Below are positions 1-32,693 of a DNA stretch of 32,693 nucleotides, one piece after another. The position numbers were made by a program, and so were the translations under genes. The notes under the pieces were generated by a model. That model did not search any database and was not told where the DNA came from. It saw only the letters and a program-made list of their open reading frames with translations. This DNA comes from Myxococcales bacterium (GTDB lineage Bacteria; Myxococcota; Myxococcia; Myxococcales; 40CM-4-68-19). The stretch's first letter is position 1; each line of letters begins with the position of its first letter. The DNA is taken from positions 1 to 32,693 of the forward strand of contig JBJMQJ010000217.1 of assembly GCA_045802765.1 (NCBI GenBank). The letters are read 5' to 3'.

Positions 1-765
1 CCCCACTTCGTCGAGGAAGAGCGTGCCGCCGTCGGCGAGCTCCCAGGCCCCCAAGCGGCGCTGATCGGCGCCGGTGAACGCGCCGCGCTCGTGGCCGAAC
101 ATCTCGCTCTCCATCAGGCCGGCGGGGATCGCCGAGCAGTTGATGGCGATGAACGGCTTCTCGCGGCGCGGGGAGAGCTGGTGGATGGCGCGCGCGATCA
201 TCTCCTTGCCGGTGCCCGACTGCCCGGTGATGACGACGCTCGCCTTGCTCGGCGCGACCTTCTCGACCAGGTCCATCGCCTTGCGCATCACGGGTGATTG
301 GCCGACGAGGCCCACTCCGGCATCCACCTGGCCCAGGCGGCGCCGCAGCACCTGCATCTCGTGCTCGGTCTCTCTTTTCTCCAGGGCGCGCTGGAGGATC
401 ACCTTGAGGCGCGCCGGATCGAGCGGCTTCTCGACGAAGTCGAAGACGCCTTCGCGCACCGCCTCGACGGCGGCGTCGATGGTCCCCTTGCCGGTGATGA
501 TGATGACCGGCGTGTCCGGCGATTCCTCGCGCAGCGCGCGGGTGAGCGCCAGGCCGTCCAACTTGGGCATCACCAGATCGCTGATGATGACGTCGGGGTG
601 GCGCTCCGCGGTGATCTTCAGGGCATCGTGGCCGTCGCCCGTCTGCTCGACGTCGTAGCCCCAGCGCTGCAGCAGCTCGCCGAAGACCTCGCGGGTGGAC
701 GCATCGTCGTCCACGACGAGGACGCGCGCCTTCAGGCTGCGGATGGGAGTCGTCTCGATGGGCAT
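1..765 (-). CDS. sigma-54-dependent response regulator (NtrC family); C-terminus runs off the window
   Basis: Absent from the ORF track because it is open to the window edge. Reverse translation from ATG at 765-763 gives MPIETTPIRSLKARVLVVDDDASTREVF (receiver domain). Further on come the Walker A SVVITGQSGTGKEMIARAIH (about 181-240) and the sigma-54 contact motif FGHERGAFTGA (about 61-100). 765 nt is exactly 255 codons in frame with position 1. Confidence 0.9.
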   Translation of the reverse strand, partial: MPIETTPIRSLKARVLVVDDDASTREVFGELLQRWGYDVEQTGDGHDALKITAERHPDVIISDLVMPKLDGLALTRALREESPDTPVIIITGKGTIDAAVEAVREGVFDFVEKPLDPARLKVILQRALEKRETEHEMQVLRRRLGQVDAGVGLVGQSPVMRKAMDLVEKVAPSKASVVITGQSGTGKEMIARAIHQLSPRREKPFIAINCSAIPAGLMESEMFGHERGAFTGADQRRLGAWELADGGTLFLDEVG

Positions 766-781
766 GGGGCGGTCGGTTGCC

Positions 782-1465
782 TTACCTCGGATGGGCGAAA
801 GAGAGCGAGAGCCGAGCGGGCGCCGCTGGTGCAAGGTCGGCCGACAGCTCGGCCGCAGCCTCGGATGCCAGGCGGCGCACCGCCTCGAGGTGAGGGGCCG
901 CGTCCTCCCGGCGGGGGGCGCCGCCCTCGCAGCGGAGCTCGAGGCGGGCGCGCGGGCCATCGGCCCCGACGGCGATGTGCAGCGCTCCGTCGCGCGCCAG
1001 CGCGACGGCCGCGAGGAAAGCGTGGCAGACGAGATCGGACAGGAAAGCGGGATCGGCCTGCACCGGCACCGAGGCGGGACCGCGCTGCATCACGGCCACG
1101 CTCCCCCGGCGGGCCTCGGATCCGAAGAGGAGCTGCGCGCGAGAGATCGCCGCCCCCAGGTCGGGCGGCAGGTGCGCGGGCGCCGCGAGATCGGAGAAGG
1201 CCTTGAGCAGGGCATCGACCCTGCCGATCCCGTCGCGCAGCGCCTGCAGGTGCCGCTCCGCCGGGGCGCCCCCGCGGCCCTCTTCGCGCATCTTCTCCGC
1301 GAGCAGCTGAACGTGCAGCACCATGTTGTGCAGCGGGTTCTTGCCCTCGTGGGCGAGCGTCCCGGCCGCCCGCTCGAGCAGCAGCGCGCGCTCCGGGGAC
1401 ACCGCGGGCAGATGTGAATTCGCCGCCACGCGCCGAGTAATTGGCCTGCGGGGGCCTGAGGTCAA
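782..1465 (-). CDS. soluble histidine-kinase-like protein with an intact H-box but degenerate ATP-binding boxes
   Basis: Track ORF of 227 aa. H-box is LAHEGKNPLHNMVLHVQLL. No hydrophobic TM stretch and no PAS/GAF-like N-terminus. The stop lies 16 nt upstream of the NtrC-type gene on the same strand. The exact start is uncertain. Confidence 0.7.
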   Translation of the reverse strand: MTSGPRRPITRRVAANSHLPAVSPERALLLERAAGTLAHEGKNPLHNMVLHVQLLAEKMREEGRGGAPAERHLQALRDGIGRVDALLKAFSDLAAPAHLPPDLGAAISRAQLLFGSEARRGSVAVMQRGPASVPVQADPAFLSDLVCHAFLAAVALARDGALHIAVGADGPRARLELRCEGGAPRREDAAPHLEAVRRLASEAAAELSADLAPAAPARLSLSFAHPR

Positions 1466-1513
1466 GCCTGGGATCGCGGACTTTCCGTTGCCAAACGCTG
1501 CGCCACGGCGGCG

Positions 1514-4500
1514 CTACGGCGTAGTGACCTGCTCTGTCGACGGCCCGACCGCGCTGCCGCCGACGAGCACCAGCACGTTCTGTGCCGGTGAGTACGCGGC
1601 AGCCGCCCTCGACCGTTGCAGCTGCAAGCCAGGCCCCAAGCCGAAGGTCAGCGCGAGTGCCGCCGGATCGAAGATCTCCGTCGTTTTCAGGGCAATCAAT
1701 CCATCGGTGCCGCCCGCGAGCAGCACCTTGCCGTCCGCAAAAGCCGCCGCGGCATGATTCGAGCGCGGAGTCGCGAGGTCGTTCCCGATAGACGCACGGG
1801 TGGTCGTCGGGAAGGTGTTCGTGGAAGGGTCATAGACTTCCCACGTCTTGCCAGCGACCGAGGTGCCTCCCGCGATGAGAACGCAGGAGTTCGTCGCCGA
1901 ACCGGTCGGACATGCTGTCGTAGCAACACTCGAAGTGAGGACCGTGGCGGTATGGCCGACTCGTATGACGAGCATTCCGCCCGTGATCGCCGCGACAGTG
2001 CTCGGAGCGCCGAGGGTGAACAGGTCTGCCGTAGCGGTCGCGGCTCCGCCCGCGAGCAAGACCTTGCCAGTTCCGACGACGGTGGCCGTGAGCAGGCGCC
2101 GCCGGACCTTGAGATTGTTCGCGCCATTATTGCTGACCAGGGTAGTCGGCGCCGTACTGTCCCACAGGTCCCAAGTGTCCACTCCTGTCGCACCCGCGCA
2201 AATGTCGCCGCCGGCGACGAGCACCTGCGTCGCACTGACGAGCGCGGCCGCGGCATTGCAGCGCGAGGTCGCCACCGTCCCTCCCGTGGATGCGCACGAG
2301 GGCGTGGGGTCGTTCAGGCTACAGAGCTCGAATTCCGTGAAGCCGGTCGCGCCAGACTTGCCTCCGGCAACGAGGACCTGGCCGCCCCCGATGGGCGTGG
2401 CGGTGTGGAATGCGCGTGCAAAAGCCAGCGCGGGACCAGCCGCGAGCGACGAGTCCGCGGGGTTGTAGAACCAGGTGTTCGAGCGCGGGTTCGTGCCCGC
2501 AGCGACGAGGCTACCCCCGGAAATGAAAATCTGACCGTCTTTCGCGCCCCCGGAGACCGCCGTCGCCGTCATGCCGAATCCGAGCGGACCCGCGTTCACC
2601 ACGATTCCCGCTTGGCTGCCGGTGACGGCCCCGTTCACGGCGTCGTTCACGGCGATCGACGCCGCGCCGTCCGTCGCGTTCAGGATGACGGCCGAAAACG
2701 TATGCGCGCCGACGTCGCTCGCGGTGAAATCATGGTCGAGCGGCAAGATTGCGGTCCCGTCCGAGGAGCTGAAATGGACGGTGCCGCGATAAGTCATCGC
2801 GGTGCTGTCGTCTGCATTTTGCGCACTGACGATCACGGACCCTGGCGTCCCTGCGAACACCGGATTCGGGAAGCCTGTTACGCGCAGCTTGGTCGCGCCG
2901 GGATCCACGGCGATCCCGGTCTCGCTGCCGGTGATGCTCGTCGCCACCGTATCGGTCGCGCTGATGAAATAGCTCGGCGGGCTCGCCTTCTTGAGAATCA
3001 CACCACTGAAGGTCTGCGTCCCGTCGTCGCCACCGATTCCGGTAAAGGTGTAGTCTACCGGAAGGATGGCGTTCGGGTTGTCGGAGGCGAAGGTGATCGT
3101 GCCCGTGTAGGCTGGCGTCGGGTTGTCGTTGGCGTCCTGCGCGCTGACGGTCACCGTGCCCGGCGTTCCTCCGAATACGGTACTCGGGAAGCCCGTCACC
3201 AGCAGCTTGGTGGTCGCGCCGGCATTCACGACGATCCCGGTCTGGCTGCCCGTGATTGTCCCATCGGTCGCCGTGATCGAGTAGCTCGGCGGGCTCGCTT
3301 TCTTGAGGACCACTCCCGCAAAGGTGTGCGCCCCGTCGTCTCCCCCGATTCCGGTGAACGTGTAGGATCCCGGCAGGGTCCTGCTGGGATTCGTCGAGCT
3401 GAACTGGACGGTACCGGTGTACGCAGGCGTGATGTTGCCATTCGCGTCCGCCGCGGTGACCGTCAGCGTGCCGCCGGTATCGGCGCTGGCCGGACTGGGG
3501 AAGCCGGTCAGCAAGAGCTGGCTCGCCGCCCCCGGGTTCACGGTAATTCCGCTCTGATTGCCGGTAATGGCCGCATTCACCGTGTCGGTGACGGTAATCG
3601 AAAATGTCGGCGGGCTCGCCTTCTTGAGATGTACACCGCTGAAGGTGTGCACTCCGGCGTCGCCCCCGTTCCCGGTAAAGGCGTACTCGCCCGGCAGGCT
3701 CGCGTTGCCGTTCGTAGACGTGAACTGCACGGTGCCGGTGTACGCCGGCGTGGTATTGTTATTCGCGTCCTTGGCGGTGACCGTCACCGAACCGCCGATA
3801 TCGGCGCTCGCGGGGCTAGGATAGCTGGTCACGAGCAGATTGGTCGTCGCACCGGGGTTGACGAGGATACCCGCCTGGGTGCCCGTAATCGAGCCGTCGG
3901 CCGCGGTCACCGACCGTGCGCCGGCGGTTTTCAGCGTGACCGAGAACTGATGAATTCCGGAGTCGTCAGCCGAGAACGTGTACGTGGTCGGGAGCGTAGC
4001 CGCGCCGTCGCTCGAGGCGAACGTCACGGTGCCGCGGTACGCCGTGGCGACGTTCCCGTACTGATCCTTCGCGGTCAACGTGAAAGCCTGCGCATCACCA
4101 GCGGTGATCGACGTAGGGCCGCCGAGCGCGAGCTGTGTGGCGCTGTCGGGAAGTCCGGTCGCGGTGAAAGTCTGGCCCGCGACACCGGAGCCCGTCACGC
4201 CGAAGGAGTTCACACCGGCCACGGTGCCTACGGTCGCCGTGATCGAGGCCTTCCCGTCGGGACTGGTCGTCGCCGTTCCAATCGAAACCTGGCCGGTGCC
4301 CGCGGTTACGGCCCACGCGAGGCCGAAGCTCGCCACCGCATTGCCGTTCGTGTCGGATACCTTGACCACCAGCGGCTGCGTCAGAGCTGTTCCGACCACG
4401 GCGGTCTGGGCGTTGCCCGAGACCACGTCGATCCGGGCGGCCGCGGCGTTATCCACGCAGAAACCGGCGGCGCTACAGGTCGGATAGTCGCTCGGGCAGT

Positions 4501-4633
4501 TGCTCGTATCGCGGCACGGAATCTTTCCGATCTCGTTGACGCTGCAGGCAAACCCCGCCGCGGCGAGCGCAAGCGCGCAGCACAAGCTTCGCAAGTCGTT
4601 CCAGCGGATCGGCATCTGCGTCATACGCTCCAC
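1514..4633 (-). CDS. large secreted or lipoprotein adhesin-like protein: Cys-rich N-terminus, Big-like domain, five tandem Ig-like repeats, C-terminal Kelch-type beta-propeller
   Basis: Track ORF of 1039 aa. Signal-like N-terminus is SLCCALALAAAGFAC. VSGNAQTAVVGTALTQPLVVKVSDTNGNAV is Big-domain-like. Repeated ~98-107-aa units carry TPAYTGTVQF..LP..YTFTG.GGD.G.HTF.GV.LKKASPP. The C-terminal third has repeated VLVAGG / VLLAGG Kelch blade motifs. The track start is GTG 4633. ATG at 4624 or 4615 (MPIRWNDL...) is equally possible. Confidence 0.85.
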   Translation of the reverse strand: MERMTQMPIRWNDLRSLCCALALAAAGFACSVNEIGKIPCRDTSNCPSDYPTCSAAGFCVDNAAAARIDVVSGNAQTAVVGTALTQPLVVKVSDTNGNAVASFGLAWAVTAGTGQVSIGTATTSPDGKASITATVGTVAGVNSFGVTGSGVAGQTFTATGLPDSATQLALGGPTSITAGDAQAFTLTAKDQYGNVATAYRGTVTFASSDGAATLPTTYTFSADDSGIHQFSVTLKTAGARSVTAADGSITGTQAGILVNPGATTNLLVTSYPSPASADIGGSVTVTAKDANNNTTPAYTGTVQFTSTNGNASLPGEYAFTGNGGDAGVHTFSGVHLKKASPPTFSITVTDTVNAAITGNQSGITVNPGAASQLLLTGFPSPASADTGGTLTVTAADANGNITPAYTGTVQFSSTNPSRTLPGSYTFTGIGGDDGAHTFAGVVLKKASPPSYSITATDGTITGSQTGIVVNAGATTKLLVTGFPSTVFGGTPGTVTVSAQDANDNPTPAYTGTITFASDNPNAILPVDYTFTGIGGDDGTQTFSGVILKKASPPSYFISATDTVATSITGSETGIAVDPGATKLRVTGFPNPVFAGTPGSVIVSAQNADDSTAMTYRGTVHFSSSDGTAILPLDHDFTASDVGAHTFSAVILNATDGAASIAVNDAVNGAVTGSQAGIVVNAGPLGFGMTATAVSGGAKDGQIFISGGSLVAAGTNPRSNTWFYNPADSSLAAGPALAFARAFHTATPIGGGQVLVAGGKSGATGFTEFELCSLNDPTPSCASTGGTVATSRCNAAAALVSATQVLVAGGDICAGATGVDTWDLWDSTAPTTLVSNNGANNLKVRRRLLTATVVGTGKVLLAGGAATATADLFTLGAPSTVAAITGGMLVIRVGHTATVLTSSVATTACPTGSATNSCVLIAGGTSVAGKTWEVYDPSTNTFPTTTRASIGNDLATPRSNHAAAAFADGKVLLAGGTDGLIALKTTEIFDPAALALTFGLGPGLQLQRSRAAAAYSPAQNVLVLVGGSAVGPSTEQVTTP
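2588..4147 (-). repeat. five tandem in-gene repeats (about 295-321 bp each) encoding Ig-like domains
   Basis: Protein residues 163-682 by my count. The DNA-level core ggcgggctcgc(c/t)ttcttgag (encoding KKASPP on the minus strand) recurs at about 2975, 3287 and 3608, giving spacings of 312 and 321 bp. The outer two units are more diverged. Confidence 0.8.
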
Positions 4634-4690
4634 TCAAGCGGCGGGTCCAACCGCCGCGACAGGTCGCGCCAGGCGTTCTGGATGCGAGGT

Positions 4691-5656
4691 TCAGAAGGCA
4701 AAGAGCGCTGCCGAGACACCGGCCGCGACCAGGCCCCCCGCGAGCCCGACGAAGCTCAGCGTCTTGTACTGCTTCTCGGAATCGAGCAGCGATTTCGCCG
4801 CCGGCCCGTCGTGGACCGAGCCCGTCAGATCGCTCTGCGTGCTCGACGCCTTGCTGTACGCGAGCGCGCCTCCGCCCAGAGCGACGACCGCCACGCCGGC
4901 GGCGACCCAGGCGACGGTGCGGCGGGCGCCACTCGCCGCGGGCGCGGGCCGCGGCGCTTCCGCCATGATTGCATCGACCGGCGCCTTGCGCGGCTCCGTC
5001 GGCGGCGGGGGCGTGGCGACCGCCGGCTTCGCTGCGGCGGATGGCGCGGTGGCTGCGAGTGTCTGGGCCGGCTTTCCGGCCGGAGGTTGCGCAGCCGGAG
5101 GCGGCTGTTTCTTCGCTGGATCGGTGGGCGCAATGCCGCGCAGATCGGGGAGCGCAAGCGCCAGGTCGGTCTTCTTCGTTCCGGCGGCAGTCTTCGCGGC
5201 GGGCAACTCGAGCTCTGGGAGAGGCAGAGGCGCCAGCGCCGCCGCGTCGAGGGGAGGCAGCGATGGAGCCGCGGCGACTCGTCTATCCTTCGGGTCCGCG
5301 GGTGCCGGAAGGTCGAGCGCCATCGCAGCGCCGGCCGCCCGCCCGTCGAGCGCCGCGATCTTCGCCTTCACGCGCGCCGCATTGGCCGGCAGCGCGAGCG
5401 GGTCGGCGAGGTACGCTTGGTATTGCTTGCGCGCCTCGGCCTTGTTGCCCAGATGCGAGTACGCGTCGCCGATCCCGATCAGGTACTCCGCATTGATCTC
5501 CATGCGGTATGCCGCCTGCCATTCGCGCAGGGCCTTGCGCCATTCGGAGCGCTTCTCGGCGGCGCGCGCGGCGGCGACGTGCTGGCGGGGCGTCTCTGCG
5601 CGGATCGGAGCGGACACCGCTAGCACGAGCGCCACGGCCCACGATCGCGCGACCAT
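4691..5656 (-). CDS. TPR-like secreted/membrane-anchored protein with a Pro/Ala-rich linker and C-terminal TM segments
   Basis: Track ORF 4691..5737. I prefer the internal ATG at 5656 (MVARSWAVALVLAVSAPIRAE, signal-peptide-like). The TPR-like stretch is EWRKALREWQAAYRMEINAEYLIGIGDAYSHLGNKAEARKQYQAYL. A long P/A-rich region follows. C-terminal hydrophobic segments are VAWVAAGVAVVALGGGALAY and LSFVGLAGGLVAAGVSAALFAF. Confidence 0.7.
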   Translation of the reverse strand: MVARSWAVALVLAVSAPIRAETPRQHVAAARAAEKRSEWRKALREWQAAYRMEINAEYLIGIGDAYSHLGNKAEARKQYQAYLADPLALPANAARVKAKIAALDGRAAGAAMALDLPAPADPKDRRVAAAPSLPPLDAAALAPLPLPELELPAAKTAAGTKKTDLALALPDLRGIAPTDPAKKQPPPAAQPPAGKPAQTLAATAPSAAAKPAVATPPPPTEPRKAPVDAIMAEAPRPAPAASGARRTVAWVAAGVAVVALGGGALAYSKASSTQSDLTGSVHDGPAAKSLLDSEKQYKTLSFVGLAGGLVAAGVSAALFAF

Positions 5657-5738
5657 CCGCTTGCCCCCTCGCCGAGCGGGGGAGAAACCCAGCGCTCGGC
5701 TGCTGCGACCTTTCCCCGCACCCGGGGGTGGTGTCAAG

Positions 5739-6197
5739 TTATGAGCTTTTCACCGACTGCCGCGCCGAAGCACCCGATTCTCCCGAGAGATCCACGAGCG
5801 AGATCCCTAGCCGGCGGGCGACGTCGAAGATGCGGTCGTCGCGGTAGAATTCCGCGTACACGACGCGCTTGATGCCCGCGTTCGCGATGAGCTTGAAGCA
5901 CGGCCAGCAGGGGCTCGCGGTGGTGTACAGGTCGGCGCCGTCGATGCGCACGCCGTTGCGGGCGGCCTGCAGCACCGAGTTCGCCTCGGCGTGGATGGTC
6001 GCGACGCAATGGCCGCCTTCCATCAGGTGCCCGACGTCGTCGCAGTGGGGCATCCCGCGGATCGAACCGTTGTAGCCCGTGGAGAGGATCATGCGGTCGC
6101 GCACCAGCAGCGCTCCGACGTGCTTGCGATCGCACGTCGAGCGCGAGGAGACGACCCGCGCGATCTCCATGAAGTAGGTGTCCCAGTCGGCGCGCAT
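5739..6197 (-). CDS. deoxycytidylate (dCMP) deaminase, ComEB/CDA zinc-deaminase family
   Basis: 152 aa. It begins MRADWDTYFMEIARVVSSRSTCDRKHVGALLV. The zinc motifs are HAE (TIHAEANS) and PCWPC. Confidence 0.9.
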   Translation of the reverse strand: MRADWDTYFMEIARVVSSRSTCDRKHVGALLVRDRMILSTGYNGSIRGMPHCDDVGHLMEGGHCVATIHAEANSVLQAARNGVRIDGADLYTTASPCWPCFKLIANAGIKRVVYAEFYRDDRIFDVARRLGISLVDLSGESGASARQSVKSS

Positions 6198-6218
6198 GCG
6201 CGCGATTGTAGCGCGGCG

Positions 6219-7073
6219 CTACAGGCGCGGCGCGCGGGGGCGCGGGGGAAGGGTCGAGCGCCGGGGAGACCCGGCCGCCATCGGGCGCCGGTCCGCGCGC
6301 GAGTCGACCGGCAGCGGCTCCTCGATCCCGGCCAGCCTGGCGAGCCCGGCGCGCGCGAGAAAGGCGCGCAGCTTGCCGGGAGGCGCGAGGAACGTCTCCC
6401 CCGGCATCGGCACGTCGAAGGAGAAGTCGTTCCCGGCGACGCCGCCGAAGGCGACCTTGGCGGTGCGATAGCCCTCGACCAGGCCGACCAGCTTGCCCGA
6501 GGGGATGCTGAACACGCCTCCCCCGGAAGCGCCGTACCCGATGGGCGCGTCGGTCTTCATGCTGCGCTGGAGTCGCGAATCGGCCTCGTCGACCTCGAGC
6601 TGGCTGACGATGCCCGAGCTGACGCTCAAGGATCTGCCGTAGGGCGCCCCGACCACGACGACGTCGTCGCCCACTTGCACGTCGTCCTCGGCGGCGATGG
6701 CGACCGGGGTGAGCTGCTCGGGAATGGTGAGGAGCGCCAGATCCTCGTCGGGGACCTCGCCTTCGGAAACGAGCTTCGCCTCGAGGCGGTGGAGCTTCGG
6801 GCGCTCGACCACCACCAGGAAGGTGGCCGATCCGCGCAGACCTTCGCGCTGCACCACGTGCTGGTTGGTGAGCACGTAGCTGTGCCCGTCCTCGGCGGCG
6901 ACGATCACGCCGCTGGCGGCGCGGACCAGCTTGCCGGCGACCTGCACCTCGACCCGGACGCTCTGGCGCAGGGCCTTCTGCACCACGCGCGACTTCTCGC
7001 TGCGGGCCTGCGCCGCGGCGGGGAGGCCGAGCGCGACGGCCGCGAGGGCGGCGAGCAGGCGATTCCACCTCAC
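6219..7073 (-). CDS. trypsin-like (S1/DegP-type) serine protease, secreted, no PDZ domain
   Basis: Catalytic triad contexts are TNQHVV (His), DLALL (Asp) and GASGGGV (Ser). I prefer GTG at 7073 (VRWNRLLAALAAVALGLPAAAQA, signal peptide), which has GGGAG about 8 nt upstream. The track ORF extends to 7178. Confidence 0.8.
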   Translation of the reverse strand: MRWNRLLAALAAVALGLPAAAQARSEKSRVVQKALRQSVRVEVQVAGKLVRAASGVIVAAEDGHSYVLTNQHVVQREGLRGSATFLVVVERPKLHRLEAKLVSEGEVPDEDLALLTIPEQLTPVAIAAEDDVQVGDDVVVVGAPYGRSLSVSSGIVSQLEVDEADSRLQRSMKTDAPIGYGASGGGVFSIPSGKLVGLVEGYRTAKVAFGGVAGNDFSFDVPMPGETFLAPPGKLRAFLARAGLARLAGIEEPLPVDSRADRRPMAAGSPRRSTLPPRPRAPRL

Positions 7074-7144
7074 CAAGGTAGGCTCCCTCTCCCCGCGCGG
7101 CCGGATTGCCGCGCCTGCACCATGTGAAACAGTACGCGACGATC

Positions 7145-7157
7145 TTCGGATTCCGAA
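7145..7157. promoter_or_regulatory. perfect 6-1-6 palindrome TTCGGA-T-TCCGAA in a divergent promoter region
   Basis: Read directly from the sequence. It lies in the 125-bp gap between the protease start (7073, minus) and the HK start (7199, plus), next to the only AT-rich patch (gaaatttt). It is a candidate operator for the adjacent LuxR-type regulator, but function is not demonstrated. Confidence 0.3.
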
Positions 7158-7198
7158 ATTTTGCCGGCCTGCGCACATGTAGGTGGCCCGCGCGTGAA

Positions 7199-8233
7199 AT
7201 GCGCCGGTGTCTTCCTCCCAGCCTCGGACAGCAGTACGGTGGGAGCGTGCTGAAACGGTACAAACCCACGATCACCATCGTGGTGGGGTTCCTGCTGGGC
7301 CTGTTGCTGGCGACGCTCGACAAGATGTTCCCGCCGCGCAGCTCGGGTGGTCCGATCGCGGTGATCGCCGTCATCGTCGACTGGACCGCGCCACCCCTGG
7401 CCGGTGCGCTGGTCGCCGCCGCGCTCCTCGTCGCGCAACGCTACAAACGGCTCCACGACGCGGAGCGCGCCGCTTCCCGCGTCCTGGCGGAGCGCCTGAC
7501 GGGCACCGAGCGCCGCCAGGCGCTGTGGGTGGTCGCGGCGGCGATCGCCCACGACCTGAAGAACCCGCTGCACAACCTGCAGCTCCTGATGGAGGAGCTG
7601 GACGAGGAATCCGATCCCGCCAAGCGCGCAGAGTTGATCGGGCGCCTCCGCGAGAACGTGGATCGCGCCTCCGGCCGGGTTTCCGAGCTGTCCCGCGCCG
7701 GCAGGGCGCCCGAGGAAGTGCAAGAGCCCGTCGACCTCGTCACCGCGCTGCAGGAGCTGCAGAAGCGCGTGGCGAGCGCGGCGCATGTGACGGGGACCGA
7801 GATCCTGGTGGAATGCCCGCGCGGCCTGGCCGTGCGCGCGGACGCCCTCGCGGTGCGCAGCGCGGTCGAGAACGTCGTCGCCAATGCGTTGGAGGCCCTG
7901 CAGCAGAACGGGTCCGGCGGCAAGCTGACGGTGCGCGCGCGCCAGCTGGGCGGCTCCTTGGTGGAGCTGACCGTCGAGGACAACGGACCGGGCATCCCCG
8001 AGGACGTGCGCCCGCGGCTCTTCACGCCCTTCGCGTCGGGCCGGGAAAGCACCGGGCTCGGGCTGGCCATCGCCCGCGCGCTGGCTCGCGCCAGCGGCGG
8101 CGAGCTGATCTGCGCCGACGCCCGGGCGGGACATACGTGCTTCCGCTTCACGTTCCAGGGCCCCGGGCCGCGCGTGCCCTCCGACCAACGCCGCTTGCCC
8201 CAGGGACAGCCAACCGAGAGGATGGACGCGTGA
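7199..8233 (+). CDS. membrane sensor histidine kinase (2 TM, HisKA + HATPase_c)
   Basis: TM stretches are ITIVVGFLLGLLLATL and IAVIAVIVDWTAPPLAGALVAAALLV. H-box is AHDLKNPLHN, N-box VENVVANALEAL, G1 EDNGPGI and G2 GLGLAIA. The track ORF starts at TTG 7106. I prefer ATG 7199, though the start remains uncertain. Confidence 0.85.
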   Translation: MRRCLPPSLGQQYGGSVLKRYKPTITIVVGFLLGLLLATLDKMFPPRSSGGPIAVIAVIVDWTAPPLAGALVAAALLVAQRYKRLHDAERAASRVLAERLTGTERRQALWVVAAAIAHDLKNPLHNLQLLMEELDEESDPAKRAELIGRLRENVDRASGRVSELSRAGRAPEEVQEPVDLVTALQELQKRVASAAHVTGTEILVECPRGLAVRADALAVRSAVENVVANALEALQQNGSGGKLTVRARQLGGSLVELTVEDNGPGIPEDVRPRLFTPFASGRESTGLGLAIARALARASGGELICADARAGHTCFRFTFQGPGPRVPSDQRRLPQGQPTERMDA

Positions 8234-8853
8234 CTACCTCCGAAGCCCCCGCCCGGGCGCCGAGCCCGCGGCTGCTCTTGCTCGTCGAGGACGAGGCCGA
8301 CGCGCGCACCATCCTGGCGCGGCGCCTCCAGGCGTTCGGGTGGAACTGCCTCGCGCACCCGAGCGTGGAGACCGCTCTTCGCGATCCACAGCTGCGCTAC
8401 GTCGAGGCGGTGGTCGCGGACGTCGTCCTTGGCGAGGGCCGGATGAGCGGCATCGAGCTGATCCCCGCCTTGCGCAAGGAGGAGGTCCGCGCGCCCGTCG
8501 TGCTCGTGACCGCCTTCGCGGACCAGCAGCGCGTGAAGGACGCGCTCAACGCCGGGGCCGCCTACCTGCTGGAAAAGCCGTTCACCACCGAGGCGCTCCG
8601 CGGGGTGCTCGACAAGGTGACCAGCGTGGACGTCGACCTGGCGAAGCTGGTGAACAAGGCGCTCTCGCGGGCGCGGCTCACCCGCAAGGAGGAGGAGGTC
8701 GCGCGCCTCGTCCTCAAAGGTCTCACCTCGGCCGAGATCGGCGCGATGATGGGCAACTCGGAGAAGACCATCAAGCAGCATCTGACGCAGGTGTACGCGA
8801 AGCTCGGCGTGGCGGGCCGCGCCGAATTCTTCCACCTCGTCTTCCCCAGCTAG
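8230..8853 (+). CDS. response regulator, NarL/FixJ family (receiver + LuxR-type HTH)
   Basis: GTG start overlaps the kinase stop (GTGA at 8230-8233). The receiver reads RLLLLVEDEADARTIL...VVADVVL. The C-terminal HTH reads LTRKEEEVARLVLKGLTSAEIGAMMGNSEKTIKQHLTQVYAKLGV. Confidence 0.9.
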   Translation: MTTSEAPARAPSPRLLLLVEDEADARTILARRLQAFGWNCLAHPSVETALRDPQLRYVEAVVADVVLGEGRMSGIELIPALRKEEVRAPVVLVTAFADQQRVKDALNAGAAYLLEKPFTTEALRGVLDKVTSVDVDLAKLVNKALSRARLTRKEEEVARLVLKGLTSAEIGAMMGNSEKTIKQHLTQVYAKLGVAGRAEFFHLVFPS

Positions 8854-8876
8854 CGCCTCTCCGGCCGAAACGATCG

Positions 8877-8898
8877 CACCACGGAGAGCTCCGTGGTG
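8877..8898. terminator. perfect 22-nt palindrome between convergent genes (candidate bidirectional terminator hairpin)
   Basis: The sequence is caccacggagagctccgtggtg (arms CACCACGGAG / CTCCGTGGTG). It sits between the RR stop (8853) and the prkA stop (8906). Short T tracts follow on both strands (ctttc / gtttc). It is not a canonical U-rich terminator. Confidence 0.45.
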
Positions 8899-8905
8899 CC
8901 AGCTT

Positions 8906-11155
8906 TCAGTCGGTATAGCGCTTGGTGATTAGCAGGAGCAGGGCGTCCTTGGCGCAGTGGTCGCAGTAGCCGAAGCGGGACTTCATGCCGGTCAGGGTGG
9001 ATTCGACCTGCTGGACTTCCTTGGCGGTGAGCAGGCCGCGCTCGTCGCCCAGGTAGCGGAGCATCTTCTCCGAGTTGCGACGCAGCGTGCGCTTGCGCTC
9101 GTCGAAGAAGTGGTCGCGCAGCCTGCGGAACAGGTCGGGGAAGATCTGCGAGTAGTCGATGTCCCCTTCGGGATGGTCGATGCGGTGCGCGCCGATGGCG
9201 GCGATGAGCGCGCGGCGGAACTCGCGCCTCTCCTCGCCTCCGGAGAGGACGATCCCCTCCGTCTGGACCATGAGATCTTCGTCCGGCCGCTCCATCTCGC
9301 CCGTGACCTTGTTGCGCACGCGCTCGCCGCGGGTCCACGCCAGCACGTGGCCGACGTAGCGCTCGAACAGCTCGCGGTACTGCTTCTCGCTCACCAGACC
9401 CATGGCGTCGCGCACCTCGTCGTCGAGCACGTCGAGGTACTCGTTCTCCACCACGCGCACGAACTCCTCGTGGTCGTGGTAGCCGTCCACCACCTCCTGC
9501 TGGAGGAACTCGTACACCGACTTGTCCTTGGTGAGAGCGGACAGCTCGTCGAGGACCGCCTGCGGCGTGAGGCACCGGTACTGCGCGTTCTGCGCGGCGT
9601 TGGTGATCACCGTCTTCAGCTCGCGCGCCGAGGCCCCGGTCCGGCCTTCGTAGTTCGGGTACGAGTCCGATTCCTTCCACAGCTCCTGCAGGTGCTTCTT
9701 CAGCTCCTTGGCATGCGACCCACCCAGGCGATCGGGCGTCTCGCCATGGTCGTAGAGCTTCAGCTTCTCGAGCGGAGTGAGGTGGTCGACCAGCTTGCGC
9801 AGCTCGCCCTTGTAGCGATCGGTGACCGGCTTCTTGAGCCGGGTGAGCACCGCCCATTCCGCCGCCACCCACGACGCGTGCGGCGCGATGTGTTTGCCCA
9901 CCGTCTCCGGCAACCGGAACTCGTACACCTGCCGCTCCTCGCTGACCGTGCGCAGGTAGGGAACGCGCACCAGCTCGATGCGGCCCTTGAACGAGGCGAA
10001 GTCGCTCATCTCCTTGAACGCGGAGAGGTGCTTCTCGTTGGTCGAGGCGATGAGCGCGCAGTCGAGATGCAAGAGGAAGTGGCTCATCCGCGCCACCCCC
10101 GTCTCGACGGTGCCGAGCAGGTACTTGTAGTGCTCGAGCGGGCGCTTGAGCAGGTCGCTGAACTCGATCACGCCGCGGTTCCCCGCCACCAGCGGCCCGT
10201 ACGGCTCGAACAGCGCCAGGTTCTGCAGGGCGCCCGGCAGCGCGCCGTGGCTGCGATCGTGGGTGACCTGGCGGTAGTCGGCGTCGACCGCCATCTGCGG
10301 CTCCACCGTCACCGCTCCGGCCATGTACCGCCGCGAGATGTAGAAGCGCTCCACCTGCACGTGGCGGAGCACCTTGAGCACGTCGCCGTTGTAGGACTGA
10401 AGCAAAGCCGCGTAGATCTGCCGGCACTTGTGGCAGAGCTCGCCTTCGAGGATCCCGGCGGAGAGCTGGAAGGTGTCGTCCGGCTTGGTGCTCTCGCGGA
10501 CCACGCGCTGGCGTTCCCCGCGCGGCAGCAGGAACAGCGGGTGGTCCTTGAGCTCGCAGTGGATGCGGGCGTCGACGTGCTCGCCCTCCAGGTGCGCGTA
10601 GCTCTCGACGCGCGGCCCGCCGTTCTTGGTCTCCCCGAAGCCGATCGATCCCTTGACCAGCTTCTCGCTGGGGAAGATCCAGTTGAACCGGTAGAGCTGC
10701 CCCTCCTCCTTGCGCGAGTAGTCCTCGAGCGCGCGCTGGATGGCGGCGACGATGCTGCTCTTCGCGCTCCCGTTGGGCCCGTGCAGCAGGATGAGCTTGT
10801 TCATCCGACCTGCGCGCACGAATCCCGACAGGATGCGGTAGATCGCGTTCTGCACCTCCTCCTGCCCGCAGATGGGCGCGCCGCCCTCGCCCTCCTGCGA
10901 GGAGTTGGCGCCCAGGTCGAAGGGCCGGTCGAAGAGCTTGAAGCGGCGGATCGGACCGCTCGAGCGCTGCACCGTCTCGCTGCCGTAGAAATCGAAGCAG
11001 TCGCGGATGTATTGCGCGGCGTCGCGCGCGTGCACGCGCGGGCGCTCGAAGTACGCCTCCATGTACTCCTGGAAGGCGAGGATCGTCTTGTTTCGCAGGA
11101 AGGATTGCTGGACCTGCTCGCCGACATTCTGAAGGTAGCGCAGCGAGTCCACCAT
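8906..11155 (-). CDS. prkA: PrkA-family serine protein kinase (YeaG/PrkA AAA-like N-domain)
   Basis: 749 aa. It begins MVDSLRYLQNVGEQVQQSFLRNKTILAFQEYMEAYFERP. The P-loop region is LILLHGPNGSAKSSIV. The overall PrkA-like layout is present. ATG at 11155 is preceded by GGGAGG 9 nt upstream. Confidence 0.85.
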   Translation of the reverse strand: MVDSLRYLQNVGEQVQQSFLRNKTILAFQEYMEAYFERPRVHARDAAQYIRDCFDFYGSETVQRSSGPIRRFKLFDRPFDLGANSSQEGEGGAPICGQEEVQNAIYRILSGFVRAGRMNKLILLHGPNGSAKSSIVAAIQRALEDYSRKEEGQLYRFNWIFPSEKLVKGSIGFGETKNGGPRVESYAHLEGEHVDARIHCELKDHPLFLLPRGERQRVVRESTKPDDTFQLSAGILEGELCHKCRQIYAALLQSYNGDVLKVLRHVQVERFYISRRYMAGAVTVEPQMAVDADYRQVTHDRSHGALPGALQNLALFEPYGPLVAGNRGVIEFSDLLKRPLEHYKYLLGTVETGVARMSHFLLHLDCALIASTNEKHLSAFKEMSDFASFKGRIELVRVPYLRTVSEERQVYEFRLPETVGKHIAPHASWVAAEWAVLTRLKKPVTDRYKGELRKLVDHLTPLEKLKLYDHGETPDRLGGSHAKELKKHLQELWKESDSYPNYEGRTGASARELKTVITNAAQNAQYRCLTPQAVLDELSALTKDKSVYEFLQQEVVDGYHDHEEFVRVVENEYLDVLDDEVRDAMGLVSEKQYRELFERYVGHVLAWTRGERVRNKVTGEMERPDEDLMVQTEGIVLSGGEERREFRRALIAAIGAHRIDHPEGDIDYSQIFPDLFRRLRDHFFDERKRTLRRNSEKMLRYLGDERGLLTAKEVQQVESTLTGMKSRFGYCDHCAKDALLLLITKRYTD

Positions 11156-11172
11156 GCTACTGTACCTCCCTG

Positions 11173-12687
11173 ATGAGCAAGATCATCGGCATCGACCTGG
11201 GCACCACGAACTGCTGCGCGGCCATCGTCGAGAAGGAAGCACAGGTCAAGCTCATTCCATACAAAGGCGGCGATTTCATCATTCCGTCAATCTTTGCGAT
11301 CGACGACAAAGGCAACGAGCTGATCGGCCACGAGGCCAAGCGCCAGTGGCAGTTGAACCCGCGCAACACGGTGTATGCGGCCAAGCGCCTCGTGGGGCGC
11401 TCGTTCAGCAGCGACGTCGTCGCCGAGATGCAGAAGACGGTCGCTTACGAGATGAAGCCGGGCGAGCGCAACGACGTGGTCCTCGACGTCGGGCACAAGC
11501 ACTTCCGGCTGGCGGAGATCAGCGCGAAGATCCTCAACAAGATTCGTGGAGTAGCACAAGACTACCTGGGCGAGAAGGTGACGCGCGCGGTGGTCACCGT
11601 CCCCGCATACTTCACCGACCGGCAGCGCCAGGCGGTGAAGGACGCGGGCAAGCTGATCCAGCTGGAGGTCGTCCGCATCATCAACGAGCCCACTGCGGCG
11701 GCGCTGGCGTACGGCATCGGCAAGAGCCTGCACGAGACGGTAGTCATCTACGACCTGGGCGGCGGCACCTTCGACGTCTCCATCATCGAGATCCGCGACC
11801 GCGTGTTCGAGGTGAAGGCAACCGGCGGCGACATCTTCCTCGGCGGCCTCGACTTCGACCAGGCGATGATCCAGCACGTGCTGAAGGACTTCGTGAAGCA
11901 GCACGGGATCGATCTGGCGTCCGATCCGGTCGCCATGCAGCGGATCAAGGACCTCGCCGAGCGCGTGAAGATCGATCTCTCCTCGCGGGAACAGGCGCCC
12001 TTCAACGTCCCGTTCGTCACCATGACGGCGCAGGGCCAGCCGCTGAACATCGATTTCGTCTTCACCCGAAAGCTGCTCGAGCAGCTGACCGCGCCGCTGG
12101 TCGACCGCACCCTGGAGATCCTCCATCGGGTGATGAACGACGCGCAGCTCGATCCGGCGCGCGTCGACGAGCTCTTGCTGGTCGGCGGGCAGACGCGCAT
12201 GCCGACCGTGCAGAAGCGCCTCACCCAGGTGTTCGGGAAGGCGCCCTCCAAGGGCGTGCATCCCGACGAAGCGGTGGCCATCGGCGCGGCGCTGTACGCG
12301 AACTCGCTGGAGGACAACTCCAACCTCCGCTTGCAGCTCCTCGACGTGATCCCCATGGCCATCGGCCTGGAGAAGGCGGGCGGCGAGTTCCACACCGTGT
12401 TCCCCCGCAACGCGGCCATCCCCAACGCCAAGGCGATCGAGGCGACCACCAGCTACGACGGCCAGACCGAGGTGGCGATGCGCATCTTCCAGGGTGACGC
12501 CTCGCACGTCTCGCACAACGAGCTGCTCGGCGACTTCCTCTTCAGCGGGCTGAAGCCCGGCGCCGCGGGCAAGGCGCGGCTGGAGATCACCTTCGACGTG
12601 AACATCGAGGGGATCCTGACCATGAGCGCCAAGGACCTGGAGACGGGGAAGCAGATGAAGACCACCGTCCGGGTCACGCAGCACTAG
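11173..12687 (+). CDS. Hsp70-family protein lacking the C-terminal helical lid (nucleotide-binding domain + beta substrate domain only)
   Basis: 504 aa. Motifs are MSKIIGIDLGTTNCC, VIYDLGGGTFDVS, LLVGGQTRMP and the linker LQLLDVIPMAIG. It ends TVRVTQH-stop immediately after the beta-sandwich. Confidence 0.9.
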   Translation: MSKIIGIDLGTTNCCAAIVEKEAQVKLIPYKGGDFIIPSIFAIDDKGNELIGHEAKRQWQLNPRNTVYAAKRLVGRSFSSDVVAEMQKTVAYEMKPGERNDVVLDVGHKHFRLAEISAKILNKIRGVAQDYLGEKVTRAVVTVPAYFTDRQRQAVKDAGKLIQLEVVRIINEPTAAALAYGIGKSLHETVVIYDLGGGTFDVSIIEIRDRVFEVKATGGDIFLGGLDFDQAMIQHVLKDFVKQHGIDLASDPVAMQRIKDLAERVKIDLSSREQAPFNVPFVTMTAQGQPLNIDFVFTRKLLEQLTAPLVDRTLEILHRVMNDAQLDPARVDELLLVGGQTRMPTVQKRLTQVFGKAPSKGVHPDEAVAIGAALYANSLEDNSNLRLQLLDVIPMAIGLEKAGGEFHTVFPRNAAIPNAKAIEATTSYDGQTEVAMRIFQGDASHVSHNELLGDFLFSGLKPGAAGKARLEITFDVNIEGILTMSAKDLETGKQMKTTVRVTQH

Positions 12688-12690
12688 ATC

Positions 12691-12720
12691 GGCTGGCGGT
12701 CGGCGGCTGGCGGCTGGCGG
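12691..12720 (+). repeat. heptanucleotide tandem repeat (GGCTGGC)n, about 4.3 units with one variant GGTCGGC
   Basis: The sequence is ggctggc ggtcggc ggctggc ggctggc gg. It starts 3 nt after the hsp70 TAG and ends 23 nt before the dipeptidase ATG. The same unit recurs at 25356-25390. Confidence 0.9.
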
Positions 12721-12743
12721 AACTGCGCCGCGATCGAGGGTCG

Positions 12744-13778
12744 ATGCTCGTCTTTCGTGACGCAGAGCCGCTCGACGCGGCCGAGGTCCACCGGGCGGCG
12801 CCGGTCGCCGATCTGCATGCGCATCCGGGCCTGACGGCGTACTGGCTGAAGAGGGACCTCTCGCGCGAGCACCGGCCGCCGGCGCACGGTTACAACCCGC
12901 TCCGGCAGCAGCTCGACTTGCCGCGAATGATCGAGGGCGGGCTGCGGGTGCTGACGGCCTGCGTGTACGCGCCCACGGTGCCGCCGTTCCCTCGTCCGTT
13001 CGGTGCGGCGCTCGGGGCGATGCAGTTCGTCGAGGACCTGTGCGCCCGCGCGCCGGCGAGCGCTGCCCTGGCGCGGCGCGGGCAAGTGCGCGAGGTGCTC
13101 GCCTCCGGGCGGATGGCCGTGATCCACGCCGCCGAGGGCGGGCACCACATCGAGCGATCGCTCGACAAGCTCGAGCAGCTCGCCGCGCGCGGACTGCGTT
13201 ACCTGACGCTCACGCACTTCGTGCACAACGGCATCGCGCAGCCCGCGCCTCTCGGACCGTTCTCCGCGTTCCGAGGTCCGCCCGGGTTGACGGATCTCGG
13301 AAGGCGCGTGGTGAAGAGGTGCGAGGAGCTGGGCGTCCTCGTCGACGTCTCGCATTGCTCCGACCGCTCCTTCTCGGACGTGGCCGGGATGGCCACCCGG
13401 CCTCTGCTCGCGACCCACACCGGGTTCCGCCGCTTCCACGACACCGAGCGGAACCTCTCCGACGAGCAGCTGAAGACGGTGGGGAGGAGCGGCGGCGTGG
13501 TCGGCGTGATCACCTGGTCATGGCTGCTGCGCCGGCGCGGCCTGGTCGCGGACGTGGAGGACCTCGCGGACGCGGTGGTGCACGGCGCGCTCGTCGCGGG
13601 GCCCGAGCACGTCGGCATCGGAACGGATTTCGACGGTTACGTCTGGAGCGCCCGCCGCATCCGCGAAGCGCGGCACTATCCCGCCATCACCGACGCGCTC
13701 TCGCGCCGCGGCTTCAGCCACGCCGAGCTGCGAGGCATCCTCGGCGGAAATTACCTGCGCGCGCTGGGCGAATCGTGA
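12744..13778 (+). CDS. membrane dipeptidase family (peptidase M19, renal-dipeptidase-like)
   Basis: 344 aa. Motifs are VADLHAHPG, YLTLTHFVHN, VDVSHCSDRSF, ATHTGF, GIGTDFDG and LRGILGGNYLRAL. Confidence 0.85.
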   Translation: MLVFRDAEPLDAAEVHRAAPVADLHAHPGLTAYWLKRDLSREHRPPAHGYNPLRQQLDLPRMIEGGLRVLTACVYAPTVPPFPRPFGAALGAMQFVEDLCARAPASAALARRGQVREVLASGRMAVIHAAEGGHHIERSLDKLEQLAARGLRYLTLTHFVHNGIAQPAPLGPFSAFRGPPGLTDLGRRVVKRCEELGVLVDVSHCSDRSFSDVAGMATRPLLATHTGFRRFHDTERNLSDEQLKTVGRSGGVVGVITWSWLLRRRGLVADVEDLADAVVHGALVAGPEHVGIGTDFDGYVWSARRIREARHYPAITDALSRRGFSHAELRGILGGNYLRALGES

Positions 13779-13782
13779 GCGG

Positions 13783-14802
13783 TCAGCCCTCGGCCCGGAC
13801 GTCCCGCGAGAACGCCGCACTTTCCTCGACTTCCGAGGGGTGTGCGGCGACGTGAGCAGCGGCGGCAAGCTGCCGGCCGCGGAAGCGGAGCAGGAAGAGG
13901 GCGCCCATCGCGAGCGTCGGGACGATCTGCAGAGCGTGCAGACCGAGCGCGAAGGCGGCCGCATGATCGCGCTCGCCTCCCAGCGCGACCAGCGCAAAGC
14001 CCGCTCCCAATTCGAAGTTCCCCAGGTTCGCCGGCGGGGCCGGGATGGCCAGCGCGAGGTTCACTCCGAAGAGCACCGCCATCGCCGCCGCGAAGCCGTG
14101 TGGCAGATGGAAGGCCGCCAGCGCGACCATGGTGGTCGCGATCTCCAGCGTCCAGGCCGCGACCGCCGCGGCGAACGCGCCCAGTACCGCGCGCGGGGTG
14201 CGCAGGCCGACGAGGCCGCCGCGCAGCCGGAGGACGACCTCCATCAGCTTTCCGGGAGGATGCAGGCGCTGCGAGGGCTTGCGGGCCAGGCGCAGCATCA
14301 CCGCGAAAAGCGCTCCAGCGACGAGAACGCCGCCCCAGACGACGACGCGCGTCCACACCGGCACGGGCAGGAAGAACGGCAGCGTGGAGGCGAGCAGGAG
14401 CATCACCACGCCGTTCACGGTGTGGTCGATGGCCACGGTCCCCACCGCCACGGCGCGGGAAAGCCCGGCCGAGCGCGCCAGCAACTCGATGCGCACCGCC
14501 TCGCCCGCGCGCATGGGCAGCACGGCGCTCGCTCCGTAGCCGACGTAGGCGCAGGAGAGGACGGTGAGGACGGGCACCGGCTTCACGGCGCGCACCAGCG
14601 AGTACCACCGCAAGCCTTGCAGCGCGGTGCACGGGACCCAGAGCAGCACGGCGGTGACGAGCAAGATGGACTGCGCAGCGCGGAACGCCTCGCGGACGGC
14701 GTGCCAGCGCAAGTTGCGCGCGAAGACCGCCACGCACGCGACCACCACCAGCCACACGGCGATGCGCGCGGCGAGGAGCAGGCGCTGGCGTCGGGAGCTC
14801 AC
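13783..14802 (-). CDS. flippase-like / lysylphosphatidylglycerol-synthase TM-region family membrane protein (UPF0104-like)
   Basis: 339 aa with about 8 hydrophobic segments. It carries LQGLRWYSLV and PMRAGEAVRIELLAR-type motifs typical of this family. The track start is GTG, 9 nt after the upstream gene stop. It is convergent with the dipeptidase, with 4 nt between the stops. Confidence 0.7.
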   Translation of the reverse strand: MSSRRQRLLLAARIAVWLVVVACVAVFARNLRWHAVREAFRAAQSILLVTAVLLWVPCTALQGLRWYSLVRAVKPVPVLTVLSCAYVGYGASAVLPMRAGEAVRIELLARSAGLSRAVAVGTVAIDHTVNGVVMLLLASTLPFFLPVPVWTRVVVWGGVLVAGALFAVMLRLARKPSQRLHPPGKLMEVVLRLRGGLVGLRTPRAVLGAFAAAVAAWTLEIATTMVALAAFHLPHGFAAAMAVLFGVNLALAIPAPPANLGNFELGAGFALVALGGERDHAAAFALGLHALQIVPTLAMGALFLLRFRGRQLAAAAHVAAHPSEVEESAAFSRDVRAEG

Positions 14803-14811
14803 GCCTCCGAT

Positions 14812-15993
14812 CTACTTCCTCTCGCGCTCCCGCGCTTCGTTCAAAGGTTCGGCGTGTGGCCGAGCGGACGACCCGCGTTCGTCGCGCTCGGCCCGCGGCG
14901 CCGGACGCGCGTCGGGAGGGCGCACCGCGGGTGCGGCAGATCGCGCGGGCTGCGGCATCGGGGCGGACGGGCGCGGCGGCTGCGTCGCAGGGGCGGATGG
15001 ACGCGGCTGCTGCGCGGCGGGGAAATGCTCCCGCCACCCGCGCGCCACTCCCGGATTCCCGGGCTCCGCACGCGCGGGCGGACCGGAGGGGACCGATCCC
15101 ACCGGGCGCGAATAGGGAACCGTCTTCGGCCTCCAGACCGGAAGCACGCCGCTGGAGAGCGGCCGGGTCGACGAGCGCGAGTCGGCTTCGACGATCGGGA
15201 TGGCGCGCACGGGAACGCGCGTGTGCTGCTCGACGATCCGCGGCGGAGGCCCGGCGCGCGGGCTCGGGCGGACGACGGGCATCGGCTGCGCGCGCGTCCA
15301 GACCGTGGCGACGACGCTCACCGGGACCGCGTGGTGACGGACGGGCGTCATGAAGTACGGCGTCTCCACGAAGACCCAGGTGCGAGGTTGCAGGTAGACG
15401 GCGCCGCGGGGTCCGAGCGGGCACCAACCCGCGTATCCGCCTCCCCATCGCCACGCGACCCAAGCGGGGCCCCAGACGCGGCCGGGGAGCCAGACCCACC
15501 CTGCCCCGTCCAGCATCGCCCACCGGCCGTAATGATAGGTGGCCCAGCCCCACGGCTCGTCCGTCACCCAGGTCCACCCCGCCGTCGTCCACATCCACCG
15601 GCCATCCCAGTAAGGCTGCCAGCGGTAATTCACCTGCGTCGGCTGCCATACCCAACCGTACTCGCGAGTGTCCACCCACCGGCCGTACCGATCGAGGCCG
15701 GAGCGGAAGTCGTCCATCGACGGGCCCGCCGAGGAATCGTCATCGCGCGACCAGCCCCGCGAGCCTCGGTCCTGCCAGCCGTATTCGTATTGCTGCGAGC
15801 CGTACTGGTCGGCCGGCGGCGCCGGCTGGCCGTACGGATCCTGCGCGCCGTAGCCGTCGCGCGGATCGCCCGGCGCGGGCGCGTCGGACTGCCAGCTGTA
15901 CTCGTCGTCCCCGGACCACTGCCCGTCGTTCCAGTCGTCCGCGCGGGCCGCGAGCGGCACCAGGACGAGCAACGCCAGGAGCTTGCGGAGCAT
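14812..15993 (-). CDS. secreted Trp/Gly-rich protein (YGxW/GRW repeat core, resembles the DUF6600 family) with a Pro-rich basic tail
   Basis: Signal peptide is MLRKLLALLVLVPLAARADD. The core is YGRWVDTREYGWVWQPTQVNYRWQPYWDGRWMWTTAGWTWVTDEPWGWATYHYGRWAMLDGAGWVWLPGRVWGPAWVAWRWGG. GGAGG lies 5 nt before the ATG. Confidence 0.8.
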   Translation of the reverse strand: MLRKLLALLVLVPLAARADDWNDGQWSGDDEYSWQSDAPAPGDPRDGYGAQDPYGQPAPPADQYGSQQYEYGWQDRGSRGWSRDDDSSAGPSMDDFRSGLDRYGRWVDTREYGWVWQPTQVNYRWQPYWDGRWMWTTAGWTWVTDEPWGWATYHYGRWAMLDGAGWVWLPGRVWGPAWVAWRWGGGYAGWCPLGPRGAVYLQPRTWVFVETPYFMTPVRHHAVPVSVVATVWTRAQPMPVVRPSPRAGPPPRIVEQHTRVPVRAIPIVEADSRSSTRPLSSGVLPVWRPKTVPYSRPVGSVPSGPPARAEPGNPGVARGWREHFPAAQQPRPSAPATQPPRPSAPMPQPARSAAPAVRPPDARPAPRAERDERGSSARPHAEPLNEARERERK

Positions 15994-16070
15994 GTCGACC
16001 TCCTGCCCTCTTGGACGTTCCGCGGGCGGCCGTGTTCACACCCACACTAGGGCCTCGGAGTCCGCGCTCG

Positions 16071-16126
16071 AAAAAAAGAGCGCAGCGCCGCCGCCGGCAG
16101 CGGCGACTGAAACGCCGCGGCGCCCA
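16071..16126 (-). terminator. GC-rich structured region followed by a T7 tract downstream of clpX
   Basis: The minus strand reads GGCGCCGCGGCGTTTCAGTCGCCGCTGCCGGCGGCGGCGCTGCGCTC-TTTTTTT. Possible stems are CGCCGC/GCGGCG and GCGCCGC/GCGGCGC. A run of seven T is conspicuous in this GC-rich DNA. The stem-to-T spacing is not canonical. Confidence 0.4.
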
Positions 16127-16180
16127 TTTCCCCGAAAGGAAGTGAGCGCCGCGCGAATCCTGCAGCGGTTGAATGCCTCG

Positions 16181-17473
<1,293 letters not shown>

Positions 17474-17763
17474 GTCACCTCCTCTTCACGCAAGTGTACG
17501 CGGGCAGCGCGAGGGCCGGCAACCACCGTTCTGGGCGCACGTAGTCCCACTGTCCGAATCTATAGATGTGCGACCCGTCACGCCAGAAACCCGGCGCCCG
17601 GATGTCGCCCGCGGACGGCCGCACGCGTCACCCGCGCTCCACGACCCGCGGGGCGTGCGGACGGGCACGGGGGCGGCTGCGGAGAACCGAGCCCAGGCTC
17701 GGCGCAGCGCGTCTCGACCGTCGCATACACTGTCGCAGCGGGTTCCCCACAGTCGACCGGGCC

Positions 17764-18495
17764 ATGGAACGCCAGACGTACGCTTTGAGACTCGCCTACG
17801 ACGGTGCCGCTTTCCGCGGATGGCAGCGGCAGCCGGCGCTCCCGACCGTGCAGCGGGCGGTGGAGGACGCGCTCACCGCCTTGCTCGGCGAGCGAGTGCA
17901 GGTGCACGGTGCCGCTCGCACCGACGCAGGGGTGCATGCCGAGGGTCAAGTCGCCAGCTTCACGGCCGGGCGCTCGCTGCCGCCGGACGGCCTCGGCGAG
18001 CTGCGGGTACCCGAGGGGGTTCGTGTTCTCGCGGCGGCACGGGCGCCCCCAGGCTTCCATGCGCGCGCCAGCGCCGCCGGAAAGCGGTACCGCTACCGCT
18101 TCGCGGCAGGCAGCTCGCTCGCCTGGGACCTCGGTCGCGCGAGCCCCGACTGGGATCGCGCCCGCGCGGCCCTGGAGGGCCTGCGCGGGCTGCCCCACCT
18201 GAGCGGTCTGGCGTCTCCCTCTCGGGGAAGCAAGGCGGCGCCTCCGCTCGACGAGTGGAGCCTCGCGGCGGAGCTGGCGACGGCAGAGCTGACGGTCCGT
18301 GCGCGGGCATTTCGCAAGCACCAGATCCGCAATCTTGCCGGCCACCTGGCGGCGGTGGCGCTGGGGCTTGCAACGCCGGAATCGCTCCAGCGCCTCGCCG
18401 CCGGCTTGCGGCCCTGGCACGGGGCTACCGCGCCAGCGCGCGGCTTGACGCTCCTCGAGGTCTTCTACCCGCCGGGGCTCGACCCGTTCAGGTGA
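17764..18495 (+). CDS. truA: tRNA pseudouridine(38-40) synthase TruA
   Basis: I use the internal ATG at 17764 in track ORF 17566..18495. The product begins MERQTYALRLAYDGAAFRGWQRQP. The catalytic-Asp motif is GAARTDAGVHA. Confidence 0.85.
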   Translation: MERQTYALRLAYDGAAFRGWQRQPALPTVQRAVEDALTALLGERVQVHGAARTDAGVHAEGQVASFTAGRSLPPDGLGELRVPEGVRVLAAARAPPGFHARASAAGKRYRYRFAAGSSLAWDLGRASPDWDRARAALEGLRGLPHLSGLASPSRGSKAAPPLDEWSLAAELATAELTVRARAFRKHQIRNLAGHLAAVALGLATPESLQRLAAGLRPWHGATAPARGLTLLEVFYPPGLDPFR

Positions 18496-19315
18496 GCGGC
18501 GGACGCAGCGGCACCAGGCCGGCAGCCTCGTTCAGGCGCCCCGAGCGGAACGGCTCCAGGTCCACGCTGACGAACTTGAAGCCAGCCTCCCGCAGCGCCC
18601 GCGCCGCCTGATCGCGCACCGTCAGGAGGCGGGGCAGCTCCGCCTCGGCCACCTCGATCCGCGCGACGTCTCCGTGCCAGCGGACGCGGAACTCGCGCAG
18701 CCCCAGTCTCCGCAGCGCCATCTCCGACCGGGCGAGCTGGTCGAGGCGCTCGCGCGTCACCTCGGTGCCGTAGGGGATGCGGCTCGAAAGGCACGGCTGC
18801 TGGGGCTTGTCCCAGGTGGGCAGCCCCATCTCCCGCGAGAGCTCGCGGATCTCCGCCTTGGTCAGCGCCGCCTCGGCGAGCGGCTGCACCACCGCGTGCT
18901 CGTCCGCCGCCTTCAGGCCGGGGCGGTAGTCGCGCAGCTCGTCGGCGTTCGTGCCGGAGACGACCGCCGAGAGGCCGCGGGCGCGCGCCTCCTCTCGCGC
19001 CAGGTCGTACAGCTCCGTCTTGCAGAAGTAGCATCGGTCCGCCGGGTTGCTCGCGTAGTGCGGGTCGTCGAGCTCGGCGGAGGGTTTCTCCACGTGCTCG
19101 GCGCGCAGGTCGCGCGCCAACGCGCGGGCGGCTTCCAGCTCGTCGGGCGGCACGGCCGGCGAGACCGCCGTGAACGCCACCGCGCGGTGCCCGAGGGCTT
19201 CGCGGGCGAGCGCGAGGAGGAGCGCCGAATCGACTCCGCCCGAGTATGCGACGAGCGCGCTGCCCAGGCCGCGCAGCCGCTCGATCACCTGCTCCCGTTT
19301 GCGCGACAGCTCCAT
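18488..19315 (-). CDS. larE: PP-loop ATP-utilising enzyme, LarE-type sulfur transferase family (TIGR00268-like)
   Basis: 275 aa. The PP-loop is VAYSGGVDSALLL. The conserved Cys region is PQQPCLSSRIPYG. The 3' end overlaps the truA 3' end by 8 nt (convergent). Confidence 0.75.
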   Translation of the reverse strand: MELSRKREQVIERLRGLGSALVAYSGGVDSALLLALAREALGHRAVAFTAVSPAVPPDELEAARALARDLRAEHVEKPSAELDDPHYASNPADRCYFCKTELYDLAREEARARGLSAVVSGTNADELRDYRPGLKAADEHAVVQPLAEAALTKAEIRELSREMGLPTWDKPQQPCLSSRIPYGTEVTRERLDQLARSEMALRRLGLREFRVRWHGDVARIEVAEAELPRLLTVRDQAARALREAGFKFVSVDLEPFRSGRLNEAAGLVPLRPPLT

Positions 19316-19387
19316 GGGGCGGCTTCTAGCACGCTCGGGCTGGCCGGTCAGGTCACTCTAGCTGATCGTCTTCCGCGATGAGGATCT

Positions 19388-20290
19388 TCATGTCCCGACC
19401 CGGTTCCGACCGCCGGCCTTGGCTCGATAGAGCGCAGCGTCGGCGCGCGCGATGACCGCGGTCGCGTCCATCTGTCCCGCGGCGGCCGATGCGCAACCGA
19501 TACTGACCGTCACGGGGATCGCGCCCGCTGCCGTCATGACGGGCAGGGACGCCGCCGCCGACCGCATCCGCTCCGCGACTGCGAGGGACCCGGCGGTGCC
19601 ACATCCCGGCAGCACCGCGATCAGCTCCTCGCCGCCATAGCGCCCGAGCGCATCGTACGTCCGGAGAACGGCGGCGAGCCTCGCGGCCAATTCGCGCAGG
19701 ACGTCGTCTCCAGCCTGGTGGCCATGCCGGTCGTTGACGCGCTTGAAGTGGTCGGCGTCGAGGAGGAGCACGGACAGCTCGCTTCCCTGGCGGCTCGCGC
19801 GCGCGATCTCTTCGTCGAGCCGTTGCAGGATCGCCGTCCGGTTGTACAGCCCCGTCAAGCCGTCTCGCGTAGCCTGGACGCGGAGGGCTTCCTGGGCGGC
19901 CACCAGCTGCGCCTGCAGCGTGAGGATGCGCTCTCCGGTGCGCAGCCGGGCTTTCAGCTCCTCGGCATCGAAGGGCTTGCGGATGTAGTCGTCGGCGCCG
20001 GCCTCGAGCCCGGCCACCAGATCGCTCCGGGCTTCTCGCGAGGTGAGCAGGAGCAAGTACGAATACGGCGCCCCGGGGCGTGCGCGCGCGCGGCGGCACA
20101 CCTCGAGCCCGTCCAGCCGGGGCATCATCCAGTCGAGCACCGCCAGCCGCGGCGCGGTGTCGCGCAACAGCGACGCGAGAGCTTCCTCGCCGTCCTTGGC
20201 CACCTCCACCTCGTATCCCCACCGCACCAGGGACGCCTGCAGGACGCGGCGCGAGATCGGTTCATCGTCGGCGATGAGGACCCCGGTCAC
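19388..20290 (-). CDS. response regulator-diguanylate cyclase (REC + GGDEF)
   Basis: GTG start overlaps the hybrid-kinase stop (GTGA at 20287-20290). The receiver reads [14 protein letters not shown]...[13 protein letters not shown]. The GGDEF domain carries an RTYD I-site five residues before the active-site variant GGEEL. Confidence 0.85.
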
Positions 20291-22860
20291 GCTGCGTCCT
20301 CGGTGCAGAGCGCCTCGAGATCCGCCCGCAAGGTGGTCAGGGCCAGGGCGAGGGATTCGTAGATCTCCCGGGCGCCTTCCAGCTCGTTCGAGCGGCCCAG
20401 CAGCTCCAGGCGCCTGGCCAGCTCGGCGACGGTCAGGCCGCCCACGTTCGAGGCGCACCCCGTCAGCGCATGCGCCGTCCACGCCACGGCCGCGGCATCG
20501 GCTTTCCAGACCGCCTCGCGAATCGCGGAAAGCTGTAGAGGCGCTTCTTCCGCGAAGATCCCGGCCAGCTCGCGCAACAGCTCGCGGTCTCCTTCCACGC
20601 GCGCCAGCAAGCCCTCGCGATCGAGGTTTGTGGCCGACTGCGGGGACGGCCGCGGCGCCGGTGGGACGCGCGCGCCGAGCACGCGTGCCATCTCGGCATC
20701 GAGGTCCTTCGCTCGCAGCGGTTTCGGGACGTACCCGTCCATGCCTGCCGCGAAGCAGCGCTCCCGATCTCCCTTCATCGCATGGGCCGTCACGGCGATG
20801 ATCGGAACGCGGCGCCCGGTCGCCTTCTCCCGGTCGCGGATGGCCGCCGTCGCCTCGAGGCCGCTCATCTCCGGCATCTGCACGTCCATGAGGACCACAT
20901 CGAAAGTCTCGCGGTCGAGCGCGGACAGAACCTCCCGTCCGTTGTTGGCGAGCACCGGCCGGTGCCCGCCTCTTTCCAGCATGCGCAGCGCAAGGCGCTG
21001 GTTGACCGCGTTGTCTTCGGCGAGAAGCACCCGGAGCCCCTTCGGCACCGGACGATGCGTGTCCCGGGCCGCCTCCTCCTCGACGAGCGATGCAGCGCCG
21101 ATCGAGCGGACCACCGCGTCGCGCAGATCCGATTGCTTGACGGGCTTCATCAAGTACACGGATACGCCCGCCTCGAGGCAGCGCTCCGAGTCGCCCAGGT
21201 CGCTTGCCGACGAAAGCATCAGGATCGGGGCCTTCGCGAGCGACTTGCCCAGCCGCATCCTGCGGGCAAGCTCGAAACCGTCCATCTCGGGCATCCGCGC
21301 ATCGACGATCGCCAGAGCGAACGGACGTCGTTCCCGCTCGGCAGAGTCGAGGAGCCCGAGCGCGGCCGGCCCGCTGCCGGCGATCTCCGGGTCCATGCCC
21401 CAGGAGAGAAGCATTTCGCGGACGATCATCCGATTGGTTGCGTTGTCGTCGACGACGAGGACGCGCCGCCCCTGCAGATCGATCGGCGCGCCGGGCGCGG
21501 CTTGCCGCGGGGCGAGGTGCAGCGCGAGGCGTATGGTGAAGGCGAAGGAGCTTCCTTTCCCGAGCTCGCTCTCGACCTCGAGCCGGCCCCCCATCTTCTC
21601 GACGAGCTGCTGGGAGATGGCGAGGCCGAGTCCAGTCCCGCCGTACCTCCGCGTCGTCGAGCTGTCCCCCTGCGTGAACGGCTCGAAGATGGCGCCCTGC
21701 TTCTCCGGCGCGATGCCGATCCCGGTGTCGATGACGCGAAAGCGCAGATGGAATCCGTCGGCGGCCCGCGCCGCGGTCTCGACACGGACCATCACCTCTC
21801 CGGCCTCGGTGAACTTGATCGCGTTCCCCACCAGGTTCACGAGGACCTGCCCGAGCCGCGGAAAGTCGCCGACCAGCGCCTCCGGGAGATCGGCCGCGAC
21901 GTGGCAGAGCAGCTCGAGCCCCTTGGCCGAAGCGCGCACCGAGAGCGGCCGCAGCAGGTCGCCCAGCCGTTCGCGAAGCGCGAACGGAGCGGGGACGAGC
22001 TCGAGCTTGCCCGCCTCGATCTTCGAAAAATCGAGGATGTCGTTGATGACGCCGAGCAGCGAATCGGCCGAGGAGCTGACCATCTGCACGTACTCGCGCT
22101 GCTCGCGCGTCAGCTCGGTCTCGCCGAGCAGCTCCGTCATGCCGATGATCCCGTTCATCGGCGTGCGGATCTCGTGGCTCATGTTGGCGAGGAACTCGCT
22201 CTTCGCCCGGTTCGCTTCCTCGGCGGCGAGCCGCGCCTTGCGCAGCAGACGCGATTGCTCCTCCATCCGCTCGACCGACCGCCGCGCCAGCTGGAGCGCC
22301 CTCGATTTTTCGTTGCGGAGGCGCTCGGCGGTCCGGGCGGTGACGGCGAGATAGACGTTGCAGCCGAGCAGCGCGGCGAGCTTGACGAGCTCGAGGTGCC
22401 AGGACAAGGGACGCCCGTCGACCAGCGCGATCCACGCCAGCAGGCCCGCATAACCCGCGCCGGCCGCCGCGCCGAAGGCAAGCGCCCGGCGGAAGCTCGT
22501 GTGCGACTGATCGGCGACGCGGACGAGGAGCAGCGGCCACAGCCAGCTGTGCTCCCCGCCCGTCTGGTGGATGAACACGAGCCAGACGAGCATGTCGCAG
22601 GCGAGAAAGGCGCTGACCAGATCGAGGCTCGTCTTGCGGTATGACGCGCGGACGGCGAGATACGTGGCGAGGACGTAGCCGACGGCCAGCCACAGGACCC
22701 AGCCGGGTACGCCCGCGGGAGCGGCCGCCACCATCAGGATCAGGAGCCCGAATCCGAACGCGCGCAGGGCGGGGATCTGTACCGTGTCGAGCCGCTTGCG
22801 GTTCCCCGGCCGACCTGAGGATCCCCGCAGATCGACCCATTCGCGCAGGAGGCCCTGCAT
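20287..22860 (-). CDS. hybrid sensor histidine kinase: multi-TM sensor, HisKA, HATPase_c, two receiver domains, C-terminal Hpt
   Basis: I use the internal ATG at 22860 (MQGLLREW...), followed by about 5-6 hydrophobic segments. The H-box is [18 protein letters not shown]. The receivers read [13 protein letters not shown]...DARMPEMDG and [13 protein letters not shown]...DVQMPEMSG. The Hpt domain reads [13 protein letters not shown]. The track ORF extends to 23025. Confidence 0.85.
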
Positions 22861-23046
22861 CGCCGTGTTCTGCGGCTCGGATCGGGTCGCGGGCGCCACC
22901 ACCGGGTATCGGCAGATCGCCGCCGTTCTGCAGCGCGCGCCGGCGGTGTGTGCATCGGGCGGGTTTGTCCACAACGAGCAGCGCAGCAGGTGCGGGCGCT
23001 TGGGCGCCCGATCATGCCCAATCACGAATCGGAAGCGGCTAAGGCG

Positions 23047-23811
23047 TCAGCGCTTGCGCTTCCCGCCCGCTGCTGCGCGCCGGGGCTCGACCCGCGCTGT
23101 CCGTGCCGCGGCCCGCTGCTTGGGGGCCGCCTTCTTGTGCAACTTCACCGCCTTGCGCAGCTTGACCGGCCGGACCTTCTCCGGTTTCGCCGCCTTGGGC
23201 GGCGCAGGCGCGGGCGTGGGCTTGCTCCGTACCGAGATCTTCGGACGGCCCTTCATCGCAGCCACGTTGGGGTCGATCAGGCGCTGCGCGACGAGCTGCC
23301 CCAGGATGTGCTCCACCGCCTCGTCGACCGTCGTCTTCGAAGTGTCGACGATGACCTCGGGGTGCTGCGGCGGCTCGTAGGGTTCGCTGATGCCGACCAG
23401 GTTCTTCAGCTCGCCGGCAAGCGCCTTCTTGTAGCGGCCCGTCCTGTCGCGCTGGATGAGGGTCTCGATCGGGCACTCGACGAAGACCTCGGCGAACCGG
23501 CCGATCTGCCGCCGGGCCTCGTCGCGAGTCTCCTTGTAGGGGCTCTCGATGGCGGCCTGGAGCACGATGCCGCCGCCGCGCGTGACGAGCCTGCACAGCC
23601 AGGCGAGCTTGCGCGCCTCGAGATTGCGCTCGTCCTTGTTCTGCCCGTGCGCGACGTTCAGGAACTGTTCAGCCTCGCCGCCGTCCAGTACCTCGACAGT
23701 TTTCCCCAGGCGCCGCAAGCGGTTGGCGAGCCCGGCGGCCAGGGTGGATTTCCCGGCGCCACTCATTCCGGTGAACCACACCGTGAAGCCAGCCGATGTC
23801 GTGCCGTTCAT
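23047..23811 (-). CDS. adenylylsulfate (APS) kinase-like P-loop protein with divergent substrate motifs and a Lys/Pro/Ala-rich basic C-terminal tail
   Basis: I use the internal ATG at 23811 (MNGTTSAGFTVWFTGMSGAGKSTLA), with GGAG about 10 nt upstream. The CysC-like core is AEVFVECPIETLIQRDRTGRYKKALAGELKNLVGISEPYEPP. The tail is KPTPAPAPPKAAKPEKVRPVKLRKAVKLHKKAAPKQRAAARTARVEPRRAAAGGKRKR. Confidence 0.75.
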   Translation of the reverse strand: MNGTTSAGFTVWFTGMSGAGKSTLAAGLANRLRRLGKTVEVLDGGEAEQFLNVAHGQNKDERNLEARKLAWLCRLVTRGGGIVLQAAIESPYKETRDEARRQIGRFAEVFVECPIETLIQRDRTGRYKKALAGELKNLVGISEPYEPPQHPEVIVDTSKTTVDEAVEHILGQLVAQRLIDPNVAAMKGRPKISVRSKPTPAPAPPKAAKPEKVRPVKLRKAVKLHKKAAPKQRAAARTARVEPRRAAAGGKRKR

Positions 23812-23926
23812 GGGTCCCGATCTCCGCAGCAGAACACTGAGTTGGAAACGCACATTACCGGTTGCCCTACCACCACGCAAGCAAATGCCTGCCCGGTGGG
23901 AGCCCCGATTCTCCGAATTTAGAAAG

Positions 23927-24391
23927 TCAAATGATGACGGGCACTTGTTCTTCCGCAAAATCGACGCGCGCGGAGTCCCAGGTATACAGGCGGGCGGCGT
24001 CGACCCCGGTGTCCTTGCAGGAGATGACCAGATATTGGACGCCCGGCCAGAGCGGCTCGATCCCGCCGCCGAGGGCCATCTCGCGATCCTCGCGCGAGAA
24101 ATATGCGCCGACGTCGGGATGCGAATGCACGATGGCAGCCAGCCTGCCGCCCTCCTGCTCGGCCTTCGCCAACGCGGCGAGCACCGCCTTCGGATCCATC
24201 ACATACCCGTCGCGACCGGTGCGCTCGCTCGTGCCCGCGGCAGCCGCGCTGCCGGCGACATTGGCGATCGGGAGAAACCGCAGCGATCCGTCGCGGGCGG
24301 CCAGAACCAGCCCGCAGCACTCGGCCGGATACGTGCTCCGCGCGTGCGCGGCAATCCGCGCCATCAACGGTTGCAGATCTGGTCCGGTCAC
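23927..24391 (-). CDS. mec: JAMM/MPN+ metallopeptidase (Mec-type, CysO-cysteine hydrolase-like)
   Basis: The JAMM motif is complete: E in YPAECCG, then HSHPDVGAYFSREDRE (HxHx7SxxD). GTG at 24391 overlaps the cysM stop (GTGA). An alternative ATG is at 24364. Confidence 0.85.
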   Translation of the reverse strand: MTGPDLQPLMARIAAHARSTYPAECCGLVLAARDGSLRFLPIANVAGSAAAAGTSERTGRDGYVMDPKAVLAALAKAEQEGGRLAAIVHSHPDVGAYFSREDREMALGGGIEPLWPGVQYLVISCKDTGVDAARLYTWDSARVDFAEEQVPVII

Positions 24392-25305
24392 GGCGTGTCC
24401 GGCGGCGGGAGATAGCGATCGGCCCGATCCGGGAAAAGAGTCACCACCACCCCGGGCCGGCCCGACGCGGCGAGCTCGCGCGCGACCTGGAGCGCGCCGA
24501 CTGCCGCCGCCCCCGCGCTGTGCCCCGCCAGCAGTCCTTCGTCCGATACGAGCCGCTCGGCCATGTCCCACCCCGCATCGGTGGAGATGGACAGCTTCCG
24601 GTCGAGCTCCTCTTCCCGGTAGATCGGGGGCACGATGCTGGAAGGCATGTGCTTGAGGCCCTCCAGGCCGTGGAGCGCCTCCGCGGGCTCGACCGCGATC
24701 ACCTGGACCGCGCCGGAATGCCGTCTCAGGCCGCGCGCGGTGCCCATGATCGTGCCGCCGGTGCCAATCCCCGCCACGAAGTGCGTGACGCGGCCTTTTG
24801 TGTCCCGCCAGATCTCTTCCGCGGTCGTCACCTCGTGCGCGCGGGGGTTCATCGGGTTCGAATACTGGTCGGCGTAGAACCAGCGCTCTGGCGCCTCGGC
24901 GACGAGCTTGCGGCACAGCCGGATTGCGCCGTCCGACTGCTCGAGCGGATCGCTGAAGATCTGCTCTGCGCCGTACGCACGGGTGAGCTGCTTGCGCGCG
25001 TCGGAAACGTTGCCCGGCATGACCAGCGCCACCCGAACCCCCAGCGCGGCGCCGAGCCAGGCGTAGGCGATCCCGGTGTTGCCGCTGGTAGAGTCGATCA
25101 ACGTGCGCGCCCGCCCCGGTCCCAAAAGGCCGCGCTCGATGGCGTCCTGGACGATGAACAGCCCGGCGCGGTCCTTGACGCTCCCGCCGGGGTTGAGCCA
25201 GTCGAGCTTGGCCCAGATCTCCACGCCGGGCGTCTCGCGCTCCAGGGAGCGGAGCCGGACCATCGGCGTATTGCCGACCGCTTGCGCGAGGGCGTCGACG
25301 ATCAC
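24388..25305 (-). CDS. cysM: PLP-dependent cysteine synthase, CysM-type (sulfur-carrier-protein dependent class suggested by context)
   Basis: The product starts VIVDALAQAVGNTPMVRL. The Schiff-base lysine motif is NPGGSVKDR. The Asn loop is STSGNTGIA and the Gly loop GIGTGGTIMG. GTG at 25305 overlaps the upstream ORF stop (GTGA). The track ORF extends upstream to 25473. Confidence 0.9.
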   Translation of the reverse strand: MIVDALAQAVGNTPMVRLRSLERETPGVEIWAKLDWLNPGGSVKDRAGLFIVQDAIERGLLGPGRARTLIDSTSGNTGIAYAWLGAALGVRVALVMPGNVSDARKQLTRAYGAEQIFSDPLEQSDGAIRLCRKLVAEAPERWFYADQYSNPMNPRAHEVTTAEEIWRDTKGRVTHFVAGIGTGGTIMGTARGLRRHSGAVQVIAVEPAEALHGLEGLKHMPSSIVPPIYREEELDRKLSISTDAGWDMAERLVSDEGLLAGHSAGAAAVGALQVARELAASGRPGVVVTLFPDRADRYLPPPDTP

Positions 25306-25673
25306 GGCCGGACCAGATGCCGCACCGCGCGCAGCGCGGCCATCGCACCCTCTTCGGCTGGCGGCTGGCGGCTGGCGGCTGGCGGCTGACCGGCGAGGTC
25401 GATGGTGAGATCCGGATCGCGGTCGAGGGTCCGCGCGTCGAGGATCCGCACGTCTTGTGACAACTCGAGGCATTCACGCGCCGCCGCCGGATCGTCGACG
25501 AGGAGGCCACCGACGCCCGACACCGCGAGGTATCGCGCAGCCCAGCGGGCCGCGCGTCCCGTTCCCCGGACGCGGACGCACGAGGAGAGGAGGCGCTCCT
25601 GACCTTCGCCGCCGAGCCCCTCGAGGAGCAGGTGACGCGCGTAGCGCTCCTGCTGCGCCTCCGTGAGCAGCAA
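25302..25673 (-). CDS. 123-aa ORF resembling only the N-terminal helix and first Rossmann element of ThiF/MoeB E1 enzymes, with a degenerate P-loop
   Basis: TTG start lies 1 nt after the cysO stop. The N-terminus reads LLTEAQQERYARHLLLEGLGGEGQERLLSSCVRVRGTGRAARWAARYLAVSGVGGLLVDD. Third-position GC is about 84% by my count. The stop overlaps the cysM GTG. The C-terminal part crosses the heptamer repeat. Confidence 0.6.
   Translation of the reverse strand: MLLTEAQQERYARHLLLEGLGGEGQERLLSSCVRVRGTGRAARWAARYLAVSGVGGLLVDDPAAARECLELSQDVRILDARTLDRDPDLTIDLAGQPPAASRQPPAEEGAMAALRAVRHLVRP
25356..25390 (+). repeat. heptanucleotide tandem repeat (GGCTGGC)x4 + GGCTGAC
   Basis: The sequence is ggctggc ggctggc ggctggc ggctggc ggctgac. 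All three minus-strand frames are open across it and each reads QPPAASRQ-type peptide in the track ORFs. It has the same unit and the same strand as 12691-12720. Confidence 0.9.
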
Positions 25674-25674
25674 T

Positions 25675-25953
25675 CTACCCCCCGGCGATGGCCGGCACGA
25701 TGGTCAGCTTGTCGCCCTCGGCGAGCGCCGTCTGCAGCGACTTCCCGTGCCGGATGTCTTCGTCGTTGCGGAAGATGTTGACGTACCGGCGCAGCCCTCC
25801 CTTGTCGTCGAGAAGCCGCTCCCGCAATCCGGGGTAGCGCCGCGACAGGTCTTCCACGGCGGCCTGCACCGTGGTGGCGTTCTCGACGGACACCTCGCTC
25901 TGGCCTTGGGTGAGGGGCCGCAGGGGAGCGGGGATCTTCACGATGACTGGCAT
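25675..25953 (-). CDS. cysO: MoaD/ThiS-family ubiquitin-like sulfur carrier protein (CysO-like), C-terminal Gly-Gly
   Basis: I use the internal ATG at 25953, preceded by AAGGAGG. The 92-aa product is MPVIVKIPAPLRPLTQGQSEVSVE...EGDKLTIVPAIAGG-stop, so the GG is already exposed at the C-terminus. Confidence 0.9.
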   Translation of the reverse strand: MPVIVKIPAPLRPLTQGQSEVSVENATTVQAAVEDLSRRYPGLRERLLDDKGGLRRYVNIFRNDEDIRHGKSLQTALAEGDKLTIVPAIAGG

Positions 25954-25972
25954 TCTCTTCGAACCTCCTTCC

Positions 25973-26665
25973 TCAAGGATGCCCGAGAGCAGCCTCCGGC
26001 GCGAGGGCACAGGCAGGGCAGCCCGGATCGCGTGGGACCTCGACGTCCCGCTCGGTCCCGCGCAGCCCGTCCCACTGGTGCAGGCGCCCGAGCGTACGCG
26101 GCCGCTCGCCGCGCAGGACCCTGGCCGCTTCCCCGGCCATCGCCGCGCCGACGAGGCCGCACAACGGGGACGCCACTCCCGCCTCGGCGCAGGTCGGCAG
26201 CGCGCCGGGCGGCGGCGGCCCTTCGAACAGGCAGCGCAGGCACGCACCGCGCCCCGGCAGGACGGCGAGGAGCTGCCCGCCCCACCCCAGGACGGCGCCG
26301 TGGACGAGCGGGATCCGCGCCGCGCAGGCGGCATCGTTCGCCGCGAACCGGGTCTCGAACGAATCGGTGCCGTCGAGGAGCACGTCGCAGCCGGCCAGGA
26401 GTGCTGCGGCGGACCGCGGGTTGAAGCGTTGCACGCGCGCCTCCGCGTGCACCCCGGGGACGAGCTGCGACAGCCGGCGCGCGGCGACTTCGGCCTTCGG
26501 CCGTGCGACGTCGGCATCGGTGAACAAGACCTGCCGCGCCAGGTTGGAGCGCTCCACCCGGTCGTCGTCGACGAGCAGCAGTCGCACCCCGGGCATTTCC
26601 TCGGCGAGCGCCAGCGCCGCGGGGCAACCCAGCCCCCCCATGCCGAGGATCACGACGGTGGTCAT
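25973..26665 (-). CDS. ThiF/MoeB-family E1-like adenylyltransferase (no rhodanese domain)
   Basis: 230 aa. It begins MTTVVILGMGGLGCPAAL (GxGxxG). Other motifs are VERSNLARQ, LLDGTDSFETRF and the zinc-type Cys pairs CLRC and CPAC. The ATG overlaps the upstream stop (ATGA at 26662-26665). Confidence 0.9.
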   Translation of the reverse strand: MTTVVILGMGGLGCPAALALAEEMPGVRLLLVDDDRVERSNLARQVLFTDADVARPKAEVAARRLSQLVPGVHAEARVQRFNPRSAAALLAGCDVLLDGTDSFETRFAANDAACAARIPLVHGAVLGWGGQLLAVLPGRGACLRCLFEGPPPPGALPTCAEAGVASPLCGLVGAAMAGEAARVLRGERPRTLGRLHQWDGLRGTERDVEVPRDPGCPACALAPEAALGHP

Positions 26666-27420
26666 GCGGCCCGCTCCAGGCTGAACTCGCGCTCGCCCGC
26701 GGAGGAGAGAATCGCAAGCCCTCCCAGGCCCGCAGCCACGGCCGCCGCCGCGGCGGCGGCGTGCGACGCGAGGACGCCGCTGCTCCGCGCCAGCTCGGCG
26801 CGCGCGCCCGACGCCTCCGCGAAGGAGACGGGCCGAAGCTCGAATCCGGGCATCGCGCTGCGCAGCGGCAGCTCGGGCAGCTCCAGGTCCGCGGCGACCA
26901 GCGCGATGCCGCGCACCTGCGGCCAACGCGTCCGGACGGCCTGCAGCGTCCCGAGCAAGGCGGCCGTCGCGCCTGCGGGTCCGACCACCGCGGCCGGAGC
27001 CGAACGGAGATCGGCGAGGACCTCGGCGCCCAGCGTGCGCGCGCACTCGGCCGCCGCCCTGGGCCCGTCGAGCGGAGGAAGCAAGGTGCCGGGCAGGTCG
27101 CGCGCGCGGTGCATGGCCGCCTCGCGCGACGGCGCCTGCTCGAACCGGGCGCCCCAGACCCGAAGGGCCTCGCGCATCTCGTGCGAGATCGCGCCGTGCA
27201 CCGCGACCGCGAGCTGCACCCCGTGCCGGCGGGCCCAGCCGGCGGCCGCGAGGGCGCCTCCGGCGGTTGCCGCCAGCGAGGCCTGCGCGCCGCGCGCAAG
27301 GTCCGGAAGAATGCCCAGCGCGCGGTCGTCGGCGCCCCCGCTGGGGAGGAGCGACTCCAGCTTGAGCAGCGCGCCGCGCCAGCGCAGAACTGGCGTGGGT
27401 CGCTGCAACAGGTCGTCCAT
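26662..27420 (-). CDS. fold-type-II PLP enzyme homologue (CysK/CysM-like) lacking the Schiff-base lysine; probable pseudoenzyme
   Basis: These are the last 252 codons of track ORF 26662..29154. ATG at 27420 has GGAGG 7 nt upstream. PTPVLRW..LLKLESLLPSGGADDRAL aligns to TPMVRL..WAKLDWLNPGGSVKDRAG of the neighbouring CysM. TAGGALAAAGW aligns to TSGNTGIAYAW. Confidence 0.65.
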   Translation of the reverse strand: MDDLLQRPTPVLRWRGALLKLESLLPSGGADDRALGILPDLARGAQASLAATAGGALAAAGWARRHGVQLAVAVHGAISHEMREALRVWGARFEQAPSREAAMHRARDLPGTLLPPLDGPRAAAECARTLGAEVLADLRSAPAAVVGPAGATAALLGTLQAVRTRWPQVRGIALVAADLELPELPLRSAMPGFELRPVSFAEASGARAELARSSGVLASHAAAAAAAVAAGLGGLAILSSAGEREFSLERAA

Positions 27421-27459
27421 CCACTGGCCTCCGCGAGCGCCGCAGAATAAGGATGCGCC

Positions 27460-27756
27460 ATGAGGGCTGCAAGAACCGCCGTCCTGCTGCTCGCCGCCTG
27501 CCGCGCCTCGCCTCCTTCGTCGCCACCGCCGGCGGCGGCGCCCGACGGGCAGGCCGTCTCCTGCGTCGAGCAGTGGCTGGCGCAGCGGGACCTGAACCAG
27601 TACGGAGACCCGCTCGGAACCATGTACGCGGGAGGCACGCCGCTGTTCGACGAGAGAACGGGGCAGACGACCGACCGGATGCGTTACCTCGTGCGCAAGC
27701 ACCCGGAGCTTCAACAGGCCTGCCCAGCGGAAGTCCTGAAGGCGCACGCCCCTTAG
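27460..27756 (+). CDS. small hypothetical lipoprotein
   Basis: 98 aa. The N-terminus MRAARTAVLLLAACRASPP contains an L-A-A-C lipobox. It is divergent from the sulfur-carrier operon, with only 39 bp between the start codons. Confidence 0.6.
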   Translation: MRAARTAVLLLAACRASPPSSPPPAAAPDGQAVSCVEQWLAQRDLNQYGDPLGTMYAGGTPLFDERTGQTTDRMRYLVRKHPELQQACPAEVLKAHAP

Positions 27757-27843
27757 GTGTTCCGCCCGCGGCGCGACCGCCAAGCGTCGGCCGCCTGGCG
27801 CCCGACATTGCTCCTCTTCGTTCGCCGCTGCTAGCATCGGCGC

Positions 27844-29163
27844 GTGAGGGGGTCTTCCGCGGCGGTGCTCGGGTCGGAACGGACCGGCGCTCTGGCGTCC
27901 GGTCCGGCCGAATCGAGCAGCTCGGGCTTCGTCGAGGACCGGTTCCTCACCCGCGCCCGCGGGCTGTTCTACGCGCGAATCGCCTTCCTCGCGCTGGGCC
28001 TCGGCGTGATCGGCGTACCGGGATGGTCGCAGTCGTTCGGCGTGGGCGGCGGGGCCGCGTTCGCGGTGTTCGTGGCCATGGTCGGCTACACGGCGGCCAA
28101 TTACTGGCTCATCGGCCGCCCGCGTCTGGGCCGCGCAGTCACCTTCGTCACCCTCTGCTGCGACTTGTGCGTGCTGGTCTGGGTGGTCTCGATGACCGGC
28201 GGGCTGCGCAGCCCGCTGCTCGCCGCGCAGCTGCTCTTCACCACGCTGTTCGTGCTCCTGTTTCCCTCGCCCTTCGCGGTCGTGCCGCCCATCCTGACGT
28301 TTCCAGCGGTCGCCAAGCTCGATCAGCTCCTCGGCGGCCGCGCGGTGGTGCAGTTCGATCTCTTCATCCTGCTCTGGTACTCGGCGATCAACTGCATCCT
28401 CGTGTACCTGATGGTCTACTTGAACGAACGGGACCGGGCGCGCCACCGCGACCTGCAGCGCCTGCACCGCGCGGTGCGCGAGATGGCGGTGGTCGAGGAG
28501 CGCAACCGCCTGGCGCGCGAGATCCACGACGGGCTCGGCGGGGTGCTCAGCAGCGTGGTCATCCAGAGCGAGTACCTCTTGAACATGATCGACGGAAGCG
28601 AGGTGCGCGCCCGGCTCACCGGCTCGAGCGAGTCGCGCGCCACCCTGCTGCCCGTCATCCGCAAGGAGCTGTCCGATCTGCACGGCGCGGCGGAGGACTC
28701 GATGGACGAGCTGCGCCGCTCGCTGCGCATGATGCAGGAGAACTTCGACCTCGTCTCCGCGCTGCAAGACTACTGCAAGGTCGCGGCGGGACGGCATCGC
28801 CTGGAGGTCCGCTTCACCCGCGCCGGGCGCGAGCGATCCGTCCGGCCCGAGAGCGCGCTCGCGCTCTTTCGCGTCCTGCAGGAAAGCCTCACCAACGTCG
28901 CCAAGCACTGCGGGCGGGGCACCGAGGTCGACGTGGCGCTCGCCTTCGGAGCGGGCACCGCGGTGGTCTGCGTCCAGGACCATGGTCCCGGGTTCCTCCT
29001 TCCTACCGATGGCGCCGAGCTCTCGCGGAAGGGACACTTCGGCTTGGAGAACATGCGCGAGCGGGCCACCAAGGTCGGGGGCACCCTGCAGCTGTCCTCG
29101 GCGCCCGGCCGCGGAACGCGCGTCGAGCTGACCGTCCACGCCGGAGAGGAGCAAGCCAGATGA
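27844..29163 (+). CDS. membrane sensor histidine kinase, HisKA_3 (NarX/DesK-type)
   Basis: 439 aa with about 5 N-terminal TM segments. The HisKA_3 H-box is EERNRLAREIHDGLGGVLSSV. The HATPase region reads LQESLTNVAKH...VQDHGPGF...GHFGLENMRERA. Confidence 0.9.
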   Translation: MRGSSAAVLGSERTGALASGPAESSSSGFVEDRFLTRARGLFYARIAFLALGLGVIGVPGWSQSFGVGGGAAFAVFVAMVGYTAANYWLIGRPRLGRAVTFVTLCCDLCVLVWVVSMTGGLRSPLLAAQLLFTTLFVLLFPSPFAVVPPILTFPAVAKLDQLLGGRAVVQFDLFILLWYSAINCILVYLMVYLNERDRARHRDLQRLHRAVREMAVVEERNRLAREIHDGLGGVLSSVVIQSEYLLNMIDGSEVRARLTGSSESRATLLPVIRKELSDLHGAAEDSMDELRRSLRMMQENFDLVSALQDYCKVAAGRHRLEVRFTRAGRERSVRPESALALFRVLQESLTNVAKHCGRGTEVDVALAFGAGTAVVCVQDHGPGFLLPTDGAELSRKGHFGLENMRERATKVGGTLQLSSAPGRGTRVELTVHAGEEQAR

Positions 29164-29873
29164 ACGTCGCGCCCGCGAGACAGGGCCAGAAGATCAAGGT
29201 GGTGGTGGTCGAGGACCAGCCGCCGGTGCTCAAGAACCAGCTGAAGATCCTCCAGGACGCGCCCGAGATCGAGGTGGTCGGCACCGCCCTCTCCGGCGAG
29301 GCGGCGCTGACGCTGCTGGAAAAGCAGCAGCCCGACGTGGTCCTCCAGGACCTGGGGCTGCCGCGCATGAGCGGGATCGAAGTGACGCGCGAGGTGAAGC
29401 GGCGCTGGCCGGGCGTCGAGGTCCTGATCTTCACCATCTTCGACGAGGAGGAGAAGGTGATCGAGGCGGTGAAGGCGGGCGCCTCCGGCTACCTCCTCAA
29501 AGGCGCCACGGGCGAGAAGGTGATCGACGCCATCCGCGAGGTGAACGCGGGAGGCACCGTGATCCAGCCGAACCTCGCGCGGCGGCTGCTGCGGCATTTC
29601 CGCGTGCCGGAGGATGCGAATGCTCCTCCCCAGCCCGAGGCGTTGCCGCCCGGCATCCGCGAGGAACCGCCCATCCGCCCACTCACCGTGCGCGAGATCG
29701 AGATCCTGCGGCTCATCGCGAAGGGGCTCTCCAACAACGAGGCTGCGCGCGTGCTGGGCCTCTCGCGGGCCACGGTACGCACCCACCTCGAGCACATCTA
29801 CCAGAAGCTCGAGGTCACCAATCGCGTCGAGGCGGTCACCGAAGGGCTGCGCAAGGGCCTCATCGAGATGTAG
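29160..29873 (+). CDS. response regulator, NarL/LuxR family
   Basis: The ATG overlaps the kinase stop (ATGA at 29160-29163). The receiver reads KVVVVEDQPPVL...VVLQDLGLPRMSG. The HTH reads LTVREIEILRLIAKGLSNNEAARVLGLSRATVRTHLEHIYQKLEV. Confidence 0.9.
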   Translation: MNVAPARQGQKIKVVVVEDQPPVLKNQLKILQDAPEIEVVGTALSGEAALTLLEKQQPDVVLQDLGLPRMSGIEVTREVKRRWPGVEVLIFTIFDEEEKVIEAVKAGASGYLLKGATGEKVIDAIREVNAGGTVIQPNLARRLLRHFRVPEDANAPPQPEALPPGIREEPPIRPLTVREIEILRLIAKGLSNNEAARVLGLSRATVRTHLEHIYQKLEVTNRVEAVTEGLRKGLIEM

Positions 29874-29924
29874 GTGTGACCTCGCGCGGGTTCGCGACTC
29901 TCTGAGACAACTCGGAGGTCGTCC

Positions 29925-31256
29925 ATGACCGTGCCTCGCCTGCCTTCCGCGCCGCTCGTCTCTCTGCTGGCGCTGTCGTTGTCGGCCTGCAGCAGCAGCA
30001 ACAACGCGGCTCCCCCTCCCGCGGACGCGGTCAAAACGTCGGCCGCCACCCTCATTGACGAGGGGCGGCAGACCTTCCGCTTCGAGACTTTCGCAGACGA
30101 AGGGTTCTGGGGCGACACGCTGAAGATCCACCAGGCGCTGGAGGGGTCGGCGCGCGGCGGCGTCGGCGGCGGCGTGAGCCCGGCGACGGCGCTCGCGGTC
30201 GGCTTGAAGGTCGACTCCGAGGTGCTCCCGGCATCGCTCGTCAATGACCTGAAGGCGAACCGGGTCAACCTGAACGACCCGGCGGTGACACTGGCGCTGC
30301 TCGATCTCGGCGCGGTGGTCGGCGTCAAGGGATTCTCGAACGGCGCGGGCGGACTGCAGCGGGTCGGCATCACCTGCGCGCTCTGCCACTCCACCGTGGA
30401 CGACTCCTTCGCGCCCGGCATCGGGAAGCGCCTCGACGGCTGGCCCAACCGCGACCTCAACGTGGGCGCAATCGTCAACCTGTCCCCGGACCTGAGCGCG
30501 GTCGCGACCCTGCTCGGGGTTCCGGAAGCGACGGTGCGGACCGTCCTGACGAGCTGGGGCCCGGGCAAGTTCGACGCGGCGGTGTTCCTCGACCGCAAGA
30601 CGCAGAATCCGACGACCGGAACCTCCTCGGCCACGCTGATCCCGCCCGCGTTCGGCCTGCGCGGCGTGAACCTGCACACCTTCACGGGATGGGGATCGTT
30701 GACCCAGTGGAACGCGTTCGTCGCAAACCTCGAGATGCACGGCGTCGGGCACTACACCGACACGCGCCTGGACGACGCTGCGAAGTACCCGGTTGCGGCG
30801 GCGGCCGGGATGGGGCACACCAAACCGCCGGCCGGTGCGGCCGATCAGGTGACGCCGAAGCTGGGCGCGCTCGAGTTCTACCAGCTCGCTCTCGACGCGC
30901 CGACGCCTGCCGCGGGCAGCTTCGATGCCACCGCCGCGGGCCGCGGGAAGACGCTCTTCGAAGGCGCGGCGAAGTGCGCGGCGTGCCACGTGCCGCCGAC
31001 CTACACGGATGCCGGCTGGAACATGCATTCCGCCGCGGAGATCGGGATCGACGATTTCCAAGCGAAGCGCTCGCCGGACGAGAAGTACCGGACGACCCCG
31101 CTGCGCGGCCTGTTCGCGCACGCGAAGGGCGGCTTCTACCACGATGGCCGCTTCGCGACGCTCGACGAGGTCGTCGGCCATTACGACACGGCGTTGACCC
31201 TCGGACTCACGCCGGCGCAGCGCTCCGACCTGGTCGAGTACCTCAAGTCGCTCTGA
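29925..31256 (+). CDS. di-haem cytochrome c peroxidase / MauG-like lipoprotein
   Basis: The lipobox region is LLALSLSACSSS. The two haem-binding motifs are CALCH and CAACH. The C-terminal CCP-like signature is TPLRGLFAHAKGGFYHDGRFATLDEVVGHYD. Confidence 0.8.
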   Translation: MTVPRLPSAPLVSLLALSLSACSSSNNAAPPPADAVKTSAATLIDEGRQTFRFETFADEGFWGDTLKIHQALEGSARGGVGGGVSPATALAVGLKVDSEVLPASLVNDLKANRVNLNDPAVTLALLDLGAVVGVKGFSNGAGGLQRVGITCALCHSTVDDSFAPGIGKRLDGWPNRDLNVGAIVNLSPDLSAVATLLGVPEATVRTVLTSWGPGKFDAAVFLDRKTQNPTTGTSSATLIPPAFGLRGVNLHTFTGWGSLTQWNAFVANLEMHGVGHYTDTRLDDAAKYPVAAAAGMGHTKPPAGAADQVTPKLGALEFYQLALDAPTPAAGSFDATAAGRGKTLFEGAAKCAACHVPPTYTDAGWNMHSAAEIGIDDFQAKRSPDEKYRTTPLRGLFAHAKGGFYHDGRFATLDEVVGHYDTALTLGLTPAQRSDLVEYLKSL

Positions 31257-31260
31257 CGCT

Positions 31261-31273
31261 GGTCCGGGGGACC
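31261..31273. terminator. short hairpin GGTCC-GGG-GGACC between convergent genes
   Basis: It lies in the 16-nt gap between the peroxidase stop (31256) and the minus-strand stop (31273-31275), overlapping the latter by 1 nt. The stem is only 5 bp with no U tract, so this is a weak call. Confidence 0.2.
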
Positions 31274-31548
31274 TAGACGGAGAACTTGAAAGGCGCGCGG
31301 TCGACGAAAAGCGTCTCCGACTTCCGCGAAGCGCCCGAGTCGTCCTTGACCACGAAATAGAAGTGGCACTCGTTCCCCGTGGCCGCGTCGACGGGGATCT
31401 CGAGCTTCACTTTCTGCTTCACCGCCGCGGAGGCCTGCACGTCGAGCTTCTTCACCGATTTGTCCTGCGAAGGATCGGCCGACTGGGCCCAGATCTCGAC
31501 CTTGAGCGAGCCCTTCGGGTTCTTGCACTCGATTGCGAGCTCGACCTC
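31273..31548 (-). other. 91-codon in-frame coding continuation downstream of the PAAR gene TAG (beta-rich C-terminal domain)
   Basis: It is in the same frame as 31549..32094. The translation is EVELAIECKNPKGSLKVEIWAQSADPSQDKSVKKLDVQASAAVKQKVKLEIPVDAATGNECHFYFVVKDDSGASRKSETLFVDRAPFKFSV. The track reports only the last 60 codons (GTG 31455). The 31 codons before that have G/C in the third position in 27 of 31. Confidence 0.6.
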
Positions 31549-32094
31549 CTACCCGTTGAGCGCGCGCTGCACGGTCCAGCGCGCCGCGGAGATGCTGGGG
31601 GCTTTCTCGTCCTTCTTCTCGTCCTTGGCGAGGTCCTCGCTACCTTTGTGGTCGGTGCCCGCCTCGTGCGAATCGGACGCGGCCTCCGCCCGCGGCTTGG
31701 TGACCTGCGCCGCCTGCTCCAGCAGGATCTTGAGCGCGTTGATGATGGCGGCGCCCAGGCCCTGGGCATCGGCGCCGTCGTCGATGAAGACGTCGGGCGA
31801 CCCTTCGATGATGGGCCCCGAGCCGCCGCAGTGCTGCGTCTTGTCGTTCATGCGGGCGAACGGCTTGCCGTTCACGTAGACCGTCGGCGATCCCTTGGCG
31901 ACCTTGAACGTGTTCGGGCCGCAGCAGGCGGCGTGGATCCCGATGTCGTCCTGGCGCGCCGCCCCGCGGTCGTTCACCAGCACGTTGGTGGAGGCGGCCA
32001 CGATGGGCCCCACGCCCGGGTGCGGGCAGGCGGGGCAACCGTGCGCGTCCTGGTCGACCTGCGCGTGGTCTCCGAGGCGGGCGGCGGCGGGCAT
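31549..32094 (-). CDS. PAAR-domain protein (T6SS spike-tip family) with a charged linker; ends at an in-frame TAG
   Basis: 181 aa. It begins MPAAARLGDHAQVDQDAHGCPACPHPG. Further PAAR-like repeats are NDRGAARQDD and NGKPFARMND. AAGGAG lies 9 nt upstream of the ATG. Confidence 0.8.
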   Translation of the reverse strand: MPAAARLGDHAQVDQDAHGCPACPHPGVGPIVAASTNVLVNDRGAARQDDIGIHAACCGPNTFKVAKGSPTVYVNGKPFARMNDKTQHCGGSGPIIEGSPDVFIDDGADAQGLGAAIINALKILLEQAAQVTKPRAEAASDSHEAGTDHKGSEDLAKDEKKDEKAPSISAARWTVQRALNG

Positions 32095-32221
32095 CGGGCA
32101 GCGCTCCTTCCGGCGGACGGATCGATTTTACCATGCGCAAGCCTGGCCGGAAAGCAGCCGGGGCGGCGCCAGGAGGAAACGCTTGCGCCACCTCGGCCGT
32201 TCTGTGTACGGTTCGCGCCCC

Positions 32222-32650
32222 ATGTACGGCGTCATCATCGCGGTTCACGTGCTCGTGAGCCTGTTCCTGATCTTCGTCATCCTGCTGCAGCCCGGGCGCG
32301 CCGACGGCATGGCCGCCTTCGGCGGCGGCGGCGGCGCGAGCAGCGTCTTCGGCGGCCGCGGCTCGGTGACGTTCCTCGCCAAGGTGACCGAGGTGTGCGC
32401 GGCCATCTTCATGATCACCTCGCTCACGCTGGCGTACCGGTCCTCGCACAGCGATTCGGTGCTGCGCACGCGGCGCAACATCGCCGCGCAGGAAGCCGCG
32501 CAGAAGCAGGCCCCCGCGAAACCGCCGCTTCCGACCGGTCAGACCGCGCCTGCGCCCGCCTCGGGCTGGTCCGCCGTCCCGGTCCCGGGCGATCAGGCAG
32601 GAGGCCCGGCCGCGCCTTCGGAGACCCCGCCCGCGCAGCAGCCCGCCTAG
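32222..32650 (+). CDS. secG: preprotein translocase subunit SecG with a Pro/Ala-rich C-terminal extension
   Basis: I use the internal ATG at 32222 in track ORF 31895..32650. The product reads MYGVIIAVHVLVSLFLIFVILLQPGRADGMAAFGGGGGASSVFGGRGSVTFLAKVTEVCAAIFMITSLTLAY. Confidence 0.85.
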   Translation: MYGVIIAVHVLVSLFLIFVILLQPGRADGMAAFGGGGGASSVFGGRGSVTFLAKVTEVCAAIFMITSLTLAYRSSHSDSVLRTRRNIAAQEAAQKQAPAKPPLPTGQTAPAPASGWSAVPVPGDQAGGPAAPSETPPAQQPA

Positions 32651-32693
32651 GGCGACGCGTCGTAGGCGCCGCCGCCGGCGAAGCCCGACCCGA
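32647..32693 (-). CDS. possible 3' end of a convergent gene (window-truncated)
   Basis: The minus frame reads GSGFAGGGAYDASP-stop with G/C at every third position. Its stop shares the CCTAGG palindrome with the secG stop. It is too short to identify. Confidence 0.3.
   Translation of the reverse strand, partial: GSGFAGGGAYDASP

Follow-up and report, generated by a model that had tools for sequence, protein, structure and literature searches.

An E1 enzyme apparently divided between two genes in a cysteine biosynthesis operon of uncultured Myxococcota

A six-gene operon on the minus strand of a 32,693-nucleotide stretch of Myxococcales DNA (the window) encodes the core of the thiocarboxylate cysteine pathway, which is already known; its distinctive feature is an E1 carried as two complementary genes. 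The losses in the two E1 proteins are reciprocal, in that the helices gone from a 230-residue ThiF are exactly those kept by a 123-residue open reading frame (ORF), designated mini-E1. The best explanation of the data as a whole, with a probability of about 0.6, is a thiocarboxylate-dependent cysteine cluster with a two-gene E1 and a CysK-fold partner of the CysM-like synthase.

Organization of the operon and the proposed pathway

The six genes run from 27420 to 23927 in the order PALPx, ThiF, ubiquitin-like (Ubl) carrier, mini-E1, CysM-like synthase and JAMM peptidase (Table 1). The end of PALPx and the start of ThiF share an ATGA overlap, 19 nt containing AAGGAGG separate ThiF from the carrier gene, and one nucleotide lies between the carrier stop codon and the TTG start of mini-E1, while GTGA overlaps join mini-E1 to the CysM-like gene and the latter to the JAMM gene. 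Translation recovered all six ORFs, the overlaps, the AAGGAGG sequence and the motifs where the sequence-only reading had placed them. The third-position GC content of 0.81-0.91 in these frames supported coding, and profile searches matched PALP, ThiF, ThiS and Prok-JAB to the expected ORFs.

Table 1. Features of the operon and its neighbourhood in the window
Feature	Position	Strand	Evidence
LarE-family PP-loop sulfur transferase	18488..19315	-	TIGR00268, 318.6 bits (cutoff 150)
APS kinase (CysC), Lys/Ala/Pro-rich C-terminal tail	23047..23811	-	APS_kinase, 8e-41
Mec-like JAMM/MPN+ metallopeptidase, 154 aa	23927..24391	-	Prok-JAB, 4.8e-22
CysK/CysM-family PLP cysteine synthase, 305 aa	24388..25305	-	Pfam PALP, 9.9e-68
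mini-E1, degenerate E1 paralogue, TTG start, 123 aa	25302..25673	-	Pfam ThiF, 7.6e-06 (profile positions 1-51 only)
Perfect 7-nt x 4.9 tandem repeat in mini-E1 linker	25355..25388	.	Tandem Repeats Finder, 100% matches
CysO/SAMP1-like ubiquitin-fold sulfur carrier (MoaD/ThiS-like), 92 aa	25675..25953	-	ThiS, 7e-17
dN-ThiF, catalytic E1 adenylation domain, 230 aa	25973..26665	-	Pfam ThiF, 6.5e-61 (profile positions 22-238)
PALPx, CysK/CysM-fold pseudoenzyme, 252 aa	26662..27420	-	Pfam PALP, 3e-17 (profile positions 4-189 only)
HisKA_3 histidine kinase, divergently transcribed	27844-29163	+	phmmer synteny, ~25 loci
LuxR/GerE response regulator	29160-29873	+	phmmer synteny, ~25 loci

The carrier ended in AIAGG followed by the stop codon, scored 71.6 bits against the NCBIfam SAMP1 model (cutoff 60) and had a dN/dS of 0.03-0.06. 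Its best PDB match, over the full length, was M. tuberculosis CysO (3dwg_C, E 1.2e-21). With a complete JAMM motif, E...HSHPDVGAYFSRED, and the PLP lysine retained in the CysM-like protein, the earlier view that the core follows CysO/CysM/Mec logic held. In some relatives the carrier had one or two extra residues past the GG, and carrier maturation is probably a further task of the JAMM peptidase there.

The core would make cysteine by the protein-thiocarboxylate route. The E1 would adenylate the C-terminal Gly-Gly of the carrier, sulfur would convert the adenylate into a thiocarboxylate, the CysK/M-family enzyme would add the thiocarboxylate to aminoacrylate and the JAMM peptidase would release cysteine. 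Sulfide from the sulfate pathway is a plausible sulfur donor, because an APS kinase gene is adjacent and the E1 has no rhodanese domain. Mini-E1 would serve as an inactive adenylation subunit, as do SAE1, APPBP1 and Tcd1.

The two E1 proteins

The catalytic ThiF, designated dN-ThiF, began at the GxGGxG strand and lacked the N-terminal ~30 residues of canonical E1s, including the RYxRQ/GGxGQ helices. Its alignment started at residue 30 of E. coli ThiF and residue 33 of MoeB, and no in-frame N-helix motif was found upstream of ThiF in seven relatives. All of the ATP-binding and catalytic motifs were retained (G11 of GxGGxG, R44, K57, D101 and the crossover Cys159), as were the zinc CxxC pairs (C142/C145 and GCPAC), and dN/dS was 0.15-0.18. 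The incompleteness of ThiF itself did not figure in the sequence-only reading, and the label "MoeZ-type E1" was rejected since ThiF lacks a rhodanese domain.

Mini-E1 retained the N-terminal helices, with an invariant E9-R10-Y11-x-R13-H14 (ERYxRH), and the first Rossmann strands. An internal deletion and a variable linker followed, and then a C-terminal helix equivalent to the late GxLxAxEALK helix of E1s. The nucleotide (Gly) loop was dead (GTGRAA), the catalytic cysteine and all of the central fold were missing, and ATP binding had been lost. Mini-E1, for which a search gave 217 homologues, had neither an invariant cysteine nor an ATP loop; 20 columns were invariant across 56 sequences, E9, R10, R13, H14, G22, G24, Q25 and E26 among them. 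In MoeB and ThiF dimers, the N-terminal helices reach the ATP site of the neighbouring subunit, to which they contribute an arginine finger. R13 of mini-E1 aligned with ThiF R11 and MoeB R14, which have been described as trans arginine fingers (PMC13139853).

The dN/dS of mini-E1 was 0.12-0.19 over codons 1-72 and nearly neutral in the linker (0.35-0.81), where the tandem repeat encodes QPPAASRQPPA. The AF2 model had a pLDDT of 84.5 with a confident core; the lowest scores (66-69) were in the most conserved part, the N-helices, and would suit a segment lying at an interface. Foldseek with mini-E1 matched E1s only, including chains of the inactive subunits SAE1 and APPBP1.

The mini-E1 gene occupied the place between Ubl and the following gene in 29/29 clade loci, all found by way of mini-E1, and was also present in 3/3 loci sampled by way of ThiF instead. 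A wider family of degenerate E1s (~200-240 aa) kept the N-helix and the zinc CxxC pairs and lacked SNLxRQ/K/D and the catalytic cysteine. Their partner ThiF had no N-helix in any of the six loci where its N-terminus was visible, while the canonical ThiFs that occur singly all retained it. The metagenome loci were picked by the N-helix motif itself, which biases the comparison with canonical ThiFs and leaves the finding of helix-less partner ThiFs unbiased. Most of the evidence came from a single broad lineage in which synteny is conserved, and phylogenetic inertia therefore accounts for part of the co-occurrence.

We infer that dN-ThiF and mini-E1 combine into an asymmetric heteromeric complex that has a single active site and is of the same type as SAE1/SAE2 or Tcd1/Tcd2, and that their reciprocal degeneration reflects complementation. 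Mini-E1 belongs to the E1/Ubl/JAB core and not to CysM, because it was kept in relatives without either PALP gene. However, dN-ThiF could work alone, since the arginine finger was reported to be non-essential in MoeB and ThiF (PMC13139853). The proposal that each enzyme has a degenerate paralogue missed that the active ThiF had lost what mini-E1 keeps. Enzyme-pseudoenzyme pairs, already suggested in the sequence-only reading, are the reading favoured by the gene, fold and conservation evidence, and the complexes themselves are predicted.

The cysteine synthase, PALPx and the conserved neighbourhood

The CysM-like protein had an intact catalytic lysine (GGSVKDRA), together with TSGNTG and GTGGT. 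It scored 324.5 bits against TIGR01138 cysM, under the cutoff of 394.2, and against the PDB M. tuberculosis CysK1 (220.6 bits) outscored M. tuberculosis CysM (181.7 bits). Its orthology to the O-phosphoserine/CysO-specific type is therefore not clear.

In PALPx, Asp31 replaced the PLP lysine, and the Asn loop, Gly loop and N1-Ser motifs were degenerate. None of 43 homologues had lysine at this position (36 D, 4 E, 2 S, 1 A), so that, judged by its residues, PALPx should be unable to bind PLP covalently. The AF2 model (pLDDT 94.6, pTM 0.91), with Foldseek best matches to CysK, CysM, DcsD and SbnA (TMq ~0.8), confidently predicts a CysK-fold pseudoenzyme; dN/dS was 0.18-0.26. Where both positions were visible, PALPx and CysM were both present (~21 loci) or both absent (3 distinct loci), never found singly, and PALPx is likely to act as a non-catalytic partner of CysM.

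A survey of gene neighbourhoods showed that the 252-aa and 123-aa ORFs recur in ~30 loci from MAGs of uncultured Myxococcota, in the same operon position throughout, intact and equal in length down to 42-50% identity, and under purifying selection (dN/dS ~0.2). Both PALP genes were absent from L004/L005, L013 and L017, where all other genes, E1, Ubl, mini-E1 and JAB, were kept; cysteine may thus not be the sole or primary product.

The APS kinase gene begins 115 nt past the JAMM gene, at 23811, and follows JAB in all relatives. Although it had been called divergent, it is an ordinary APS kinase (TIGR00455, 158.9 bits, cutoff 138.7) and part of a conserved synteny that also takes in the LarE-type gene. 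The LarE-type protein carries SGGVDS and a CxxC...C motif of the [4Fe-4S] type; in T. maritima LarE, the CxxC-C motif binds the cluster (PMC9283937). LarE directly follows the APS kinase in ~25 relative loci, whereas inserted signalling genes separate the two in the window, and it also occurs near Ubl/ThiF clusters in the unrelated loci L112, L123, L146, L166 and L169. The response regulator start overlaps the histidine kinase through ATGA, and both genes (27844..29873) adjoin the operon and are conserved. Taken together, the six genes belong to a sulfur-assimilation cluster that is conserved in an uncultured Myxococcota lineage and includes the APS kinase, the LarE-type gene and the two-component system.

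Alternative explanations and comparison with known systems

Mini-E1 might instead be an E1-derived adaptor or chaperone, and no E1 subunit, that retains the Ubl or the Ubl thiocarboxylate and passes it on to acceptors (CysM, LarE), with dN-ThiF an ordinary homodimer. This is a possible but doubtful account. It would explain 1) the natural Ubl-mini-E1 fusions (P0256, P0293), 2) the position of mini-E1, always directly after the Ubl gene, 3) the lack of an invariant cysteine and ATP loop and 4) the reported dispensability of the arginine finger in MoeB/ThiF (PMC13139853). However, mini-E1 keeps the N-helices and the late helix, while the E1 surface that binds the beta-grasp fold is located in the deleted middle and C-terminal part. 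Moreover, the Ubl is joined to full-length ThiF in the canonical relatives L103 and L104, so the Ubl-mini-E1 fusion may be a relic of an ancestral Ubl-E1 gene order and not a sign of carrier binding. The adaptor also leaves unexplained the loss of the partner N-helix in two groups of loci sampled separately: the clade with mini-E1 and those whose degenerate E1 is ~220 aa long. Unlikely, and compatible with the two-gene E1, is an output of the conserved core (dN-ThiF, Ubl, mini-E1, JAB, APS kinase, LarE) that is mainly not cysteine, CysM and PALPx being an optional branch. The carrier thiocarboxylate would pass to the LarE-type [4Fe-4S] PP-loop enzyme on the TtuA/TtuB pattern, a precedent discussed in PMC9283937 that suits the CxxC...C motif, or the carrier would be conjugated to proteins as are SAMPs, in keeping with its score above the SAMP1 cutoff. 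The loci without PALP genes and the recurrence of LarE, after the APS kinase and in unrelated Ubl/ThiF loci, point the same way, but LarB, LarC, LarA and tRNA-thiolation partner genes are all absent from the window, CysM is within the overlap-coupled operon in most loci, and the LarE synteny could be neighbourhood inertia in one lineage.

That the operon is a standard pathway with two decaying, non-functional duplicates is highly improbable. Both ORFs lack catalytic motifs, and the mini-E1 linker is near-neutral and repetitive, but the ORFs are preserved across ~30 loci, the dN/dS of their conserved parts is 0.12-0.26, both have confident AF2 folds and mini-E1 has its 20 invariant columns. Loss, frameshift or neutral drift of the extra ORFs in relatives is excluded, and decay is refuted by their conservation. 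An anti-phage conjugation system (Bil, CBASS Cap2/Cap3 or 6A-MBL type) has an equally slight chance. E1, Ubl and JAB do occur together and ThiF gave weak PADLOC E1-E2 matches (~42 bits at best), but PADLOC gave none for the Ubl, JAB or mini-E1, an E2 domain is absent, the surrounding genes are those of sulfur metabolism (APS kinase, CysM, LarE), and the locus is chromosomal and syntenic across the clade.

As in the M. tuberculosis CysO-CysM-Mec(+MoeZ) system, a GG-ended CysO-like carrier, a CysK/M-family PLP enzyme and a JAMM peptidase share one operon. Here, however, the E1 lacks both the rhodanese domain and the N-terminal helices, the conserved mini-E1 and lysine-less CysK-fold protein are added, and the synthase may not be the O-phosphoserine-specific CysM. 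Among the operon classes 4c/4e of Iyer, Burroughs and Aravind 2006 (PMC1779556), class 4e similarly has a rhodanese-less E1 beside sulfate-assimilation genes including APS kinase; as a further difference, the six-gene operon and its conserved neighbours include no SirA/TusA-like gene. The MetM/MetO/Mec/MoeZ thiocarboxylate route to homocysteine, from Hasebe et al. 2024 and summarised in bioRxiv 10.1101/2024.10.14.618325, has a counterpart in wider degenerate-E1 clusters of other lineages (L087, L093, L106, L129, L170), in which a ThrC-like (MetM-like) gene adjoins Ubl and CysM. In contrast to that route, ThrC-like and NIL genes are absent from the window and the fold of PALPx is that of CysK, not ThrC.

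In prozymes, such as the pseudoenzyme activator of trypanosome AdoMetDC (PMC5201418), a dead paralogue is likewise encoded beside an active enzyme whose family is normally homodimeric; this logic is proposed for PALPx with CysM and mini-E1 with ThiF, although the families are unrelated and activation would be hypothetical here. Yeast Tcd1-Tcd2, an E1-like ct6A dehydratase heterocomplex, is a ThiF-fold heteromer in which inactive Tcd1 gives an arginine finger (Arg59), found to be non-essential, to the ATP site of its active paralogue; that system is eukaryotic, its substrate is tRNA rather than a Ubl, and both subunits are full length (PMC13139853). In SAE1/SAE2, APPBP1/UBA3 and the UBA1 IAD/AAD, the dead paralogue keeps the N-terminal arginine-finger helix, and the ATP site and cysteine belong to the catalytic one. 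By contrast, the inactive partner in this operon has only 123 aa, with the middle deleted, the catalytic subunit has lost its own N-helices, E2, UFD and Cys-domain insertions are absent, and the presumed heterodimer would serve sulfur transfer, not conjugation. With these differences, the apparent E1 split in a bacterial cysteine operon resembles the asymmetric two-subunit E1s of eukaryotes.

Gene content of the cluster

The six minus-strand ORFs of the operon corresponded exactly to those described in a reading of the sequence alone, and Pfam and NCBIfam profile searches bore out each of its gene assignments. Coding was supported by a third-position GC of 0.81-0.91 in the assigned frames, and the JAMM peptidase motif, E...HxHx7SxxD, which had been called complete, was confirmed by direct reading (Prok-JAB, 4.8e-22). 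A scan of 22800-27900 found no promoter or terminator, the GC content of 70% making such a scan uninformative; the GC of the entire window was about 70%. The remainder of the window was ordinary chromosome encoding ClpX, PrkA, Hsp70, an M19 dipeptidase and signalling proteins.

Features of the cluster and its flanks
Feature	Coordinates	Strand	Length	Remarks
Response regulator and histidine kinase	27844-29873	plus		LuxR/GerE and HisKA_3; ATGA overlap at 29160-29163
Lipoprotein-like ORF	27460-27756	plus	98 aa	good third-position GC; no family match
Six-gene operon	27420-23927	minus		
PALP-like protein (PALPx)		minus	252 aa	stop overlaps ThiF start via ATGA
ThiF		minus	230 aa	followed by 19 nt with AAGGAGG before the Ubl gene
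ThiS/MoaD protein (Ubl carrier)		minus	92 aa	C-terminus AIAGG-stop
Ubl/mini-E1 junction	25670-25685			TAG-A-TTG, a 1-nt offset; six-G run before the stop
Mini-E1 ORF		minus	123 aa	TTG start 1 nt after the Ubl gene; GTGA joint to CysM
Tandem repeat in mini-E1	25355-25388		7-nt unit	CGGCTGG x 4.9, perfect
CysK/CysM-family enzyme (CysM)		minus	305 aa	GTGA joint to the JAMM gene
JAMM peptidase		minus	154 aa	motif E...HSHPDVGAYFSRED
APS kinase C-terminal tail	23047-23280	minus	~75 aa	Lys/Ala/Pro-rich, histone-H1-like
Insertion between APS kinase and LarE	19388-23025	minus		two genes, listed below
Hybrid histidine kinase	20287-23025	minus	912 aa	
Response-regulator/GGDEF protein	19388 to ~20290	minus		
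LarE-family PP-loop gene	18488-19315	minus		

Gene order was constant across 29 related genomic and metagenomic loci, in which the response regulator and histidine kinase were followed, in the opposite orientation, by PALPx (where present), ThiF, Ubl, mini-E1, CysM (where present), the JAMM peptidase, APS kinase and a LarE-like gene. Wherever a relative had sufficient flank, the two-component pair was transcribed divergently from the operon; the pair is a candidate regulator of the cluster. The start of the lipoprotein-like ORF was only 39 nt from the divergent PALPx start. The APS kinase, whose start is 115 nt downstream of the JAMM gene, had been described as divergent, but it passed the NCBIfam cutoff and so is ordinary, its tail aside. 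The tail was longer in some relatives, where the proteins were 349-365 aa.

Both extra ORFs are real genes. The 123-aa ORF had 217 homologues of about 105-150 aa (identity 45-77%) and the 252-aa ORF had 75 (identity 42-90%), of which those with a named source were all from Myxococcales MAGs. Pairwise dN/dS between the window genes and six relatives was 0.18-0.26 for PALPx and 0.22-0.50 for the whole mini-E1, compared with 0.07-0.14 for CysM and 0.15-0.18 for ThiF. Within mini-E1, the values were 0.12-0.19 for codons 1-72, 0.35-0.81 for the linker and 0.20-0.65 for the C-terminal helix. The homologues, the fixed order in the 29 loci and the dN/dS values therefore exclude the possibility, raised with the sequence-only reading, that these ORFs are missing, frameshifted or evolving neutrally in relatives. 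The tandem repeat lay within the variable mini-E1 linker; because 7 nt is not divisible by three, adding or removing a single copy would throw the conserved C-terminal helix out of frame.

Distribution of E1 elements between two genes

Alignment of the 230-aa ThiF to MoeB and ThiF matched its G11, R44, K57 and D101 with MoeB G41, R73, K86 and D130, which are listed as ATP-binding and catalytic residues (PMC12355090), and the protein retained both zinc CxxC pairs (C142/C145, GCPAC) and the crossover-loop cysteine, C159. The Pfam ThiF profile match started only at position 22, the alignment began at E. coli ThiF residue 30 and MoeB residue 33, and the N-terminus, MTTVVILGMGGLG, lay at the first Rossmann strand. 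The N-terminal helices, with the RYxRQ arginine finger and GGxGQ, were absent from this protein and from the ThiF of all relatives examined; in the operon they were carried by mini-E1 only. Reading in frame upstream of the ThiF start gave, in seven relatives, unrelated Arg-rich read-through that lacked RYxRQ.

In mini-E1 the Pfam ThiF match was limited to positions 1-51, and L3, Q7, E9, R10, R13, H14, L17, G22, G24, Q25, E26 and L28 were invariant in 56 sequences. R13 aligned with ThiF R11 and MoeB R14, described as arginine fingers donated by the neighbouring subunit (PMC13139853). The glycine loop was dead, with GTGRAA in place of GxGGxG, the SNLxRQ/K/D segment and the catalytic cysteine were deleted, and none of the ATP-binding, catalytic or zinc residues of ThiF was kept. 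A conserved C-terminal helix, GAxAALxAVR, aligned with the late E1 helix GxLxAxEALK. AlphaFold2 gave a compact, confident model (pLDDT 84.5, pTM 0.76) of two N-terminal helices, a small beta-alpha sheet and the C-terminal helix, in which the most conserved segments, the N-terminal helices, had the lowest scores (66-69). A Foldseek search with this model retrieved E1-family chains only: Uba4, ThiF, MoeB, PaaA and the inactive subunits SAE1 and APPBP1. The earlier recognition of a truncated E1-like ORF was sound in that the small ORF is real; it missed that truncation affects the active E1 too and that the small ORF holds the missing part.

An exhaustive profile search returned 7151 matches, 806 of them below 1e-10. 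The best 150 of the 7151 included dozens of 50%-identity cluster representatives of 110-160 aa that matched the profile end to end, as well as proteins of about 200-240 aa that had the N-terminal LxDxQIERYSRQIILPExGGxGQERLL, the zinc CxxC pairs and the late helix and were without the ATP-binding segment and the catalytic cysteine. The latter resemble inactive adenylation domains of full size, and mini-E1 would be a more strongly reduced version of them.

The partner ThiF was without the N-helix in all six loci that had a degenerate E1 and a visible ThiF N-terminus (L087, L093, L106, L129, L131 and L170). The contigs of several divergent mini-E1s were too short to show ThiF. For comparison, 80 loci came from a metagenome scan with the degenerate-E1 alignment, a biased set selected via the N-helix motif; since this pattern also matches ordinary MoeB/ThiF N-termini, most of the 80 were canonical E1s. 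QIERYSRQIIL..VGG.GQ.KLL was retained in every one of the roughly 60 loci whose only ThiF is canonical. Because of the selection by N-helix motif, sampling was repeated via the catalytic ThiF, and mini-E1 was found between the Ubl and CysM genes in 3/3 long-contig loci. Two ThiF genes of full length, each encoding the N-helix, occurred in some canonical clusters (L096 8097-11469; L146 4553-6351), so duplication alone does not force helix loss.

The Ubl and mini-E1 were fused in two proteins, P0256 (...AIAGG-AGETSA-LTADQRRRYARQ...) and P0293, and in the canonical relatives L103 and L104 the Ubl was fused to a full-length ThiF. The Ubl/mini-E1 junction differed among relatives (L001-L030): in the closest it was GG-TAG-ATG in frame, with a single stop codon between the proteins, and in more distant ones 1-2 residues (C, R, E, WI, LR, SR) extended past GG and the mini-E1 start overlapped. 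In other lineages (L087 6001-7889; L093, L094, L109; L086), a degenerate E1 of about 220 aa, or else a Ubl-mini-E1 fusion together with a JAMM peptidase, preceded genes for ATP sulfurylase, a DASS anion symporter and a 'variant radical SAM' protein (NF045502), the last of these coming first.

The lysine-less CysK-fold protein and the carrier pathway

The AlphaFold2 model of PALPx (pLDDT 94.6, pTM 0.91) had a CysK-like two-domain fold that Foldseek matched to CysK, CysM, DcsD and SbnA (E 1e-16 to 1e-14, TMq about 0.8). In an alignment to the CysM of the same operon, PALPx had Asp at the Schiff-base lysine position, ATAGAA for the TSGNTG Asn loop, APAGAxAA for the GTGGT phosphate Gly loop and HAAA in the N1-binding Ser region. 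Lysine occurred at that position in none of 43 homologues (D 36, E 4, S 2, A 1), and new motifs were conserved, HExRExLRxWGA, LPPLDG, ELPELP and GEREFSL. Where both positions were visible, PALPx and CysM were both present in about 21 loci, neither ever occurred alone, and both were absent in three distinct loci (L004/L005, L013 and L017). The most economical reading, which we hold tentatively on the strength of co-occurrence and conservation, is that PALPx may be a non-catalytic partner of CysM. The earlier proposal of enzyme-pseudoenzyme pairing is plausible, and the interpretation as a whole was partly right.

Where that interpretation was right is the core of the pathway, which would be the already known CysO/CysM/Mec thiocarboxylate route to cysteine. 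The best solved relative of the carrier was M. tuberculosis CysO (3dwg_C, full length, E 1.2e-21), and the carrier ends in Gly-Gly. CysM had every PLP motif (Lys, Asn-loop and Gly-loop), scored 324.5 bits on TIGR01138 (cutoff 394.2) and matched M. tuberculosis CysK1 (220.6 bits) better than M. tuberculosis CysM (181.7 bits), so it is at most a candidate orthologue of the O-phosphoserine/CysO-specific enzyme. In relatives the Ubl often had one or two residues after GG (GG-C, GG-R, GG-E, GG-WI and others), which suggests that the JAMM peptidase probably also matures the carrier.

In MoeZ, the E1 ends in a rhodanese domain that serves as sulfur donor. The E1 of the operon had been taken to be of this type, but in Pfam and NCBIfam searches it consisted of the ThiF domain only, with no rhodanese, and no rhodanese or SirA-like gene was conserved in the neighbourhood across related loci. 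The closest described arrangement is that of classes 4c/4e of Iyer et al. 2006, in which ThiS, JAB and E1 are accompanied by cysteine synthase or by genes of sulfate assimilation, APS kinase and a rhodanese-less E1 among them; that paper mentions no inactive E1 and no lysine-less PALP (PMC1779556).

Three relatives retained all cluster genes except CysM and PALPx, so cysteine may not be the sole output of the carrier. The LarE-family gene scored 318.6 bits on TIGR00268 (cutoff 150), had the SGGVDS PP-loop and CxxC...C as C-Y-F-C and QQPC, and directly followed APS kinase in about 25 relatives. Unrelated metagenome loci likewise had LarE in the vicinity of Ubl/ThiF clusters (L112, L123, L146, L166 and L169). 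LarE homologues that have CxxC...C are [4Fe-4S] cluster-binding proteins, and which molecule gives them sulfur in the cell is not settled (PMC9283937); for this LarE it may be the carrier thiocarboxylate.

The E1 pair and known systems

A dead paralogue with the arginine-finger helix and an active paralogue were encoded together, as judged by sequence and co-occurrence. Simple fission of one E1 gene is ruled out as the origin of the pair, since both genes retain the beta1-alpha-beta2 Rossmann start; this argues for duplication followed by reciprocal degeneration, by which the pair appears to have arisen. A persulfide relay by mini-E1 or PALPx is likewise ruled out, neither family having an invariant cysteine. 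An anti-phage Ubl system (Bil, CBASS Cap2/Cap3 or 6A-MBL) was rejected for want of PADLOC support, the only matches being weak ones to the E1 superfamily (at most 42 bits), with none for Ubl, the JAMM peptidase or mini-E1. Pfam, NCBIfam and PADLOC detected no E2-like gene or domain when E2, UFD or Cys-domain conjugation machinery was sought.

We consider it probable (roughly 0.6), from sequence, co-occurrence and fold, that the truncated ThiF would assemble with mini-E1 as its inactive adenylation subunit, giving an asymmetric heteromer that has a single active site. A real caveat is that the arginine finger is reported to be dispensable for catalysis in MoeB and ThiF (PMC13139853). Full-text literature searches, whose coverage did not extend to Burroughs, Iyer and Aravind 2009 ('Natural history of the E1-like superfamily'), which may mention such paralogues, yielded no description of a two-gene bacterial sulfur-carrier E1 of this kind and nothing relevant on an inactive or pseudoenzyme ThiF or MoeB partner.

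The novelty lies in an active E1 that is itself truncated while a small ORF carries the lost part. Such a conserved prokaryotic system would be a bacterial case of the split into inactive and active adenylation domains, reached by duplication and reciprocal degeneration, and a minimal, tractable model, about 350 residues in total, of the contribution of the inactive E1 half. Two unannotated pseudoenzyme families would be flagged, the mini or degenerate E1 and the lysine-less CysK, whose current labels are 'ThiF family', 'hypothetical protein' or 'cysteine synthase', and thiocarboxylate carriers would become linked to LarE-type [4Fe-4S] sulfur insertases. A broader proposal, to which we give somewhat less than an even chance, is that bacterial sulfur-carrier E1s evolved the inactive-plus-active asymmetry regarded as typical of eukaryotic E1s separately from these and here took it to an extreme. 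A 123-aa 'arginine-finger plus interface' subunit would then be obligatory for an N-terminally truncated catalytic subunit, CysM would be paired with a PLP-less pseudo-CysM, and the whole pathway would run on one-active-site heteromers, possibly in a carrier-channelling complex, with the degenerate E1s of about 200-240 aa in other lineages as evolutionary intermediates.

MoeB and ThiF are textbook symmetric homodimers and the source of the eukaryotic E1s. They are still called homodimers with both protomers active in a 2025 review (PMC12355090). The operon ThiF shares the ATP-binding, catalytic and zinc residues of these canonical homodimers but differs from them by its missing N-helices. SAE1/SAE2 and APPBP1/UBA3 are eukaryotic E1s composed of an inactive and an active subunit. 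In yeast Tcd1-Tcd2, the inactive Tcd1 supplies Arg59 to Tcd2 (PMC13139853). It is these three pairs that mini-E1 and ThiF would resemble, on the evidence of genes and fold.
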